Assembly (NCBI GenBank): GCA_036274695.1
Contig: DASUFF010000030.1
Span: 2,510-66,509, forward strand
Length of the DNA: 64,000 bases
DNA from: a bacterium
Lineage (GTDB): Bacteria; UBA10199; JACPAL01; GCA-016699445
Direction of reading: 5' to 3'
Shown: positions 1 through 64,000 of the stretch, in pieces
How the letters are laid out: every line of letters starts with the position of its first letter
How positions within the stretch are numbered: the first letter of the stretch is position 1
Program-made: the position numbers and the translations under genes
The notes under the pieces: model-generated
Seen by the model: the letters and a program-made list of their open reading frames with translations, nothing else
Database searches by the model: none
What the model was told of the DNA's origin: nothing

Positions 1-498
1 GACGTCCATCACGAGGATGGGGCGGAAGCCGGCGACGCTGCCGCTTTCGTGCAGGTTGATCCAGTGGTTCGAGATGCGGCCGTTGGATGCGTCCTCGAAG
101 CAGATCGCCCAGCCGACGCCGCGCATCTTGCCGACCCCGGCGAAGTCCTCCTTCCAACGGGCGTAGCCGCCGAAGCAGATCTCGGTCTTGGAGGCGAGAA
201 GGGAGCGGGGATCGGGGTCCCCGCCGCCCTTCCGCGTCATGTTGTCGAAATAGTATTCGTGGAGCACCATGCCGTTGAACTCGAACCCCAGCCGGCGTTT
301 GAGCTCCGAGTAGGCGGGCATCTCCTCCTGGTCGACCTTGCCGTCCTTGAGGAACTCCGCGATCTGCTCGTTCAAACGGTTGGTTTCCTTGACGTAGCCT
401 TCGTAGAGCTTGAAATGCATTTCCAGCGTTCGGTCCGAAATGCCTTCCAGCCCGGATAGGTCGAACGTCTTGGGTTTATAGACGGGTTTCGCGTTCAT
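1..498 (-). CDS. Fe/Mn-family superoxide dismutase; C-terminus runs off the window start
   Basis: The minus-strand translation from the ATG at 498..496 reads MNAKPVYKPKTFDLSGLEGISDRTLEMHFKLYEGYV. Downstream it reads GVGWAICFEDASNGRISNHWINLHESGSVAGFRPILVMDV. The window edge falls just before the conserved SOD DVWEHAYY block. The metal-ligand His, the gateway Tyr and the GxGW motif are present. Confidence 0.8.
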   Translation of the reverse strand, partial: MNAKPVYKPKTFDLSGLEGISDRTLEMHFKLYEGYVKETNRLNEQIAEFLKDGKVDQEEMPAYSELKRRLGFEFNGMVLHEYYFDNMTRKGGGDPDPRSLLASKTEICFGGYARWKEDFAGVGKMRGVGWAICFEDASNGRISNHWINLHESGSVAGFRPILVMDV

Positions 499-743
499 GG
501 CTTCCGGTTGCCGTAGAGGTCTTCCTTCTCGGAGACTTCCTCTTCGGTACCCTCGTCGACGTCCGACGCCCGCTGCGTGCCTTGCGGCGGGTTCTGCCGG
601 TCGCGGTTCTTGTCGAACCCCTGCTGCTGGCCCTGGTTTTGGCCTTTTTGCCCCTGCTGCGGGTTCTTGATGTTCGGGTTCTGGCCGGGGTTCTGAAGGT
701 TCTTCTCCTGGCCCCTGCCCGTGTCGAGGTTCTGGTTTCCCAT
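495..743 (-). CDS. Gln/Asn/Gly-rich hydrophilin-like small protein (82 aa), possibly a YciG/KGG-like general stress protein
   Basis: A perfect Shine-Dalgarno sequence (AAGGAGGA) lies 6 nt before the ATG at 743. Its TGA stop overlaps the SOD start codon in an ATGA arrangement at 495..498. The composition is strongly biased and hydrophilic (GQ, NP and QQ repeats). Confidence 0.55.
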   Translation of the reverse strand: MGNQNLDTGRGQEKNLQNPGQNPNIKNPQQGQKGQNQGQQQGFDKNRDRQNPPQGTQRASDVDEGTEEEVSEKEDLYGNRKP

Positions 744-767
744 GCGGTCCTCCTTGGTTGGTTTCGG

Positions 768-1025
768 TTAACTGCGCCTTTTCAAAAATCCGAGGACGAA
801 GCCCGCACCGACGGCGACGGCCAGCGTGCGAAAAGGGTACTTGGCAACGTAGGCCTGCGCCTGCGCTCCCAATTTATGAGCCTTCTCCTGACCCCTCTCC
901 AAGAGGGCGGAAGCGTCCTCGCGCGTGGCCTTGCCCAGCTTGGTCACGTCCTCCATCAGTGTGGATGCGGCGTCGCGGATTCCTTCGGTCAGAGATTCTT
1001 CCCGTTGTTTCACGTTTTCTCTCAT
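768..1025 (-). CDS. YqjD/ElaB/YgaM family (DUF883) ribosome- and membrane-associated stress protein
   Basis: An 85-aa protein with an N-terminal amphipathic helix and the family-typical C-terminal tail PFRTLAVAVGAGFVLGFLKRRS. The SD AAGGAGAAA precedes the ATG. Confidence 0.75.
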   Translation of the reverse strand: MRENVKQREESLTEGIRDAASTLMEDVTKLGKATREDASALLERGQEKAHKLGAQAQAYVAKYPFRTLAVAVGAGFVLGFLKRRS

Positions 1026-1043
1026 GGTCTTTCTCCTTCTTGG

Positions 1044-1217
1044 TTAAACGGGCGGCGGATTGCGGAATCTGGGGATGACGAGGGAAAGCACGAACAAGAT
1101 CAGGAAAAGGACGAACAGGATCTTGGCGATGGACGCCGCTCCCGCAGCGATCCCGGTGAATCCGAACACCGCCGCGATGATGGCGACGATGAAAAATGTG
1201 ATGGACCACGACAGCAT
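1044..1217 (-). CDS. UPF0391/DUF1328 small membrane protein (57 aa); absent from the ORF track because it is under 60 aa
   Basis: The translation [57 protein letters not shown] matches the DUF1328 pattern. The SD AAGGAGGT lies 5 nt before the ATG. Confidence 0.6.
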
Positions 1218-1316
1218 ACCGACCTCCTTTCCGTTATGACGTGACTGTACGGAGGACCCGCTTCGCGGGCAATCGGGGGAGGCCTGGTTCTAGGGTGGGG
1301 GAATGCCCGAGGTTCT

Positions 1317-2000
1317 CTAAGGCTCGGAATGATACCACTTAACGGCGTATTGGATGAGCTCGTTGGCGTTCTTCAGATTCAGCTTTTCCTTGATCTTCGC
1401 GTAATGCGACTCGACGGTCTTCACGCTGACGTGGATCTCCTCGGCGATCTGCCGGGTTCCGCGGCCCTGGCCGACCAGTTGGAGGATCTCCAGCTCGCGG
1501 TCGCTTAGGTTTTCCACCGAGGCGTTCTTGGCGGACGCCTTGCCGGAAGCGCCGGAGGCGAGTTGGTTTAAGAGGGCCTCGTTCATGCGCTCGCTGACGT
1601 AGACGTCGCCCGCCAGGATCTTCCGGATGGCGTTGACCACGCGCTCGGTCGCCTCCTGCTTCATCAGGTAGCCGCGGGCGCCCGCCTTGAGCACCCTCTG
1701 CACATACAGCGACTCGTCGTGCATCGACATGATCAGGACCGGAAGCTTGGGGTCTAGGGCGAGCAGGCTCTTGGTCAGCTCCAGCCCGTTGCCGCCTTTC
1801 AGGGAGATGTCGATGATGGCGAAGTCGGGCTTGGCCTTGCGGTAGCGGTCCATGGCCTCCGCGACGTCGGCCGCCTCGGAATCGAGCACCATGTCGGGTT
1901 CCTGATTGATCACCTGGGCCAAGCCCTGGCGGACGATGGGATGGTCGTCGACGACGAGGACCTTGATTTTTTTCGGATGGCCGGTGTCCGTGTTTTTCAT
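1317..2000 (-). CDS. NarL/FixJ-family response regulator (REC domain plus LuxR-type HTH)
   Basis: It starts at MKNTD. It carries a VLVVDDHPIVRQGL receiver motif and a C-terminal LSDRELEILQLVGQGRGTRQIAEEIHVSVKTVESH helix-turn-helix. It overlaps the upstream kinase gene by 4 bp. Confidence 0.85.
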   Translation of the reverse strand: MKNTDTGHPKKIKVLVVDDHPIVRQGLAQVINQEPDMVLDSEAADVAEAMDRYRKAKPDFAIIDISLKGGNGLELTKSLLALDPKLPVLIMSMHDESLYVQRVLKAGARGYLMKQEATERVVNAIRKILAGDVYVSERMNEALLNQLASGASGKASAKNASVENLSDRELEILQLVGQGRGTRQIAEEIHVSVKTVESHYAKIKEKLNLKNANELIQYAVKWYHSEP

Positions 2001-4393
2001 AGGGGGTTCGCCGTTCTTAAGACGCTGTCGGGCGTCGGGTTGGAGAAGGAGCACGTCAGTACGGTGCCTCCGTCGTCGCCTGACTTGATGTCGAGCACCC
2101 CGTTGATCATGCGCGCGCGGTATTTCATGATGTGCAGGCCGATTCCGGATCCCGGCTGCGTCTCGGCGCCGCCGGTGCCGTTATCTTCCACCGAAAGCGA
2201 CATCATGCTCCCTTGTTTTATCAGGCTCAAGTCTATCTTTTTCGCGCGCCCGTGCTTCACCGAGTTGCGCACGGCCTCCTGGGCGATCCGGTAGAGATGG
2301 GTGGCTAGGTCGTTGTCATCGATCAAGATGGGCTTGGGACAGACGAAGCGGCAGTCCACTCCGTAGCCGGTCGAGGTCCGGGACGCCAAGTCCTTCAGCG
2401 CGATCATGAGCGAATCGCCCTCGAGCTCGACGGGGTAGAACCCGCGGGCCATGTCTCGGGCCTGGGTGATCGACTGATCCAGGAGCTCGGCGATCTTCTT
2501 CATCTCGGGCGCCTCAGGCAGTTCGCGGCGTTCCATTTTCTGGGTGAGGACCTTCGCCAGGATCATGATGCCCGTCAAATCCTGGCAGAGGTCGTCGTGC
2601 AGATGGGTGCCGAGGCGCTTCTGCTCCTTCTCGCTGATCTCCAAGACCTCCTTCTCGACGCGTTTGCGCTCCAGGATCTCGGCCTTGAGGGTCTCGTTGA
2701 TGAGGGCCATCTGCGCGGTTCGCTGCTGGACGCGCTTCTCCATCTCGTCGTAGGCGAGCTTCAAATCGTATTCCGTCTTTTTTCTCTCCAGATACTGGCC
2801 GATCTCGCTGCCGATGAGTTCCAGGGATTGGAGAAGCTCGGGGTCGGGCTCTTCGAGCCGGTTCTCGAAGAATTCCATGACGCCCAGGATTTCGTCTCCC
2901 AACCGGATGGGAAAACCGAATCCGCTGCGAAGCCCGGATTGGATGGCCAAATCGGCATTCGGAAAGTTGGGATCGAGCGACAGGTCGTGGATCCAAAAGG
3001 CCTTGCCCAGGCTCCAAATGCGTCCCGGAAGGCCGACGTCCGGGGCGAGGGTCAGTCCCATCTTCGCCGACCGGAACGGCTCGTAGGTGGCGGGCGGCCG
3101 GATCCAAACGCGGCGGCATTGGATTTCCTCTTTCTCAGGGGAAACCTCCCAATAAGCTCCGAAGGCCCAGCCCAAGCCTTCGCAGACCGTCTGAAGGATG
3201 CCGTCGAAAAGCTCCTCGGTGGACAGGTCTTTCGCCAGAAATTGAGTGATTTTGTGTTCCATCTCCTGGCGCCGTTCTGCGACCTTGCGGTCGGTGATGT
3301 CGATCGCCGACCCGATGTAGCCCAAGAGCCTGCGGTCGGAGGTGAAGCGCGGCCGTCCCGTCTCCAGGACCCAGCGGTAGCGGCCGTCCGCGCGAAGGAG
3401 CCGGTATTCGGTCCGGAAGTCTTCCCGCGCGTGGAACGCCCCGAGATATGCGTCCACGCAGGCCGCTCGGTCGTCCGGGTGCACGCCTTCCGTCCATCCG
3501 TGCCCCTGCTCCTGCCTCAAGGTGCGGCCGCGGAAGGCGAGCCAGGGCTCGTTGAAATAGTAGCAGAGGGCGTCGGGACCGGACATCCAGACCATGACGG
3601 GCGCCTGGTCGGCGACCATGCGGAAGCGGGCCTCGCTCTCGCTCAAGGCGTTCTCGGCCTCCTTGCGCAAGGTGATGTCGTAGATGTGGACCGAGACGCC
3701 TTCGCTGGAAGGGGCGATGTGGATTTCGTAGGACCGCGACTTCTCGACGTCGCTGAACTCGAACTCGGAGCCCTCTTTAAGGTCCGCCGCCTTCCGGAGG
3801 TTCGTCTCGAACTCCGTATCCTTCCATCCGGGAAAGGCCTCCCATACGCTCTTTCCGTAGAGGGCTTCGCGCGGGTACGGCAGGATCTCCTTGCTGTCCT
3901 CGTTGATGTGGGTGAAGCGGTCTTCCTCGTCCAGGCTGAAGAAGCACCCCTGCACGCTGTCCAAGATGTTGCTGATCTTGTTTTGCGAGATCAGGAGGTC
4001 TTGATAGGTCCGCTGCTGTTTTTTCAGCGTTTGGCGCAGATTTTCCGTCAGCCGGCAGATGACCAGACCGACGAAGGCGAAAAGGGTCAGGTGGAGCAAG
4101 TCCACCTTGGCCGGGATCGCGAGCGCGCCCCGCGGTTCGATGAAGAAATACGTGGCGGCGAGCAGGCCGGCCAGGACGGAGGCGACTCCGGGGCCGAGTC
4201 CGCCGTACCACGCCGCGACGATCACGACCGGGTAATAAAAAACGAAAGGGGAGAGCGTCGGGCCGAAAATCGGCGCGGCCAGGGAGCTCAAGATCGTCGC
4301 CAGGCCCACGGAAAGGAGGGCGAGCCCGTAACGGAAAACGGGCCCGCGCCCCATCATCCTGCCGGGGGCCGGATTTTTATCCTTCGGCGCCAT
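1997..4393 (-). CDS. Membrane sensor histidine kinase: DUF4118-like membrane module, two PAS domains, a GAF domain, HisKA_3 and HATPase_c
   Basis: The HisKA_3 H-box reads HLHDDLCQDLTGIM. The C-terminus has an ATPase G-box. PAS and GAF blocks are visible in the translation. I take the start at MAPKDK (4393), because a start at 4519 would overlap the divergent transporter gene. Confidence 0.8.
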   Translation of the reverse strand: MAPKDKNPAPGRMMGRGPVFRYGLALLSVGLATILSSLAAPIFGPTLSPFVFYYPVVIVAAWYGGLGPGVASVLAGLLAATYFFIEPRGALAIPAKVDLLHLTLFAFVGLVICRLTENLRQTLKKQQRTYQDLLISQNKISNILDSVQGCFFSLDEEDRFTHINEDSKEILPYPREALYGKSVWEAFPGWKDTEFETNLRKAADLKEGSEFEFSDVEKSRSYEIHIAPSSEGVSVHIYDITLRKEAENALSESEARFRMVADQAPVMVWMSGPDALCYYFNEPWLAFRGRTLRQEQGHGWTEGVHPDDRAACVDAYLGAFHAREDFRTEYRLLRADGRYRWVLETGRPRFTSDRRLLGYIGSAIDITDRKVAERRQEMEHKITQFLAKDLSTEELFDGILQTVCEGLGWAFGAYWEVSPEKEEIQCRRVWIRPPATYEPFRSAKMGLTLAPDVGLPGRIWSLGKAFWIHDLSLDPNFPNADLAIQSGLRSGFGFPIRLGDEILGVMEFFENRLEEPDPELLQSLELIGSEIGQYLERKKTEYDLKLAYDEMEKRVQQRTAQMALINETLKAEILERKRVEKEVLEISEKEQKRLGTHLHDDLCQDLTGIMILAKVLTQKMERRELPEAPEMKKIAELLDQSITQARDMARGFYPVELEGDSLMIALKDLASRTSTGYGVDCRFVCPKPILIDDNDLATHLYRIAQEAVRNSVKHGRAKKIDLSLIKQGSMMSLSVEDNGTGGAETQPGSGIGLHIMKYRARMINGVLDIKSGDDGGTVLTCSFSNPTPDSVLRTANPL

Positions 4394-4472
4394 TGAAAAG
4401 GAAGTGTAGCCCTCCGGGGACCCGGGGTCAAAACGAGTCCCGGTTTGACCGGAAGGCCCGAGGGGTTTATGG

Positions 4473-5576
4473 GTGAAGGCCATGGCGAACTCCACGAAGA
4501 CCGAGCAGAAGGCGTTCATCGCTTTGCTGGGTCTGCTCGTCGTCCTCGTCTGCTTTCTCCTTTATCCCTTTTTGAACGCGATCATCCTGGCGATCGTCTT
4601 CGCCGTCCTCTTTCAGCCCGTCCATCGAAGGTGTCTGAAATGGACGGGCGGCCGCGAGAACGTCACCTCTTTTCTGTCGACCGCTGCGGTGGTCGTCTTT
4701 CTCGTGCTTCCGCTGGCGGCGTTCCTGACGCTGGTGGCCGGCCAATTGGCGGATTTGGCGGCCGACCAAGCTCCATCGACGCAGCCTTCGGTTTCCGACG
4801 TCATCTTTTATCTGCAACGGAAGCTTACTTACCTGAGCGGAAAATTCGAGAAATTTATCGGAATCCAGCTCGATCTGGTGCCAGTCGTCCGCAAGGGAAT
4901 GTCTCAAATCGGACAGTCCGTGGCCCGCTATTCCCCTCAGGTCCTGGCCGGGACCGCCAATTTTTTCCTGCATCTTTTCGTCATGCTGACCCTCCTGTTC
5001 TATCTTTTCCGGGACGGGAAGAAGTTCATCCAGGCCTTGATCCGCATCACGCCGATCAAGGACCGCTACGAGCGGAAGCTGGCCGGGGAGATTCAGGAAA
5101 CCATCGAGGGCGTCTTCTACGGCAGTTTTCTCACGGCCCTTTTGCAGGGAGCGGTGGCCCTGGTCGGGTTCTTCGTCATCGGAGTCGAGGGCTCCTTCGT
5201 CTGGAGCGTGATCACGTTCTTCACGTCCTTCCTGCCCACGATCGGGACGGGCGCCGTGACGGTGCCTCTTTTCATCACCCTGCTCCTTCAGGGAAATACG
5301 ACGAAGGCTCTGGCGGTGCTGGCGTACGGCGGAATCGTCATCGGCGGCATCGATCAGGTCCTTCGCCCCTTCCTCATGCGCTCCAACATCCACCCGATGC
5401 TCCTCTTCCTGGGCATCTTCGGCGGGCTGGTCGTTTTCGGCCCGATCGGGCTGCTTTTGGGGCCCTTGCTCATGGCCCTCGTGACCGCCACGATCAGGAT
5501 TTACGCGGAGGATTTCGCGGGCGTCGACCTCCCGCAGGTGACTTCGGAGAAAAAGCCCAGAAGCGGCAAAACTTGA
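4473..5576 (+). CDS. AI-2E family transporter (PerM/YhhT, UPF0118)
   Basis: An eight-TM profile. Conserved GxxGxxLGP-type C-terminal blocks (FGPIGLLLGPLLMAL) are typical of AI-2E/UPF0118. Confidence 0.75.
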   Translation: MKAMANSTKTEQKAFIALLGLLVVLVCFLLYPFLNAIILAIVFAVLFQPVHRRCLKWTGGRENVTSFLSTAAVVVFLVLPLAAFLTLVAGQLADLAADQAPSTQPSVSDVIFYLQRKLTYLSGKFEKFIGIQLDLVPVVRKGMSQIGQSVARYSPQVLAGTANFFLHLFVMLTLLFYLFRDGKKFIQALIRITPIKDRYERKLAGEIQETIEGVFYGSFLTALLQGAVALVGFFVIGVEGSFVWSVITFFTSFLPTIGTGAVTVPLFITLLLQGNTTKALAVLAYGGIVIGGIDQVLRPFLMRSNIHPMLLFLGIFGGLVVFGPIGLLLGPLLMALVTATIRIYAEDFAGVDLPQVTSEKKPRSGKT

Positions 5577-5627
5577 CTTCGCGCCGCATCGTCCTAAAAT
5601 TTAGCTTACTTTCCAACGGAGGGGATT

Positions 5628-5933
5628 ATGGCCAACACCGCCAAGGAACGGACCCATCTCAAGGACCTGTCCAAACACACCGCGGAATTCCGCCAGAAGG
5701 CGGCCGCCCTGGGCCACGACGTCCAGGAGCTGGGCACCATCACCAAGGAGGTCGCGCGCGACGCCGCCGGGCTCCTGGGGGATAACGCCGCCGGGTACTA
5801 TCGCGAGGGCATGAAGACCGCCCAGAAGTGGGGGGAGGGCCTCGAAGAGAAGATCCGACAGAAACCGGTCCAATCGCTTCTTATCGCCACGGGCGTCGGT
5901 CTCCTCCTCGGGGCGCTGCTCCGGAGACGTTAA
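5628..5933 (+). CDS. Second YqjD/ElaB family (DUF883) protein
   Basis: A 101-aa protein with the C-terminal anchor PVQSLLIATGVGLLLGALLRRR. It follows the same architecture as the gene at 768..1025. Confidence 0.75.
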   Translation: MANTAKERTHLKDLSKHTAEFRQKAAALGHDVQELGTITKEVARDAAGLLGDNAAGYYREGMKTAQKWGEGLEEKIRQKPVQSLLIATGVGLLLGALLRRR

Positions 5934-5938
5934 AGGGA

Positions 5939-6526
5939 ATGGAAGAAACTCCGGGCCCGGATTTCGTCGGCCTCGCCATTGAACGGGGGAAAGCCGCGGT
6001 CAAAGACGCCCTTTGGAAGGGCGTGGCCTGGCTGTTTCTCGTCGCGGTGGCGGGTCTGCTTTTGTTGATGGCCGCCGCCTTCGCGTTTTACGGGGCGGCG
6101 TTGGGGGTCGGCGAGGCGCTGGGCCACCGCGTTTGGCTGGGCTACCTGATCACCGGGACTGCGTTTCTCCTGCTCGTTTTTTTCGCCTTACTGATTCAAA
6201 GATTCCGGTCGAAAAGGAAGAAAAAGGTTCTCTTCCGCAAGACGGCGGAATCCACGGACCGCTTGGTCGGGATCTTCGATCCCCGTCCCTGGATACGGGA
6301 TCACCCGTGGCAGACGACGAGCCTGGCCGCCTTGGGCGGGTTCGCGGTGGGCTTTCGGATGGAAATGCCGGGGGCGGGCGCCTCCGCGGCACCGACGTCC
6401 GAAGGGGCGCTGGGCAAGCCTTCCTTCCTGGACGAGCTGATCGCCGCGGGTCTGGAGATCCTCAAAAACGCGCTGACTCCCATCCTGGCCACCGAAGTCG
6501 CCAAGCGGATCAATCAAGAGGAATAA
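5939..6526 (+). CDS. YqjE-like (DUF1469, phage-holin-3_6-like) two-TM membrane protein with a C-terminal extension
   Basis: It starts 6 nt after the DUF883 stop, behind an AAGGGA ribosome-binding site. It has two adjacent TM helices followed by a basic stretch (RFRSKRKKK), as in E. coli yqjE, which follows yqjD. Confidence 0.5.
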   Translation: MEETPGPDFVGLAIERGKAAVKDALWKGVAWLFLVAVAGLLLLMAAAFAFYGAALGVGEALGHRVWLGYLITGTAFLLLVFFALLIQRFRSKRKKKVLFRKTAESTDRLVGIFDPRPWIRDHPWQTTSLAALGGFAVGFRMEMPGAGASAAPTSEGALGKPSFLDELIAAGLEILKNALTPILATEVAKRINQEE

Positions 6527-6536
6527 GGAATACCGG

Positions 6537-6911
6537 CTATTGCAGGAATTCGCAGCCGACCGGCGGCGATTCGCTGTTCAACGCCTCGCAGGGCGAGTCG
6601 GTGATGGCCTTCTTGCAGCCGTCCACGGTTTCCTGAGTTACCTTCAGGTCCGGGGATTTTTTCAGGTTATCCGCGATGCCGGCGGAAATCTCCTGAAGGC
6701 ATTGGTCCTTGTTGAATTGAGCGTTGTCCTTGTTGCAGGTCTCGTATTTGCCGCAGATCGCCGGCGCCAGCGTCTTGCCGATCTCCGCCACGTCGATCGC
6801 CTTCGGGGCGCTCGAAACCATCTCCTTCATCTTTTCGGGAGAACATTTCGTGCATCCCGAAAAGCCGGCCGCCGCAACGACCGCCACTGCCAACATAAGA
6901 ATTTTCTTCAT
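6537..6911 (-). CDS. Small Cys-rich lipoprotein, function unknown
   Basis: It has a signal peptide with lipobox AAGFSGC. It contains eight Cys residues and a Lys-rich mature domain. Confidence 0.5.
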   Translation of the reverse strand: MKKILMLAVAVVAAAGFSGCTKCSPEKMKEMVSSAPKAIDVAEIGKTLAPAICGKYETCNKDNAQFNKDQCLQEISAGIADNLKKSPDLKVTQETVDGCKKAITDSPCEALNSESPPVGCEFLQ

Positions 6912-6997
6912 GATCCCCTCCTGAACGGTCCGCCCAAGCTACCAGTTTTACGAGGATTTGAAAGATAAAAATCTCCCGAAGCGGTAGGATAGCCGAC

Positions 6998-7861
6998 GTG
7001 GCTTCCTTGAAGAAACGCCTGCCCGCCAACGCCCCCGGCGACTTCTACGTCGACGCGACCTGCATCGACTGCGACACCTGCCGCTGGATGGCGCCGGAGA
7101 CCTTTGCCGAGAAGGACGGCAAGTCCTACGTCCACACCCAGCCCGGCGATCCGGAGCGAAGGCTGCGCGCGCTCAAGGCGCTGACGGCCTGCCCCACGGC
7201 GTCGATCGGGACGGAGGCGCGCCACGACATGGCGCCGGTCTTCGAAGCGTTGCCCGACTCCATAGAAGGCAACGTCTTCCACTGCGGCTTCCACGCGGAG
7301 GACAGTTTCGGCGCGGCCCCCTATCTCATCGTCCGTCCGCAGGGGAATATCCTCATCGATTCGCCCCGGTTCGCGTCCCCGCTCGTCAAGCGGTTGGAGG
7401 CGCTGGGCGGCGTGAAGACGCTCTTCCTCACGCACGGCGACGACGTGGCCGACCACCGCAAGTTCAAGGAGCATTTCGGCTGCGAGCGCATCCTGCACGC
7501 CGGCGACGTGCGCGCGTCGACCGAAGACGTCGAATTCAAGCTGGAAGGGGAGGAGGCGGTGCGCTGGGATAAGGAGATCCTCTTCCTCCCGACGCCGGGA
7601 CACACGAAGGGCTCGGCCTGCCTTCTCTATCGCGATCGTTTCCTCTTCACCGGCGATCACCTGGCCTGGGACGACGACGCGAACCGGTTGGAGGCCTTTC
7701 GGAACGCCTGTTGGTACGATTGGAAGGTGCAGCGGGAATCGATGAAACGCCTGGCGGACTACTCCTTCGGATGGGTCCTGCCCGGACACGGGCGGCGCGT
7801 TCACCTGCCCGCCGACCGGATGGCGACCGAACTGCAACGCTTGGTGGAGTGGATGGCGTGA
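6998..7861 (+). CDS. Ferredoxin-domain and metallo-beta-lactamase-fold fusion protein
   Basis: The N-terminus carries a single-cluster ferredoxin motif, CIDCDTCRWMAPETF with a downstream CP. The remainder is an MBL fold. It shows ILIDSP, a degenerate motif 2 (LTHGDDVADH instead of HxHxDH), and then PGHTKG, FTGDH and LPGHG. Confidence 0.6.
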   Translation: MASLKKRLPANAPGDFYVDATCIDCDTCRWMAPETFAEKDGKSYVHTQPGDPERRLRALKALTACPTASIGTEARHDMAPVFEALPDSIEGNVFHCGFHAEDSFGAAPYLIVRPQGNILIDSPRFASPLVKRLEALGGVKTLFLTHGDDVADHRKFKEHFGCERILHAGDVRASTEDVEFKLEGEEAVRWDKEILFLPTPGHTKGSACLLYRDRFLFTGDHLAWDDDANRLEAFRNACWYDWKVQRESMKRLADYSFGWVLPGHGRRVHLPADRMATELQRLVEWMA

Positions 7862-7874
7862 GGTGCCGGCCCAG

Positions 7875-7962
7875 CGGAGGGGGAGGGATTCGAACCCCCG
7901 ATACCCGTAAGGGTATACCTGATTTCGAGTCAGGCGCCTTCAACCAACTCGGCCACCCCTCC
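7875..7962 (-). tRNA. tRNA-Ser (anticodon CGA), type II with a long variable arm
   Basis: The minus-strand sequence is GGAGGGGTGGCCGAGTTGGTTGAAGGCGCCTGACTCGAAATCAGG...TATACCCTTACGGGTATC...GGGGGTTCGAATCCCTCCCCCTCCG. It has a 7-bp acceptor stem, an anticodon loop CTCGAAA, and a 6-bp variable-arm stem. Confidence 0.85.
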
Positions 7963-8010
7963 GCTCGAACGGCACCGTGTCTCGACGGCGAGAGGGGTGT
8001 ACTAGACCTT

Positions 8011-8400
8011 TCAGTTCGTCTTCAAGCCCTTTCGCTCCAGGGACCTGGCCTTTTCCGCGGTCTTCTTCCGATTCACCGTCTTTAATTTTTCGCGCTGCTC
8101 GGGTGTCAGGAGGGCCTGAAACTTGGCGTCGCTCTCGGTCTTGACGGCCTCGCGTTTCGCGCGGAAGTCCTCATAAAGGGATTTCAGCTTCTTATCGCGC
8201 TCCTGGTAGATCGCTCGAAGCTTCTCCTGTTGGTCCGCCGTCAGGTTCAGGTCGCTGGAGAGGCCTTGCGCGCGGCTTTCGGCGCGTTCCCGGCGCGGCT
8301 GAGGAGCCTCTTGCGCGGGATGCCATTCCGCCGTTGCCGCGGGGCCGGCGCAAAGAGCGACAAAGGCAAAAAACAGGGCCGACGTTTTCGAAAGGCGCAT
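8011..8400 (-). CDS. Spy/CpxP-family periplasmic protein (LTXXQ motif)
   Basis: It has a signal peptide and two LTXXQ motifs (LNLTADQQEKL and LLTPEQREKL). It is charged and helical. Confidence 0.7.
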   Translation of the reverse strand: MRLSKTSALFFAFVALCAGPAATAEWHPAQEAPQPRRERAESRAQGLSSDLNLTADQQEKLRAIYQERDKKLKSLYEDFRAKREAVKTESDAKFQALLTPEQREKLKTVNRKKTAEKARSLERKGLKTN

Positions 8401-8553
8401 GGATTCCTCCTTCGGAAGTGTGCCTGGTGACGGGTTAGACAGACGCCCGCCCGGCGCTGGGGTATTTGAAACGATTTCAGAGCAATATCAAGCACGTGGG
8501 GCGCCGACACTTTCGGGCGCTTCCTTTCGTCTAATCCCACAGGAGGAAAGGTT

Positions 8554-8880
8554 ATGAAAAAAGGATTGGTGATCGGCGCGTTGGCTTTGGGATTGACGGC
8601 CGGAGGAGCGGCTCTCACGACGTCGCAGGACCTCTTCGCACACGCCAAGGAGTTCAAGGCCAAGATGGAGGAGCGCCAGCAGAAAAGGCTGGAGAAGATG
8701 ACCCGCGAGCTGAACCTGACCTCGGATCAGAAGGCGAAGATCCAGTCGCTCTTCAACGATCAGCGCGCGAAGATGAAGGCGATCCGCGAGGAGACGCATA
8801 CGAAGATGCTGGCCCTGCTCAACGCCGACCAGAAGGCGAAACTAGAAAAATGGCGTGAGGGGAAGCGCAAGAAGGACTAG
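8554..8880 (+). CDS. Spy/CpxP-family periplasmic protein (LTXXQ motif)
   Basis: It has a signal peptide and two LTXXQ-type motifs (LNLTSDQKAKI and LLNADQKAKL). The SD is AGGAGGAAAGG. Confidence 0.7.
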   Translation: MKKGLVIGALALGLTAGGAALTTSQDLFAHAKEFKAKMEERQQKRLEKMTRELNLTSDQKAKIQSLFNDQRAKMKAIREETHTKMLALLNADQKAKLEKWREGKRKKD

Positions 8881-8889
8881 TCTTCCTTT

Positions 8890-9429
8890 GTGGCGCCGGA
8901 ACGCGATGATTTCGAGGAGTTTGTCCGAGGCCAGCGGGAGCGCATGCTTCGGCTTTGCGCCGGGATCCTGTCGGATCCCGGCCAGGCCGAGGACGCCGCC
9001 CAGGAGGTTTTCGTGAAGGCCTACCGCGCCTGGGAGAATTTCCGCGGGGAGAGCTCGCGGTCGACCTGGCTCTACCGGATCGCCGTGCGCCACTGCGTCG
9101 ATCTGCTGCGCTTCCAGCAGCGTCTGCGCCGGATGTTCGCCACCGAAGGCGACGCGGCCGCGGAGGCGATGCAGGAGGCCCCCGGCGCGGAGGGCCGGCT
9201 GCCGGGATTCGAGACGGCGGTGGAATCGCGCATCGCCGCCAAGGAGATCCTGTCGGCCCTGCCGGAAGGGGACCGAGTGCTTCTGTCCTTAAGGGAGATC
9301 GAGGGATTGTCGTACGAGGAAATGGCGCGCGTTTTGGAGATTTCGGTGGAGGCCGTGCGTTCGAGGCTCGCACGCGCGCGACGCGCGCTGGCGCGCGTGT
9401 GGGAGAAAAGGCTTCAAGAGGGATCATGA
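8890..9429 (+). CDS. ECF (RpoE-like) sigma-70 family sigma factor
   Basis: It has a GTG start. Region 2 reads AQEVFVKAYRAWENFRGESSRSTWLYRIAVRHCVD. Region 4 reads LSLREIEGLSYEEMARVLEISVEAVRSRLARARRAL. Confidence 0.85.
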   Translation: MAPERDDFEEFVRGQRERMLRLCAGILSDPGQAEDAAQEVFVKAYRAWENFRGESSRSTWLYRIAVRHCVDLLRFQQRLRRMFATEGDAAAEAMQEAPGAEGRLPGFETAVESRIAAKEILSALPEGDRVLLSLREIEGLSYEEMARVLEISVEAVRSRLARARRALARVWEKRLQEGS

Positions 9430-9887
9430 AGAACGGCGACGAACATCTGCAGGTTTATCTTTTGGACGATCCGGAGACGGACGCCTCCGGGCGCCGCTCC
9501 ATCGAGGCGCATTTGGCGGGCTGCGCCGATTGCCTGCGTTCGCTGGAATCCTACCGCCGCGCCCGGCGGCTGATCGCGCCCCCGGAGGTTTCGCCGGAAA
9601 TTTCGGAGGTATCGACGGGGGATTTCGTGGAAAGGGTCTTTTCCAAGGTGGACGCCAAGCAAGCCTCGTCGCGGGAGGCCGGCAAACGCCGCTCGGTCTG
9701 GGCCTGGCCGGCCGCGGCCTTCGCGCTCGCGGCGGCGTTCGCGGCCGCCCTCTACTTCGGGTCCGCGCGGCCGGAGACGGATCAGGATCTGCTGGCGGGC
9801 GGGAACGAAGACTTTTATGAATGGGCGACGACGTCCGCGAGCCCGTCCGACGAGGACGTCTTGAAGGTCGTCTTGGAGGATCTCTGA
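9426..9887 (+). CDS. Zinc-finger (ZAS-type) transmembrane anti-sigma factor
   Basis: It overlaps the sigma gene stop by 4 bp. It carries an HLAGCADC (Hx3Cx2C) motif and one TM segment, WAWPAAAFALAAAFAAALYF. Confidence 0.7.
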   Translation: MKNGDEHLQVYLLDDPETDASGRRSIEAHLAGCADCLRSLESYRRARRLIAPPEVSPEISEVSTGDFVERVFSKVDAKQASSREAGKRRSVWAWPAAAFALAAAFAAALYFGSARPETDQDLLAGGNEDFYEWATTSASPSDEDVLKVVLEDL

Positions 9888-10261
9888 TGATTTCCTGGAA
9901 AACTCTGCTGGCGGGCTTTCTGATCGGTCTCATCGCCGGCGGCGGCTGGGGGGCGTGGTACGCGAAGGAGCACGGGCACTTCTGGGACAAGCCCGGGGGC
10001 CGCGAGGTCCGGCTTCTGAAGGAATTCACCCGTGAATTGGATTTGACGGACGCACAACGCGCGTCCGTCAGCGCCATCCTTCAAAGCCAGAGAGGGAGGA
10101 TCAAGGCGATTCGCTCCGAAATCCGCCCGCGCATGGAAGAGATCCGGGAGCAGGCCGGCGGAGAGATCCGCGCCTTGCTGGGCCCCGACCAGCAGGAGCG
10201 CTTCGATGTCCTGCAAATGCGCATGAAAGAGGAAAGGCGCAAGCGCGAGGAAAACCGCTGA
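9887..10261 (+). CDS. Membrane-anchored Spy/CpxP-like LTXXQ protein
   Basis: It has an ATGA overlap with the anti-sigma stop and an N-terminal TM helix. It carries LTXXQ-type motifs (LDLTDAQRASV and LLGPDQQERF). Confidence 0.65.
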   Translation: MISWKTLLAGFLIGLIAGGGWGAWYAKEHGHFWDKPGGREVRLLKEFTRELDLTDAQRASVSAILQSQRGRIKAIRSEIRPRMEEIREQAGGEIRALLGPDQQERFDVLQMRMKEERRKREENR

Positions 10262-10352
10262 ATCGATAAAAATTAGACGCTTTCCCCTTCCCGCCGCAAG
10301 GCGTTACAATACCCCTATCCCTCACGTCAGGACGATCCACCGGGAGGCGCTT

Positions 10353-11252
10353 GTGCGCGCGGCATGGCTTTTTGTCTGCGTGCTTTTTGTATCCGCGACG
10401 CTGCTGGGCGGCGGGCCGGCGGGGTGCGGCCAGACGGCCACCGAAGAACAGGCGGCCGTCGACACGGACGGCGACGGCGTGGTCGACGAAAGCGACAATT
10501 GCACGGCGGTCGCGAACGCGGACCAGGGCGATGCGGACGGCGACGGCGTCGGCGACGCCTGCGACGTCACCGCCTGCGAGGAGCAGGGCTACGATTGCCA
10601 GAGCCCTCTTTTTCTCTCCTGCGAAACCAAATCCGATTGTCTTTGTCTGATCGACGGCTGCGGCGAGACCTCGGGCGGCGTTCTGGACGCCGACCGGTTG
10701 GATTGCTGCAACGGTTTCTGCGTGAGCTTCGTCGATACGCCGCTGGAAACCTGCGAGGACCTGGCCGAGGCCGCGCCCGCCTGCTCGGAGACGGGCCACG
10801 TCTTTCCCGAATGCGGCTTCAGCGTCGGATGCGACGGCCGGGTGGCTTCCCCCGGATTCTTCGAGTGCCAGGCGGGCTGTTGCGGAAGGCGCCTGCCGGC
10901 CTTCATCGGCGAGGGCGAGCCCTGCGTCGCAGATCCCCTCTCCGAGCCCCAGTGCGATTTCGGAATGGCCTGCGTCGACGGGACGTGCGCCAAGATCTGT
11001 CCGGACGACGGCGCGGGCCAAGCGATCCTGACCTGCGAACAAGTGGCCCTGTTCGGTCCCGAGGGCGATTGCGGAAATTTCGGTTACGAGCCTTGCGATG
11101 AGGAGACGGGTTGTTGCGGCGCCCCGTTGCCGGCCGGTCCCTGCGACCCGTATCCCAGCTGCGGCGACGTCGGAAACGATTGCGCGGCCGTCGGCCTGGA
11201 AGGAGTCTGCGCGACGCCGGACGAGTGCTGCGTGTTGCCACCGGAGCCCTAA
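10353..11252 (+). CDS. Secreted Cys-rich protein with thrombospondin type-3 (DxDxDGxxDxxDNC) calcium-binding repeats
   Basis: It has a signal peptide. TSP3-like repeats read DTDGDGVVDESDNCTAVANADQGDADGDGVGDACD. These are followed by about 40 Cys in CxxC/CC clusters. Confidence 0.6.
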   Translation: MRAAWLFVCVLFVSATLLGGGPAGCGQTATEEQAAVDTDGDGVVDESDNCTAVANADQGDADGDGVGDACDVTACEEQGYDCQSPLFLSCETKSDCLCLIDGCGETSGGVLDADRLDCCNGFCVSFVDTPLETCEDLAEAAPACSETGHVFPECGFSVGCDGRVASPGFFECQAGCCGRRLPAFIGEGEPCVADPLSEPQCDFGMACVDGTCAKICPDDGAGQAILTCEQVALFGPEGDCGNFGYEPCDEETGCCGAPLPAGPCDPYPSCGDVGNDCAAVGLEGVCATPDECCVLPPEP

Positions 11253-12373
11253 TGACCATCACAAAGCCGATTCGTGCGCCGATCGCCGTTTTGCTGGCCG
11301 CGGTGGCCCTGGTGGCGGAGTGCTCCAGCCCCGGGGCGCCTCCGAGGCCGCCGGCCGAGATCCCGGGCTTGGTCGCGTTTCCGCAAAGCGTGGAGATCGA
11401 CGTATCGACCATCTCCTCCGGCGCCGTTCCCGCGGCGCTTTCGACGCCCAAGGCGGCCGTGGGGGCGGGCGGGGAATTCTCCAGCGCCATTACGACGGGC
11501 GCGGACCTGATCCGCACCATCTACAAGGTGTTCGTGGAGATCGGGTTGAGGCCGCTTACCCGCGTCCAGGCGCCGGTCGATCCGACGGTGACGCGGTTCG
11601 AAGCGACGGTGACGGAAGGGGCCACGCCGGGGGATTTCAAGATCGATTTTGCCGATTTCGACCTGGACGGCGACGGCGCCTCGGAAGGCTGCACCGGCTG
11701 CACCTGCCCGACCGGCTGCACCGGCGTTTCCTGCCCCGCGTCGGCCCCTCTCGAAAGCCTCAAGCCCGTCTGTTACCGCGTCTGGTTCCGGGAGGAGGGG
11801 GGATCGTCGTTCACGCGGCTGATGGCCGGCGTCTTCGAGCGGCTGGCGGTCGCGGACGACGCGGCGACGCCGGAGGACGAGAACAATCCCGGCGCCGGCC
11901 GTTTCCGCCGGTTCGGTTTCAACTTCGGGGACGTCTCCAGCGACTTCGCCTCTTTCTACGATTTTCTCGATCCGGACGATCCTCTGAACCGCTCTTCGGA
12001 GGTTTTCCTAAAGACCGTGACGGAGGACCCGGGCGGGGCGATCACGACGTTCAACCATCTGGACGCCGTTCAGATCGGGGACGCCCCGCAAAAGACCGTG
12101 CGCGTGACGGCGGGAGCGGCGTCCAGCCCGCCGAACGAGGTCTTCAAGTACCGGGGAGGTTTCCGGGAAGATGAAGACTTCTTCAGCGGCGTCATTCAAA
12201 ATCCCTCCGAGCTTTTGGAGTTCTGCGCCCGCATCTCGACAGGCGACGCGGCGGAGGATCCGGGCGCGTGCGACGCCCTCGGGATTTCCGTCGTGCCTTT
12301 GCCGTTCCTGAACTTCGCCTCGGAGGACGACGTCGCCGTTCCGGCGGGATTTCCCGAAACGCCTACTTTTTAG
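11252..12373 (+). CDS. Lipoprotein of unknown function with a DxDxDG calcium-binding motif and a Cys cluster
   Basis: It has a TAATG overlap with the upstream gene. The signal peptide carries lipobox LVAEC. It contains FADFDLDGDGASEGCTGCTCPTGCTGVSCP. Confidence 0.55.
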   Translation: MTITKPIRAPIAVLLAAVALVAECSSPGAPPRPPAEIPGLVAFPQSVEIDVSTISSGAVPAALSTPKAAVGAGGEFSSAITTGADLIRTIYKVFVEIGLRPLTRVQAPVDPTVTRFEATVTEGATPGDFKIDFADFDLDGDGASEGCTGCTCPTGCTGVSCPASAPLESLKPVCYRVWFREEGGSSFTRLMAGVFERLAVADDAATPEDENNPGAGRFRRFGFNFGDVSSDFASFYDFLDPDDPLNRSSEVFLKTVTEDPGGAITTFNHLDAVQIGDAPQKTVRVTAGAASSPPNEVFKYRGGFREDEDFFSGVIQNPSELLEFCARISTGDAAEDPGACDALGISVVPLPFLNFASEDDVAVPAGFPETPTF

Positions 12374-12821
12374 ATTGTCTTAAATTCCGGAAAAAACGGG
12401 AGAGGATGTCCCCGCATTCGGTCTTCCGTACGCCGCGGGCGACTTCGATGCGGTGATTGAGCCGGCGATCCCCGGACAGGTCATAGAGGGAGCCGCAGGC
12501 CCCGGCCTTGGGGTCCATCGCTCCGAACACGAGACGTCCCACGCGCGCCTGGATCAAGGCGCCCATGCACATCAGACAGGGCTCGAGCGTGACGTAGACG
12601 GCGACGTCGTTCAGCCGCCATCGCTTCAGCTTCCGCGCGAGCTTGCTGATCAGATAGATCTCGGCGTGGCCGAGAGGGTCGTTCTTGGACTCGCGAAGGT
12701 TGTGGGCGCGCGCGAGGACCTTTCCGTTTCGGACGGCCACGGCGCCGATGGGGGCTTCCTTTTTTGCGGCCGCCTTCTCCGCCTCCCGGAGGGCCGCCTC
12801 CATGAATCGTTCGTCACTCAA
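12363..12821 (-). CDS. tadA: tRNA-specific adenosine deaminase
   Basis: It has the CMP/dCMP deaminase zinc motifs HAEI and PCLMCMGA. It overlaps panE by 4 bp. Confidence 0.85.
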   Translation of the reverse strand: MSDERFMEAALREAEKAAAKKEAPIGAVAVRNGKVLARAHNLRESKNDPLGHAEIYLISKLARKLKRWRLNDVAVYVTLEPCLMCMGALIQARVGRLVFGAMDPKAGACGSLYDLSGDRRLNHRIEVARGVRKTECGDILSRFFRNLRQSKK

Positions 12822-13759
12822 AAATTCAGCTCCTTGGCGGAGAGTTGATCAAGAAACGACAAGAAATCATACAAAATCGTATTGACCGGCGTCGGCACGC
12901 CGAATTTTTTGCCTTCGCGCACCAGAAATCCCGCGAAGGTCTCGTGCTCGAGCCGGCGGCCGCGCTCGAAATCTTGGAGCATGGAAGGTTTCACCGACCG
13001 CAGCTCCTCGCTGGAGAGCGTCAGGTGGCGGTCGATCAGGTCCTCCGCCAGCGCGACCCCGTGTTTCGCGGCTACGGCGAAGACCTCCTTCATCGCGTCT
13101 CCCAAAAGCTTTTTCATAAACTCCGATTCCAGGACGGCGCCGACCGTCGCCCGGGCCACCGTGCAGACCTGATTGAAGGCGGTGTTCCAGGCGAGCTTGG
13201 TCCAGAGGTCTTTTTGAATGTCGTTGGAGGCGTTCACCTCGATCCGGGCCTTATGGAAGGCTTCGACGACGTTCCACAGCCGAGTCGACTTCGAACCGTC
13301 CATCTCGCCGATGGAGACGGTGCCGCGGGCGTTGTGCAGGATCACCCCCGGCTCGACCACCTCGGCGCCGATATAGCAGACGCAGCCCAAGACCTTGTCC
13401 TTCCCGAAGGCCTCTCCCAGCTTGATCTCGTTCTCGACACCGTTCTGGAAGGAAAGGAAGAGCGTTTCGGGTCCGGCGACGGACCTGATCAAGTCGATCG
13501 CCTTGTCCGTATCGTAGGATTTGACGGCCACGACGGCTAAGTCCGGCGGTTCATAGTCGGCGAGAGGGACGGCCGCGTCGACGGCTTTCACCCGCGCGTG
13601 GAAATCCCCGCGGAAGCTTTTGACGACTAAGTCGTGCTTCTTCAGGGCTTCGAGCGTCTGGCCGCGGGCCAGGAAGGTGACGTCCTCCCCCGCGAGCGTG
13701 AGTTTCGTCCCGTAATAGCCGCCGACCGCGCCGGCGCCGACGATGAGGATGCGCATCAT
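12818..13759 (-). CDS. panE: 2-dehydropantoate 2-reductase (ketopantoate reductase)
   Basis: The N-terminus has the Rossmann motif ILIVGAGAVGGYYG. It has the ApbA/PanE C-terminal domain pattern. Confidence 0.8.
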   Translation of the reverse strand: MMRILIVGAGAVGGYYGTKLTLAGEDVTFLARGQTLEALKKHDLVVKSFRGDFHARVKAVDAAVPLADYEPPDLAVVAVKSYDTDKAIDLIRSVAGPETLFLSFQNGVENEIKLGEAFGKDKVLGCVCYIGAEVVEPGVILHNARGTVSIGEMDGSKSTRLWNVVEAFHKARIEVNASNDIQKDLWTKLAWNTAFNQVCTVARATVGAVLESEFMKKLLGDAMKEVFAVAAKHGVALAEDLIDRHLTLSSEELRSVKPSMLQDFERGRRLEHETFAGFLVREGKKFGVPTPVNTILYDFLSFLDQLSAKELNF

Positions 13760-13792
13760 TTCATTTTACGACAGATTCGCGCGAAATCCAGG

Positions 13793-14722
13793 TCAGGCTT
13801 CCGGCTCTTCGGGGGCGATCTCCTTCTGGGCCTTTTGCCCCAAGGGCGCCCACAGGGTGGCCTGGAGCCGGGGATGGAGAGGCATACGCCCGTTGCGGGC
13901 GTTGTCCGGCCGGTAGAGGAGGGCGCTGACGATGGAGGGTTTGTCCTCGCTCTCCTTCGAAACGGAGATCGTCACCACGGGTTCCCGGGAGAGGGGATCG
14001 TCGGTCTCGAAGACCGACAAGGCGCTGACCAGCAGGATCTCGCGCTGCGTCGACGGGAAGGGGCCGGAGAAAGAAAATCGCCCGTTCTTCATCACCATCG
14101 GGATCTCTTCCTGCGAGCCCTCGGGCCTCATCAGTAGGGCGCCCAATTCGTCGTCAGGCCGGTATTGGCCGCATTCGTAGATCAGGGTGGCGATGAGGGC
14201 CGAGAACTCCAGGGCCTTGATCCGGTCCGAGAATCCGGCTTTCAAGTGGTAGCTGCCCGTCGCCACCTCCCAAGACTCGCGGTCTATGAGGACGCGCTGC
14301 GAAATTTCGGCCGTTTCGCCCCACAAGCCGGCCTCGAAGGTCGCCATTTTGGAGTTTCTCAGATCGATGGTGACCCGGCGCGGGTCTTCACTGCGCATGA
14401 ACGTCGCCTCGGCGAATTCCGGTTGGTTGTTCCCGCCCCGGTAGGATTGAAGCATCCAGCCGGCGGCGGGCTGCGGCAGGGGCTGGGGGAACATGTGGTC
14501 GGTCAGATCGAAATAGCGCCGGAAGTTTTCGCAGTCTTCGAAGAGGCGCGTGGCGACCTCGACGGTGGCTTGGGCCCCCTCCCGGTCCAGCATGACCCGG
14601 CGGGCGAAGGCCGGCTCGGTCACGGAGCCGTTCCACTTGGGAACGATCAGGCTCCCGCTGGACGGGTAGGGAACCCAGGCGTTCAGCAGGGGTGCGCACA
14701 GAAAAGGGGCGTTGAAGGACAT
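13793..14722 (-). CDS. Hypothetical protein (309 aa)
   Basis: A long ORF with good third-position GC and no motif I recognise. Confidence 0.45.
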   Translation of the reverse strand: MSFNAPFLCAPLLNAWVPYPSSGSLIVPKWNGSVTEPAFARRVMLDREGAQATVEVATRLFEDCENFRRYFDLTDHMFPQPLPQPAAGWMLQSYRGGNNQPEFAEATFMRSEDPRRVTIDLRNSKMATFEAGLWGETAEISQRVLIDRESWEVATGSYHLKAGFSDRIKALEFSALIATLIYECGQYRPDDELGALLMRPEGSQEEIPMVMKNGRFSFSGPFPSTQREILLVSALSVFETDDPLSREPVVTISVSKESEDKPSIVSALLYRPDNARNGRMPLHPRLQATLWAPLGQKAQKEIAPEEPEA

Positions 14723-14766
14723 GGCCCACTATCGGACCTTTTGGAAAGAAGTTGCGGGGTGCCGTC

Positions 14767-15090
14767 TTACTCGAAATAGCAGACGTACTCGCAGATCCCG
14801 CCCTCGGCGGTGATCGTGAAGGCCGAGTTTCCCGGAATTCGGAATTCCTGACCCGATTCGTGCGCCGTCAGGACGCCGCTGGCCTGGACGACCTTGCATC
14901 GGCCGGCGGTGATGACCATGCGCTCCGGGGCTCCGGTGTTGAATTTGTAGGTGCCGGGATAGATCAGCCCCAAGGTGAACTTCTTTCCGTTCTTGTCGTA
15001 GACGGAATGGCTGACGACCTTACCGTCGAAATAGACGTTGGCCTTGGCGTCGACGCTGACGTTTTCGAATTTCTGCGCGGGTGCGGTCAT
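14767..15090 (-). CDS. ppnP: Pyrimidine/purine nucleoside phosphorylase PpnP (DUF1255, cupin)
   Basis: NVYFDGKVVSHSV, TAGRCKV and EFRIPGNSAFTI match the YaiE/PpnP blocks. It starts at MTAPAQ. Confidence 0.75.
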   Translation of the reverse strand: MTAPAQKFENVSVDAKANVYFDGKVVSHSVYDKNGKKFTLGLIYPGTYKFNTGAPERMVITAGRCKVVQASGVLTAHESGQEFRIPGNSAFTITAEGGICEYVCYFE

Positions 15091-15133
15091 GGAGTCCTCC
15101 GTGAATTCATGTAGGGGCGAGGTAACCTCGCCC

Positions 15134-17086
<1,953 letters not shown>

Positions 17087-17098
17087 GTCGCTCCCTCG

Positions 17099-18076
17099 TT
17101 ACCGCCCGCCGCCCCTCGGCCGGCCCATCGGCGAGAAGGGGCTCGCGTTCTGGCCGCCCGCGGCCTTGAACTGGACGATCAGGATCGTCTCTCCCTCTTT
17201 GAGGCCCGAGACGATCTCTGTCCGCTTTCCGTCGTTCAATCCCGTCGTCACCGTCCGCTCCTCCGGCTTGCCGCGTCCCTGCTTCACCAGGACGATCGCC
17301 TTGCCCTCCCGCTTCTTGACCGCCTCCGAAGGAATCAAAAGGACGTCGGGCTTGGAATCGACCAGGAAATTCACGTTGGCCGTCATGCCGCTCCTTAAGA
17401 CCTCGGGCGGCAGGTCGGGGAGGACGTCGATGATGTAGGTGGTGACGTTGTTCACCGTCGTCGCGTCGTAGGCGATCTTGTCGACGTGGGCGGGAAATTC
17501 CTTTTGAGGGTAGGCGTCCAGCGTGATCTTGGCGTCCTGCTTCAGTTTGACCTGGGCGATGTCGGTCTCGTCCACCTGGGCCTTGACGGTCAGGCGGTCC
17601 GACATGACGAAGAGGGCGTCGGTGCCGGCGAAGGTCTGGCCCTGCTGGACGTTTTTCAAGATGATGGTGCCGTCGATGGGCGCCAGGACCGGCGTCGCAT
17701 TGTAGAACTCCTCCCAACGTTTCAACTCCGCCGGGCCGCGCGCGCGCGCGGCGTCGAGCAGGGCGGCGCGCTCGGTCGAACTCATCCAGCCCAGCACCTG
17801 GCCCCGCTTCACGGCGTCGCCTTCCTCGCTCAAGACTTGCTCCACGCGCCCGGCGATGGGCGGCTTGATCTCCAGCCGGTTCTCCGGCGCTACCGTGCCG
17901 GTGGCCAGGATGGTGACGTCGATCTGGCCGCGTTTGACGGAGACCTCGCGGTATGTGGGCGCCTGGTCCGATTTCTTTTTCCAGACGAAGACCGCGATCA
18001 GGACGAGGACGACGACGCTTCCGGCCACGGCCCACTTGACGGGGAATTTACGTTTCTTGCCGTTGGTGGTGTTCAT
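17099..18076 (-). CDS. macA: MacA/HlyD-family periplasmic adaptor (membrane fusion protein)
   Basis: It has an N-terminal TM anchor and lipoyl/beta-barrel blocks. It sits immediately upstream of macB. Confidence 0.8.
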   Translation of the reverse strand: MNTTNGKKRKFPVKWAVAGSVVVLVLIAVFVWKKKSDQAPTYREVSVKRGQIDVTILATGTVAPENRLEIKPPIAGRVEQVLSEEGDAVKRGQVLGWMSSTERAALLDAARARGPAELKRWEEFYNATPVLAPIDGTIILKNVQQGQTFAGTDALFVMSDRLTVKAQVDETDIAQVKLKQDAKITLDAYPQKEFPAHVDKIAYDATTVNNVTTYIIDVLPDLPPEVLRSGMTANVNFLVDSKPDVLLIPSEAVKKREGKAIVLVKQGRGKPEERTVTTGLNDGKRTEIVSGLKEGETILIVQFKAAGGQNASPFSPMGRPRGGGR

Positions 18077-19378
18077 TTAAGGTAGGACCCCCTTGCCTTG
18101 AGCCTGCTCCCACGCCGCCTCGGCGATGATGCGGTCGCGCCGGCTCTGCAACACGGCCTTTTCGCGGTTGATCAGGTCGTTCTCGATGATATCCCAGTCC
18201 TGGAAGGAGAGCAGGCCGTTGTTGTATTGCGCGCGCGCGATGTCGGCCCGGACGGTGGCCGCCTCCAGGAAGGATTGATCGGTCTTGAGCCTCTCCACTG
18301 ATTCCTCATAGGCCGTGTAGGCTTGCACCAGCGCGGAGCGCACCGCAGTTTCGGTGTCCGTTTGATTGAAGCGGGCCGCGGCATCCAGGGCCTTCGCGCT
18401 CTTCACGTTGTAGAAATCCCTCCCGCCGTTGAAGATCGGGATGGAGAGGTTGGCCCCCACCGACCAGGCGCCTTCGGTGGGGAAGAAGGAATCGTCCTGG
18501 GTGCCGACGGCGGCGTTGACGTTCAACGCGGGGAAGAAGGCCGAGCGCGCGGCGGTGATGGTTTCCTTGGCGAATTTCTTGCGGCTGACGGCGTCGCGGT
18601 AGTCCGGCGTGTCCCGCATCATCGCGTCCAGATCCGCCGGCGGCTTGGGGGAGGTGAGGGGAATGCCGCCCGCCACATGGAGGCCGTCTCCGGAATCGCG
18701 TCCCAGCGCCTTGGCCAATTGATGCTGCGCCGTCTTCACGTCGTCCTTGGCCTGGAGGCTCCCGAACTCCGCGTCCTTCAAGTTGGCCTGGGAGAGGAGC
18801 AGCGAGCCCTTGTTTTCCTGGCCGCTGTCGAAGCGGAGCTCCACCATGTCCTTGTTGTCCTTGCGGCGTTTGATGATTTCCCGGGCGAGCTTTTGGGAGG
18901 ACTGGGCGAATTGGAGGCCGGCGAAGGCCGATTTCAAATCGAAGCTGATCTTGGCGGCGGTGCCCTCCAAGGCCGCGGAGGCGATGCCTTCGTTGGCCTT
19001 GGCCTGGTTGACCCTGGCCTTGTCGGCGAAGCCGTTGAAGATGTTTTGGCTCGCCTGAAGGGACGAGGAAAAGGTGGAACGGTTATTACCGGTGGTGAAG
19101 GTCGACCCGGTAGGGACGATCGTCCCCGCCGCATTGAACGAATCGCTGTTGCTGTAGCCTAGATTGCCCGCGACCTGAGGAAAGAAATTACTGCGCGCCG
19201 ACTTGGTCAGGTAGCGGGACGACGAGACTCTCTCGCGCGATGAGTTCAACTCCGGATTCACTCGGGCGGCCTCCTCCACGCATTGCTTCCACGTCAACGT
19301 TTCGGCGCCCGCGGGGGCCGCGGAGAGGCCCGCCAGTCCCAGGGCGGCCAGAAACGAAAAAATGAGGGGGATTTTCAT
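18077..19378 (-). CDS. TolC-family outer membrane efflux protein
   Basis: It has a signal peptide and two repeated OMF halves. It sits immediately upstream of macA. Confidence 0.8.
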   Translation of the reverse strand: MKIPLIFSFLAALGLAGLSAAPAGAETLTWKQCVEEAARVNPELNSSRERVSSSRYLTKSARSNFFPQVAGNLGYSNSDSFNAAGTIVPTGSTFTTGNNRSTFSSSLQASQNIFNGFADKARVNQAKANEGIASAALEGTAAKISFDLKSAFAGLQFAQSSQKLAREIIKRRKDNKDMVELRFDSGQENKGSLLLSQANLKDAEFGSLQAKDDVKTAQHQLAKALGRDSGDGLHVAGGIPLTSPKPPADLDAMMRDTPDYRDAVSRKKFAKETITAARSAFFPALNVNAAVGTQDDSFFPTEGAWSVGANLSIPIFNGGRDFYNVKSAKALDAAARFNQTDTETAVRSALVQAYTAYEESVERLKTDQSFLEAATVRADIARAQYNNGLLSFQDWDIIENDLINREKAVLQSRRDRIIAEAAWEQAQGKGVLP

Positions 19379-19465
19379 TGTTTCTTAGACGGCGGCCAAT
19401 CCCTAAAAGTGTCGGGAAAAACGGGCCCTTGGGAAATCCCCTAGCATGGGTTAATTTGAAAAGGC

Positions 19466-20728
19466 ATGAAACATCTCGCCCGCGCCCTACGTCATCGAAA
19501 TTTCCGTCTTTTTTTCGCCGGCCAGTCGATTTCGCTCATCGGGACCTGGATGACCCAGGTGGCCACCGGCTGGCTGGTCTACCGGCTGAGTCGTTCGGCG
19601 TTCTGGCTGGGCGTTTCCGGATTTTCGGGGCAGATCCCGGTCTTCCTCTTTTCCGCCTTCGCCGGCGTTTGGGTGGACCGTCTGAACTTGAGGCGGGTGA
19701 TGATCGCCACCCAGGTCCTGGCGATGCTCCAATCGCTGACCCTGGCCTTTTTGACGCTGACCCACCGGATTACACTGGTCCAATTGATCGTCTTGGGCTT
19801 CGCGCAGGGTCTGATCAACGTCTTCGACATGCCGGCCCGCCAAGCCTTTGTGGTCCACATGGTTTCGGACAAGAAGGACCTGGGCAACGCCATCGCGCTC
19901 AACTCCTTCATGGTGAACGTGGCCCGACTGGTCGGTCCCACGCTCGCCGGAATACTGATCGCCGCCACGAACGAGGGGATGTGTTTTTTGGTAGATGGGT
20001 TGAGCTACGTCGCCGTGGTGGCGTCGCTGGTCCTGATGACGCTCTCCCTTCCGCGCAAGACCGGTCCGCACCCGGGCGTCTTCCATGAGTTGAAAGAGGG
20101 CGCTCGCTACGCCCTGGGTTTCCCGCCGATCCGTTACGTCTTGTTATTGCTGGCCGTCTTCAGCCTTATGGGCATGCCGCATGCGCTCCTGATGCCCGTC
20201 TTCGCCTCCGAGATCTTCCACGGCGACGCCCATGCGCTGGGCATGCTGTTGGGCGCCTCGGGTTTCGGGGCCATCTTAGGCGCCGTGTTCCTGGCCTCGA
20301 AGAAATCGGTACTGGGATTGGGCCGCATCATGGTGACGACGGGCATCCTTTTCGGCGCCGGCATCGTCTTGTTTTCGCTGTCCCATATCTGGTGGCTTTC
20401 ATTGTGCCTGCTTGCCGTCACGGGGCTTTCGCTCATCATGCTCGTCGCCTCCGCCAACACCTTCCTCCAGACCATCGCGGAGGACGCCAAGCGCGGCCGG
20501 TTGATGAGCCTGTTCACGATCGCCTTCATCGGCATGGCGCCCTTCGGCAGCCTCCTCTCGGGATGGATGGCCAAGAAGATCGGCGCACCGCACACGCTGC
20601 TGATCGAGGGCGTGTGCTGCATCGCCGGGGCGATCGCCTTCGCGAAGGTCATTCCGGCGATGCGGATTCACGTAAGGCCGATTTATCTGGAGAAGGGGAT
20701 CCTGCAGGCCGAGATTCCGCCGGCGTGA
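19466..20728 (+). CDS. MFS transporter (MFS_3/EntS-like, 12 TM)
   Basis: The N-terminus reads RNFRLFFAGQSISLIGTWM. It has 12 predicted TMs and motif A-like loops. Confidence 0.8.
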   Translation: MKHLARALRHRNFRLFFAGQSISLIGTWMTQVATGWLVYRLSRSAFWLGVSGFSGQIPVFLFSAFAGVWVDRLNLRRVMIATQVLAMLQSLTLAFLTLTHRITLVQLIVLGFAQGLINVFDMPARQAFVVHMVSDKKDLGNAIALNSFMVNVARLVGPTLAGILIAATNEGMCFLVDGLSYVAVVASLVLMTLSLPRKTGPHPGVFHELKEGARYALGFPPIRYVLLLLAVFSLMGMPHALLMPVFASEIFHGDAHALGMLLGASGFGAILGAVFLASKKSVLGLGRIMVTTGILFGAGIVLFSLSHIWWLSLCLLAVTGLSLIMLVASANTFLQTIAEDAKRGRLMSLFTIAFIGMAPFGSLLSGWMAKKIGAPHTLLIEGVCCIAGAIAFAKVIPAMRIHVRPIYLEKGILQAEIPPA

Positions 20729-20750
20729 CGGTCCTGGAGGCAAATAGTTC

Positions 20751-21062
20751 TTGGTTTTGCGCTCCCCGATGATAACATTTTTCCCGATGACGCCTTTCTC
20801 CCGTATCGTGAAGGCCGTGGCCCTGGCAACCCTCCTGGGGTTCTGCAGCATTTTGGCGGATCTTCATTTGGAGGAAACCTCTCCCCAGCAGGCCGATTCC
20901 TGCTGCATGACCTGTTGCCCGGCTCATCATTTGGCTCCGTCTCCCGTCGTCGTCTCCCAATTTAATGACGCCCCCCCGACGTGGCAGGACCTGCCCGTGA
21001 TTCGCTGCCTATCCGTCGATTTGACCCCGTCCGTCTTTCACCCGCCGCAAATCGTCTCCTAG
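20751..21062 (+). CDS. Small exported Cys/His-containing protein upstream of the RND genes; possible metal-binding accessory protein
   Basis: It has the signal-like segment AVALATLLGFCSILA, then CCMTCCPAHH. The start codon is uncertain. It ends 45 bp before the OMF gene. Confidence 0.35.
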   Translation: MVLRSPMITFFPMTPFSRIVKAVALATLLGFCSILADLHLEETSPQQADSCCMTCCPAHHLAPSPVVVSQFNDAPPTWQDLPVIRCLSVDLTPSVFHPPQIVS

Positions 21063-21107
21063 CTCCTTCCTTTCCGTTTTCAGCGTCACCGCTTTTTCGA
21101 CGGCCTC

Positions 21108-22385
21108 ATGCGTCCGCACGGGGCCAAGGAGCATTTTGTGAGACCGATTTTATTCGCCCTGGGGGCCCTGGGCCTCCTCTTGGGGACGTCTCCGGCGTTC
21201 GCCGAACCGTCTTCCTGCGGGATTCGCTCCGCTCAGGACATTTTGGATTGCGTCCTGACGCATCATCCCGACTTGGCCGTCTCCCAGGCCGCCGTGGAGC
21301 GCGACATCGAACTCGCCGCCGTCGCCCGGCAGCGTCCGAATCCGGAGCTGGAGAGCAAGATCCTCGCCGGGACGAGCTCCGCCGCGGACGATCTCGAAAC
21401 GGAGACCCGCCTTCTGCACACGGTGGAGTTGGGAGGAAAGAGGAAGGCGCGCCTTCGCGAGGCCAAGGCCTTCGGGGAGATCGCTGTCGCGGACCGCCAA
21501 AAAACGCGCGAAGAGGTCGCGCTGGCGACGGTCTTGGCCCTCCATCGCCTGCGCCAGATCCGGACGGAGCGCGCCTATCTCCGCGAATCGCTCGAGTCTT
21601 TTGGGCGCATCTTGGGTCAATTGAAGACGCGTCCTCTTCTTTCGCCGGAGCAATCGGTCTCGCAGTCCGTCTTCGAGATGGCGGCCGAAGAATACCGATT
21701 GAAAGAAACGACCCTGCTCGCGGAAGAGAACGGGCTGAAGAGTTCGCTGGAGCTGGCGACGGGGCTGCCCTTCGAATCTTTACAACGCCATCTCCCCGCC
21801 GCCAAGACCTCCTGGCCCAAAATCGGCGGCGACGGCGGCCCGGCCGCCGGCGCCGGCGATTTGCAAAAGGCGAAGGCCGAGACGGATCGGGCGTCGGCCG
21901 GGTTGGAGGCCGCCAAGAGCCTCTCCTGGCCGGATCTTAAAATAGGCCCCACGGTTCAGACCGCCAATCCCTCGGGCGCCGGCCGCACCGGAACCTCGGT
22001 CGGTGGTACGATTTCGCTGCCGATTCCGTTGTTGAGCGTGAACGGCGGCGGGCGCCGCTTTGCGGCCGCGGAGAAGGCGCGGGCGGAGCTGAACCTCCGC
22101 GCGACGAACGAGCGCCTGGCGAAGGAACGTCAAAAACAGGTCGAACGCTACCGAAGCGCCGTCAAAATTTTCTCCCAATTCCGTTCCCGCTCCGCGTTGG
22201 GTGCGAAACACAAGGCCGTCGACGACCTCTTCGAACGGGGCCTGGCCCCGAGCGCGCTCGTCTTGGAGAGCCATCGCCAGATGATCGAGATCATTCGATC
22301 GCTCGACGAACAGGAACTCGCCGCGTTGGACGCCCTCTGGCGCATCGCCATCCTGGACGGAAAGCTGACGGAGGCGAAATTATGA
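21108..22385 (+). CDS. CzcC-like outer membrane efflux protein (OMF) of an HME-RND system
   Basis: It has a signal peptide, the OMF start block LTHHPDLAVSQAAVE...RPNPELE, and a second repeat. It overlaps the RND gene by 4 bp. Confidence 0.7.
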   Translation: MRPHGAKEHFVRPILFALGALGLLLGTSPAFAEPSSCGIRSAQDILDCVLTHHPDLAVSQAAVERDIELAAVARQRPNPELESKILAGTSSAADDLETETRLLHTVELGGKRKARLREAKAFGEIAVADRQKTREEVALATVLALHRLRQIRTERAYLRESLESFGRILGQLKTRPLLSPEQSVSQSVFEMAAEEYRLKETTLLAEENGLKSSLELATGLPFESLQRHLPAAKTSWPKIGGDGGPAAGAGDLQKAKAETDRASAGLEAAKSLSWPDLKIGPTVQTANPSGAGRTGTSVGGTISLPIPLLSVNGGGRRFAAAEKARAELNLRATNERLAKERQKQVERYRSAVKIFSQFRSRSALGAKHKAVDDLFERGLAPSALVLESHRQMIEIIRSLDEQELAALDALWRIAILDGKLTEAKL

Positions 22386-25300
22386 TCCAAAAAATCATCC
22401 GATTTTCCGTCTACAACCGGGCCGTCGTCCTGGTCTTGACAGGGCTTCTCGCGGCCGCCGGGTGGATGGCCTTCCGGACGCTTTCCATCGACGCGCTTCC
22501 GGACATCACCAACGTCCAGGTCGCCGTCAACACGAGGGTGGACGGCCTGGCCCCCGAGGAGACGGAACGCACCATCACCGCCCGCGTCGAGTCCGTGATG
22601 AACGGAATCCCCGGCGTCGCGAACGTCCGCTCCCTCACCAAGTTCGGGCTTTCGCAGGTGACGGTGAATTTCGAGGACGGCACGGACATCTACCGCGCCC
22701 GGCAGCAGGTGTCGGAACGCCTCCAGTCGGTGGCGCCGGACCTTCCGGAAGGAGCGCGTCCGCATCTGGGGCCGATCACGACGGGACTGGGCGAAATCTT
22801 CTTCTACACAGTGGAGGCGGACGCGCCGGCTTCGGGCGAGGAGCGCGTGGCGCAGCTCATGGACCTGCGCGCCGTCCAGGAATGGACGGTCCGCCCGCGG
22901 CTCATGACGGTGAAGGGCGTGGCGGGCGTCGATACGACGGGCGGCTACGAGAAGCAGTACCACGTCCAGCCGGACGTGAAGAAAATGGCGGAATACGGCC
23001 TGGGCTTCGACGAGATCGAGGCCGCCTTGGAGAAGGCCAACCGGAACGTCGGCGGCGGCTACGTCCAGCAGGACGGAAAGATGTTCTTGGTCCAGGCGCT
23101 CGGACTTTTCCGTTCGGAAGAGGACATCCGGCGGGTCCCCGTGAAGTCCCTCGAAACCTTGAAGACGGTCGTGGTCGGCGACGTGGCGAAGGTGTCGCCG
23201 GGCTATCCTCTGCGCGTCGGCGCGGCGCTGGTCGACGGCCACGAGGCGGTCTTGGGCATGGTCTATCTCCTTTCGGGGGAAAACAGCCGGATCGTCGCCA
23301 AGGAGGTGGCTCAGAAGGCGGAGGAGGTGAGGAAGATCCTCCCTCCCGGCGTGCGCCTCGAGGTTCTGCACGACCGCTCGGAGCTGGTCGACGCCACCTT
23401 GAACACCGTCCTGCACAATCTGGCGACGGGGGCGGCCTTAGTCGTCGTTATATTGCTCCTGCTCGTGGGGAACCTCCGCGCGGCCCTCATCACCGCCGTC
23501 ATCATTCCGCTCTCGCTCCTCTTCACCTTCCTCCTCATGAAGGGAAGGGGGATATCCGGCAACCTCATGAGCCTGGGCGCCCTCGATTTCGGCATCATCG
23601 TAGACGCGGCGGTGATCGTGGTGGAGAACTGCGTCCGCCGGATTCATGAATACTGCGGGCGTCTGGGAAGAAGTCTCACCTCGGAGGAGTTGAAGGAAGC
23701 GGTGACGGACGCCACCGTCGAGATGCGCCGGGCCTCCGGTTTCGGGGAAATCGTCATTCTGGCCGTCTTCTTGCCCATTTTCGCGCTCACCGGCGTCGAA
23801 GGAAAAATGTTCCACCCCATGGCGGCGGCCTTTTGCTTCGCGCTGCTCGGCGCCTTGATCTTTTCGTTCACCACGGCCCCGGCGCTGGCGTCCCTGTTTC
23901 TCACGGGAAAAATGGTCGAAAGAGAGCCGTGGCTGATGCGTCTCTTCAGCCGGCTTTACGCGCCGGCCTTGCGCTATGCGATGAAGCGGAGGGGGGTCGC
24001 CCTGGGCGTCGCCGTCGCATCCGTCCTCCTCGGGACCGTCCTCTTCTCCCGCCTGGGCGCGGAGTTCCTGCCGCAATTGGACGAAGGCTCGATCGTCGTC
24101 ATGTTCAACCGGGACGTGAACATCGGGATCGACCAAGCGGTGTCGTTGCAGGCGCGTTCCGAAAAAATCATCCGCGGGTTCCCGGAGATCCGAAAAGTGT
24201 TTTCCCGCATCGGAACGGCCGAGGCCGCCACCGATCCAATGGGCATCTATCTTACGGACACGTTTGTCATGTTAAAAGACCGGAGCGCGTGGCCCGAGAT
24301 CGACGGGCACCGCCGCACGAAGGAGGAGCTTGCGGAGGCGATCGTCGAACGGGTCGAAAAGGAAATCCCGGATCAGGGCCCGGTGATTTCACAGCCGATC
24401 CAGATGCGTTTCAACGAGCTTCTCGAAGGCACGCGCGCCGACGTGGCGGTGAAGATCTTCGACGACGACCTGTCGCGCCTTCTGGCGTTTTCCCAAAAGG
24501 CCGAGGAGCTTCTGAAGGATTTGCCCGGCGCGGGCGACGTCGAGGCGGAGCTTTCGGACACCTCCAAGGTCCTGCGCATCGCCCCTTACGAAGACCGGCT
24601 GGCGGCCTTCGGCATCGGCGCGTCGGTCGTCTTGGACGCGGTCAGCACCGGCGTCGGCGGAAAGGAAGCGGGCTTTCTCTACGACGGCGTCCGCCGTTTT
24701 CCCATCCTCATCCGATTGAGTGAGAAAGACCGGTCGGACCTACAGACGCTCAAAAGCCTCCCCGTCGAGGTGGGGTCGAACCTGACGATCAAGCTGGGCG
24801 AACTCGCGCATCTCGAGTTCGTCGACGGCTTCGGAACGATCCTCCGGGAGAACGGCAAGAGACGGGCCGCCATCCTCATCAATCCGCGCGGCCGCGACAC
24901 CGAGAGTTTCGTCGACGAGGCCCGTGCGGTCTTGGAGAGCCGGGTGCCGCTTCCCGTCGGGTCGTACTACGAATGGGGCGGCAATTTCAAAAACCTGGAG
25001 CGCGCCAAGGAGCGTCTCTTGATTTTGGCGCCGGCGGTGCTGGTCTTGGTTTTCCTGATGATCTTTTTCGTCTTTAGGAATCTTTTTCAGACCTTTTTGA
25101 TTTTCAGCGGCGTCCCCCTGGCCCTGGTGGGGGGCGTGCTGGCGCTGAAGTTAAACGGCCTGACGTTCAGCCTCTCGGCGGGCATCGGCTTCATCGCCCT
25201 CTCGGGCATCGCGATCCTGAACGGGGTCGTGCTGATCAGTTATTTCAACCAACTGAAAGCGGGCCGGGGATTGTCCGGGAGGGAATTGATCTTCAAAGGG

Positions 25301-25522
25301 TCGATGCTGCGGCTCCGGCCCGTCCTCATGACCGCCTTGGTCGACATTTTCGGTTTCCTGCCGATGATGCTCTCCCACGGCATGGGGGCGGAGGTTCAGA
25401 AACCGCTGGCGACGGTGGTGATCGGCGGGATCATCTCATCGACCCTTCTGACCTTATTGGTTTTGCCTGTCCTCTACGAATGGAGGGAAGAAAAAAATGA
25501 CAACTCCCTTCGCAAGCCTTAA
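22382..25522 (+). CDS. czcA: CzcA/CusA-family heavy-metal RND efflux pump (12 TM)
   Basis: The 1046-aa protein starts MIQKIIRFSVYNRAVVLVL, which matches the HME-RND N-terminus. It has two large periplasmic loops and the 12-TM layout. Confidence 0.85.
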   Translation: MIQKIIRFSVYNRAVVLVLTGLLAAAGWMAFRTLSIDALPDITNVQVAVNTRVDGLAPEETERTITARVESVMNGIPGVANVRSLTKFGLSQVTVNFEDGTDIYRARQQVSERLQSVAPDLPEGARPHLGPITTGLGEIFFYTVEADAPASGEERVAQLMDLRAVQEWTVRPRLMTVKGVAGVDTTGGYEKQYHVQPDVKKMAEYGLGFDEIEAALEKANRNVGGGYVQQDGKMFLVQALGLFRSEEDIRRVPVKSLETLKTVVVGDVAKVSPGYPLRVGAALVDGHEAVLGMVYLLSGENSRIVAKEVAQKAEEVRKILPPGVRLEVLHDRSELVDATLNTVLHNLATGAALVVVILLLLVGNLRAALITAVIIPLSLLFTFLLMKGRGISGNLMSLGALDFGIIVDAAVIVVENCVRRIHEYCGRLGRSLTSEELKEAVTDATVEMRRASGFGEIVILAVFLPIFALTGVEGKMFHPMAAAFCFALLGALIFSFTTAPALASLFLTGKMVEREPWLMRLFSRLYAPALRYAMKRRGVALGVAVASVLLGTVLFSRLGAEFLPQLDEGSIVVMFNRDVNIGIDQAVSLQARSEKIIRGFPEIRKVFSRIGTAEAATDPMGIYLTDTFVMLKDRSAWPEIDGHRRTKEELAEAIVERVEKEIPDQGPVISQPIQMRFNELLEGTRADVAVKIFDDDLSRLLAFSQKAEELLKDLPGAGDVEAELSDTSKVLRIAPYEDRLAAFGIGASVVLDAVSTGVGGKEAGFLYDGVRRFPILIRLSEKDRSDLQTLKSLPVEVGSNLTIKLGELAHLEFVDGFGTILRENGKRRAAILINPRGRDTESFVDEARAVLESRVPLPVGSYYEWGGNFKNLERAKERLLILAPAVLVLVFLMIFFVFRNLFQTFLIFSGVPLALVGGVLALKLNGLTFSLSAGIGFIALSGIAILNGVVLISYFNQLKAGRGLSGRELIFKGSMLRLRPVLMTALVDIFGFLPMMLSHGMGAEVQKPLATVVIGGIISSTLLTLLVLPVLYEWREEKNDNSLRKP

Positions 25523-25565
25523 ACTCCGTTCCTCAGCCGACAAACCTTTAAGAAAGGGGAAATTC

Positions 25566-25766
25566 ATGTTCACGAGAATCAAAACCGCCAACGGAAACGT
25601 TGTTCTAAACGCCGGCAGGATCATCGCCATCGCCGATAAGGGCGAGCAAAAATACGAGATCACCGTCGATCAAGGCTCTTCGGTCGGCTCTTACATCACG
25701 GACCGAGAATCGGCGAACAACCTGCTGCAGGAAGTGGAAGCGAGCTTCGAGTTCGGCGGAAGATAA
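25566..25766 (+). CDS. Small cytoplasmic hypothetical protein (66 aa)
   Basis: An ORF immediately downstream of czcA, followed by a terminator-like hairpin and T-run. It has no recognisable motif. Confidence 0.35.
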   Translation: MFTRIKTANGNVVLNAGRIIAIADKGEQKYEITVDQGSSVGSYITDRESANNLLQEVEASFEFGGR

Positions 25767-25768
25767 GG

Positions 25769-25815
25769 CGCGCCCGCTTCAATTTCCCCATTCTCTTTTT
25801 CGGGCGTTTTTTTCC
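25769..25815 (+). terminator. Putative intrinsic terminator
   Basis: CGCCCG...CGGGCG stem followed by TTTTTTT. Confidence 0.4.
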
Positions 25816-25831
25816 GGCAAATGACAGCAAC

Positions 25832-26788
25832 TTGTGGCCCGGCGCCTCGATACGACCCTCCGCTATGGCGCTGACATCCCCGCTTCTTTGTTTGCCGGCG
25901 ACGACTTTCTCCCCGCAGGGCGTCGGCTTTCCCGGCGCGTCTTACGAGCCGCTGTCGCAGATGATCGTTTCCGCTTCCAAGGACGACGACGGTCCCTCAA
26001 TCGGCGGGGCACCGACGACGCCGCGGGAATCGGCTCTCGTTGCCGGGGAAAGGGAGACGGAAGCAAGTTCCCGGTCGACTTATTTGGGCCGCAGAGCGGC
26101 GGTGGCGCGTCTCAGCTCCGTTTATGTGTCCCGCGGCAGGGCGGGAGACGCCGCAAACCTCGCCTTGAAATGGGCCGTCATGGGGAGTTTGGCTTATTTC
26201 CTCCCTTCGCCTTGGGGCTGGCTCGCCGCGGCGGCGGCCATGGGCGCGATGGCGGTTTTCAACACGGCTCGCTTGGGCGCCTATTTTAGTACCGCACCGA
26301 AAAGTCCCAGGCGCTACGAGGCCAAGTATGGCGTGTTGATGAGGCGGATCGATTTTTCCTGGAAAGAGATGGTTCGATATTCCCGCGACGGGACCGCCCC
26401 TCTCTACGAGCGGCAACGGCAGTATCGGGAACTTTTGGCGGAAATTCGCTCGACGATGACGGAACTGGAAGCGTTGAGTTTGTCCAATCCGGGGCGCGTA
26501 ATGGCCCGCGGAAGCGTCACCGGGATCTACCTGATGCTGACGACGCCCTGGAAGGATGAGGGTTTGCGCCATCGGTACGAGCGCGAGTCCCTGGTGCGCT
26601 CCTGCAGGCGGTTCGTGAATTCCCTGCCCGGGGAGTTGCCGGTCCTGCCTCCGGAATCCGAGGAGGCGGGAAGCTATCGCGAATTGCCCGCCCGACTTCG
26701 CGTGGAGGTTCCGGAGGAATTTTCCGATTTCGAAGACGAACTGGCCGAGATCGAGGATGAGCGCGAGGAGAAAAAAGGGCGCTCATAA
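25832..26788 (+). CDS. Hypothetical protein with one hydrophobic segment and an acidic C-terminal tail
   Basis: It has coding-like third-position GC. The start is uncertain (alternatives at 25865 and 25963). Confidence 0.4.
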   Translation: MWPGASIRPSAMALTSPLLCLPATTFSPQGVGFPGASYEPLSQMIVSASKDDDGPSIGGAPTTPRESALVAGERETEASSRSTYLGRRAAVARLSSVYVSRGRAGDAANLALKWAVMGSLAYFLPSPWGWLAAAAAMGAMAVFNTARLGAYFSTAPKSPRRYEAKYGVLMRRIDFSWKEMVRYSRDGTAPLYERQRQYRELLAEIRSTMTELEALSLSNPGRVMARGSVTGIYLMLTTPWKDEGLRHRYERESLVRSCRRFVNSLPGELPVLPPESEEAGSYRELPARLRVEVPEEFSDFEDELAEIEDEREEKKGRS

Positions 26789-26813
26789 GACAGACCGCTT
26801 CATTTTCATTTTG

Positions 26814-26886
26814 TGCGCCCGGTAGGAATCGAACCTACGACCCACAGCTTAGAAGGCTGTTGCTCTATCCCCTGAGCTACGGGCGC
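26814..26886 (-). tRNA. tRNA-Arg (anticodon TCT)
   Basis: The minus-strand sequence is GCGCCCGTAGCTCAGGGGATAGAGCAACAGCCTTCTAAGCTGTGGGTCGTAGGTTCGATTCCTACCGGGCGCA. The cloverleaf is canonical and the anticodon loop is CTTCTAA. Confidence 0.9.
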
Positions 26887-26962
26887 TAACCAGCAACCCC
26901 CTACGTTACACTTCGGGGGCGATTACGCTTCGCTTCATCGAAAATCCAAAGCCAGCGCCCTG

Positions 26963-27015
26963 TCCTAATGGCTTCGCCATTAGGGCGGGCGGCTTCAAGC
27001 GGCCTTCGGCCGCTT
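26963..27015. promoter_or_regulatory. Twin GC-rich stem-loops with TTC loops between tRNA-Arg and ndh
   Basis: CCTAATGGC-TTC-GCCATTAGG at 26963..26983 and CAAGCGGCC-TTC-GGCCGCTTG at 26995..27015. Both have perfect 9-bp stems. Confidence 0.5.
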
Positions 27016-27083
27016 GAGCGCGAAGTTAAAGGTAAAACCCCCTTATTTCAATCAAAAGGAAATACGCGTATAGGCTTTAGCCA

Positions 27084-28367
27084 ATGAGCCATCCCCAAGA
27101 TAACGCGCGCCATCGTGTGGTTCTTCTGGGCGGCGGCTTCGGCGGCCTCTACGCCGCCCAATCGATCCCAAGCGACTCCCCGATTGAGGTGACCCTCATC
27201 GACAAGCGCAACTTCCATCTCTTTCAACCTCTTCTCTATCAAGTCGCCACCGGAGGCCTCAGCCCCGGCGACATCGCTTCGCCCCTCCGCGCGATCCTGG
27301 CCAAGCGCAAGAACGTGACGGTCCTCCAAGTCGAGGCCATCGACCTCGATATTGCCGGCAATCAGGTTGTTCTGAAAGACGGCGCCGTTCCTTACGACAC
27401 GCTGATCATCGCCACCGGCGCCAGCCACCATTACTTCGGCCACGACGACTGGGCCGCCCACGCCCCGGGCCTGAAGACCGTCGAAGACGCCCTGGCGATC
27501 CGCCAGAAAATATTTTCCGCCTTCGAAAAGGCCGAGCGCGAGACGAATGAAGAGAATCGTCGCGCCTTGCTCACCTTCCTCCTGATCGGCGGGGGACCCA
27601 CGGGCGTGGAGATGGCGGGGGCGCTGGCGGAACTGGCGCACGACACGCTCAAGGGCGAGTTCAAGCGCATCGATCCGACGTGGGCGCGGATCGTCCTGAT
27701 CGAAGGCGTCGACCGCATCCTGCCGCCGTATCCGGAAAAGCTGTCGGAAAAGGCGCGCGCGTCGCTGGAAAAATTGGGCGTCGAGGTCCGCACCGGAACG
27801 TTGGTGACGGAGGTCCGCGACGGCGCCGTCACGATGAAACGGGGCGAGGAGACGGAGACCATCGAAGCGGCGACGATCTTTTGGGCCGCGGGCGTTCAAG
27901 CCTCGCCCGTGGGAAAGATTCTGGCGGCCAAGACCGGCGCGTCGCTCGACCGCGCGGGACGGGTCTTGGTGGAAAAAGATCTCACCGTCCCCGGTCATCC
28001 CGAAATTTTCGTGATCGGCGATCTGGCGAATTTTTCCCATCAGGGCGGCAAGCCCTTGCCGGGCATCGCCCCCGTCGCGATGCAGCAGGGGAGGTACGTC
28101 GCGGATCTGGTTCAACGCCGGATCAACGGCGCTCCGCAATGGCCGTTCGTCTATCAAGACAAAGGCAGCCTGGCCGTCATCGGCCGGAATGCGGCGGTGG
28201 CCGATTTGGGAAATCTCCGATTCAGCGGCTTCCCCGCGTGGCTCCTCTGGGTCTTCGTCCACATCCGCTACTTGATCGAGTTCGACAACAAGGCCTTGGT
28301 GCTCTTCCAATGGGCCTGGAATTACCTCACCCGCAAGCGCGGGGCGCGGCTGATCACCAATGAATAG
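27084..28367 (+). CDS. ndh: Type II NADH dehydrogenase (NDH-2)
   Basis: It has two FAD/NAD Rossmann motifs, VVLLGGGFGGLYAA and LIGGGPTGVEMAGAL. The C-terminal membrane-anchor region is conserved. Confidence 0.85.
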   Translation: MSHPQDNARHRVVLLGGGFGGLYAAQSIPSDSPIEVTLIDKRNFHLFQPLLYQVATGGLSPGDIASPLRAILAKRKNVTVLQVEAIDLDIAGNQVVLKDGAVPYDTLIIATGASHHYFGHDDWAAHAPGLKTVEDALAIRQKIFSAFEKAERETNEENRRALLTFLLIGGGPTGVEMAGALAELAHDTLKGEFKRIDPTWARIVLIEGVDRILPPYPEKLSEKARASLEKLGVEVRTGTLVTEVRDGAVTMKRGEETETIEAATIFWAAGVQASPVGKILAAKTGASLDRAGRVLVEKDLTVPGHPEIFVIGDLANFSHQGGKPLPGIAPVAMQQGRYVADLVQRRINGAPQWPFVYQDKGSLAVIGRNAAVADLGNLRFSGFPAWLLWVFVHIRYLIEFDNKALVLFQWAWNYLTRKRGARLITNE

Positions 28368-28464
28368 AGCGCTCTCAAATTGAGAATCGAGACGTCAAAA
28401 AGGGTGAGGTTTAACCCTTCCTAGCCGGAAATTTCGGAAGGAAATCAACGGCACGCCTGTTGCT

Positions 28465-28725
28465 TTGGCATCTGGCATGCTTCGCCTTCTTTCCGCTTGG
28501 ATCGGTCTCTCGGGGGTGCCGGTGCTGCTGGCCCTGCTTCCCTTCGCTCCGGCGCGGGTGACGGCCCACGCACCGGTACATGCGGCGGTTTGGGAGATCC
28601 GGGACCGGCAGAACGCCGAGGCGGAGGCGTTGAAGGATCGCATCGAATCTCTGCAAGCGCGCGTCGATTCCGCGAACGCCCGGTTGACCGCCGCGATCGC
28701 CGCCCTCGAATCCGGCGACCGATAA
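28465..28725 (+). CDS. Small exported coiled-coil protein, hypothetical
   Basis: It has a signal peptide ending TAHA, followed by helical repeats. Confidence 0.35.
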   Translation: MASGMLRLLSAWIGLSGVPVLLALLPFAPARVTAHAPVHAAVWEIRDRQNAEAEALKDRIESLQARVDSANARLTAAIAALESGDR

Positions 28726-28769
28726 ACCTCCTCGATTTTTCAAAGGCCTTAAGCTAGTCACCCACCTCC

Positions 28770-30383
28770 ATGACGGAGACCGCCGCATCCGAAGTCTTGA
28801 AGGAGATCGACCGACGCAAGACCTTCGCCATCATCTCGCATCCGGACGCCGGAAAGACGACGGTGACGGAGAAGCTTTTGCTCTTCGGCAACGCCATCCA
28901 CATGGCCGGCGTCGTCAAGGCCAAGCGCTCCAAACAATTCGCGCGCTCGGACTGGATGGAGATCGAAAAGCAGCGCGGGATCTCGGTGGCCTCCTCCGTC
29001 ATGCAGTTCCAGTACGGCGGCAAGGAGATCAACCTGCTGGATACGCCGGGCCACCAGGATTTTTCGGAAGACACCTACCGCGTGCTCACCGCCGTCGACA
29101 GCGCCCTGATGATCATCGATTCGTCGAAGGGCATCGAGACGCAGACCAAGAAACTGTTTCAAGTCTGCCGCGACCGGAAGCTGCCCATCATCACCTTCAT
29201 GAATAAGATGGATTTGGAGGCCCGCGACCCGTTCGAGCTGGTCGACGAGGTCGAGAAGGTCCTGAACCTGCCGTGCTTCACGATGACGTGGCCGATCGGG
29301 CAGGGGAAGGGCTTCAAGGGCGTCTACGACCTGATGGAAAAACGAGTCCGGTTCTTCGACGCCGGCCAAAAGACGAGGGACTTCGAGCAGAAGTTCTATT
29401 CGGATCTCGACGATCCGGAGTTGAACGAGGCGATCGGGCCCGAATTGATCGACAAGCTTAAAGAAGACTGCGAACTCCTGACCGGCGCGGGCCACGATTT
29501 CGACCGCGAACGTTACCTGGCCGGCAACTTAAGCCCGGTTTTCTTCGGCTCCGCCGTGAACAACTTCGGCATCCAGGAACTGTTGGACGCCTTCGTCCGC
29601 CTGGCGCCCGGCCCGCGCCCGCGGCCGGCGGAGACGCGCGACGTGAAGCCGGACGAGCCGAAATTCACCGGACTGGTCTTCAAGATCCAGGCGAACATGG
29701 ATCCGAAGCACCGGGATCGCACGGCCTTTCTGCGCATCTGCTCGGGCGAATTTGTGCAGGGGATGACGGCCTATCACGTGCGTCAAGAACGCGAGTTCAA
29801 GATCAACAACGCCCTCCAGTTCATGAGCAAGGAGCGCAAGAACGTCGACCGCGCCTACGCGGGCGACATCATCGGCATCCACGACAAGAACTTAACAATC
29901 GGAGACGCCATCACCGAGGGCGAACGCTTGCGCTTCACCGGCGTGCCGCAGTTCTCGCCGGATCTCTTCGCGCGCGTGGATCTGAAGAATCCCATCAAGA
30001 ACAAGCAGCTTCAAAAGGGCTTGGAGCAGTTGGCGGAGGAGGGGACGTCCCAGATCTTCCGCCGCAAGAACACGTCCGAGACGTTCATCGGCGTGGTGGG
30101 CCAGCTCCAGTTCGAGGTGGTGAAGTTCCGCCTATTGCACGAGTACGGGGCCGACGCTGTCTTCACCCCTTTGCCTTACGCCCTGTCCTGCTGGTACCAT
30201 GCGACCGACAAAAAGGTGATGGAGGACTTCGAGGACTACTACCGCTCGCAGATCGTCTACGACGTGCGCGGTTACCCGATGATCCTCTTCAAGACCGAAT
30301 GGGAACGCGATTACATCCAAAAGAATCAGCCGAAGGTGGCGTTTTACTCGAACCTCATCGCGTACGAAGCCGAGTGCGCCTAG
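28770..30383 (+). CDS. prfC: Peptide chain release factor 3
   Basis: It has the GTPase motifs AIISHPDAGKTT and DTPGHQDF. It is about 537 aa and carries RF3-specific C-terminal blocks. Confidence 0.9.
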   Translation: MTETAASEVLKEIDRRKTFAIISHPDAGKTTVTEKLLLFGNAIHMAGVVKAKRSKQFARSDWMEIEKQRGISVASSVMQFQYGGKEINLLDTPGHQDFSEDTYRVLTAVDSALMIIDSSKGIETQTKKLFQVCRDRKLPIITFMNKMDLEARDPFELVDEVEKVLNLPCFTMTWPIGQGKGFKGVYDLMEKRVRFFDAGQKTRDFEQKFYSDLDDPELNEAIGPELIDKLKEDCELLTGAGHDFDRERYLAGNLSPVFFGSAVNNFGIQELLDAFVRLAPGPRPRPAETRDVKPDEPKFTGLVFKIQANMDPKHRDRTAFLRICSGEFVQGMTAYHVRQEREFKINNALQFMSKERKNVDRAYAGDIIGIHDKNLTIGDAITEGERLRFTGVPQFSPDLFARVDLKNPIKNKQLQKGLEQLAEEGTSQIFRRKNTSETFIGVVGQLQFEVVKFRLLHEYGADAVFTPLPYALSCWYHATDKKVMEDFEDYYRSQIVYDVRGYPMILFKTEWERDYIQKNQPKVAFYSNLIAYEAECA

Positions 30384-32470
30384 GGTTCGTTTCCGCCGCC
30401 GCCTTCCTCCTGATTCCCCTTTCGCTCGCCGCCGATACGGTGACGACGCCGCACGTCGTAGCCCGCATCGTCTCCGACGCCGCCGCCGTGGCGCCGGGGT
30501 CGTCCTTCGGAGTGGGCCTCGATTTCACCCTGAAAAAGGGCTGGCACACGTATTGGAAAAATCCGGGCGATTCCGGCGAACCGATGAAGGTGACCTGGAA
30601 GGTTTCACCGGGACTCTCCGCCGGACCGCTGTCGTACCCGCCGCCCGAGCTCATCCAAATGCCGCCGCTGGCGAACTTCGGCTACAAAGACCAAGTCCTC
30701 ATCTTCTCCGACATGGCCGCCGGCGCGGATTTGACCCCCGGCGGTTCGATCGAGATCCAGGCCGACGCCACGTGGCTGGTCTGCGAGGAGACGTGCATCC
30801 CGGAAAAAGGGAGTTTTTCGATCACGCTGCCGGTGGCCGCGGCTTCGTCGCCGGGCCCCGATGCGCCGCGCTTCCAGGCCGCGCGCGAACGGTTGCCCAA
30901 ACCCGTGTCCGCGGCTCGGGTCGAGGTTTCCGACAAGGGATTGTATCTCGCTTTTCCGGAGGGGATCGAGCTTCCCGAGGAGACGTCCCGGCTCTTTTTC
31001 TTTCCCGAGACTCCGGGCGTGATCAAGAACGCCGCGGAACAGGTGGCCTTCAAGGACCGCGGGAGGCATTTCTTGCGGCTCGTCCCCGACCCGGGGATGA
31101 CGAAACCGCCGGAGCGCCTGACCGGCGTTCTGGTGACGGGCGAAAAGGCCTACGCCCTGGGCGAATTGCCGGATCATCCGTCGGTGGTGGCGTTGCCTCC
31201 GCGGGCCGCGTCGCGGACGCCGGCCGAAGTCCCGTCGGGCGAAACCGCGCCGGCCGTAAAATCGGAAGCACCCGGCTTGACCGCCGCCCGCGCCGTTCCC
31301 TTCGCCTTCCTGGGAGGGCTTCTGCTCAATCTCATGCCCTGCGTCTTCCCCGTCCTGTCGGTGAAGGTTTTGGGCTTTTTGAAAAAAAGCGGCGGCGATC
31401 ACCGGCGCGCTCGGACTCACGGATGGGCCTATGCGGCGGGCGTGGTCCTTTCCTTCGGCGTCCTGGCCGCGGCCCTGCTGTTCCTTCGCTGGAGCGGGGA
31501 GGCGCTGGGATGGGGGTTCCAGCTTCAGTCGCCGCTCTTCGTGCTTCTCATGATCTTCCTGCTCTTCTTATTGGCCTTGAGCCTCCTGGGACTTTTCGAA
31601 ATAGGCGGATCGCTGATGGGCGTCGGCTCGAAGCTGGCGGGACAGACCGGCCTCTCGGGCTCCTTCTTCACGGGCGTTCTCGCCACCGTCGTGGCCACGC
31701 CGTGCACGGCGCCGTTCATGGGACCGGCGGTCGGATTCGCCCTGGCCCAGCCGGCGGCGATGGCGCTCGCCGTTTTTCTCGCGGTGGGCGTCGGGATGGC
31801 GCTTCCTTACCTCGTGCTGACGCACGTGCCCGCCCTTCTGTGGCGTCTGCCCAAGCCCGGGCCGTGGATGGAGACCTTCCAACAGGCCATGGCCTTTCCT
31901 TTGCTCGCCACGGTGGTCTGGCTCTTGTGGGTGATCGGCCGGCAGGCCCCGGGGGCGTTGGTGACGATCCTTCTGGCGCTTTTAGCTTTGTCCTTCGGCG
32001 TGTGGCTGGGCCGCCGCGTGCGACGGGCGAGGCCGGTGGCCTTGCTGATCGCGGCGGCGGCCGTGGCCTGGGCCGTCGTGGAGGTCCGCGGGGAGATACG
32101 CGGCGCGGCGTCCGCGCTCGCGACGACGGCGGGTTGGGAGGCCTTTTCGGAGCGACGAATCTCCGCTTTGCGCGCCGAGGGTCGTCCCGTCTTCGTCGAT
32201 TTCACCGCCGCCTGGTGCCTGACCTGCCAGGTGAACAAAAAGACCGTCTTGGAACGGGAGGACGTGCGCCGGGCCTTTTCCGATAAGAACGTCGCGCTGA
32301 TCGAGGCGGATTGGACCAATCAAGACGCGGCGATCTCCAAGGCCTTGGAGGCGTTCGGGCGCCAGGGCGTTCCCCTGTACGTTTACTACCCGCCCGGCGG
32401 CGAGGCGAAAGTATTGCCGGCTTTACTGACCAAAGCGATCGTGCTGGAATCCTTGGAAAACCAACCGTGA
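30374..32470 (+). CDS. dsbD: Thiol:disulfide interchange protein DsbD (alpha domain, CcdA-like TM core, thioredoxin gamma domain)
   Basis: It has a GTG start with signal VRLGFVSAAAFLLIPLSLAADT. The alpha domain carries CEETC. The TM core has Cys in LMPCVFPV and TPCTAPF. The C-terminal thioredoxin carries WCLTCQ. Confidence 0.8.
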   Translation: MRLGFVSAAAFLLIPLSLAADTVTTPHVVARIVSDAAAVAPGSSFGVGLDFTLKKGWHTYWKNPGDSGEPMKVTWKVSPGLSAGPLSYPPPELIQMPPLANFGYKDQVLIFSDMAAGADLTPGGSIEIQADATWLVCEETCIPEKGSFSITLPVAAASSPGPDAPRFQAARERLPKPVSAARVEVSDKGLYLAFPEGIELPEETSRLFFFPETPGVIKNAAEQVAFKDRGRHFLRLVPDPGMTKPPERLTGVLVTGEKAYALGELPDHPSVVALPPRAASRTPAEVPSGETAPAVKSEAPGLTAARAVPFAFLGGLLLNLMPCVFPVLSVKVLGFLKKSGGDHRRARTHGWAYAAGVVLSFGVLAAALLFLRWSGEALGWGFQLQSPLFVLLMIFLLFLLALSLLGLFEIGGSLMGVGSKLAGQTGLSGSFFTGVLATVVATPCTAPFMGPAVGFALAQPAAMALAVFLAVGVGMALPYLVLTHVPALLWRLPKPGPWMETFQQAMAFPLLATVVWLLWVIGRQAPGALVTILLALLALSFGVWLGRRVRRARPVALLIAAAAVAWAVVEVRGEIRGAASALATTAGWEAFSERRISALRAEGRPVFVDFTAAWCLTCQVNKKTVLEREDVRRAFSDKNVALIEADWTNQDAAISKALEAFGRQGVPLYVYYPPGGEAKVLPALLTKAIVLESLENQP

Positions 32471-32485
32471 CATAAGGAGGATCCC

Positions 32486-33103
32486 GTGAAGTTTTTCAAA
32501 CCGCTTTCGTCTTTCGTCCTTGCCGGCTTTTTCCTTTGCGCCTTGGCCACCTGCCTCCAGGCATCTCCCAAACCCGGCGACGCCGCGCCGGATTTTACGT
32601 TGAAGGACAGCGACGGCAAGACCCAAACGCTGTCTTCTTATAAGGGAAAATACGTCGTCCTCGAATGGTTCAACGAGGGCTGCCCCTTCGTGAAGAAGCA
32701 CTACGAATCGGGAAGCATGCAGGCGCTTCAAAAGGAGGAGACGGGCAAGGGCGTGGTGTGGCTCTCCGTCATCTCATCGGCCGAAGGCAAGCAGGGCTTC
32801 TCGACGCCGGAGCAGGCCAATGCCGCGCGCAAGAAGTGGAATATCGCCTCGACGGCGACCCTTCTCGATGCGAAGGGCGAGGCTGGAAAACTCTACGAGG
32901 CCAAGACCACGCCGCACATGTTCGTGATCGATCCCGAGGGGAAGGTCGTCTACATGGGCGCCATCGACGACAAGCCCACCTCCGATCCGGCAGACGTTAA
33001 AACGGCGAAGAACTACGTGAAGGCGGCCTTGGACGAGGCGATGGCGGGCAAGCCCGTGGCGACCGTTTCGACGACGCCCTACGGCTGTTCGGTCAAGTAC
33101 TAG
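32486..33103 (+). CDS. Periplasmic redoxin/thioredoxin-fold protein (AhpC/TSA–TlpA-like)
   Basis: It has a signal peptide and the block PDFTLKDSDGKTQTLSSYKGKYVVLEWFNEGCPFV, which is redoxin-like. Confidence 0.7.
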   Translation: MKFFKPLSSFVLAGFFLCALATCLQASPKPGDAAPDFTLKDSDGKTQTLSSYKGKYVVLEWFNEGCPFVKKHYESGSMQALQKEETGKGVVWLSVISSAEGKQGFSTPEQANAARKKWNIASTATLLDAKGEAGKLYEAKTTPHMFVIDPEGKVVYMGAIDDKPTSDPADVKTAKNYVKAALDEAMAGKPVATVSTTPYGCSVKY

Positions 33104-33116
33104 CTTCCACTACGAG

Positions 33117-34860
33117 CTACCACGTCAATTCCATGGGGGCGGCCAGGGTCGGTCCCTTGTCGACCGACGCGATGACGAAGAGTTTTCCCTTCGAAACGGC
33201 GAGGCGCAGATTTTTCAGGCGTCCGGCCGCATTTTGAAATTCCTCGGGCAGGCTTTGGGTGACGAACATCGGCGCCGAGAAACGGTCCTTGCCCAAGTCG
33301 TAGATCAAAAGCCCCAGGGTCGTTCCGTATTCGAGGTAGGTGGGAAAGATCAGGGCATTTCCGAATTGGACCGGCGTCTGGAAGGTGTCGACGAGGCCGC
33401 GTTCCAGTTGGATCGTCCCTCCCCGGTTTTGATCAAAGACCGGGCTTCCGCCGGCGCCCGAGTCCTTCCTTTGGGCCAGCCGGACCATCGTCAGGTTGAT
33501 CTTCCAATAATTGTCGTTGTCCTCGTGCGCGAGCACGGCCAGGTCCCGGCCGTTGTCCAGGCTCATGACGTGGACGGGCGTCACCTTGTCCGGCATCGTC
33601 CAACTGAAGATTTCCGGGGATTCCCCTTCGGCCGGCTCCAAGGATTTGAGGGTGATCTTGCCGCCGGCGTACGTGAAATAGCCGATCTTGCCGCCGACCT
33701 GGGTCAACCCGCTCAAGACGGATTCCTTGGCGATGTAGTGCCGCTTGGCGATGAGCACCTTCGACGCGGCCCCCGTGGGATCCAGCTCGAAGATGCTGGC
33801 GCCCGTCCGGTCCTTCGACGGGTGGAAATTGTCGGAGCGTCCCATGACGAAGAGCCGGTCCCCGAGGCGCGAGGCGAAGAAGGGCGTGGAGGCGGTCTTG
33901 ACCGCGTCCTGGCTTTCGAGGATCCAGAGCAACTGTTCCGCGTCGGCGGGTTTTTCCGGGGAAGCGACGAAGCGTCCGTCGACCAACTGGTACTCGGTCA
34001 GCGTCTTTTTCTCCCGGTCGAGGGAAGAGAGGGTGGAGCCGGCGAAGAACTGCGCGGTCGAAGCGGGCAAGGTCTGGGCCGGGCCGACCTTCAACGTGCC
34101 CCAAACCGGTTTTTCCAGGGTCGTGATGTCGAAGATCAGCTTGATCTTGGTTTGAAGCGAGGTCCTTCCGACGACCTCCAGGTTCAGGTTCGTCCTCAGA
34201 AGCGTTTCATTGGGTGTGAGCAGCGTTTGCTCGAAGTGCCGGGCCCAATCCTCCGCCGGACTCGAGCCCGCCTTGGCGTAGATGAAACAGTGGGACCCTT
34301 CGCAGCGGTGGACGCGTTCGCCGTCCTGGACGATCCAGCTTTGATCCAGAAAGGCGCGCAGGGTCGGCGCGAAATGGCCCGTGTTGTGCACATGGTGGCC
34401 GACCTCGTGCACGACCGGGACGTGCATGTTGTAGAGCCGGATGCGCAGGACGCGTTGGTCGTGATCATAGTGCGCGGCGCTTCCCTGGGACTGGGCGTCG
34501 TATTCGCGCGCGCCCAAAAGCTCGATCTTCTCCAGGCCGCAGAGGAAGACGGGATTGGAGGTCCGGAGCGTTCTGAGGCCGCTCTGAACGGATTCCATCA
34601 CCCGCCTCTTCACGTCCTCGTTCGTATCCCCCTTGCGATAGGCCAGGGGAAAGGCCCCGGGCTGGTCGCGCAGGGCGTCCTGGAAATCGGCCTCCGAGCC
34701 GCGTACGACGATTTCGGGTTCCCGCCGGACCGAGCAGGGGTCGGCGGCGAGGAGGTCATCAGAGCCCGGCCAGTCCGGATACGTCGTGCGGTTGGCCAGG
34801 GAAGGGCCGCATCCGGCGATGCCGAGGAGGCCGACCAAGGGTAAAAAACGTGTCTGCATG
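33117..34860 (-). CDS. Lipoprotein with an HEXXH zinc-metallopeptidase motif and a repeat-rich (beta-propeller-like) C-terminal region
   Basis: I take the start at MQTRF with lipobox LLGIAGC. It carries the motif VHEVGHHVHNTGH. The long N-terminal extension in the ORF track is rejected because it would overlap efp. Confidence 0.55.
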
Positions 34861-34949
34861 CCTCCCTCTTCGTATCGGTCGCGGGGAGGTTGCTCAAAGA
34901 TTTGATCGTTGATCCCGGAGCCTTCGCGTACTAAGAACCGCCGCATCCT

Positions 34950-35501
34950 ATGATCAACGCCACTCAAATCCGGGTCGGAGACATCTTGAACATCGACGGG
35001 ACCCTGTTCCGCATCATGAAGGCCCAGCACATCACGCCGGGCAAGGGCAACGCCCAGGTGCAGGTGGACATGCGGAACCTGAAGACCGGCATCAAGAACA
35101 ACATGCGTTTCCGGTCGGTGGACTCGGTGGACAAGGTCGTCGTCGAGGAGCGGACGGTCAATTTTCTTTATCAGGACGGCGACAGCTATCACTTCATGGA
35201 CCCGGCGAGCTTCGAGCAGTTCGAGTTGAACAAGGCGATCTTGGAAGACGTGATCCCGTATCTGAAGCCCGAATCGCCCCTGACCCTCCTCAGTTATGAG
35301 GAGAGGACGATCAGCGTGAGTCTGCCCCTGAAGATGACGTTTACGGTGTCCGAGTGCGATCCGCCCACGAAGGGCATGGCAGGCGCCATGAAGGACGCCA
35401 AGATGGACAACGGCCTCGTCGTAAAAGTCCCTCTGTTCATCAAACCGGGCGAATCGGTGGTGGTCAACACCGAGACCGGCGACTATTTGGAAAAGGCGTA
35501 G
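34950..35501 (+). CDS. efp: Elongation factor P
   Basis: It is 183 aa with the KOW-like N-terminus IRVGDILNIDGTLFRIMKAQHITPGKGNA, and OB domains II and III. Confidence 0.85.
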   Translation: MINATQIRVGDILNIDGTLFRIMKAQHITPGKGNAQVQVDMRNLKTGIKNNMRFRSVDSVDKVVVEERTVNFLYQDGDSYHFMDPASFEQFELNKAILEDVIPYLKPESPLTLLSYEERTISVSLPLKMTFTVSECDPPTKGMAGAMKDAKMDNGLVVKVPLFIKPGESVVVNTETGDYLEKA

Positions 35502-35525
35502 GGGCGGGGTGACCCCGCCCCTACA

Positions 35526-36041
35526 TTATTCCACGCGGGTGAAAACGAAGGTCGTGGGCTTCTTGCTCTCACCGCCGGTCGATTTCCAATCCTCCGTCAG
35601 CTTGTCCTTGCCCTTGATCGTCAGCGACACGTCGCTCATGTGCGGAGAATCCGGGGACGGGATGTTGGAGCCGTCTACATAGGTGAAATCGAGCTTTTTG
35701 CCCCCCTTGGAGGTGAGCTTGAGACGAGGCTGATTGCCCATCGCGCAGTAGTGGACCATCGAGACGCCGTCGCCGTCGGGATAGTACATGTTCACCATCT
35801 CGTGCCCCGTTCCGGGAAACATCACTTCCTCCACGGCCGTGCCCGCGGACGTGACCCGAAATTTCGTGGTCATCGTCTGTTCCTTGCCCTCCATCTCGCC
35901 CTTGCCGGTCCAGGTCCCGCTCAAGGCCTTGATCTGCTCGAAGGCGGAGTTGGTTTTTGCGTCCTTCTTCTCGGCGCCTGCGGTCGAGGAAATCGCGAGC
36001 GCGGCCAAACCGGACATGATCGCCATCGGGAAACGCTTCAT
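35526..36041 (-). CDS. Secreted hypothetical protein (171 aa)
   Basis: It has a signal peptide and is beta-rich. The function is unknown. Confidence 0.45.
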   Translation of the reverse strand: MKRFPMAIMSGLAALAISSTAGAEKKDAKTNSAFEQIKALSGTWTGKGEMEGKEQTMTTKFRVTSAGTAVEEVMFPGTGHEMVNMYYPDGDGVSMVHYCAMGNQPRLKLTSKGGKKLDFTYVDGSNIPSPDSPHMSDVSLTIKGKDKLTEDWKSTGGESKKPTTFVFTRVE

Positions 36042-36064
36042 GGAAGCCTCCTTGGATTAGGGGA

Positions 36065-36505
36065 TTATTGGAAAAGCGTCAGTTGTTCCGACCGAATCTC
36101 CACGGATTTTAGATGATTCTGCGGCGGCTGGAAGAGGAATTTCCGGTTGGCGCGGATCCAGTCGCGCGCCGTCCGGTACTCGCGGAACCGGCGCTCCATC
36201 GCCTTGAATTCCGGCCCGTGGTACTCCGTGTAGCCGCGGCGCCTCTTGGCGGGGATCACCGCGTGGCACATTTCATGGTGCATGACGGAGGCGATCACGA
36301 AGAGGGGGACGCCGCTTTGATCGAGAACGGGGTTGATGACGATCCGGTTGGCCTTGGGCTCGTAGCGCCCGAGCTGGCGGACCCGGCGCACGCGATCGGC
36401 ACGCACCCGGCCCCAGTCGAGCTTGCAGTCGATCGATCCGCCGAAATACTCGCGGTTCAACGATTCGAAAAGGACTTTGAGGTGATAGACTTTGCCGCGG
36501 GCCAC
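36065..36505 (-). CDS. SprT-like/DUF45-type zinc metallopeptidase-domain protein
   Basis: It has an HEMCH (HExxH) motif in an SprT-like context, VIASVMHHEMCHAV. Confidence 0.5.
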   Translation of the reverse strand: MARGKVYHLKVLFESLNREYFGGSIDCKLDWGRVRADRVRRVRQLGRYEPKANRIVINPVLDQSGVPLFVIASVMHHEMCHAVIPAKRRRGYTEYHGPEFKAMERRFREYRTARDWIRANRKFLFQPPQNHLKSVEIRSEQLTLFQ

Positions 36506-36510
36506 GTGGA

Positions 36511-36798
36511 TTAGAGGACGACCTGGTAGCCGTTGAACTCGGGCGGGCCCTGGACCAGGCCCTTGCTGCCGCCCTGGCCGTGTGCCTTCGCGAAGGCCTC
36601 GGACTCGGTCCAGGCGTTGAACGCGTTCTCGCTCTCCCAGACGGAATGGGAGATGTAGACGCCGCCCTCGCCGCGCAGGAGATGGAATTCCTTAAAACCC
36701 GGCACGTCTTTCAAGTAGCTTTCGCGCTCCTTCCAAACCTGTTCGAAATCGTTTCCCTTGCCGGGCTTGGTCCAGAATTTGTTCATCGCAATGTACAT
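36511..36798 (-). CDS. Antibiotic-biosynthesis-monooxygenase (ABM) domain protein
   Basis: It is about 95 aa from MYIAMNKF. It has the ABM-like ferredoxin-fold pattern (FHLLRGEGGVYISHSVWESENAFNAW). Confidence 0.5.
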   Translation of the reverse strand: MYIAMNKFWTKPGKGNDFEQVWKERESYLKDVPGFKEFHLLRGEGGVYISHSVWESENAFNAWTESEAFAKAHGQGGSKGLVQGPPEFNGYQVVL

Positions 36799-36943
36799 GC
36801 GGATCCTCCCCGAAGTTGATTGGATGATATTTCCGATCTGATGCCACATTTCCGCGCGCGAGACAAGGGGCTCAAATCGCCTCTTGAACGCCGGGCTCCG
36901 GCGTTGTACGTCGGGAAACGTGTTCTCGCGGCTCTTCCTCGAA

Positions 36944-37570
36944 ATGTCCCTCGTCAAGGCGGAGTGGATCCTCTACCTCCTCCTTTTTCTTTCCGTCCTC
37001 TCCATCGGCCTGATCTTGGAGCGCGCCTGGTTCTACCGGCGGGCCACGAAGGGCCTCGAGCTCTTCCGGGACCGTCTGCGCCGCGCCGTCTCCAAGGGAG
37101 AGTGGTCGGAAGCCGTGCGGATGACGGAGGAGAGGGCGGACCGCACGCGGACTTCGCCGCCGGATCTTGACTCCGGCGTGGCCCTGACCTTGCTCCAGTT
37201 CCGATCGGAATCGAAGGGTTCAACGGAGGTCTTGCAGGAGCTGGCCCAGGACGCGATCCTGAGGACGAAGGTGGCCTGGGAGCAGAATTTGGCCATGTTG
37301 GCGACGATCGGCAGCAACGCGCCCTTCATCGGCCTCTTCGGGACCGTCATCGGAATCATCAAGGCCTTCCACGACCTCTCAACGCAGGCCGGCGGCACGG
37401 CGCCCCAGGTGACGGCGGGCATCTCCGAGGCCCTGGTTTCGACGGCGGTCGGCATTTTCGTGGCGGTCCCGGCCGTCGTGGCCTTCAACCTCTTTCAACG
37501 GCGGATCAAGGCGGCGGTCTCCGAAGCCGATGCCCTTAAGAGCTTTCTGATCGGCAAGATCGCCAAGTAA
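36944..37570 (+). CDS. MotA/TolQ/ExbB proton-channel family protein
   Basis: It has three TMs and the signature GLFGTVIGII...AGISEAL. Confidence 0.8.
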   Translation: MSLVKAEWILYLLLFLSVLSIGLILERAWFYRRATKGLELFRDRLRRAVSKGEWSEAVRMTEERADRTRTSPPDLDSGVALTLLQFRSESKGSTEVLQELAQDAILRTKVAWEQNLAMLATIGSNAPFIGLFGTVIGIIKAFHDLSTQAGGTAPQVTAGISEALVSTAVGIFVAVPAVVAFNLFQRRIKAAVSEADALKSFLIGKIAK

Positions 37571-37575
37571 TCCCT

Positions 37576-38013
37576 ATGGGTGTTTCCAACTCGAGCGACG
37601 AGGACGTCATTTCGGCGATCAACATCACGCCGTTGGTCGACGTCGTGCTCGTGCTCCTGGTGATCTTCATGATCACCGCTCCCGTGCTGTATCAATCCGC
37701 CATCAAGGTGAAGCTGCCGACGGCGTCGACCGGGGAGCATTCGGACAAGGACAAGCAGTCCTTCAATTTCACGGTCTCCGCCAAGGGAGAGGTCGCCTGG
37801 GACAACCAGGCCGTGGATTGGGAGACGCTGGCCAAGCGTTTGTCCGCCTTGGACGAGGTCTCCAAGCAGAAGACCGCCTTCATCAGCGCCGACAAAGACA
37901 CGCCGCACGGCACGGTGATCCGTCTCATGGACACCCTGCGCCAGGCGGGAGTGACTCACCTGGGCATGTCGGTGGAACCCGCCGGCGCCGCCAAAGATCC
38001 CGGTCGCTCCTGA
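37576..38013 (+). CDS. ExbD/TolR family protein
   Basis: The N-terminus reads INITPLVDVVLVLLVIFMITAP. It has a single TM and a periplasmic domain. Confidence 0.8.
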   Translation: MGVSNSSDEDVISAINITPLVDVVLVLLVIFMITAPVLYQSAIKVKLPTASTGEHSDKDKQSFNFTVSAKGEVAWDNQAVDWETLAKRLSALDEVSKQKTAFISADKDTPHGTVIRLMDTLRQAGVTHLGMSVEPAGAAKDPGRS

Positions 38014-38028
38014 TTCTTCTATGGATCG

Positions 38029-39249
38029 TTACGAGGGTTGGTTCGCCGTTCTTAGCGGGAACGACGGAACCGACATCTTGAGAATCCGCTTCAGGGAACC
38101 CTTGAGCGTTTTTCCCCAATCGGTACGGTGGTAGCGCACGCCGTAGCGCTCGCAGATTTCCTGAATTTTAGGGGCGATCTTGCGGAGACGATTGGGAGGA
38201 AGCTTCGGGAAGAGGTGGTGTTCGATCTGGTAATCGAGAGCGCCACACAAGAGGCTCACCGGCCCTGGAACGGCGTAGTCATGGGCGGCCTCGATCTGAG
38301 CCTTGTACCATTCGCCGCGCCCGCTGGCCTTGAAGTCCTTGTCGAAATACTCCAGATCGTCGCCGAAGTGCCCCGCGTAAATGGTGGCGATCGTATAAAT
38401 ATTCCGAAGCGCGTCGGCGCTTAAATTCCCCAACAGGACCTTCCACCACATCGGGCCCGCCAGAACCGGCCACAGCCCGAAATGATAAGCGGAGTAGGGC
38501 ACCAGTTTCTTCGCGGTTTGGCGGAACGCCTTCCACACCGTTTTTAGCTTTTTATCGGGAAGGACGTTGGCGTAGGTCTCGTCGCCGGCCGGATGGGCTA
38601 GGTCGGTCAGGCCCGTGGCGTGGACGGCGATCGTATAGGTGAAGACGGGGGCGGTGATGAAGAACTGAAGATATTGGATCAGATTGTGCGGCCACCACCG
38701 GGTTTGGTCGGCGATGCGTAGGCCGCCGTAGTTCAAATCAGGGTCCTTGCCCACCACGTTCGTGTACTGATGGTGGAGGATGTTGTGCTCCCGCTTCCAG
38801 GCCTCCTCTTCGGTCGGCATGATCCACTTGAAGCCCGAGGAAAAGAACGCCTCCGCTCCCGCCAATCCGTCCCAGCAGCCGTGCAATGCGGAATGCCCGA
38901 TCTCGATGGTTTCCAACTGGTGATGGACCCAAAGGGCGAGGACGCCCGCACCCCAGGTGAAGGGATCCAGGCTGAAATGAATGAGGGCGCGCCCGACGGC
39001 CTCCGAGGCGCGCGAGAGTTTGCGCACTTTTTTGACGTAGGCGACGTCTTCGTGCCCAAGTTTCGCTTTGGCTTCCTCGCCGACGGCGGTGATCTCCCGG
39101 CCGAAGGCCTCGAATTTTTCAGGCGTCCAGGTCTCTTTCAGCGATTTTCCTTTTCTCGTCGTCACTTGGAGCTCCTTCGGCGATGGCGCCAATTCAGTAT
39201 ACAGTTGTGCACTGAAAATAGCCCATTGTCCCATTTTGTCAAGCCACAT
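38029..39249 (-). CDS. Membrane fatty-acid desaturase (histidine-box di-iron enzyme)
   Basis: It has histidine boxes HHQLE, HNILHH and HHLFP, and four TM segments. The start is taken at MWLDKMGQ. Confidence 0.75.
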   Translation of the reverse strand: MWLDKMGQWAIFSAQLYTELAPSPKELQVTTRKGKSLKETWTPEKFEAFGREITAVGEEAKAKLGHEDVAYVKKVRKLSRASEAVGRALIHFSLDPFTWGAGVLALWVHHQLETIEIGHSALHGCWDGLAGAEAFFSSGFKWIMPTEEEAWKREHNILHHQYTNVVGKDPDLNYGGLRIADQTRWWPHNLIQYLQFFITAPVFTYTIAVHATGLTDLAHPAGDETYANVLPDKKLKTVWKAFRQTAKKLVPYSAYHFGLWPVLAGPMWWKVLLGNLSADALRNIYTIATIYAGHFGDDLEYFDKDFKASGRGEWYKAQIEAAHDYAVPGPVSLLCGALDYQIEHHLFPKLPPNRLRKIAPKIQEICERYGVRYHRTDWGKTLKGSLKRILKMSVPSFPLRTANQPS

Positions 39250-39316
39250 CCCCTTGAAATTCAAGAAAAATGGGCCTAAAAACGTCGCATATGTACACCG
39301 AAAAGGCGGTTCCTGC

Positions 39317-39928
39317 TTGAAGACGCGGGCCGAAAAGAAGGCTTTGACCCGGCGGGATCTGGTCGACGCCGCCATTCGCTTGAGCGCGGACCGGGGCTTC
39401 GCCGGATTAAGCCTGCGCGAAGTTTGCCGGGCGGCGGGGCTGACGCCGACCGCTTTCTATAGACATTTCAAGGATATGGACGACTTGGGGCTTGCGTTGG
39501 TCGACGAGGTGGCTTTGTCCTTAAGGCGCCTCATGCGCGAGGCGCGGCAGAAAGCGGAAGGGAAGGGGAGCCGCGTCGAGTCCTCGGCCGAGGCCTTCGT
39601 GGCCTTCATTCGCCAAAACGCCCATCTGTTCCGTCTTTTGCTCGGCGAGCGGTCCGGAAGCTCGGCCGGATTCCGAAAGGCGATCCGGCGGGAGATGAAT
39701 CTCTTCGTTTCGGAGCTGTCCGAAGATCTGCAGAGGGTGGCGGCGCTGACGAACCGGCCGTTGGTCGATCCCCTTCTGACCTCCGAGATCATCGTGGCTT
39801 TGGTGTTCACCGTCGGAGCCGAGGCCCTGGACCTTTCGCCGGCGGAGGCGCGCCGTTTGACGAAACGGCTGATCCGGGAGATCCGGATCGTCCTCAGAGG
39901 GTCCGAATCCTTGGCCGAGAGAAGTTAG
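39317..39928 (+). CDS. TetR-family transcriptional regulator, divergent from the desaturase (DesT-like arrangement)
   Basis: It has a TTG start. The N-terminal HTH reads LTRRDLVDAAIRLSADRGFAGLSLREVCRAAGLTPTAFYRHF. Confidence 0.7.
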   Translation: MKTRAEKKALTRRDLVDAAIRLSADRGFAGLSLREVCRAAGLTPTAFYRHFKDMDDLGLALVDEVALSLRRLMREARQKAEGKGSRVESSAEAFVAFIRQNAHLFRLLLGERSGSSAGFRKAIRREMNLFVSELSEDLQRVAALTNRPLVDPLLTSEIIVALVFTVGAEALDLSPAEARRLTKRLIREIRIVLRGSESLAERS

Positions 39929-41994
39929 TCGGCTTCGAACGACTCGGAGCACGAGCCGCCAATGGAATTCTGGCAGGTCAGATGAAGAGTGAGGTTCGAT
40001 TCGATGCTCACGCGGCAGGAATGCCCGGGCGCGCCGAAGATCGATAGATCGGTGTTTGTCGAGTCGGCCGTGTCGCTTTCCTCGCTTTCGGGCACGAACT
40101 CCTGGGCGCCGTTGGTCCCCAATGGGTTCAGCTCCACGCCTTCGGGGGTTTCTTCGAGTCCGAAACCGTCCGTGATCCCGCAGCCGGTATCTTGCGGCGT
40201 GTAGGTCTTGCCGACGGCCGGCGTGAAGGGGCTGGTGACCGTCCCTCCGGTGGTTCCCGAACCCGAACAAACAACGTTGATATTTAAAGACCGCTGAAAT
40301 CCCCAAGCCTGCGAGGTGACGGTGGCGCTGCAAGGCGATCCCGGCGCCGTGTAGGTCAGGGTGCGGTCGGTTTGATGGATGTCGCCGATCACTTCGTGCT
40401 CGAGGACGCCGACGGGATTGAGCGACCCGCAACCCTCGAGGGCGATGGTGTCGTGGTTCACGCAGGCGTTGTTGTGATGGCAAAGGGTCGTGACGCTGTT
40501 GCAGGCCACCGTGATGGTCTCCGGATTCGTCGTAGGATCGTGGGCGTCGCAGACGGACCGGCTCGCGCTTAAGACCAAGGCCTTCTCCTGGACGTCGATG
40601 TTCTGGCAGTTCCTTTGAAGATGATTGTTCCAGCAGGACGTGAGCTTCTTCAAGCCCGCCGCCCCGAGCACCAGGTTTTTCACCGTCCCGCGCTCGTTCA
40701 CGCAGCAATTCAAGTCCACGTATTGTTCGCAGGTCGACCCAAAGTAGGCCGCTGCGTGCCGGGCGAAGTTGTGGGGACGGCCGGCGGCCGGCCAGTAGGA
40801 GCCGTTGTAATCCAGACAGCAGCCTTCCGCGTTGCTCGCTCCGCAAACGATGTGGGTGGTCTTTGTCGGAGGAACGATTCCCAACGCCACCGCCAAGGGA
40901 GCGTCGCTGGTATCGGTCAGAGGCACGCCACCGCACTGACCTTCGCTCGTATCGTCCATCGTGCAGGGATCCAGGAAAGGGACCTTCTGGACGATGGGAT
41001 CGGGCGATGCGAGCCGGCACAGGGGCAGGATCATCACCGGTTCGTCGTGGGTGAGGTCCTTGTAGACCTTGGCCGTCACCACGCCGGGAGGAATCGAAGG
41101 AATCGTGAAATTCCCGTCCGAATCGGCCATGACAGCGAGCGACGTATCGTTCTTGCCTCCCAGCGTGATCCAGTTGCCCTTCATCGGCGTCGGGTCGGTG
41201 AAGAAGCCGGAGCCGCTCAAAGTGACGTTCGCCGGGACGATGGACGGATCTTTGGTGATCTCGGCCAACTCCGCCGGGGTGAGATCGTCGCGGGAGGCGA
41301 CGAAAAGGAGACGGCCGCTTAAAGGACCCGCGCCCGGCGAGGCGCAGGCGACGTCTACGGGATTAGCTTCGGGAATACCATCGCCGTCGGTGTCGCTTCC
41401 GGTTAAGAAACCGGCCTCATTGTCGTCGGGGATTCCGTCGGCGTTGGTATCGAACCTGATGGGTTCGATGGCCGGAAAAGCGATCGTTTTGCCCGAAGCG
41501 CCGGCGAAGGCGATCCCCCGGGCCGAGAGGTCCGACGAGAAATCGGAGGGATTCAACAGCGTGAGCGTGCCCAAATCAGACGTCTGGGATTCGCCCATCT
41601 TTACGAAGGACGTGAGTTTGAGCGATTTCCCGTCGTTCAACTGCGTCGGATCCTGCCAGGACAACACCGCCCCGACGTCGCCGGAGTCGTCCAAAAATTG
41701 CAGATAGCAGGATTTGCCCTTGGCGAGCGTCGCGGAGAAGGAGCAGTCCGCGCCGATGTCGAAATCGGAGGCCGCGCCGTCGCAGACCACGCGGACGGAG
41801 GCGAATCCTCCGCGACAGCCCGCCGTTTCGCCCTTGGAGGCCTGAAGCGCCGTCGGTTCTTCGGTAGGCAGCCGTCCGGTCAATGCGGGGTTTCCGAATT
41901 CGGAACCACCGGTGGCCGATCCGCAGCCTCCGGAGGCGAGGGGAAGGGACAGAACGGTCACCGATAGGATGGCGAGAAGAAAGCGAGCTCCCAT
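39925..41994 (-). CDS. Large secreted Cys-rich lipoprotein with thrombospondin type-3-like calcium-binding repeats
   Basis: It has lipobox LASGGC. It carries DTNADGIPDDNEAGFLTGSDTDGDGIPEANPVD and more than 40 Cys. Confidence 0.6.
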   Translation of the reverse strand: MGARFLLAILSVTVLSLPLASGGCGSATGGSEFGNPALTGRLPTEEPTALQASKGETAGCRGGFASVRVVCDGAASDFDIGADCSFSATLAKGKSCYLQFLDDSGDVGAVLSWQDPTQLNDGKSLKLTSFVKMGESQTSDLGTLTLLNPSDFSSDLSARGIAFAGASGKTIAFPAIEPIRFDTNADGIPDDNEAGFLTGSDTDGDGIPEANPVDVACASPGAGPLSGRLLFVASRDDLTPAELAEITKDPSIVPANVTLSGSGFFTDPTPMKGNWITLGGKNDTSLAVMADSDGNFTIPSIPPGVVTAKVYKDLTHDEPVMILPLCRLASPDPIVQKVPFLDPCTMDDTSEGQCGGVPLTDTSDAPLAVALGIVPPTKTTHIVCGASNAEGCCLDYNGSYWPAAGRPHNFARHAAAYFGSTCEQYVDLNCCVNERGTVKNLVLGAAGLKKLTSCWNNHLQRNCQNIDVQEKALVLSASRSVCDAHDPTTNPETITVACNSVTTLCHHNNACVNHDTIALEGCGSLNPVGVLEHEVIGDIHQTDRTLTYTAPGSPCSATVTSQAWGFQRSLNINVVCSGSGTTGGTVTSPFTPAVGKTYTPQDTGCGITDGFGLEETPEGVELNPLGTNGAQEFVPESEESDTADSTNTDLSIFGAPGHSCRVSIESNLTLHLTCQNSIGGSCSESFEAD

Positions 41995-42016
41995 GGTCCC
42001 CCCGTGTGCGGGTGAT

Positions 42017-42466
42017 TTATTTGACTTCGCGATTGATGATCACGTCCACGTCCCGGTCTCCGACGCGCGCGGGAACCTTCACGGCCGTTCCTTCGAGATC
42101 GCCCGGCTGGGCCGGGCCGGCGCCGCCGTCCTTGTCGATGCGGGCGAGCACGCGGACCTCGCCTTGGAACGGTGTGCCGGGGAACATGACGTCGCTCGCG
42201 GTCAAGGCGTAGGCGACGGGAAAGGCCGGGCTCGCAATTTTTTTGACGGCGAGCGGCGGTCCCACGTCCTTGCGGGCGATGACGAAGAGCACGTCGGTCG
42301 GCTGGATTTTCGCCTGGACCTCCGGCGCCACCGAGATCAGGCCGGTGATCGTCGCGCCTTCGTTGATGTCGGCGACCGGCGCCGAATCGCCTTGGGAGCA
42401 GGCGTATAAAAAGGCCGAAGAACAAAGTCCGAAGAGGGCGATAAGACGCGAGGCGCGGGATGTCAT
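42017..42466 (-). CDS. Small lipoprotein, hypothetical, co-oriented with and upstream of the large lipoprotein gene
   Basis: It starts at MTSRASRLIALFGLCSSAFLYAC with a lipobox. The rest is beta-rich. Confidence 0.5.
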   Translation of the reverse strand: MTSRASRLIALFGLCSSAFLYACSQGDSAPVADINEGATITGLISVAPEVQAKIQPTDVLFVIARKDVGPPLAVKKIASPAFPVAYALTASDVMFPGTPFQGEVRVLARIDKDGGAGPAQPGDLEGTAVKVPARVGDRDVDVIINREVK

Positions 42467-42513
42467 GAATCCTCCGAAAAGTGCGCCTCCTATAAATCGC
42501 GGACGGCGAGGCG

Positions 42514-43719
42514 TCAAGCGACCTGGCCGGCCGCCCAGCCGGAGGCCCAGGCCCACTGGAAGTTGTAGCCGCCCAGCCATCCGGTAACGTCGACGACCTC
42601 GCCGATGAAATAAAGCCCCGGGACTGTTTTCGCCTCCATCGTCTTGGAGGACAGCTCGTTCGTGGAAACGCCGCCGCGCGTGACCTCGGCGCGATCGTAG
42701 CCGACGGTGCCCGTCGGCACGATCCGCCACCCGTTCAATAACGCGCCCAACCCCTCCAGCGCCTTGTCGCCGATCTGGACGAGAGGCAGCGCGGGCGTCT
42801 TGGCCAGGGCGCAGAATTTTTCCGAAAAGCTCTTTGCGAAGAAGGCGGTCAGCAGGTTCTTAGGCTCGGCCTTGGAGCCCTCCCTCTTTTTTCCAATCAG
42901 CCAATCCGCCGCGTCCGTCTCCGGCAGGAGGTTGACGACGACCTCGCCGCCGCGCCTCCAATAGAGGGAGGCCTGAAGGGCCGCGGGGCCGCTCAATCCC
43001 AAGTGCGTGAAGAGGATGTTCTCGCGGAACGACGCGCCGCCGCAGGTCACCACGCTGTCGACGGAAACGCCCGAGAGGCCTTCCAAGGCGGCGAGCAGGG
43101 GACGGGCGAGCTTGAATCCGTCCAGCGCCGGCGCCGTTTCTACGATGTCGAGGCCGAATTGCCGCGCGATCTCGTAGCCCAGGCCCGTGGCGCCGATCTT
43201 CGGGAGCGAAAGACCTCCGGTGGCGACCACGAGCGACGGGGCTTCGAAGGTCCCGCGGCTCGTTGAAACCCGGAAGCCGTCGCCCTCCCGCGCCACGCCG
43301 CGAACGGAGGTCTCCAGACGGAGTTCGGCGCCGGCCTTTTCGCATTCGGCGAGGAGCAGGTTCAAGATGTCGCGCGCCGAGCGGTCACAGAAGAGCTGGC
43401 CCAGTTTTTTTTCGTGGAAGGGAATGCCGTGGGCCTTGACCAGGGCTATGAAGTCCTCGGGCGCGAAGCGCGACAGGGCGGACTTGGCGAAATGGGGATT
43501 CTCCGAGACGTAGGCGCGCGCCTCCGTGCCGGTGTTGGTGAAGTTACAGCGTCCCCCGCCGGAGATGAGGATTTTGCCCCCGGCCTTCTTCGCGTGGTCG
43601 AGGACCACCACCTTCCGGCCCCGCTTGCCGGCCTCGACGGCGCACATCAGCCCCGCGCCTCCGGCTCCCAGTATCAGAACGTCGGGGTCGGTTGACAGCT
43701 CTGTCGAAAAAGGTCTCAA
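42514..43719 (-). CDS. HI0933/BaiN-family FAD-dependent oxidoreductase (flavoprotein)
   Basis: It has DVLILGAGGAGLMCA and the HI0933-like blocks (GGRCNFTN). The start is uncertain: a TTG at 43719 would leave only 8 bp to the divergent gene. Confidence 0.65.
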   Translation of the reverse strand: MRPFSTELSTDPDVLILGAGGAGLMCAVEAGKRGRKVVVLDHAKKAGGKILISGGGRCNFTNTGTEARAYVSENPHFAKSALSRFAPEDFIALVKAHGIPFHEKKLGQLFCDRSARDILNLLLAECEKAGAELRLETSVRGVAREGDGFRVSTSRGTFEAPSLVVATGGLSLPKIGATGLGYEIARQFGLDIVETAPALDGFKLARPLLAALEGLSGVSVDSVVTCGGASFRENILFTHLGLSGPAALQASLYWRRGGEVVVNLLPETDAADWLIGKKREGSKAEPKNLLTAFFAKSFSEKFCALAKTPALPLVQIGDKALEGLGALLNGWRIVPTGTVGYDRAEVTRGGVSTNELSSKTMEAKTVPGLYFIGEVVDVTGWLGGYNFQWAWASGWAAGQVA

Positions 43720-43726
43720 TACCGGG

Positions 43727-45088
43727 ATGTATCGCACACTCAATCCCGCCACGGAAGAATTGATCCGAGAATATCCGGAACACACGCCGGCGCAAATCGA
43801 CGCCGCCCTCGCCCGATCCCGCGAGGCCTTCGCCGCCTGGCGTGCGACGCCCATCGACCAGCGCGTCGCCGTCGTTCGGAAGCTCGCCTCGCTGGTCCGG
43901 GCGCGGCTCGCCCGCTACGGCGCCTTGGTGACGCAGGAGATGGGCAAGCCGTTCAGCCAGGCGCAGGTGGAGATCGACAAGTGCGGGCGCGGTTGCGACT
44001 ACTACACCACCTCGGCCAAACAGGCCCTCGATCCCCAGACCATTCAAACCGAGGCCGCCAAGAGCTACGTCCGCTACGATCCTCTCGGTGCGATCTTGGG
44101 GATCATGCCTTGGAATTTTCCCTTCTGGCAGGTCTTCCGCTTCGCGGTTCCGGCGGTTCTGGCAGGCAACGTCGTCCTCCTGAAACACGCCCCGAACGTC
44201 CCGGCCTGCGCCTTGGAAATCGAAAGCGTTTTTCGGGAAGCCGGAGCTCCCGAAGGCGTCTTTCAATCGCTCTTCCTGATCAACGACGACGCCGCGAAAC
44301 TGATCGCGTCCGGAGAAATCGCCGGCGTTTCGCTCACCGGCAGCGACCGCGCCGGCAGCGCGGTGGCATCCGTCGCCGGCAAGAACCTCGTGAAGACGGT
44401 TTTGGAGCTGGGCGGATCGGATCCCTTCATCGTCTTCGACGACGCCGACCTCGATGCCACGATCCCCGTCGCCGTCAAGGCCCGCATGCTGAACACCGGG
44501 CAGAGCTGCATCGCCGCCAAGCGCTTTTTGGTAAACGACAAGATTTATCCCGAATTCCAAAGGCGGCTCCTCGAGGCGGTGAAGGCGCTCAAGGTGGGCG
44601 ATCCCACGCAGGCCGATACGGATTTGGGGCCGCTGGCCCGCGAAGACCTTCTGGCCAACCTGGTGAAGCAGGTCGGCGAGGCGAAAAAGCAGGGCGCGAA
44701 GGTCCTGCTCGAGGGCGGCCGCCGTCCGGGAAAGGGCTATTTCTACGAGCCGACCGTGCTGGAGGGCGTGGCGCCCGGCATGGTCGCCTTCGATCAGGAG
44801 GTCTTCGGGCCCGTCGTCTCCCTCGTCCGTTTCAAAGCGGACGACGAGGCCGTCGCCCTGGCCAATCAAACCCCGTTCGGCCTGGGCGCCTCGCTCTGGA
44901 CGCGCGACACGGCGAAGGCGGAGGCGATCGCCGCGCGCATCGACGCCGGCAACGTCTTCGTCAACGGCATGGTCAAGTCCGACCCGCGCCTTCCCTTCGG
45001 CGGCGTCAAGCGCTCGGGCTACGGCCGCGAGCTTTCGGTGGTGGGCATCCATGAATTTACGAATGTGAAAACGGTTTGGGTGGGATAA
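43727..45088 (+). CDS. NAD(P)-dependent aldehyde / succinate-semialdehyde dehydrogenase
   Basis: It has the ALDH motifs LELGGSDPFIV, the catalytic Cys in GQSCIAAKR, and EVFGPV. Confidence 0.85.
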   Translation: MYRTLNPATEELIREYPEHTPAQIDAALARSREAFAAWRATPIDQRVAVVRKLASLVRARLARYGALVTQEMGKPFSQAQVEIDKCGRGCDYYTTSAKQALDPQTIQTEAAKSYVRYDPLGAILGIMPWNFPFWQVFRFAVPAVLAGNVVLLKHAPNVPACALEIESVFREAGAPEGVFQSLFLINDDAAKLIASGEIAGVSLTGSDRAGSAVASVAGKNLVKTVLELGGSDPFIVFDDADLDATIPVAVKARMLNTGQSCIAAKRFLVNDKIYPEFQRRLLEAVKALKVGDPTQADTDLGPLAREDLLANLVKQVGEAKKQGAKVLLEGGRRPGKGYFYEPTVLEGVAPGMVAFDQEVFGPVVSLVRFKADDEAVALANQTPFGLGASLWTRDTAKAEAIAARIDAGNVFVNGMVKSDPRLPFGGVKRSGYGRELSVVGIHEFTNVKTVWVG

Positions 45089-45126
45089 GATCAGAAATCC
45101 CCCTCGGGGAGATTTCCGGAGGAATC

Positions 45127-45489
45127 ATGGAACGTACCGACTGGGCGGAAGTGAAGAGACGGTTGAAGCTGGCGGTGGATCAGGGCGTCAAGGCGCTCAA
45201 GGAAGGCGGGCAGGGCGCGCGTTACGTCGCCGGCCAGACCGCGCATGTCTTGCAACTGGAAATGGACATCTACGGACTCAAGAACCGCATCACGAAGACC
45301 ACGACGGATTTGGGGGAAGCCGCCTACAAATCGCTCAAGGCCGGCAAGGTGCAGACGAACGCGGAGATCACGCGCCTGATCGGCGATCTCGACACGCTGA
45401 AGGCGAGCCTGAAGAAGAAGCAGAACGAAGTGCACCGCACCCATCTCACGCGCTCGAACGGCGGCTCCAAACCCCGCAAAAAAACTTAG
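45127..45489 (+). CDS. Small coiled-coil hypothetical protein
   Basis: It is about 120 aa and helical. It sits between the ALDH gene and the Rieske gene. Confidence 0.4.
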   Translation: MERTDWAEVKRRLKLAVDQGVKALKEGGQGARYVAGQTAHVLQLEMDIYGLKNRITKTTTDLGEAAYKSLKAGKVQTNAEITRLIGDLDTLKASLKKKQNEVHRTHLTRSNGGSKPRKKT

Positions 45490-45495
45490 GAACGG

Positions 45496-45897
45496 ATGAC
45501 CGACTCCAAGCAGAGAGAAAAAGAGATCAAGGAACCGAAGCCCTTCGGCGTCGAGTACGTGCCCTACGTCAAGCGCGTGATTCCCAAGAAGGGCGAGCCC
45601 GTCTACGTCGGCAAGGCGAGCGAGATCCCGCCGGGCAAGGCCAAGTCCGTCATGACGGAGAAATACAAGGTGGCCGTCTTCAACGTGGACGGCAAGTTCT
45701 ACGCCATCAAAGACGCCTGTCCGCACGCCGAATACCCGCTCGAGAAGGGGACGCTCCGCGGCGAGATCGTGGCCTGCTCCTCCCACAACTGGCAGTTCAA
45801 CGTCCGCACCGGCGAGTGCGTGAAGGGCGATCCGGATATCAAGATCCGTCAATTCGAGGTGGAGGTGCGGGGGGACGAAGTCTGGGTAAAATCTTAG
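45496..45897 (+). CDS. Rieske [2Fe-2S] domain protein (NirD-like small ferredoxin)
   Basis: It has CPHAEYPL...(16 aa)...CSSHNWQF, which is a CxH...CxxH arrangement. Confidence 0.75.
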   Translation: MTDSKQREKEIKEPKPFGVEYVPYVKRVIPKKGEPVYVGKASEIPPGKAKSVMTEKYKVAVFNVDGKFYAIKDACPHAEYPLEKGTLRGEIVACSSHNWQFNVRTGECVKGDPDIKIRQFEVEVRGDEVWVKS

Positions 45898-46208
45898 GAT
45901 TTTGAAAAATCCTCTGATTTATTGGAGGAAACAGGGTTTGGCCTCTCGAAAAGAGGACAACCTATCTTGACTCGGTACGATAATCTCTTTAGCATGATCG
46001 AACGTTTTATGAATCCGACCCTGCCTTTTACCGCCGCTTCTTTCTTCTGTTGTCGCCGCTGTCACTAGCCGGCGACCTCCAGGGTAATCCCTAATTTCAG
46101 GTCCCAGAGCGTCGCCGGCTTATCGTTCCCTTCACCGACCGGAACGCAAGCGAGGCAGACGATGACTTTATACATTCGAATCATTTCTTGGATCCTGCAG
46201 GAGGGCGT

Positions 46209-46460
46209 ATGAGCGACGCTCTCGTTTCCATCGCCGGAAAAAATTTAAGGCGGCTGCGCCGTCAGCGAGGACTTTCGCTCGACCGTTTGGCCGAAGTCTC
46301 CGGCGTCAGCCGCGCCATGATCAGCCACGTCGAACTGGGTCAGAGCGCGCCGACCATCGTGACTTTGGACAAGATCGCGAAAGGTCTGGGCGTGTCGATC
46401 ATGTCTTTTCTCAATCACATCTTGAGCGAACCCCCCCCCGACCGTCTTTGTCGCTGTTGA
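46209..46460 (+). CDS. XRE-family HTH transcriptional regulator
   Basis: The HTH_3 segment reads LSLDRLAEVSGVSRAMISHVELGQSAP. An SD GGAGGG precedes it. Confidence 0.65.
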   Translation: MSDALVSIAGKNLRRLRRQRGLSLDRLAEVSGVSRAMISHVELGQSAPTIVTLDKIAKGLGVSIMSFLNHILSEPPPDRLCRC

Positions 46461-46524
46461 CCCTCCTCCATCGCAGTCATCAACGTCCGCCGTCATTAAT
46501 CCATAAACCTTAGGAGTTCGTGTC

Positions 46525-47883
46525 ATGGACCGTCTCAAAATCGACGTCATCGCCGTCCTGGTCGTGGCCGGGATGGCGCTGGGGCTTGCGTCTTTCAAGG
46601 CGTTCGCGGCCCCGAGTTTAAACGAGATCGATCGGAAACAAAAAGTCCTCGAAAGGAAATGGGAGCTGATCGAGGAGCAGAACAAGGACAAGGCAGCCGT
46701 CTCCGTCGGCAAGGAGGGCTTCCAGCTCAAATCCGGCGACGGCAAGTTCGCCCTCAAGCTGGGCGGGCTCGTGCACGCCGACAGCCGCTTCTTTTTCGAT
46801 CTGCCCCAAAACCTGGGCAACAACAGCTTCCTGCTCCGGCGCGTTCGTCCGATCGTGGAAGCCACGCTCTTCGACCGCTTCAGCGTCCGCATCGTCCCCG
46901 ATTTCGGCGGCGGCACCGCCGTCCTCCAGGACGCCTACGCGGACATCCGCTTCATCCCGGAGATCAAGCTCCGCGGCGGCAAGTTCAAGGAGCCGGTGGG
47001 CCTGGAGCGCCTCCAGTCCGCCAACAGCAATCTCTTCGTGGAACGCGGCCTGCCGACCAACCTGGTTCCGAACCGCGACGTGGGCGTCCAGCTCTTCGGC
47101 GACATCGGCGGCGGGCTGGTCAGCTACGCGGTCGGCGCCTTCAACGGCGTCTTCGACGGCGGCAGCTCCGACGGCGACAACAACGACGGCAAAGACATCG
47201 CCGGACGCGTCTTCGTCCAACCCTTCCTGAAGACGGGCATCGAGCCGCTCAAGGGATTGGGCGTCGGCGCGGCGGCGACCTTTGGAAAACAGAAGGGCAG
47301 CGCCTCGAGCCCGAACCTTCCGGGATTCAAGACGGCGGGGCAGTCCACCTTCTTCCGGTACCTGAACGTGCCGGCGTCGGGAACGACGGGGGCTTCCATC
47401 GTGGTGGCGGCGGGCAAGGTTTATCGCATCACCCCTCAGCTCTATTACAGCTGGGGCCCGTTCGGTTTCCTGGGCGAGTACGTCCGTTCCTCCCAGGAAG
47501 TGGACAGCGGCGGCACGGTGGACACCCTTACGCACCGCGCCTGGCAGACCGCGGCCTCGTTCGTGCTGACCGGAGAGAAGGCCTCCTACAAGGGCGTGAA
47601 GCCCAAGAACCCGATCAATCCGAAGGAAGGCAAATGGGGAGCCGTCGAGATCGCGGCCCGTTACAACGAGCTGCGCGTCGACAGCGCCGCCTTCCCCGTT
47701 TTCGCCGATCCGACCGCGTCCGCAAACCTGGCCCGCGGCTTCGGCGGCGGCGTGAACTGGTACCTGAACGACAACGTCAAATTCGTGCTCGATTTCGAGC
47801 ATACGCTCTTCCACGGCGGCGCCAAGACGGGCAATCGCCAGTCGGAGAACGCGTTACAAACCCGTCTGCAACTTTATTTCTAA
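46525..47883 (+). CDS. OprO/OprP-family anion-selective porin
   Basis: It has a signal peptide and an N-terminal coiled segment. The barrel region is long and ends in a terminal Phe. It lies upstream of the sulfate ABC genes. Confidence 0.65.
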   Translation: MDRLKIDVIAVLVVAGMALGLASFKAFAAPSLNEIDRKQKVLERKWELIEEQNKDKAAVSVGKEGFQLKSGDGKFALKLGGLVHADSRFFFDLPQNLGNNSFLLRRVRPIVEATLFDRFSVRIVPDFGGGTAVLQDAYADIRFIPEIKLRGGKFKEPVGLERLQSANSNLFVERGLPTNLVPNRDVGVQLFGDIGGGLVSYAVGAFNGVFDGGSSDGDNNDGKDIAGRVFVQPFLKTGIEPLKGLGVGAAATFGKQKGSASSPNLPGFKTAGQSTFFRYLNVPASGTTGASIVVAAGKVYRITPQLYYSWGPFGFLGEYVRSSQEVDSGGTVDTLTHRAWQTAASFVLTGEKASYKGVKPKNPINPKEGKWGAVEIAARYNELRVDSAAFPVFADPTASANLARGFGGGVNWYLNDNVKFVLDFEHTLFHGGAKTGNRQSENALQTRLQLYF

Positions 47884-47895
47884 AGGAGTCGTGTC

Positions 47896-48930
47896 ATGAA
47901 AAAGATTTCGAGATTCATCCGTGATTTTTTGTGGATCGTCGGGTCGCTGCTGACCGTGTCCGTCGCCGTTCTTCCGGCGCCGGCCCGGGCGGCGGATCCG
48001 GTGACCCTCTTCAACGTCTCCTACGACCCCACGCGCGAACTGTACGCCGACTACAACAAGGCCTTCTCGGCCTACTGGCAGTCCAAGGGCGGCGGGGCGG
48101 TCGACGTCAAACAATCCCACGGCGGGTCGGGCAAACAGGCCCGCGCCGTGATCGACGGGTTGGAGGCGGATGTCGTGACCCTGGCCTTGGCCTACGACAT
48201 CGACGCCATCGCCGATAAGTCCGGCCTTCTGCCGAAGGACTGGCAGGCGAAGCTCCCGAACAACAGCTCGCCCTACACGTCCACGATCGTCTTCCTCGTC
48301 CGCAAAGGGAATCCCAAGGCCATCAAGGATTGGGACGACCTGGTCAAGCCGGGCGTCGCAGTCGTAACGCCGAACCCGAAGACATCCGGAGGCGCCCGTT
48401 GGAATCTGCTCGCGGCCTGGGGTTACGCGCTCAAGAAATTCGGTAACGACGAGGGCAAAGCCAAGGACTTCGTGGCGGCCCTCTTCAAGAACGTGCCGGT
48501 GCTGGATTCCGGCGCACGCGGCTCGACCACGACCTTCGTCGGGCGCGGGATCGGCGACGTGCTGCTCGCCTGGGAAAACGAGGCCTTCCTCGCCGTCAAC
48601 GAACTGGGCAAGGACAAGTTCGAGATCGTCGTCCCGTCGGTGTCGATCCTGGCGGAGCCCCCGGTCGCGGTGGTGGAGAAGAATGCGGCCAAGCACAAGA
48701 CGGCCGATGCCGCCAAGGCGTACCTCGATTACCTCTACTCGACGGAGGGGCAGGAGATCGCCGCGAAGCATTACTACCGCCCGCGCGACGCCGCGGTCGC
48801 CGCGAAGTACGCTTCGAAATTCCCCAAGCTCAACCTGATCACCATCGACGAGGTTTTCGGCGGATGGAGCAAGGCGCAGCCGAAATTTTTCAATGACGGG
48901 GGCGTCTTTGATCAAATTTATGCGAAATAA
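47896..48930 (+). CDS. Sulfate/thiosulfate ABC transporter substrate-binding protein
   Basis: It has a signal peptide and Sbp/CysP blocks ([25 protein letters not shown]). Confidence 0.85.
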
Positions 48931-49729
48931 GAGCGTGATCCCGGGCTTCGGGCTCACGATGGGCTTCACGCTGCTCTATCTGAGCGTGATCGTCCTGATT
49001 CCGCTGGCGGCCCTCGTCTTCAAATCCTCGGGGCTCACTTGGCAGGCGTTCACGGAGGCCGTCGCGTCGCAGCGCGTGGCGGCCTCCTACCGCCTGACCT
49101 TCGGAACGTCGCTGGTGGCGGCGTTGATCAATGGCGTCTTCGGTTTTCTGGTCGCCTGGGTGCTGGTCCGGTATAAATTTCCGGGCAGAGGCTTCATCGA
49201 CATGTTGGTGGATCTTCCCTTCGCCCTTCCCACGGCGGTGGCGGGCATCGCGCTTACCACCATCTATTCCCAGAACGGGTTTTTGGGGAAACCTCTCGAA
49301 GCCATCGGGATCAAGGTGGCCTTCACTCCCGTCGGTATTACGGTGGCACTCATCTTCATCGGACTGCCGTTCGTGGTGAGGACGGTCCAGCCGGTCTTGC
49401 AGGCCCTCGATCCGGACGTGGAGGAGGCGGCCGTCTGCCTCGGCGCCACGCGGTGGCAGACATTTACCAAGGTGCTCTTGCCGGCCTTGTTGCCGGCGTT
49501 GCTCACGGGCGTGACCTCGGCCTTCGCGCGGGCGGTGGGTGAATACGGTTCCGTGGTTTTCATCGCCGGCAACATGCCGATGAAGACCGAGATCACGCCT
49601 CTGCTCATCATCACCAAGCTCGAACAATACGATTACGCCGGCGCGGCGGCCATCGCCGTCGTGATGTTGATCGTCTCCTTCTTCCTGCTCTTCCTGATCA
49701 GCCTCTTCCAGAAAATGGAGCGATCATGA
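48920..49729 (+). CDS. cysT: Sulfate ABC transporter permease CysT
   Basis: It has six TMs and the EAA loop [14 protein letters not shown]. Confidence 0.8.
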
Positions 49730-50559
49730 TCGCGTCGACGCCCAAGGTGACGGAGAGCCTGTTCGTACGGATCCTCCTGATCTTAGTCGCCCTTATTTTC
49801 CTCTCGCTCGTCCTGATCGTGCCCCTGGTCACCATTTTCAGCACGGGATTGGCCAAGGGGATCCAAGTTTACTGGGCCGCGATCACCGAGTCCGACGCGC
49901 GTTCGGCGATCTACCTGACGCTCACGGCCGCGGCGATTTCGGTGCCGTGCAACTTGGTCTTCGGCATCGCGGCCTCGTGGGCGATCGCCAAGTTCGATTT
50001 TACGGGCAAGAAGCTGCTCATGACGCTGATCGACCTGCCGCTCACCGTCTCTCCGGTCATCTCGGGCCTGATATTTGTGCTTTTGTTCGGGGCCCAGGGC
50101 CTCTTCGGCGGCGTGGTGTCGTGGCTGGACATCAAGATCCTCTTCGCCGTCCCCGGCATCGTCTTGGCGACGATCTTCGTCACCTTCCCCTACGTGGCGC
50201 GCTCGCTCATCCCTCTCATGCAGGTGCAAGGCAACGATCAAGAGGAGGCGGGGCTGACCCTAGGCGCGGGAGGATGGCGAACCTTCTGGCACATCACGTT
50301 GCCCAACATCAAATGGGGCGTCCTCTACGGCGTGATCCTGCTCAACGCGCGCGCCATGGGCGAGTTCGGCGCGGTCTCGGTCGTGTCGGGCCACATCCGC
50401 GGGATGACCAACACGATTCCGTTGCACGTGGAGATTCTTTATAACGAGTATCAATTCGTGGCCGCGTTCGCGATGGCGTCGATCCTGACGCTGTTGGCGG
50501 TGGTCACCCTGATCGCCAAGACTTATGTGAAATGGCGGACGGGCGAGGAGCAGGCATGA
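49726..50559 (+). CDS. cysW: Sulfate ABC transporter permease CysW
   Basis: It overlaps cysT by 4 bp. It has the EAA loop GAGGWRTFWHITLP. Confidence 0.8.
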   Translation: MIASTPKVTESLFVRILLILVALIFLSLVLIVPLVTIFSTGLAKGIQVYWAAITESDARSAIYLTLTAAAISVPCNLVFGIAASWAIAKFDFTGKKLLMTLIDLPLTVSPVISGLIFVLLFGAQGLFGGVVSWLDIKILFAVPGIVLATIFVTFPYVARSLIPLMQVQGNDQEEAGLTLGAGGWRTFWHITLPNIKWGVLYGVILLNARAMGEFGAVSVVSGHIRGMTNTIPLHVEILYNEYQFVAAFAMASILTLLAVVTLIAKTYVKWRTGEEQA

Positions 50560-51596
50560 GCATACGCGTCGAACATTTGGAAAAGCGCTTCAACGGCTTC
50601 CACGCCGTCAACGACGTCAGCTTTCGAGTGGCGGACGGCGAGTTCGTCACCCTCTTGGGGCCGTCGGGTTCGGGCAAATCGACGATCCTAAGGTGCATCG
50701 CGGGGTTGGAGGAGGCGAATTCAGGCCTCATCGAGATCAACGGGCAGAACGTGACTTACGTGCCCGTCCAGGAGCGCAAGATCGGTTTCGTCTTCCAGCA
50801 CTACGCCCTGTTCCGCCACATGTCGATCTTGGACAACGTGGCCTTCGGCCCGCGCGTGCGCGGAGCCGGCAAGAAGGAACGCCATGACAAGGCGCGCGAA
50901 TTGCTAAATCTGGTCGGCCTTTCCGGCATGGAGCATCGCAAGCCCTCGCAACTCTCCGGAGGCCAGCGCCAGCGCGTCGCCCTCGCGCGCGCCCTGGCTC
51001 CCGAGCCCCAGCTGTTGCTGCTCGACGAGCCCTTCGGGGCCTTGGACGCGCGGCTGCGCAAGGAATTGAGGGCGTGGCTCCGCGAGTTGCACAACCGGAT
51101 CAAGCTGACCTCCCTTTTGGTGACGCACGATCAGGACGAAGCGTTCGAATTATCCGACCGCGTGCTGGTGGTGAACGAAGGCAAGATCGAGCAGGAGGCG
51201 CATCCGCAGGAGATCTTCGACAAGCCGGCGACGGCCTTCGTGGCCTCGTTCGTCGGAGAGACCAATCACGTCGAAGGCATGGTGGACGAGGGGACGGTGG
51301 CCTGGGGGCCGTTCCGTTTCAAGGCGATCCACTTGAAGCAGGGGACGAGGGCCCGCGTCTTGTTCCGCCCGAACGACGTCTACGTGGCCTCCAAACGCGA
51401 GGACGGCGGCTGGCCGGGAACCATTCAGTCCGTGCAATTTCTAGGCGCGAGCGTTTCGCTGGCGATCCGCCTGGAAGACGGCTCGATCCTGAATGCGATG
51501 GTGCCGAAGGGCGTCGCCGACCAGAGCGGTTTCGAGCAGGGGAAGACCGTCTACACCCACATCACGCAGGCCCACGTCTTTCCGGCGACCGTTTAG
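50556..51596 (+). CDS. cysA: Sulfate ABC transporter ATP-binding protein CysA
   Basis: It has an ATGA overlap with cysW. It carries Walker A GPSGSGKST and signature LSGGQRQRVALARAL, with a C-terminal TOBE domain. Confidence 0.85.
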   Translation: MSIRVEHLEKRFNGFHAVNDVSFRVADGEFVTLLGPSGSGKSTILRCIAGLEEANSGLIEINGQNVTYVPVQERKIGFVFQHYALFRHMSILDNVAFGPRVRGAGKKERHDKARELLNLVGLSGMEHRKPSQLSGGQRQRVALARALAPEPQLLLLDEPFGALDARLRKELRAWLRELHNRIKLTSLLVTHDQDEAFELSDRVLVVNEGKIEQEAHPQEIFDKPATAFVASFVGETNHVEGMVDEGTVAWGPFRFKAIHLKQGTRARVLFRPNDVYVASKREDGGWPGTIQSVQFLGASVSLAIRLEDGSILNAMVPKGVADQSGFEQGKTVYTHITQAHVFPATV

Positions 51597-52255
51597 GTCC
51601 CGTTGCCGACGTTCACCTTATGGTATTTTTTCAGGGCCGCCGCGCTTTCGAGGATATTGTGGGCGGCGCGTTGGGCGGGGTCGTAAAAGTCCACCACCAA
51701 GTCCCAACCTGCCGGCCGGTATTTTCGCTCCAATTGCTGAACGAAAAAGTGACGTAAGGCGTAGGTGTCTTGGAGCCAGGATAGATTTTCATCCAATCCA
51801 AGGACGTTGATGCGGGAATCGTGATTTTCGTTGGAACCGAAGATTTTTTTCCAGCGGGTCACGCGGTCAAAGACGTTTTGCCGGGCTTGGCGGATTTGCC
51901 AAAGGTCATCCGCGGCGCGGCGTCCCATTTCCCCGGTTTCGCCGCTCAACCAGGCCGCTTTCTTGATCCAGAAATAGGTGTTCAGGGAGGGACCGTCTTT
52001 GCGGGAGACCTCGCTTTCCACGTTGGCCGGATCGAATCCCAAGGCCTTCAAAAGAGGCCCTTCTTTTTGCCTCATCCGCTCCAGATATTGGAGGGCACGC
52101 TCGGACGGAAGGAGGGGCGGGGTGGCGCTCGTCCTGCGGGAGGGCTCCGGCGGGGTCAGGGGCGAGAGCGTGATCTCGACGATCTGGAAGGATCCCCAGG
52201 CCAGGACATGGTTCAAGAGCTGCGTCTGCGCCGTGCTTAAACTCGCCGTCACCAT
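51593..52255 (-). CDS. Hypothetical protein, convergent with cysA
   Basis: A coding-like ORF. The start is uncertain (alternative at MRQKEG). No motif was recognised. Confidence 0.4.
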   Translation of the reverse strand: MVTASLSTAQTQLLNHVLAWGSFQIVEITLSPLTPPEPSRRTSATPPLLPSERALQYLERMRQKEGPLLKALGFDPANVESEVSRKDGPSLNTYFWIKKAAWLSGETGEMGRRAADDLWQIRQARQNVFDRVTRWKKIFGSNENHDSRINVLGLDENLSWLQDTYALRHFFVQQLERKYRPAGWDLVVDFYDPAQRAAHNILESAAALKKYHKVNVGNGT

Positions 52256-52364
52256 AAAGATGCGGCTAGGATCGTAATAAACTCCAAACGGTTGCGGGCT
52301 TTTACCGGGGCGCCCCGGAAAATCATAATGGACGAGGTTTGGCGCGATTTGTTAAGGAGGCGCT

Positions 52365-52934
52365 ATGGCACGCATCCTTATGATCGAACCGACGCCCAAC
52401 CCCATGGCCTTCAAGCTCCGCTTGGACCAGAAGGTCGCCGTCGGCGGCAGCAAGCAATACAACAAGAAGGAAGAATGCTGGGACATGCCCGTGGCCGGAA
52501 AGCTTTTCGACGTTCACGGCGTCGAATCCGTCTTCCTGATGGACGATTTCATCACGGTGACCAAGACCGTCGGCGGCATTTGGGACTACATCTTCTTCCA
52601 GGCCAACGAGATCCTGATGGCGGCCAAGGACATTGTGGCCATCAGAGTCGGGGAAGGCGGCGAGTTCAAGAATCTGGACTCGGATGAGTTCGACAAGCTG
52701 CCCAGCGACCAAAAACTTTCCTACATCGACCGCGTGATCGACGAGACCATCCGTCCGGGCCTGGCGCGCGACGGCGGCAATCTGAAGATTCTCGGCTTGG
52801 AAGAAAACATCCTGCGCGTCCAGTACCAGGGCGCCTGCGGCAGTTGCCCGAGCTCGACGGGCGCGACGCTGAATTACATTTCCAACATGCTTCAGAGCCG
52901 GGTGAGCCCGAATATCCAAGTCATTCCCGGATAA
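52365..52934 (+). CDS. Nfu/NifU-like Fe-S cluster scaffold (Nfu_N plus NifU C-terminal domain)
   Basis: It has a C-terminal CGSCPSS CxxC motif. The N-terminal Nfu domain is MIEPTPNPMAFKL. Confidence 0.75.
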   Translation: MARILMIEPTPNPMAFKLRLDQKVAVGGSKQYNKKEECWDMPVAGKLFDVHGVESVFLMDDFITVTKTVGGIWDYIFFQANEILMAAKDIVAIRVGEGGEFKNLDSDEFDKLPSDQKLSYIDRVIDETIRPGLARDGGNLKILGLEENILRVQYQGACGSCPSSTGATLNYISNMLQSRVSPNIQVIPG

Positions 52935-52942
52935 TTCCTTCC

Positions 52943-53554
52943 ATGACCAAGAAAGAAGCCTCGACCAAAGAGAAGATCCTGCTCGCGGCGGAAGATGAAT
53001 TCGCCGAGCAAGGCTTCGCCGGCGCGCGCACGCAGGAAATCGCCCGCAAGGCGCAGGTCAACAAGGCCCTCATCCATTACTATTATAAGGATAAGTCCTC
53101 CCTCTATCAGGCGGTGATGGATGAAATGATGTACGACCTGATCCGCATCAGCCAGGACGTGGCCAAGCGGAAGCTTACGGGCAAGGCGTTGGTGGAGGCC
53201 CTCGTTTCCGACTTTTTTGATTTCGCCGCGCGCCATCCGCATTTCGCCAAGCTCACCACCGCCGGTTCGACTATGGGGGATGCGAAGTATCTGGAGACCA
53301 GCATCAAGAACCTTTTTCGTCCGCTCTTTCAGCGTGGCGTCGAGTTTTTGGAAGAACACATGGAGAAGGGGGCGATCCGGAAGGTGGATGCGCCCCAGTT
53401 TCTCGTGTCGGCCTTGCTCCTGACGCTTTCTTACTTCGCCATGCAGCCGATGATCTCGCTGCTCTTAGGTAAGGATGCTGCCTCCAAAACAGCCTTGGAA
53501 CAGCGAAAGAAGTCGGTTCTGGATTTTGTCTTCGCTACGTTGGGGGTCCAATAA
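52943..53554 (+). CDS. TetR-family transcriptional regulator
   Basis: The HTH reads EKILLAAEDEFAEQGFAGARTQEIARKAQVNKALIHYYYKDK. Confidence 0.75.
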   Translation: MTKKEASTKEKILLAAEDEFAEQGFAGARTQEIARKAQVNKALIHYYYKDKSSLYQAVMDEMMYDLIRISQDVAKRKLTGKALVEALVSDFFDFAARHPHFAKLTTAGSTMGDAKYLETSIKNLFRPLFQRGVEFLEEHMEKGAIRKVDAPQFLVSALLLTLSYFAMQPMISLLLGKDAASKTALEQRKKSVLDFVFATLGVQ

Positions 53555-53578
53555 GGCCCATGTATGTTTAAGACATTG

Positions 53579-53962
53579 CTAGCCATGTAGTTTAACAGCC
53601 CCTATCGCAGCGACTTTCTGAAAAATCTGATCTCGCGTCAGCAAATACCCCTCTAAGTCTCGCGCGCACTGCGCGATGTGCGCATCCGGAATCGACATGG
53701 AAATTCCGTGACTCGCCGCTTGATGCCGCAGCCTTCCCACTGCGATCCAATGTTCCTCCGGCGTCGCGTGAAGCGGCAGCTCATGCAGGAATTCGGCAAG
53801 TTGCTTCTCTTCGTTTTTATTGTGAACCCCGCTGATCAACTCCGCCAGAACGATGGGAGAGAGGACAACCCGTCCTTCTTTTAGGGCGAGCTCCAGTTCA
53901 GGAAAGCTCTGCCCCCGAAAGAAATCGATCCAAACGGAGGTATCAACGAGGAGTACGTTCAC
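53579..53962 (-). CDS. vapC: PIN-domain toxin VapC
   Basis: The PIN N-terminus VLLVDTSVWIDFF is present with conserved acidic residues. Confidence 0.75.
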   Translation of the reverse strand: MNVLLVDTSVWIDFFRGQSFPELELALKEGRVVLSPIVLAELISGVHNKNEEKQLAEFLHELPLHATPEEHWIAVGRLRHQAASHGISMSIPDAHIAQCARDLEGYLLTRDQIFQKVAAIGAVKLHG

Positions 53963-54167
53963 GGAGGGTGTCGATGTCCAAGTCGAGATTGAGGCGACCC
54001 TTCAGGGCCATTCCTTTTTCGTAAGCCCGGCTGCGGCGGATCAGTTGAAGGCCCTGGATGAGAGTCTCGGTAATCCCTTGTCCCGTGGCCTCCAAGGCCT
54101 CTTCCAGAAGGTCTTCCGGGAGATTGGCGGTGATACGCCGAGCAGGATTTTTAATGTTTTTCGTCAT
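53943..54167 (-). CDS. vapB: VapB-type antitoxin
   Basis: It is about 74 aa and overlaps the vapC start by 20 bp. The N-terminus is small and helical, MTKNIKNPARRITANLPEDLLEEAL. Confidence 0.6.
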   Translation of the reverse strand: MTKNIKNPARRITANLPEDLLEEALEATGQGITETLIQGLQLIRRSRAYEKGMALKGRLNLDLDIDTLRERTPR

Positions 54168-54228
54168 GATAACTATACTAACAATGATATGTATCGTCGT
54201 CAATACGGCTCAGGATGCTAAGAATTAT

Positions 54229-54272
54229 CTTAACCGCTTGGATTAACCACTCAGATTAACCAAATAGTTAAC
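54229..54272. repeat. Tandem 13-bp repeat (ATTAACCnnnnnG, three copies plus a partial fourth) in the promoter region of the activase operon
   Basis: cTTAACCgcttgg / ATTAACCactcag / ATTAACCaaatag / TTAAC, then TTTTTT. Confidence 0.7.
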
Positions 54273-54357
54273 TTTTTTCTTGCCCCCCACGGGTATCCTG
54301 TGCCAATTTCCGTTCAATCTTAACCAACCAGTTAATCAACGAAATAGGGGGATTTTC

Positions 54358-56103
54358 ATGGAACCCACTCAGATCCAATCCGTTGACGAGATCATCCAGC
54401 AGCGTTTGGCCGAAAAGCGGAACGCCTTGATGGCCGAGGCGGGCTTGAAAAAGCCGGTGCATCACTTCGAGCGTCCCAAGGAAAACCCCTTCCTGAAATC
54501 CCAGCGCGGAACGACGAAGGTCCTCTTCGGCGGCCTCACGTGGAAACACGAAAAGCTGATCCAGGCCGCGTGGGAAGGCTTGGGCTACATCGCCGAACCG
54601 GTTGAAGTGCCGGACGTGAAGGCCTTCCAGTTGGGTAAGGAGTACGGCAACAACGGCCAGTGCAACCCGACCTACTTCACCGTCGGCAACCTCGTACAGC
54701 ATCTCCAAAAGCTGGAAGAGAAGGGGATGAGCAAGCAGGAGATCATCGACAAGCACATCTTCATCACAGCCGGGGCCTGCGGCCCTTGTCGGTTCGGCAT
54801 GTACGAGGCTGAGTATCGGCTCGCTCTCCGCAACTCCGGCTTCGACGGCTTCCGCGTCATCCTCTTCCAGCAGTCCGGCGGCTTGAACCAGTCCGACGCC
54901 GAGCAGGGCCTGGACATGAACCTCGATTTCTTCCTCGGCATCTTAAACGCCATGAACATGGGCGACCTGATCAACGACATCGCCTACCAGATCCGTCCCT
55001 ACGAGGTGACCAAGGGCGAGACCGACCGCGTCCTCGGCGAATGCATGGATTACCTGTTCGGCGTGATGAAGAACCACAAGCCGTTCAAGCTGGAAGGCAA
55101 GATCGCGAAGTTCCTGCGCGCGCTGCCCAGCGCGGCCTCGACCACGGAATACGTCGGTAAGTTCCTCTCGCAGCTTTTGGGCGACGAGTACGTGAAGGCT
55201 TTCGCGGAGGTCGGTCGCCGTTTCAACGCCATCGAGATCGACCGCACGCGCGCCAAGCCCATCGTCAAGATCACAGGCGAGTTCTGGGCCCAGACCACCG
55301 AGGGCGACGGCAACTTCAACATGTTCCCCTTCTTGGAAAAGGAAGGCGCCCAGGTTCTGGTGGAGCCGATCGGGACATGGATCATGTATATGATCCATCA
55401 GGTCGTCCAAAAATATAAGGACCAGAAGGGGCTCGAAGACGGGGCGACGTTGCCGTCCTGGAGCAAGTTCGGAAAGCGCCTGTCGATCGAGTCGAATTAC
55501 CGCAAGAAGGTGGCGAAGTTGAAAGTGGCCGAACGCATCTTCGAGCGCGAATGGAACCGCCTGCGCGGGGCCCTCGGAAACATGCCGCACGCGCTCGCCA
55601 ACCAGTACGAACTCCAGCGCGAAGGGCATCCGTATTACAACAGCCGCGCCGGCGGCGGCGAAGGCCACTTGGAAGTCGCTAAGAACATCTACTACTCGCA
55701 CAAGGACCTGGCCCACATGGTGTTGTCGGTCAAACCCTTCGGTTGTATGCCGTCCACCCAGTCGGACGGCGCGCAGGCCGCGGTCGTGTCTCAATATAAA
55801 GACATGATCTATCTGCCCATCGAGACCTCCGGTGAAGGCGCCGTCAACGCGCACAGCCGCGTGCAGATGGCCTTGGGCGAGGCCAAGTTCAAGTGCAAGG
55901 CCGAGTTCGCCGACGCGGTGAAGTCGACGGGCTATACGCTCCCCGAAATCCAGGAATACATCCAGGCTCATGCCGAGCTGAAGACGCCATTTTATCATGT
56001 GCCGCATTACAAGGGCATCGTGGGCGTGGCTGCGAGTTTCGTGAAGCACGTCGGCGAGCGGATGGCGAAGGACGGCGTGAAGGCGCAGGCGAAGGCGGCG
56101 TAA
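54358..56103 (+). CDS. Acyl-CoA dehydratase/activase-related protein (DUF2229/HgdB-like component, no ATPase domain)
   Basis: It is 581 aa. It carries the Cys-containing blocks FITAGACGPCRFGMYE and VKPFGCMPSTQSDGA. It is co-oriented with, and 70 bp upstream of, the fused activase gene. Confidence 0.6.
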   Translation: MEPTQIQSVDEIIQQRLAEKRNALMAEAGLKKPVHHFERPKENPFLKSQRGTTKVLFGGLTWKHEKLIQAAWEGLGYIAEPVEVPDVKAFQLGKEYGNNGQCNPTYFTVGNLVQHLQKLEEKGMSKQEIIDKHIFITAGACGPCRFGMYEAEYRLALRNSGFDGFRVILFQQSGGLNQSDAEQGLDMNLDFFLGILNAMNMGDLINDIAYQIRPYEVTKGETDRVLGECMDYLFGVMKNHKPFKLEGKIAKFLRALPSAASTTEYVGKFLSQLLGDEYVKAFAEVGRRFNAIEIDRTRAKPIVKITGEFWAQTTEGDGNFNMFPFLEKEGAQVLVEPIGTWIMYMIHQVVQKYKDQKGLEDGATLPSWSKFGKRLSIESNYRKKVAKLKVAERIFEREWNRLRGALGNMPHALANQYELQREGHPYYNSRAGGGEGHLEVAKNIYYSHKDLAHMVLSVKPFGCMPSTQSDGAQAAVVSQYKDMIYLPIETSGEGAVNAHSRVQMALGEAKFKCKAEFADAVKSTGYTLPEIQEYIQAHAELKTPFYHVPHYKGIVGVAASFVKHVGERMAKDGVKAQAKAA

Positions 56104-56172
56104 ATCCACCGCCCCCAACCCCCTCCTTAATAAGGAGGGGGATCAAAGGGGGAGGTAACGCGGAGACACACG

Positions 56173-59100
56173 ATGTCAGAAACCAAATTCCTAGTCGGCG
56201 TCGACGTCGGTTCCACCACGGTCAAGGCGGTCGTCGTTGAAGTGGCCACCGACAAGATGATCTGGAGCGACTACCAGCGTCACGAGACCAAGCAGCCGGA
56301 AAAGACCCTCGAGCTCTTGAAGGAGATCGAGGACAAGACCGGCGTCTGCGCCGGCAACACCCGGATGTTCATCACGGGCTCCGGCGGCGGGGGGATCGGC
56401 GCGCGGTTGGGCGCCAAGTTCGTCCAGGAAGTGAACGCGGTTTCGCTGGCGGTGGAAAAGCTTCATCCGGAGGTTCAGTCCGTCGTCGAGTTGGGCGGCC
56501 AGGACGCCAAGATGATCTTCTTCAAGGAGATCGAGGAATCCGGAAAAAAGAAAAAGATGCCGACGATGAACGATAAATGCGCCGGCGGCACGGGCGCCGT
56601 CATCGACAAGATCAACGCCAAGTTGCGCATCCCCTCGGAACAGCTCTGCCAATTGGGACACACGGGCATCAAGCTGCATCCCGTCGCCGGCAAGTGCGGC
56701 GTGTTCGCCGAGTCCGACATCAACTCGCTGCAGAAAATGGGCATTCCGAACGACGAGCTCATGGCGTCGCTGTTCGAATCCATCATCGTTCAAAACCTGT
56801 CGGTTTTGACTCGGGGCAATACCCTCAAGCCCACCGTCCTCCTGTTGGGCGGCCCCAATTGTTATATCAAGGGCATGAAGGAAGCCTGGCGGAACAACAT
56901 CCCCAAAATCTGGGAAGAGCGCGGCGTGGAAGTGCCGGACAAACCCATCGAAGAATTGATCAAGGTCCCGGAGAACGCCCAGTACTACGCGGCGTTGGGC
57001 GCCATCGAGTACGGCAAGACGGAGGACGAGGACATCGGCCAATACAAAGGCGCCGGCGAACTCGAGCACTACATCAAGGTCGGCCGTCAGGAAGAAATGG
57101 CGAAAAAGGCGGCCCAAAGCGGCGGCGGCAAGGGCTTGATCAAGGACGAAGCGGAGTTAAACGAATTCCTGGATCGCTATAAGAAGGAAAAATTCATCCC
57201 CACGACGTTCGAAGCGGGAACGGTGGTGGAGGGGTTCATCGGTTTGGACGGCGGTTCGACGTCGACCAAGGCCGTGCTCGTCAGCAAGGACAAGAAGATT
57301 TTGGCCAAGGCCTACCAGCTTTCGAAGGGCAATCCGATCCAGGACACCATCGAGGTCATCGGAAATCTGCAAAAAATGATCGAGGACCAGGGCTGCACGA
57401 TGAACGTCTTGGGCATCGGGACGACCGGTTACGCCAAGGACATCTTGAAGGATACTCTGAACGGCGACGCCGCCATCGTGGAAACGGTCGCGCACACGGA
57501 ATCCGCCCTGCATTTTTATCCGGATACGGACGTCATCGTCGACGTCGGCGGGCAGGACATCAAGGTGATGATCCTGAAGAACGGCCGCGTCAAAGACTTC
57601 AAGCTCAACACCCAGTGCTCCGCCGGCAACGGTTACTTTCTGCAGTCGACCGCCCAAGGCTTCGGCGTTCCCGTGGAAGATTTCGCCGCGAAGGCCTTCT
57701 CGGCGAAGACGTTCCCGGAATTCGGCTACGGCTGCGCCGTCTTCATGCAGTCCGACATCGTCGATTTTCAGCGCCAGGGTTGGAAGCCGGAAGAGATCAT
57801 GGCGGGACTCGCCAACGTGTTGCCGAAAAACATCTGGCTCTACGTCTCTCAGATCCCGAATCTGTCTTCGCTCGGCACCAAGTTCGTCCTGCAAGGCGGC
57901 ACCCAGCATAATATGGCGGCGGTCAAATCCCAGGTGGATTTCATCGAATCGCGCTTCAAGGACAAGGGGCTCAAGCCCGACGTCGTCGTTCACAAGCACT
58001 GCGGCGAGGCCGGGGCCATCGGCGCCGGCATCGAAGCCGCGCGCCTTTACGCCAACGGGCATCGCACGAAGTTTATCGGGTTGGACCGCGTGAAGGAGAT
58101 CACCTACCGCACCACCCGCAGCGAAGAGACGCGATGTTACTTCTGCAAGAACAAGTGCCTGCGCACGTTTATCGACGTGAAGACGAAGAGCACGACGGAG
58201 ATTAAGGCGGAAGACGTGCCGGTGTTCAAGTCGAAGGTGCCGCTGGAGCCGGGAGAGAATCGGATCATCATCGCCACCTGCGAAAAGGGCACGGTCGAGG
58301 ACGTCAACGCCATGCGCGGCATCAAGAAGGGGCTGGACGCCATCAAGGAGAAGAACCCCAACATGGTCCACTGGGCCGCGGAGAACGTTTGGAAGTCGTT
58401 CAAGCCGCCCTTGGTGGCAGACGCGATCCCGGAAAAGATCAAGAACGATAAGATGAAGGCGCGCGTCGAGCTTATGAAGCGTCGCGCCGAGCTGAAAATC
58501 GGCATCCCGCGCGTGCTCAATCAGTATTCGACGAACCCGTTGTTCACGGCCTACTTCGAATCGCTGGGGATCCAGCCGCAGAACATCGTCTATTCCGACT
58601 TCACCGACGAGAAGCTCTACAAGGACGGCGCCAAGCGCGGCGCGATTGATCCGTGCTTCCCGTCCAAGGTCGGTATCCCGCACGTGCACAATCTGCTCTT
58701 CACGCAGCACGAGAAGAAGAAGCTCGATTACATCTTCTTTCCGATGATCGACGATTTGCTCACGCCCTTGAAGAACGTCCAGGCCAGCCGCGCCTGCCCG
58801 ACCGTCACCGCGACGCCGGAGGCCGTGAAGGCCGCGTTCACCAAGGAAGGCGACATCTTCGCGGAAAAGGGGATCAAGTACCTTGACACCTTCGTGAACG
58901 TCGGTACGCCGAAACTCTTCGAACGCCAGATGTTCGAGCAGTTCGTGGATATCCTCGGGCTCTCGCCCGAGGAGAACGCCCGCGCCGTCGCCGAAGGCTA
59001 CAAGGCTTTGAAGGCTTTCGACGATACGCAGCGGATCATGGGACGCGAGACCATCGAAATGTTGGAAAAGGAAAACCGCCTCGGCGTCGTCTTGCTCGGC

Positions 59101-59655
59101 CGCCCGTACCACAACGATCCCGGAATCAATCACGAGATCTTGGAGGAGTTCCAAAAATTGGGCTATCCGGTGCTCACGCAGGATTCCTTGCCGATCGATC
59201 GGGACATCTTGGATCGGTTGTTCGGCGAAGAGGTCGAGAAGGGGATCGTGAGCCACGCGTTGGACGTCAAGGACGCCTGGAAAAACTCCTACTCCGAGAA
59301 CACCACGCGCAAGGTTTGGGCCGCGAAGTTCGCCGCGCGCCATCCGAACCTGGTGGCCTTGGAGCTCTCCAGTTTCAAGTGCGGTCACGACGCGCCGGTC
59401 TACACCGTGGTGGAAGAAGTCATCGAGCACTCGGGCACGCCCTACTTCTGCTTCAAGGACATCGACGAGAACAAGCCCACCGGATCGATCAAGATCCGCT
59501 TGGAGACGATGCACTACTTCCTGACCCGCTACCGCGAGGACATGCTCAAGGCCGAGAAGAAGCTGGAAGGCATCGAGGCGGAATTGAAGGCCTACGAAGA
59601 ACAGTTGCGGCGGGAGTTGGGGGCGGGGTATCAGCCGAGCGTCGTTAATTTGTAG
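56173..59655 (+). CDS. CoA-substrate-specific enzyme activase fusion: two BadF/BadG/BcrA/BcrD-type ATPase domains plus a C-terminal 2-hydroxyacyl-CoA-dehydratase-like region
   Basis: It is 1160 aa. The two ASKHA phosphate-1 loops are VGVDVGSTTVKAVVV and IGLDGGSTSTKAVLV. The C-terminal half has conserved Cys blocks (ASRACPTV, SSFKCGHDAPV). Confidence 0.75.
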   Translation: MSETKFLVGVDVGSTTVKAVVVEVATDKMIWSDYQRHETKQPEKTLELLKEIEDKTGVCAGNTRMFITGSGGGGIGARLGAKFVQEVNAVSLAVEKLHPEVQSVVELGGQDAKMIFFKEIEESGKKKKMPTMNDKCAGGTGAVIDKINAKLRIPSEQLCQLGHTGIKLHPVAGKCGVFAESDINSLQKMGIPNDELMASLFESIIVQNLSVLTRGNTLKPTVLLLGGPNCYIKGMKEAWRNNIPKIWEERGVEVPDKPIEELIKVPENAQYYAALGAIEYGKTEDEDIGQYKGAGELEHYIKVGRQEEMAKKAAQSGGGKGLIKDEAELNEFLDRYKKEKFIPTTFEAGTVVEGFIGLDGGSTSTKAVLVSKDKKILAKAYQLSKGNPIQDTIEVIGNLQKMIEDQGCTMNVLGIGTTGYAKDILKDTLNGDAAIVETVAHTESALHFYPDTDVIVDVGGQDIKVMILKNGRVKDFKLNTQCSAGNGYFLQSTAQGFGVPVEDFAAKAFSAKTFPEFGYGCAVFMQSDIVDFQRQGWKPEEIMAGLANVLPKNIWLYVSQIPNLSSLGTKFVLQGGTQHNMAAVKSQVDFIESRFKDKGLKPDVVVHKHCGEAGAIGAGIEAARLYANGHRTKFIGLDRVKEITYRTTRSEETRCYFCKNKCLRTFIDVKTKSTTEIKAEDVPVFKSKVPLEPGENRIIIATCEKGTVEDVNAMRGIKKGLDAIKEKNPNMVHWAAENVWKSFKPPLVADAIPEKIKNDKMKARVELMKRRAELKIGIPRVLNQYSTNPLFTAYFESLGIQPQNIVYSDFTDEKLYKDGAKRGAIDPCFPSKVGIPHVHNLLFTQHEKKKLDYIFFPMIDDLLTPLKNVQASRACPTVTATPEAVKAAFTKEGDIFAEKGIKYLDTFVNVGTPKLFERQMFEQFVDILGLSPEENARAVAEGYKALKAFDDTQRIMGRETIEMLEKENRLGVVLLGRPYHNDPGINHEILEEFQKLGYPVLTQDSLPIDRDILDRLFGEEVEKGIVSHALDVKDAWKNSYSENTTRKVWAAKFAARHPNLVALELSSFKCGHDAPVYTVVEEVIEHSGTPYFCFKDIDENKPTGSIKIRLETMHYFLTRYREDMLKAEKKLEGIEAELKAYEEQLRRELGAGYQPSVVNL

Positions 59656-59661
59656 AAAAAC

Positions 59662-59699
59662 ATAGGTCCTATGGGGCCTATACGACTTATAGGACTTAT
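59662..59699. repeat. Degenerate copy of a 38-bp palindromic element
   Basis: CATAGGTCCTATGGGGCCTATACGACTTATAGGACTTAT. The right half matches the perfect copy at 60144..60181 with one mismatch. Confidence 0.6.
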
Positions 59700-59979
59700 G
59701 TCTTTTGAATCTCAGAAAATCTTGTTTCAAATTTACAGAGAAGGCAGCTTCAACCGCCGTTACCGCGTGGTGTACTTCACCGAACTGGGCGACAAGAACA
59801 AAGAGAGCGAGATCAACCACGCCCTGGCGGGCGACCCCATCTACGACGGCTTCATCAAGGACTTCCGCAAGGACGAGGCCAAGGCCATTATTGACCGGCA
59901 TCTCGATGCTTTAAACAACGGCGAGAGCTTTAATGCCGAGCAGTTCAAGCAGGATCTAAAGTCTTACATGCCATCCTAA
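59698..59979 (+). CDS. Small hypothetical protein (93 aa) with codon usage that strongly prefers C-ending codons
   Basis: The ORF begins immediately after the palindromic element. Its codon usage (AAC, AAG, GAC, ATC, TTC bias) differs from the surrounding genes. Confidence 0.4.
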   Translation: MSFESQKILFQIYREGSFNRRYRVVYFTELGDKNKESEINHALAGDPIYDGFIKDFRKDEAKAIIDRHLDALNNGESFNAEQFKQDLKSYMPS

Positions 59980-60524
59980 AATCTGCGGTGCTGCCTGCGG
60001 GCCTGATACAGGCGCTCGGTAAAGCCGCCTTCCTCTAAAAATTTTCTTTCTAGTTGCCGGAGCTGTTGGTCGAGCAGGTAGTTGGCTTGGTGAATCAGAC
60101 AAAGGGCGGTGTTGGCCGCGGTTTCCGGGTCCCCGCGTTCAAAATAAGTCCTATAGGTCGTATACGACCTATAGGACTTATACCCAAGTTGCCTCACCTC
60201 GAGAGCGCGCAGGTCGTTCTTGCTCCACAAAGTAAGGCCGCGCTGTCTTAAAAAATCCTCAAAATCGAGCAGGAGTTCCTCCAAGCTAGCGCGGGCTACC
60301 CCCATCAGTTTCAGCTCTGTCTTTTTAGAGGTGCCGGAGGCCATGCTTCCTTCGGCGATGTTCTGTTTGCCGCTGCGGGCGGCTTGAACCATTTGGTCGT
60401 GGGTGCGGGATCTTCGCTCAATGAACCGGTCGCAGAACCGCAGCGTGGCGTCATAGATGATTTCCGCGGTCTGGTAGGACTTCAGGTTTCGATAGCCGCC
60501 ATGAGAGGGAATGAGCTCAGTCAT
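59976..60524 (-). CDS. Four-helix-bundle protein (TIGR02436 / 23S rRNA intervening-sequence protein family), interrupted in-frame by a palindromic insert
   Basis: The N-terminal two-thirds matches the family pattern (…SGKQNIAEGS…SLEELLLDF…). The segment GYKSYRSYTTYRTYFE is encoded exactly by the 38-bp palindrome. This gene uses atypical codons (AGA, TTA, GTA, CGA). Confidence 0.55.
   Translation of the reverse strand: MTELIPSHGGYRNLKSYQTAEIIYDATLRFCDRFIERRSRTHDQMVQAARSGKQNIAEGSMASGTSKKTELKLMGVARASLEELLLDFEDFLRQRGLTLWSKNDLRALEVRQLGYKSYRSYTTYRTYFERGDPETAANTALCLIHQANYLLDQQLRQLERKFLEEGGFTERLYQARRQHRRF
60144..60181. repeat. Perfect 38-bp palindrome ATAAGTCCTATAGGTCGTATACGACCTATAGGACTTAT
   Basis: I verified the exact reverse-complement symmetry by eye. 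It lies inside the four-helix-bundle ORF. Confidence 0.9.
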
Positions 60525-60628
60525 GCCGAACTAGCACAATCGGTGCCAATAAAATCGAGCTTGGCGATTCGCCAAAAAGACCGAAATTCTGGATTCCAAA
60601 GTACGAATTTTAGACCTATGTCTGGGGC

Positions 60629-60955
60629 ATGTTGCTGGCCCCGATTTTAGCTAAATGCCCCACCTGTGGTTCGCAGGACGTCTTCTATAGTTGCCACGTC
60701 ACCTGCTGTTTCAACCACGTCTGTAACGAATGCCGGACCACCTTCGAGTTGGCGACGGACGCCTCCGGGGATCGTTATGAAGGGACTTTTCCCGACCCCG
60801 GCGAGCGCGATACCTCGCTCCCCATGGCCCCTTGCGCGGTTTGCGAAAAGGCCGAGGTCTATCAATTGCCTGAAGGCGGCAATCTCGTTTGCTCCTCCTG
60901 CCGGGCCCTTTTGTCTCTCCGTTACGAGAAGATCGTTCCCGACCGAAAAGGTTGA
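60629..60955 (+). CDS. Double zinc-ribbon small protein
   Basis: CPTCGS…CHVTCC…CNEC at the N-terminus and CAVCEK…CSSCRA at the C-terminus. Confidence 0.45.
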   Translation: MLLAPILAKCPTCGSQDVFYSCHVTCCFNHVCNECRTTFELATDASGDRYEGTFPDPGERDTSLPMAPCAVCEKAEVYQLPEGGNLVCSSCRALLSLRYEKIVPDRKG

Positions 60956-61091
60956 TTTTAACCCATCCCCGTTGCCCGGGATTCCGCAACCCATTCCTAA
61001 AGATTTGATTTTAAAAGAAAAGCTCTAGGGACCTTCGAAGGTCCGGTTGGCATGTCCGTTGCTTTCCTCCAAAGACAACAAGGAGAACGAC

Positions 61092-61790
61092 ATGACCGAT
61101 GCACCGACTTTTCAGCTGACCGGCACCTTTGTCCCCGTCACCGTCGAATCGATGCCCCCGGACGACAGTTCCTTGCCGAGCGACGTTCGGACCTATTCGC
61201 TGACCTTGGACGACGGCAATGCGGCCGATCCCACGCATCGCATTTACGAAAAAGTGACCATCTATCAGCCGCCCGACGGCCGGCCGGTGAGCGCGGACTA
61301 CGACCGGACCATGCGGGAGCACAATCCGCCTCTCGAACGCCATTTGGTGCCGATCGGCAATCACTACGAAGTCGCTTACATGACCAATTACGATTGGAAC
61401 CGATATCAAGAGGCCTATACGTCTTTGCTCTCCGCACGGGAGGAGACCGTTCGATCCCACAGCCTGATGTCCGACCTGGGCGTCGGCCCGGCCTCGAATC
61501 CGATGTTCCGCCCGGCCGCGCGGCCGTTCAATGAGGTGATGTTCGTTCAGGATTTCGACGTGCCCACCGCCGCGCTGGGGCATTTGCGCCGCACGGATCT
61601 CGCCATTCCCGGCCGCACCGGAGAGTTGTTCGACGCGCGCGGTTTCGTGGCCACCAACACCGCCGCCGAGGACTTTCTGATTTCGAGGGGCTACGTGCAG
61701 GTCGGGACGCGCGTGGAGAACGGCGCCATCCGCCCCTTGTTCCTGCCACCCCTCGACGCCCAGCTTTACCGGGAATCGGGTACCATCTAA
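61092..61790 (+). CDS. Hypothetical protein (232 aa)
   Basis: An SD AAGGAGA lies before the ATG. It is a coding-like ORF with no recognisable motif. Confidence 0.45.
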   Translation: MTDAPTFQLTGTFVPVTVESMPPDDSSLPSDVRTYSLTLDDGNAADPTHRIYEKVTIYQPPDGRPVSADYDRTMREHNPPLERHLVPIGNHYEVAYMTNYDWNRYQEAYTSLLSAREETVRSHSLMSDLGVGPASNPMFRPAARPFNEVMFVQDFDVPTAALGHLRRTDLAIPGRTGELFDARGFVATNTAAEDFLISRGYVQVGTRVENGAIRPLFLPPLDAQLYRESGTI

Positions 61791-61830
61791 TCGGATTGCA
61801 TTTCGCCCTCCCCCGCACTAATCGGGGGGC

Positions 61831-62523
61831 ATGCTTCAGCTATTCCAATACGAGGTCTGCCCGTACTGCTGCAAAGTGAAGTCGGTCCTCGACTACAAGA
61901 AAATCCCCTACGAGAAGGTCGAAGTGAATCCGATGTCCCATGAAGAGCTCGAGGGGAACGAGAAGGCGCTCAGGCACGACAAGGTGCCGGTGGTGGTCGA
62001 TCAGGGCAAGACGTTGCTCGAATCCAACGACATCATCCGCTATTTGGACCAGGCGTATCCGAAGAAGCCCATTTTCGCCAAAACGAAGACGGCTTCGGCG
62101 CGTCAGGAAGAGTGGATCCGGTTCGCCGACGACGAGCTCGTACAGATCCTCCCGGGCAACATCTACCGCACGCTCCCCGAGGCCATCGATTCGTTCAAGT
62201 ACATCACGAAGGTAGGCAAGTTCCCGGCCTGGAAGCGCTACTACCTGATGCTGGGCGGCGCGGTGGCGATGAACATCGTGGCCAAGAAGGGCTTGAAGAA
62301 GCGCGGCATCGCCGACCCGCGGAAGGCCTTGGCCGACACGCTGGACAAGTTGGCCGGCGGGCTGGTCAAAGAGAAATTTTTGGGCGGCGACGAACCCGAC
62401 GCGGGCGACTTGGTCTGTCACGGCGTGCTCCGCAGCGTCCGCGAGATGAAGGTCTGGAAGGACATCGCTAAAAACAAAAAAGTGGCCGATTGGTACGACC
62501 GGGTCGAACGGACCCTTCAATAA
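61831..62523 (+). CDS. Glutaredoxin-2-like glutathione S-transferase-fold protein
   Basis: The N-terminus has a CPYC active site (LFQYEVCPYCCKVKSVL) in a GST N-terminal domain. It has a GST C-terminal helical domain. Confidence 0.7.
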   Translation: MLQLFQYEVCPYCCKVKSVLDYKKIPYEKVEVNPMSHEELEGNEKALRHDKVPVVVDQGKTLLESNDIIRYLDQAYPKKPIFAKTKTASARQEEWIRFADDELVQILPGNIYRTLPEAIDSFKYITKVGKFPAWKRYYLMLGGAVAMNIVAKKGLKKRGIADPRKALADTLDKLAGGLVKEKFLGGDEPDAGDLVCHGVLRSVREMKVWKDIAKNKKVADWYDRVERTLQ

Positions 62524-62534
62524 AGGGGAGGCTC

Positions 62535-62861
62535 ATGCGCAAACTCAAAGTCATGGCCAAGGAGCTTAAAAAGGATCTGCCGGTCTACCAACTGGCCCTG
62601 AAGGACAAGCGCACGCCGAAGTTGGCGAAGGTCCTCCTGGGGGCCGCCGTCTTCTACGCGCGCTTCCGCTTCGACCTCATTCCCGACTTCATCCCCATCG
62701 TCGGCCACTTGGACGACGCCGTCGTCGTGCCCTTCGTCATCCGCATGGCCCTCAACCTGATTCCGGAGGACGTCCTCCGGGAGAGCCGGATGCGCGTCGA
62801 GTGGACGAAGAACCCGCCGCGCCGCCCGAAGGCCCGGTCGCGCCGGTCAGCGCGTTCTTAG
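62535..62861 (+). CDS. DUF1232/YkvA-family membrane protein
   Basis: It has the hallmark DLIPDFIPIVGHLDDAVVV. Confidence 0.7.
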   Translation: MRKLKVMAKELKKDLPVYQLALKDKRTPKLAKVLLGAAVFYARFRFDLIPDFIPIVGHLDDAVVVPFVIRMALNLIPEDVLRESRMRVEWTKNPPRRPKARSRRSARS

Positions 62862-63998
62862 AAGCAGGATCTGACCGCCTTCCACCAATTGAGCGTCTCC
62901 GGTCAGGCCGGCGGCGGCGGAAGCCGCGGCGCTGGATCGCGTGTGCGCTTGCACGTCCAAGATCCAAGAGCCGGGACCGTAGACGGAAGAGGCGTCGATT
63001 ACGCCGGTGGGCTCCCAGCCTTTGGCGGCGGCTTCCGCGATCCGGACGGGCTTGGAATTGCCGTCCGGACGGTAGAGCCACACCGAGTTGTTGCGCTTGA
63101 GGTAGGTCCAGAAATTGTCGAGCGTGAAATCCTCCAGGATCAGCATCTCGCCGTCGGCGTTCATGTCGATGTTGTCCGGGCTGACGATGGGATCGCCGGC
63201 GTCGCCCTCGATCAGGATCTCCAGGATCATCGGACTCGCGAGCGGGTCCTTCGGGTTGAACGTCAATTTGTAGAGGCGGCCCTTTGCGTTGGCCGAACCC
63301 CCTCCGGTGGTGACGAAATAGAAGACGCCGTTTCGACGGCGATCGTAGGTTCCGTCTTCGATGCGGTCGAAACGGAAGGCCCCGGCGGCGGACGCCTTCG
63401 CGTCCAGCTCGTCGTCCGTCAGGCCGGAGGCTCCGTCGACCGGGATCCAACGCCCGACGAGAGGGCTGTTGATCTTATGAAACGTAGTCTCATCGTTCCT
63501 TCCGTCGGTGGCGGAGCCCAACACGTACAATCGCCCGCCGGTCAATCCGTTCCTCTCCAATGGATCTGTCGACGAAAGCTTTTTTTCGCCGATGTAAAGA
63601 TAGAGCTCGCTGTTCAATCCCTTCGGTCCGTCCTCCAATCCGAAGAGCAGCGTCTTCAAACCCGTGCCGGGCACGACGACTAAGTTTTCCTTGCGGTAGC
63701 GCCCGAGCTCGGGGAGGGCATAGGCGTTGCCGCCCGTGAAGGCGAAGCCCATCCCGCCCCGGCCGTCGCCGCTCTGGTTGCCCGTCGCCTCCTCGCCGGT
63801 GAAATAGATCGGGCGGTCGAACCCGACCTCGGCGCCGGATAAATTTCCGGAGCAGAAAAGGGCGGGGATCCGGCCCCAGGCCTGGGTTCCGAGGAAAAGG
63901 GTGGAGGCCGCAAAGTCTCCGGAGACCGGGGCGGGACGATCGGAAGCGAGTTGGAACAGGGAAACGAAGGCCCCCGTTTGGAGGGGCGTGCCCGGCAC
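62847..63998 (-). CDS. PhoX/DUF839-like secreted phosphatase-family protein; N-terminus runs off the window end
   Basis: The ORF is open to the window edge. The repeat-rich beta-propeller-like sequence carries DGEMLILEDF and GRLYKL blocks, which resemble PhoX. Confidence 0.5.
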   Translation of the reverse strand: MPGTPLQTGAFVSLFQLASDRPAPVSGDFAASTLFLGTQAWGRIPALFCSGNLSGAEVGFDRPIYFTGEEATGNQSGDGRGGMGFAFTGGNAYALPELGRYRKENLVVVPGTGLKTLLFGLEDGPKGLNSELYLYIGEKKLSSTDPLERNGLTGGRLYVLGSATDGRNDETTFHKINSPLVGRWIPVDGASGLTDDELDAKASAAGAFRFDRIEDGTYDRRRNGVFYFVTTGGGSANAKGRLYKLTFNPKDPLASPMILEILIEGDAGDPIVSPDNIDMNADGEMLILEDFTLDNFWTYLKRNNSVWLYRPDGNSKPVRIAEAAAKGWEPTGVIDASSVYGPGSWILDVQAHTRSSAAASAAAGLTGDAQLVEGGQILLLRTR

Positions 63999-64000
63999 CG

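Follow-up and report, generated by a model that had tools for sequence, protein, structure and literature searches.

A two-gene locus probably encoding the halves of a split PlsR/PlsA-type glycerolipid ester reductase

Introduction

Which reaction might be carried out by an enzyme that fuses two electron-injecting ATPase domains to a reductase- or dehydratase-like module and is encoded next to a second, ATPase-less subunit? The question is raised by two adjacent plus-strand genes, gene 1 (54358..56103, 581 aa) and gene 2 (56173..59655, 1160 aa), in a 64,000-nucleotide stretch of bacterial DNA, hereafter the window. Their existence and layout are as an earlier, sequence-only reading had described them. 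The same reading knew of no substrate or pathway for such proteins, a statement that is outdated, as both have been described for this ATPase-reductase architecture since 2021-22. PlsA/PlsR convert diacyl lipids to plasmalogens (Jackson 2021, summarised in PMC9702350, PMC8788747, PMC12838417), and the product of Ger consists of 1-O-alkyl glycerol ethers (PMC13159169). Furthermore, the acidobacterial two-gene form has previously been paired with PlsR/PlsA (PMC10087280, Table S5), and homologues of this split clade have been put forward in print as the candidate ether-bond enzyme for brGDGT lipids. What is new here is a member of a known enzyme type, and a plausible function for the supposedly unknown system has already been published. 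Gene 1 and gene 2 probably encode the two halves of a split PlsR/PlsA-type (Ger-like) glycerolipid ester reductase, which would give rise to sn-1 (vinyl or alkyl) ether lipids.

Architecture of the two proteins

Gene 2, the PlsA-equivalent, comprises two ASKHA ATPase domains (about aa 6-300 and about aa 351-627), a CxxCxxxC...C segment (C655, C658, C662, C703), a DUF2229 module termed Red1 (aa 775 to about 1100, with cysteines C828, C875 and C1070) and a long C-terminal helix (aa 1103-1152). Pfam detects PF01869 (BcrAD_BadFG) twice (E 2.8e-70) and PF09989 (DUF2229) once (E 9.4e-51), so that activase domains are fused N-terminally to DUF2229 in a BBD core. All alkyl-ether producers share this core of two activation domains and one reduction domain, and so does PlsA (PMC13159169); in the lipid and enzyme literature that was searched, mentions of DUF2229 were confined to the Ger papers. 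Each ATPase protomer combines the ASKHA fold and a phosphate loop with two cluster-ligating cysteines, as is typical of archerases, and the nearest relatives of these domains are HgdC, HadI and MbdQ/MbdP. The Pfam domains and the ATPase fold confirm that two archerase-type ATPases are fused to a reductase/dehydratase-like module, as had been proposed, with both phosphate loops placed in an ASKHA fold. Two of the three families that had been anticipated, BcrAD_BadFG and DUF2229, are present in gene 2, but HGD-D (PF06050) was detected in neither protein, not even as a weak match.

Gene 1, the PlsR-equivalent, had been described as a second, ATPase-less subunit with conserved cysteines, and this description holds: it has no ATPase domain, no Pfam or NCBIfam match of any kind, and candidate [4Fe-4S] ligands at C102, C144 and C463 (plus C141). 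A relaxed Pfam scan (E up to 10) of 28 gene 1 family members gave not even a weak match to HGD-D or DUF2229, and nothing was found among PDB sequences with the family profile. The structural model nevertheless adopts the fold of HAD/BCR/DCCP catalytic subunits and matches HadC, BzdN and MbdN. Together with the ATPase domains, this fold agrees with the suggested membership in the BCR/HAD radical-enzyme superfamily, and gene 1 is taken here as a second reductase/dehydratase module, Red2. In a profile-profile comparison with the C-terminal half of gene 2, C102 pairs with C828 at a non-significant E of 0.16; we propose that Red1 and Red2 are paralogous HAD/BCR-like modules.

Homology to Pls proteins

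One line of evidence on the identity of the pair comes from Pls of Listeria monocytogenes (WP_014600632.1). Its residues 5-973 are covered colinearly by gene 2 (30% identity, E 1e-136); its residues 992-1400 match gene 1 (22% identity, E 1e-19), and there C102, C144 and C463 fall on cysteines while C141 has no counterpart. The two window proteins thus tile the Listeria protein from residue 5 to about 1400 of 1475, although that protein is a single polypeptide with the opposite module order and the identity is 22-30%. Natural fusions join the two proteins in either order, with gene 1 first in P0269 and gene 2 first in P0298, and these, the Listeria alignment, the adjacency to gene 2 and the HAD/BCR-like fold all mark gene 1 as the second module of one enzyme. 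In the single-polypeptide Pls proteins of facultative anaerobes, here those of Listeria and of Collinsella aerofaciens (WP_238057640.1), Pfam likewise detects only the two activase domains and DUF2229, with no HGD-D or extra DUF2229 in the second module at E up to 0.01. Since these proteins also lack them, such signatures are not universal to the family. Orthologues of pls have been reported in Listeria and appear to be active anaerobically (PMC9702350), and PlsA of E. faecalis, L. cremoris and B. longum has been assayed in E. coli.

A second line of evidence leads through Solibacter usitatus. In published BLAST comparisons, Acid_0922 (1188 aa) matches PlsA of Clostridium perfringens (30.2%, 1.5e-126) and Acid_0921 (589 aa) matches PlsR (20.9%, 2.3e-14; PMC10087280), with a coverage of 96% for the pair. 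Homologues labelled Bryobacteraceae or Solibacter that have the lengths of the S. usitatus pair share about 70% identity with the window proteins. A search that started from a Ca. Solibacter MAG locus (L047, 589 aa) returned only Bryobacteraceae proteins of 84-90% identity and did not recover Acid_0921 itself.

Regulatory region and small genes

Upstream of gene 1 lies a TetR-family regulator gene (52943..53554, plus strand; Pfam TetR_N and TetR_C_29), a candidate repressor. Three TTAACC half-sites at 13 bp spacing (54230..54271) had been taken for a tandem 13-bp ATTAACC repeat; the better interpretation is that they are half-sites of 16-bp operator palindromes, the array ending in palindrome 1 (54256-54271, TTAACCAAATAGTTAA). 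The position of this palindrome is conserved in the two close-lineage loci L081 (TTAACCGATTAGTTAA) and L082 (TTAACCATCCGGTTAA). Palindrome 2 (54320..54335, TTAACCAACCAGTTAA), about 20 nt before the gene 1 start codon, is identical in L081 and reads TTAACCAACCGGTTAG in L082. With up to 2 mismatches, the motif TTAACCNNNNGGTTAA occurs 3 times in the 64 kb of the window, against 0.48 expected, and all occurrences fall within 54230-54335; a scan for sigma-70 promoters upstream of gene 1 gave no plus-strand site. L081 and L082 each have a TetR orthologue (203-204 aa) upstream of gene 1, which in L082 is its immediate neighbour. The regulator gene and both palindromes co-occur in the window and these two loci and are both absent from 80 distant loci, the former even at relaxed E-value. 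In the lineage of the window, the TTAACC-N4-GGTTAA palindromes are probably operators at which the TetR protein is predicted to bind and would repress expression. Independently, a TetR/AcrR gene adjoins pls in Collinsella and has also been reported next to pls of E. faecalis.

The flanking genes that the sequence-only reading pointed out are present, but neither the TetR gene nor the VapBC pair was retained as an integral part of the system. Synteny of the former is limited to the close lineage (0/80 distant loci). The latter, which consists of VapC (53579..53962, minus strand; PIN E 2.8e-16) and a VapB-like antitoxin without family match (53943..54203, minus strand), separates the TetR gene from gene 1 as a local insertion that is missing from the equivalent position in L081 and L082. 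Further upstream, a NifU/Nfu-type Fe-S cluster carrier gene (52365..52934, plus strand; Pfam Nfu_N and NifU) belongs to the context only; it is syntenic with the operon in L081 and L082 and was found in none of the 80 distant loci.

Within the operon, the 69-bp spacer between gene 1 and gene 2 carries a GC-rich palindrome (CCCCCTCCTTAATAAGGAGGGGG; 56119..56141, plus strand) that could possibly form an intercistronic hairpin. In L081 the corresponding place is occupied by a different inverted repeat, and L082 has no spacer. Downstream of gene 2, a conserved small gene (59698..59979, plus strand) encodes 93 aa from the ATG at 59698, the longest open reading frame starting at 59671. Its product contains no cysteine and no transmembrane segment and matches no Pfam or NCBIfam family. 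In both L081 and L082, a gene of 93 aa is called after gene 2. Of the distant loci, 57 have room for it, and in 21 of these it lies 3' of gene 2 on the same strand, at 42-58% identity and across phyla. The 93-aa gene is a likely accessory of the pair, and its product a candidate subunit.

Distribution and gene neighbourhood

Among the loci listed, homologues are 64-73% identical and span several phyla. Fusions of this kind had been thought widespread in anaerobes, a view that the split clade does not bear out, since its named-source homologues come mostly from Acidobacteriota, with a few from Latescibacterota, Poribacteria and other environmental MAGs. The earlier reading had suggested that conserved neighbours might hint at a substrate. 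Comparison across the 80 distant loci revealed tight linkage of the pair (gene 2 downstream of gene 1 in 77, two of the three exceptions being truncated contigs) and the 93-aa gene, but no lipid-synthesis neighbour (Tes, Mss, acyltransferases) is conserved there or present in the window. In order of frequency, the recurrent neighbours are a divergent LMF-like membrane protein in 12 loci, a VOC/glyoxalase-like gene in 11 and a YkgJ-type Cys-cluster protein in 7.

The contig itself carries aerobic traits, namely NDH-2 and a fatty acid desaturase. As the enzyme class is usually oxygen-sensitive, these traits may count against an ether-lipid function; this objection is softened because PlsA of L. 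cremoris is active aerobically.

Proposed mechanism and product

In the mechanism that we propose, both ASKHA domains of gene 2 would pair up as an intramolecular pseudo-dimer that holds a bridging [4Fe-4S] cluster on C136/C175 and C482/C521. ATP hydrolysis would drive a low-potential electron out of this cluster, probably through the CxxCxxxC...C segment, to Cys-ligated clusters of Red1 (C828, C875, C1070) and Red2 (C102, C144, C463). There, a membrane glycerophospholipid would undergo two one-electron reductions at its sn-1 acyl ester carbonyl and, after protonation and dehydration, yield a vinyl ether (plasmalogen), which Ger-type enzymes would go on to reduce to a saturated 1-O-alkyl ether.

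Two alternatives depart from a lipid substrate. The first, which was the implicit model of the sequence-only reading, is a classical HAD/BCR-type enzyme with fused activator whose substrate would be a CoA thioester, either a 2-hydroxyacyl-CoA dehydratase or an aryl-CoA reductase. It draws on the likeness of the ATPase domains to HgdC, HadI and MbdQ/MbdP, on the match of the gene 1 fold to HadC, BzdN and MbdN, and on database names such as 'CoA activase' or 'acyl-CoA dehydratase activase-related'. We nonetheless consider it improbable: HGD-D is found in neither protein nor in the 28 family members, gene 1 has no PDB sequence match, homology that tiles the full length is to Pls proteins, DUF2229 proteins of known function are lipid ester reductases, and no gene for a CoA-transferase, a CoA-ligase or acyl-CoA metabolism is conserved beside the pair in 80 loci. 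An ATP-dependent low-potential reductase akin to DCCP, with an enlarged (double-cubane-type) cluster and a small or non-lipid substrate, is, in our estimate, marginally less probable still.

The remaining alternative retains the family and the mechanism and differs in the product, which would be a plasmalogen (sn-1 vinyl ether), as for PlsA/PlsR, and not a Ger-like alkyl ether. PlsA and Ger are not distinguishable by sequence (PMC13274423). The PlsR-like then PlsA-like order and the two-gene split are those of C. perfringens CPE1194/CPE1195, and the sole directly aligned anchor, Listeria, is a plasmalogen producer; because its enzyme also has two ATPase domains, a double activase does not separate the product types. 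Against this stand the BB-type homologues carried by alkyl-ether producers and the saturated iso-C15 mono- and diethers and brGDGTs reported for S. usitatus (PlsAR homologues) and E. aggregans (Ger homologue). A plasmalogen product is a serious but rather unlikely outcome. Within the split glycerolipid ester reductase reading, a saturated alkyl ether appears modestly favoured for the split clade, because these homologue-carrying Acidobacteria make alkyl ethers and brGDGTs and because S. usitatus lacks ElbD.

Significance for ether-lipid biosynthesis

Widely used proxies for palaeotemperature and pH rest on lipids of the brGDGT type, whose producers and ether-bond enzyme are still unverified; the ether-lipid pathway of S. 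usitatus, for which the clade of the window has been proposed as candidate ether-bond enzyme, is likewise termed 'yet unverified' in the literature. Gene 1 and gene 2 together provide a cleaner genomic marker, and the 93-aa gene often travels along. A more speculative proposal, which we hold only tentatively, is that the long PlsR-like subunit, the BBD protein and the Cys-free 93-aa protein form an oxygen-compatible ether-bond enzyme of aerobic and facultative bacteria from soils and sponges (Acidobacteriota, Latescibacterota, Poribacteria and others), and supply the missing ester-to-ether step of alkyl-ether/brGDGT biosynthesis. The 93-aa protein and helical inserts in gene 1 would then be adaptations absent from the enzymes of anaerobes, with possible roles in cluster shielding, lipid presentation or electron-donor docking.

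Comparison with known systems

PlsR/PlsA of C. perfringens (CPE1194/CPE1195), likened to the window pair via the S. usitatus BLAST results, also form a two-gene operon in which a small reductase subunit precedes an ATPase-ATPase-DUF2229 protein, and share the BCR/HAD type with ATP-driven electron injection. The window proteins are longer (gene 2, 1160 aa versus 1004 aa in PlsA; gene 1, 581 aa versus 420 aa in PlsR, a difference of about 160 aa), and their clade has the additional conserved 93-aa gene and hosts from environmental, largely aerobic phyla.

Among cultured organisms, the closest homologue found is a pair in Brevibacillus laterosporus (NZ_CP011076.1; 1168 aa then 545 aa), which is also split and shares 48% identity with gene 2 and 40.5% with gene 1, but has the reversed order with the BBD protein first and carries no annotation. 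A tblastn search with gene 2 of a plasmid collection returned only Brevibacillus, Listeria, Fusobacterium, Collinsella and similar organisms, and none of the Ger type.

Ger (T. maritima Tmari_0479; D. alkenivorans SHJ90043; Sahonero-Canavesi et al. 2022) has the same BBD core followed by a second reductase/dehydratase region; expressed in E. coli, it yields 1-O-alkyl glycerol ethers, in the case of the T. maritima enzyme under anoxic conditions only. Ger is one polypeptide whose C-terminal part gives short PF06050/PF09989 matches, whereas here this part is a separate upstream gene without Pfam signal. The architecture of gene 2 is that of 'ger architecture 2' (BBD only), which a preprint reported in Acidobacteriota and Latescibacterota. 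Gene 1 gives no Pfam signal and is easily overlooked by BLAST, which explains why published Pfam/BLAST screens reported the second subunit as 'absent'.

With HAD, BCR and DCCP and their archerase activators, the window pair shares the ASKHA activator fold, the cysteine pair of the bridging cluster and the fold of the catalytic subunits. It differs in lacking the HGD-D signature and in having the activator duplicated and fused to a catalytic module, and, while HAD, BCR and DCCP act on a CoA thioester or a small molecule, its substrate would be a membrane lipid ester.

Architecture and annotation of the gene pair

The two consecutive genes on the forward strand, gene 1 (54358..56103, +, 581 aa), whose ATG start codon is preceded by AGGGGG, and gene 2 (56173..59655, +, 1160 aa), have the coordinates assigned to them in the sequence-only reading. 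Its description of gene 2 as a protein with two ATPase domains, each with a phosphate loop of its own, is borne out by two Pfam PF01869 (BcrAD_BadFG) domains (whole-protein E 2.8e-70) and by the motifs VGVDVGST at residue 8 and IGLDGGST at residue 356. Gene 2 further contains PF09989 (DUF2229; residues 775-1006, E 9.4e-51, Pfam) and is also matched by TIGR00241, 'acyl-CoA dehydratase activase'. Gene 2 thus has Pfam matches to BcrAD_BadFG and DUF2229, and gene 1 has zero matches in Pfam and NCBIfam.

The pair is deposited in GenBank as HEX5036001.1 (gene 1) and HEX5036002.1, and gene 1 and its JGI homologues are labelled either 'activator of (R)-2-hydroxyglutaryl-CoA dehydratase' or 'predicted nucleotide-binding protein (sugar kinase/HSP70/actin superfamily)'. 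An ASKHA or ATPase domain is undetectable in gene 1 and in the homologues bearing these labels, and the annotation of this family is a propagated misannotation.

The probable identity of gene 1 emerges from comparison with Pls of Listeria monocytogenes, a single CDS of 1475 aa, of which residues 5-973 are colinear with gene 2 (30% over 1110 aligned positions, E 1e-136) and residues 992-1400 align with gene 1 (22%, E 1e-19), with C102, C144 and C463 of gene 1 facing cysteines. In the Listeria and Collinsella proteins Pfam detects the two ATPase domains and DUF2229 alone, and the PlsR-equivalent module is therefore generally invisible to Pfam. An exhaustive representative search returned 1724 relatives of gene 1 at E up to 1e-3, including natural fusions in which the gene 1-like module precedes (P0269, 1623 aa) or follows (P0298, 1579 aa) a BBD core, i.e., two PF01869 domains with PF09989; in both, gene 1 and gene 2 are covered essentially full-length. 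The architecture, ligand cysteines, folds, tiling homology, fusions and gene linkage are direct observations. Surveys by Pfam or BLAST list the PlsR-equivalent as missing, and gene 1 is that subunit.

Distribution and linkage

Homologues of both proteins number in the thousands at ~70% identity, and those named by organism belong mainly to Bryobacteraceae, Terriglobia and Blastocatellia, with single named homologues in Latescibacteria, Acidimicrobiia and Alphaproteobacteria. The GTDB species representatives yielded at least 590 loci. Identity is 64-73% in the 80 best (73% for the representative closest to the window), which by record title also cover Poribacteria, Zixiibacteriota, Dadabacteria and one 'Spirochaetia' MAG. 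Matches of gene 1 in an annotated plasmid collection (tblastn) are chromosomal records filed as plasmids. Members of the gene 1 family share 84-90% identity inside Bryobacteraceae. Because of ~70% identity to Solibacter- or Bryobacteraceae-labelled loci and matching lengths (589 aa in L047, one of these 80 loci), the window pair is probably orthologous to Acid_0921/0922 of S. usitatus.

Gene 2 lies 3' of gene 1 and co-directional in 77 of the 80 loci; of the three exceptions, two come from truncated contigs and L038 is real. There, a gene 1 homologue with ample flanks (9037-10842) is followed by a convergent 615-aa ORF instead of gene 2, through either a true uncoupling or faulty assembly of the MAG. 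Other neighbors recur in the same 80 loci: a VOC/glyoxalase-like 167-aa gene between or after the pair (11 loci), a divergent 468-aa polytopic membrane protein, lipase-maturation-factor-like by look, directly upstream (12 loci), and a YkgJ-type CxxCxxCC protein downstream (7 loci).

The upstream region and putative operators

Pfam bears out both the flanking TetR gene (52943..53554) and the PIN/VapC gene (53579..53962, -) of the sequence-only reading; the 'VapB' gene beside VapC is assigned by position only. In two close-lineage loci, L081 and L082, whose gene 1 is 94 and 84% identical, respectively, the common order is NifU, TetR, gene 1, gene 2 and a small gene, with other genes in places. 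Since the TetR gene of L082 directly abuts the 5' side of gene 1 and VapBC is absent, VapBC is a local insertion and not a constant part of the flank. None of the 80 distant loci has a TetR homologue within 10 kb, and synteny of TetR with the gene pair is limited to the close lineage.

A gene for an Fe-S carrier of the Nfu/NifU type precedes the operon in the window (52365..53554, span with TetR), L081 (3652-4832) and L082 (2487-3059), with TetR immediately after it in the window and L081 and three other genes between in L082. It is absent from the distant loci, and its product may be a source of clusters for the Fe-S-rich enzyme. The toxin-antitoxin modules near this region differ, being VapBC in the window (53579..54203) and HicA and Gp49/HTH in L082 (857-1048, 3135-3808), which points to a local hotspot for their insertion.

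The tandem 13-bp repeat described earlier is present, as TTAACC at 54230, 54243 and 54256, and is better read as a series of putative operator half-sites, because two 16-bp palindromes, with divergent sequence between them, keep their positions in the window, L081 and L082, and because the 64 kb contain three instances of TTAACC-N4-GGTTAA (up to 2 mismatches; 0.48 expected), each in 54230-54335. The first site reads TTAACCAAATAGTTAA in the window, TTAACCGATTAGTTAA in L081 and TTAACCATCCGGTTAA in L082; the second, ~20 nt 5' of the start codon, is TTAACCAACCAGTTAA in both the window and L081 and TTAACCAACCGGTTAG in L082. We infer that the TetR protein binds these palindromes. A TetR/AcrR gene also adjoins the pls gene in Collinsella, and likewise in E. 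faecalis (PMC9702350). The lineage-specific TetR gene with its putative operator arrangement is a point added here.

A third gene and nearby palindromes

A 93-aa ORF follows gene 2 on the same strand (59698..59979, +), most likely starting at the ATG at 59698, and is called at the same length and position in L081 and L082. It also occurs in 21 distant loci (about one third) out of 57 that leave room for it, always on the same strand and with 42-58% identity across phyla. The protein contains no Cys and no TM segment and has no match in family searches. This conserved third gene, a companion of the pair at roughly one locus in three, is another point added here.

A perfect 38-nt palindrome, ATAAGTCCTATAGGTCGTATACGACCTATAGGACTTAT, lies at 60144-60181 inside a four-helix-bundle/23S-rRNA-IVP-like gene (59976..60524, -), where it encodes YKSYRSYTTYRTY, and an 87% copy is located at 59662-59699, in the interval from the stop codon of gene 2 to the likely start of the small gene. 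No third copy occurs in the 64 kb, where 0 copies would be expected, and the two possibly represent a small mobile or REP-like element. The spacer between gene 1 and gene 2 holds a GC-rich palindrome, CCCCCTCCTTAATAAGGAGGGGG (56119-56141); the matching site of L081 (7760-7795) holds another inverted repeat, and L082 has no spacer. The spacer repeat may be an intercistronic hairpin kept in position, not in sequence.

Electron transfer, product and oxygen

In the proposed mechanism, electrons would pass through the C655/C658/C662/C703 segment of gene 2; the cluster types, the lipid substrate and a vinyl or alkyl product are likewise putative. PlsA and Ger are indistinguishable from sequence (PMC13274423), and the proposed rule by which two ATPase domains denote an alkyl ether is non-discriminating, since the Listeria protein also has two. 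P0277, a 1271-aa protein from an ENA metagenome contig, joins a gene 1-like module to a GltD/NfnB-like NAD(P)H-FAD oxidoreductase (Fer4_20 and Pyr_redox_2) and to a pair of 4Fe-4S ferredoxin domains. This fusion hints at NAD(P)H-linked electron supply in some lineages and may point to the family's physiological electron donor.

Oxygen is a caveat, as the enzyme class is normally O2-sensitive and aerobes are numerous among its hosts; here, NDH-2 (27084..28367, +) and a membrane fatty acid desaturase (PF00487; 38029..39375, -) on the contig suggest an aerobic or facultative host. Against this caveat stands PlsA of L. cremoris, which is active aerobically in E. coli.

Relationship to known ether-lipid systems

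A function has been described for the BBD plus second-module architecture. The Ger enzymes of T. maritima and D. alkenivorans have the BBD core, with two PF01869 domains and PF09989, and their expression in E. coli yields 1-O-alkyl glycerol ethers, for the T. maritima enzyme under anoxic conditions only (PMC13159169); the 'unknown substrate' of the sequence-only reading is thereby superseded. By homology, the system appears to be a new member of the PlsA/PlsR-Ger family and not an orphan. Its clade has already been proposed as the ether-bond enzyme of brGDGT synthesis in S. usitatus, graded in the literature as 'yet unverified'. In Table S5 of Halamka et al. (PMC10087280), the S. usitatus counterpart of C. 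perfringens PlsA (CPE1195, 1004 aa) is Acid_0922 (1188 aa; 30.2% identity at 96% coverage, E 1.5e-126), and that of PlsR (CPE1194, 420 aa) is Acid_0921 (589 aa; 20.9%, E 2.3e-14). The window pair resembles Acid_0921/Acid_0922 in gene order and sizes. The pair of Brevibacillus laterosporus is also split and has the reverse order.

Follow-up and report, generated by a model that had tools for sequence, protein, structure and literature searches.

A 38-nt perfect palindrome within the gene of a small four-helix-bundle (4HB) protein, located in a 64-kb stretch of bacterial DNA (the window), proved, as judged from homologous genes, to be an array of repeats lying in frame inside the gene, a trait by which a large sub-family of TIGR04258 4HB-suffix genes is defined. 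In many bacteria, tandem arrays of its 9-nt units also border genes of this family, and solo arrays of them stand beside the stop codons of genes unrelated to it. Alignment with related genomes showed two separate acquisitions flanking a host gene in a tightly packed operon, namely, a 43-nt array and, at the next junction, the 4HB gene in the opposite orientation. The joint explanation which we consider fairly probable combines a palindrome of the array type, selfish repeats similar to REP sequences or Rickettsia palindromic elements (RPE), and an array-bordered 4HB cassette inserted in a host operon.

The sequence-only reading of this DNA had reported an exact 38-nt palindrome inside a minus-strand 4HB ORF and a degenerate copy adjoining the start codon of a small ORF, and both were confirmed (Table 1). 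The palindrome, ATAAGTCCTATAGGTCGTATACGACCTATAGGACTTAT, consists of two 19-nt arms with a spacer of 0 and is in frame with the ORF, the context of which reads LGYKSYRSYTTYRTYFE; none of 100 shuffles reproduced a 38-nt palindrome. Its perfection comes from the order of its units, two of the GTC type and then two of the GAC type. Its 19-nt arm is extreme, the range among 72 family genes being 4–12 nt. The second copy (59662–59699) is identical to the palindrome at 33 of 38 positions, with 85% identity over 41 nt (59659–59699) and 87% complementarity over 38 nt, and its end falls within the ATG of the small ORF. The half-site scan gave seven matches against 0.06 expected. Gene conversion or an invertible segment linking the two copies was rejected, the identity of 33/38 being not special; inversion would also place a stop three codons past the repeat, and synteny contradicts it as well.

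Table 1. Features of the host operon and of the inserted DNA in the window (positions of the 64-kb stretch).
Feature	Position	Strand	Details
Host 1160-aa BcrAD_BadFG/DUF2229 gene	56173..59655	+	TAG stop now supplied by the junction with the array
Solo array, 43 nt (G AAAAAC + four 9-nt units)	59655..59697	.	Clean 43-nt alignment gap vs L081, L082, L083, L269
Host 93-aa gene, between the two insertions, outside the element	59698..59979	+	Synteny, 569 homologues, host-like codons
182-aa 4HB-suffix protein gene	59976..60524	-	TIGR02436/PF05635 N-terminal part + TIGR04258 C-terminal domain; acquired DNA
Inserted cassette, approximate extent (~649 nt)	59980..60628	-	4HB gene + 104 nt of upstream DNA
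Internal array	60144..60181	-	Four 9-nt units TATAAGTCC TATAGGTCG TATACGACC TATAGGACT + TAT, coding YKSYRSYTTYRTY
Putative terminator-like hairpin TTGGCGAATCGCCAA + T-rich tail	60560..60576	- (4HB strand)	Cassette upstream region; consensus scan
Possible single-unit remnant TTAGACCTAT	60610..60619	.	Upstream border of the cassette, 9 nt from the Zn-ribbon ATG; weak
Host 108-aa Zn-ribbon gene	60629..60955	+	Directly after the 93-aa gene in relatives

The 4HB identity of the minus-strand ORF, proposed in the sequence-only reading, held. The protein matched NCBIfam TIGR04258 with 84.8 bits (cutoff 40; aa 133–181, full model 1–49) and TIGR02436 with 35.5 bits (cutoff 24; aa 15–85), and its score for Pfam PF05635, 32.5 bits, was slightly below the cutoff of 33.8; searches of Pfam and NCBIfam gave matches to these three families only. 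The N-terminal TIGR02436/PF05635 core contains the NIAEG motif, and between the core and the suffix lies the Tyr-x-Ser/Thr segment, which serves as a working family criterion taken from our own alignment. Comparison with canonical 4HB proteins by hhalign gave a probability of 86%, with the alignment limited to helices 1–3, and the AF2 model of the protein (pLDDT 86) had PDB entry 2rld as its best specific match (Foldseek probability 0.98).

More than 8000 homologues of the window protein were found, and the gene occupies junctions in unrelated operons, including those of type I R-M and of type I-C CRISPR systems, where it lies between cas7 and cas4 in 18 of the 81 closest loci. This placement, together with identity of 60–82% across about 20 phyla, counts as support for horizontal spread of the gene. 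Carriage by plasmids or phages was rejected, since the searches returned one plasmid record and none from phages. A PADLOC search with the 4HB protein and its three neighbours detected no defence-system match and the arrays have no match in Rfam, so that a known defence protein or a known RNA family was likewise rejected.

The palindrome had been considered as a possible insertion relative to homologues, which was not borne out for close homologues: the segment RSYxTY[RK]TY, represented by four units in the window, is invariant and of equal length in 22 aligned homologues. Homologues with a Tyr/Ser/Arg-rich segment and no palindromic DNA had been named as evidence against the sequence-only reading; this is half the case, because the homologues retain both the segment and DNA of the repeat type.

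The conserved segment is written as 9-nt units TAT-NNG-WCN. The core GGWCC-TATA is nearly self-complementary, and therefore any run in which GTC-type units give way to GAC-type units is automatically palindromic. In raw counts over 72 genes, which ignore phylogeny, Tyr is encoded by TAT in 170 of 180 cases (94%) within the motif vs 237/461 (51%) elsewhere in the same genes (p 1e-28), and Arg by AGG in 72/91 (79%) vs 129/1191 (11%) (p 9e-46); AAG, AAT, GAG and TTG are likewise enriched in the motif. G is the last base of the variable codon in 64 of these 72 genes, yet the codon encodes 12 different amino acids. The unit positions T1, A2, T3, G6 and C8 are conserved, and the number of in-frame units in family genes varies from 3 to 11 (e.g., L066 and L064) in steps that follow the 9-nt unit. 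One sub-family has another unit, (NNG TCN GAC)n. Judging from this codon choice, the constraint on the motif is one that acts on nucleotides.

That the palindrome is a by-product of the protein's need for a Tyr-x-Ser/Thr repeat, with all remaining arrays, the second copy included, being unrelated simple repeats, was already disfavoured and is hardly credible to us. Residues R119, S120, Y121, T123, Y124 and Y127 are invariant, as this alternative would predict, and in the AF2 model the motif is well ordered and confidently structured as a loop and a helix (121–129). Distant homologues retain Y..SY..Y without the DNA pattern, and a Prevotella homologue with 43% identity keeps Y..SY in the absence of the nucleotide pattern; since the motif is structured and this pattern is kept in Prevotella, selection at the protein level therefore contributes. 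This need does not account for the synonymous choices, which are constant across GC-diverse phyla, for the fixed third base of the freely varying codon, for identical noncoding units exactly at gene borders at 60–90 times the background, or for unit numbers changing in 9-nt steps.

The organization of the host operon was compared with that of related genomes. In relatives, the 93-aa gene invariably follows the BcrAD_BadFG/DUF2229 gene in a stop-to-start fusion, with the overlap TTGTAATG. In the window, the 43-nt array separates the two precisely at this point, with the stop of the 1160-aa gene on one side and the ATG of the 93-aa gene on the other. The gap between the 93-aa gene and the Zn-ribbon gene is 1–3 nt in L083 and L269 and 649 nt in the window, where the stop of the 4HB gene overlaps that of the 93-aa gene (CTAA). 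The relatives L081, L082, L083 and L269 have neither the 4HB gene nor the second copy. A homologous 38-nt array was found at the identical junction in L270, L272 and L273, and a one-unit footprint in L271; by this comparison, the junction array is polymorphic within the lineage.

Codon usage agrees with an external origin of the 4HB gene. Its GC3 is 0.665 vs 0.80–0.89 in the long genes of the window, AGA and AGG account for 8 of its 22 Arg codons vs 0/42 in the neighbouring 1160-aa gene, the TAT:TAC ratio is 8:2 vs 7:26 in the latter, and the codons TTA (two) and GTA (one) are present. The GC content of the insert is 0.535 vs 0.615 for the window. The small ORF has TAC 5:0 and GC3 0.73, and, judging by synteny, it is a host gene. 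Thus, of the earlier claim of atypical codons in both genes, the part concerning the 4HB gene stood, and the part concerning the small ORF did not, as C-ending codons are the host norm. Horizontal acquisition, also proposed earlier, was borne out for the 4HB gene, which is absent from the four relatives and has foreign codons, and, by the same absence, for the second copy.

No target-site duplication was found at the 43-nt insertion, which is flanked by TTGTA and ATG with no bases duplicated; a MITE or transposon insertion would be expected to show such a duplication and terminal inverted repeats. The cassette is devoid of known mobility genes such as a transposase or an integrase; this, the missing duplication, the rarity of the gene on plasmids and its absence from phages count against the joint explanation. 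At one border only the cassette has a possible one-unit remnant, TTAGACCTAT, resembling the TTAGACC units of the L001, L020 and L068 flank arrays, which, as a single unit, could be due to chance. Insertion of the gene and of the 43-nt array into the host operon points to a repeat-associated selfish gene.

In the 81 loci, 19 flank arrays were found downstream of the family gene, nine of them beginning within the stop codon, and 13 upstream. Their density is 1.2/kb downstream and 0.8/kb upstream vs 0.013/kb farther off, i.e., about 60–90 times the background. In other family members, both gene borders carry mutually complementary arrays. The unit type of internal and flank arrays agrees: TAT-type genes have no SD-type flanks, and a TAT flank was found in 0/7 SD-type genes. 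In L050, the upstream flank is an exact 25-nt repeat of its own internal array.

Solo arrays were found in at least 120 metagenome contigs. The search pattern of this census, TAT..G.C. x4, was self-defined, because of which the unit consensus obtained from it is partly circular. Among the matches listed, the 4HB gene is present on 6 of 120 array contigs and absent from 114; the neighbours of solo arrays belong to 161 Pfam families, few of them recurrent (PF05635 is first with three members, every other having two); the median distance to a stop codon is 33 nt; and the flanking genes are convergent in 24 cases, tandem in 39 and divergent in 9. An earlier scan of viral contigs with CCTATAGGNCCTATAGG was replaced, the pattern being confounded: its matches were for the most part coding repeats of the collagen-like (Gly-Pro-Ile)n kind, and a 4HB gene was not among them. 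Literature searches by family name, Pfam identifier and repeat strings returned nothing on internal or flanking 9-nt arrays.

Stable folds were predicted for both copies in the window (-27.9 kcal/mol, z -6.7, for the palindrome; -22.6 kcal/mol, z -5.0, for the second copy), which is what would be expected if the hairpins were RNA signals, i.e., sites of RNase III or other processing, or mRNA stabilisers, similar to the stems of 23S rRNA intervening sequences (IVS), excising or insulating the 4HB transcript in host operons. Such a role is in agreement with the mutual complementarity of arrays on either side of the gene, as well as with the location of solo arrays at gene 3' ends with an excess of convergent pairs, reminiscent of REP and ERIC-type mRNA elements. 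In the plus-strand RNA of the junction array, the fold ties up the AUG of the small ORF in pairing, which fits structure-dependent translational coupling. Across the family, however, folding of the motif region is not stronger than that of control regions from the same genes (-15.3 vs -16.9 kcal/mol per 60 nt), and perfect arms are mostly 4–7 nt. The single informative stem pair shows weak covariation (TA 9 and CG 8 vs 25 non-Watson–Crick cells), G-U-compatible mismatches are equal between the strands (11 vs 12), and 71 of the 127 solo arrays listed are one-directional tandem repeats, with 27 mixed or palindromic. A conserved RNA or DNA hairpin was rejected owing to this weak covariation, the lack of strand asymmetry and the lack of family-wide stability, and RNA signals are, in our estimate, quite improbable.

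The analogy with 23S rRNA IVS and RNase III processing, drawn in the sequence-only reading, found no support here. A scan of all 64 kb with Rfam gathering thresholds detected two tRNAs only and no rRNA, and the cassette is flanked by protein genes; with no 23S rRNA gene in the window, an IVS in rRNA was rejected. An intrinsic terminator was rejected as well, as neither copy was flagged by the terminator scan, and T-runs are not enriched at solo arrays (28% vs 20% at control positions). A diversity-generating retroelement (DGR) was rejected: no TR/VR-like pair was found, the array pair being, ordinary GC-rich coding similarity aside, the sole repeat of 30 nt or longer within the 64 kb. Among the adjacent ORFs, no match to a reverse transcriptase was detected (Pfam for the 93-aa and Zn-ribbon genes; NCBIfam; PADLOC).

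The arrays may also be cis-acting sites for the 4HB-suffix protein, a putative Avd-like nucleic-acid binder, serving either as autoregulatory operators or handles or for upkeep or spread of the arrays, as RAYT does for REPs, the two copies in the window being functionally linked. Several features speak for this rather unlikely reading: the arrays adjoin the start and stop codons of the family gene; unit type is concordant between internal and flank arrays, including the exact copy in L050; a gene's own flank is slightly closer to its internal array than are flanks of other loci (14.9 vs 14.2 of 18, p 0.02); and the conserved unit positions resemble sequence-specific recognition, not structure. 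PF05635 is the Avd family (PMC10053308), and many arrays per single gene correspond to the REP/RAYT ratio. Against this stand the 114 of 120 array loci, among the matches listed, with no such gene on the contig, and L272, in which neither the 10 kb upstream of the junction array nor the 4.4 kb downstream (to the contig end) contains a PF05635 gene. The 4HB-suffix protein is without a known catalytic motif, and the two copies in the window are not unusually alike. A specific operator pair, as suggested earlier, was not supported, as arrays on unrelated contigs equal or exceed the identity of 33/38 and the junction array occurs in L272 with no 4HB gene nearby.

According to the preferred joint explanation, the arrays would be selfish repeats, REP-like or RPE-like, gaining and losing whole units. 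They may be tolerated at gene junctions because in each unit one frame of either strand would contain a stop (TAG/TAA), and because the unit would also offer an AGGA core similar to a Shine–Dalgarno sequence and TATG starts. The 4HB-suffix gene would move as an array-bordered cassette, one array being in frame as a part of the protein. A hairpin as such would not explain the nucleotide constraint; the pattern is presumably kept by something reading each 9-nt unit, either sequence-specific recognition or templated homogenisation, and the exceptional perfection of the window palindrome could reflect recent homogenisation within the array. A further proposal, made tentatively and more doubtful than the joint explanation, is that (TAT-NNG-WCN)n arrays might represent undescribed mobile or self-propagating repeats spanning phyla, with the Avd-like TIGR04258 protein as a dedicated RAYT-like partner recognising each unit and having in-frame and border arrays in its own gene; this would also account for the repeated presence of the gene within operons of type I-C CRISPR and type I R-M systems.

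Genes of PF05635 4HB proteins are among the commonest unexplained small bacterial genes; they are found within rRNA intervening sequences, as Avd proteins of DGRs, and inserted into operons of restriction and CRISPR systems. At this locus, one gene of the PF05635 type can be seen in clean filled and empty sites; the locus also ties it to a class of 9-nt repeats conserved in nucleotides inside and outside coding DNA, and frames a concrete question, that of repeat recognition by the 4HB-suffix protein. If the link between repeat and protein is functional, repeat and protein would together make up a new system comparable to REP/RAYT, and the link would explain the recurrent 'extra' gene between cas7 and cas4. 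If it is not, the locus remains a clear example, in bacteria, of a repeat array that has become fixed in frame within a conserved protein.

The window protein has all invariant residues of the TIGR04258/TIGR02436, PF05635 '23S rRNA intervening sequence protein'/Avd superfamily, and its model matches 2rld; its gene is located outside an rRNA gene, and the adjacent ORFs gave no match to a reverse transcriptase. In 23S rRNA intervening sequences with S23p/PF05635 ORFs, a small 4HB gene lies inside another transcription unit. The inserted gene is similar in its location inside another transcription unit and in the mutually complementary repeats bordering many family members, but the host here is a protein operon, and the borders of the window cassette have no complementary pair. 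CRISPR-linked '23S rRNA IVP' genes are mentioned in Altae-Tran et al. 2023 (PMC10910872, figure legend). Similarly, in 18 of the 81 closest loci the gene is placed in a type I-C system, with cas7 and cas4 as its neighbours, whereas the window copy belongs to a metabolic operon, and cas and hsd genes are absent from its vicinity.

The arrays show further similarity to two classes of repeats. Rickettsia palindromic elements are selfish palindromic repeats of 100–150 bp, restricted to a lineage and inserted in frame in many different protein genes. As in RPE, a palindromic repeat that is also intergenic forms, in frame, part of an ORF and is accepted as a stretch of its peptide; in contrast to RPE, the in-frame array belongs to one gene family and one fixed position, spans phyla, varies in unit number and lies within a conserved fold. 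REP/BIME sequences with RAYT ('REPtrons') are short, partly palindromic repeats, located past stop codons and within operons, many per genome, and their single associated gene is itself flanked by repeats. The unit described here is a 9-nt tandem one, whereas that of REP is a palindrome of 20–40 nt, and most of the arrays are not hairpins; the associated protein is a helical bundle, and RAYT is an HUH/Y1 (IS200/IS605-like) transposase. The 9-nt arrays both flank the 4HB gene and sit at the 3' ends of genes.

Comparison with relatives showed the presence of extra DNA at two gene junctions of one operon in the window. The ancestral operon of relatives (comparison loci L269 and L081–L083) consists of abutting genes for a 1160-aa BcrAD_BadFG/DUF2229 protein, a 93-aa protein, a Zn-ribbon protein, a GST-like protein and a DUF1232 protein; the first junction is TTGTAATG, with overlapping stop and start codons, and at the second the Zn-ribbon gene begins 1–3 nt past the 93-aa gene. 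In the window, the first junction carries an array, i.e., a run of 9-nt units of the form TAT-NNG-WCN, and the second carries a four-helix-bundle (4HB) gene. The MITE reading was rejected, since target duplication is absent at the 43-nt insertion in the alignment with relatives. The 4HB insert has a GC content of 53.5% (window, 61.5%) and a GC3 of 0.665 versus 0.80–0.89, and it uses AGA/AGG and TAT codons, avoided by the host. Accordingly, the horizontally acquired element proposed by the sequence-only reading is supported by relatives L269 and L081–L083, which contain neither piece of extra DNA, and by the foreign composition of the insert. The atypical codons reported there are real for the 4HB gene, but not for the small ORF, which belongs to the host and shares its codon usage.

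Features of the window (64,000 nt) discussed in the text
Feature	Coordinates	Strand	Description
Junction array	59655–59697		exactly 43 extra bases (G, AAAAAC, four units), from alignment with relatives
Second copy of palindrome	59659–59699		ends in the ATG of the small ORF
Small ORF (93-aa host gene)	59698–59979		
4HB insert	59980–60628		~649 extra bases; 4HB gene in opposite orientation + 104 nt upstream
4HB gene	59976–60524	minus	182-aa product
Palindrome	60144–60181		exact 38-mer, in frame in the 4HB gene
Candidate one-unit remnant	60610–60619		in the 104-nt upstream part of the insert
ORF for 247 aa	61047–61790		between Zn-ribbon and GST-like genes
tRNA gene	7875–7962	minus	Rfam match
tRNA gene	26814–26886	minus	Rfam match

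A homologous 38-nt array is present at the first junction of loci L270, L272 and L273, and in L272 a PF05635 gene is absent from the 10 kb upstream and from the 4.4 kb that remain downstream before the contig ends. In locus L271 (30–47) the first junction contains a one-unit footprint, TAGGGGCTGTATG, which resembles the degenerate remainder, one unit long, of a contracted array. Directly 3' of the 93-aa gene, a hairpin, AGCCACCGATTTAAATCGGTGGCT or CCGCGGATTTAAATCCGTGG, was found in L272 (10283–10500) and L082 (4283–4310), and the Zn-ribbon gene is inverted in L272, which marks the second junction as a hot spot of rearrangement in the lineage. The 247-aa ORF, which has a homologue in L083 and no PADLOC match, is another variable insertion in the host operon; the two genes around it overlap in L269.

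Both the exact in-frame palindrome and the degenerate copy at the small-ORF start, noticed from the sequence alone, are present. The palindrome has 19-nt arms and no spacer, occurs in 0 of 100 shuffles and encodes YKSYRSYTTYRTY; the second copy is 85% identical to it over 41 nt. Each is represented by about four units, and two GTC-type plus two GAC-type units give a palindrome because the core GGWCC-TATA is nearly self-complementary. The proposed operator pair was not upheld, since the 33/38 identity between the copies is matched or beaten by arrays on at least seven unrelated contigs and the junction array exists without a 4HB gene nearby in L272. Inversion between the copies was rejected, as the protein would be truncated and synteny contradicted, and the DGR reading fails on the repeat pair, the sole DGR feature examined.

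The 4HB product scores above the NCBIfam cutoffs for TIGR04258 (four-helix-bundle suffix domain, aa 133–181) and TIGR02436 (four-helix-bundle protein, aa 15–85) and slightly below the Pfam cutoff for PF05635. Its AlphaFold model is all-helical (pLDDT 86), with the PF05635 protein 2rld as the best specific PDB match. More than 8000 homologues exist, and the window gene is an unremarkable representative of a named family. The best 80 genomic loci belong to ~20 phyla, including Patescibacteria, Chloroflexi, Clostridia and Bacteroidota, at identities still of 60–82%, and the gene is essentially absent from the plasmids and phages searched.

In 18 of the 81 closest loci, the 4HB-suffix gene (~4001–4540 in each; L006, L009, L011, L014, L019, L022, L025, L031, L039 and others) lies between cas7 and cas4 of type I-C CRISPR-Cas, in the order Cas5d-Csd1-Cas7-[4HB]-Cas4-Cas1-Cas2, and the cas4 start codon is inside the 3' array of the 4HB gene (TAG GTC TTA TAT GAC CAA T ATG ACC TAT...). 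In other loci (L038, L057 and ~10 more) its position is between or beside hsdM and hsdS in type I R-M operons, and several family members are annotated by JGI as 'restriction system protein'. A figure legend of a CRISPR-linkage screen names '23S rRNA IVP' (PMC10910872). In the window, defence genes are absent from the neighbours, and neither these nor the 4HB protein has a PADLOC match, by which the known-defence reading was rejected.

The segment R-S-Y-x-T-Y-[RK]-T-Y is invariant and equal in length in 22 aligned homologues; the palindrome is thus part of the family's own segment and not an insertion relative to these homologues, as had been considered. Its DNA is conserved past the needs of the protein: relative to the non-motif part of the same 72 genes, Tyr is encoded by TAT in 170/180 motif codons versus 237/461 (p 1e-28) and Arg by AGG in 72/91 versus 129/1191 (p 9e-46), while the variable x codon is G-ending in 64 of the 72 genes, though 12 different amino acids are encoded. 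A Prevotella homologue (43% identity) keeps the Y..SY peptide but not the DNA pattern, and the segment is modelled by AlphaFold as an ordered loop and short helix, so selection acts at the protein level too; set beside the codon counts, pure protein constraint plus coincidence is a very improbable explanation of the pattern. The Prevotella homologue (L268, 5630–5720, Prevotella nigrescens NZ_CP082843.1) contains no TAT-type internal array, has a coiled-coil C-terminal extension and is followed downstream by a different palindromic array of 9-nt period, TAGGGTTCC TAGGAATAC TAGGAACCC.

The number of in-frame units among homologues is 3 to 11. The internal arrays of homologues L066 (segment SHASHESHRSHASHESHRCHGTYVTYETYRTY) and L064 have grown to 11 and 8 units, with GTC-type units (SH/xSH) first and GAC-type units (TY) after; since this switch is kept, the long insert is again palindromic. 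One sub-family contains an alternative, SD-type unit, (NNG TCN GAC)n, encoding xSD repeats. Locus L042 contains two 4HB-suffix paralogues (3041–3610 and 4001–4531; same strand, ~400 nt apart), with the internal array (xSD)n in one and (Yx[ST])n in the other.

The stem was examined in 42 genes that have the standard 30-nt core. Watson-Crick pairing reaches 93% or more at 6 of its 11 pairs, which is explained entirely by invariant unit positions; at the sole informative pair covariation is weak (TA 9, CG 8 among 42). Mismatches of G-T type (11) and A-C type (12) are equally common, so that no RNA strand is preferred, and across the family the motif region is no more stably folded than control regions from the same genes. 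A conserved hairpin was mostly rejected on these grounds. Perfect arms in the other 71 genes measure 4–12 nt, the 19-nt arm of the window being the extreme. The conserved entity is the 9-nt unit, and the perfection of the window copy is a local peculiarity, which may have arisen by recent homogenisation inside the array. As RNA, the junction array folds at -22.6 kcal/mol and pairs the AUG of the small ORF, a pairing that might act in translational coupling. A role of the arrays as signals for RNA processing or stability, by analogy with rRNA intervening sequences, is improbable; the likeness to 23S rRNA intervening sequences drawn from the sequence alone fails in at least one defining feature, and the two tRNAs are the sole Rfam matches in the window.

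The flanks of 81 loci were surveyed for arrays of at least two units. Arrays begin within 50 nt past the stop codon in 19 cases, with the stop TAG/TAA as the first unit in 9 of these. A further set of 13 lies 15–171 nt 5' of the conserved HGG codon, some furnishing the start codon or N-terminal residues. Their density is ~1.2 (downstream) and 0.8 (upstream) per kb versus 0.013 per kb in the other 524 kb. Internal and flank unit types agree, and no TAT-type flanks occur at SD-type genes. In locus L050, 25 nt from the beginning of the internal SD-type array (4343–4405) recur exactly, as GTCGGACAAGTCAGACCAGTCGGAC, in the upstream array (3961–3987), which points to local copying or to gene conversion among arrays; in 24 loci, the own flank is slightly closer to the internal array than are flanks of other loci (p 0.02). 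Beside this agreement stands the idea that the 4HB protein itself might recognise or propagate the arrays in the RAYT manner, a reading that we regard as unlikely.

A metagenome scan requiring four consecutive units found arrays on at least 120 contigs, and among the matches listed the 4HB gene is present on 6 contigs. In the same matches, the genes next to the other arrays represent 161 different Pfam families, few of them recurrent, PF05635 being first with 3 members versus 2 each for others. Solo arrays there lie a median of 33 nt from a stop codon (11 overlap it), with a preference for convergent (24) and tandem (39) gene pairs over divergent ones (9); T-runs follow them no more often than control positions, by which the terminator reading was rejected. 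The 127 arrays of these matches include 71 one-directional tandem repeats and 27 mixed or palindromic ones, like those of the window. An earlier, looser pattern was dropped because its matches on viral contigs (L084–L147) were mostly collagen-like GPI repeats, CCTATAGGNCCTATAGG being mostly (Gly-Pro-Ile)n coding sequence; viral contigs L088, L100, L110, L112 and L121 contain intergenic arrays and no 4HB gene. Paired or multiple solo arrays around single unrelated genes, one of them starch-synthase-like, were found in metagenome contigs (L160, 1752–1798 and 3505–3543; L191, 7396–7443 and 8496–8534; L264), which hints that genes other than 4HB may be bracketed.

The explanation that we favour, and consider rather probable, combines a horizontally spreading 4HB gene, bordered by arrays and with one array in frame, and a REP-like solo array that would be independent of it in the window. 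Gene junctions would tolerate arrays because each unit brings a stop, an AGGA core and potential starts, and the 9-nt unit would be the level at which the pattern is kept up. The searchable literature yielded no description of an in-frame nucleotide-conserved array, of bordering arrays or of widespread solo arrays; these resemble the REP/RAYT and Rickettsia RPE systems only by analogy.
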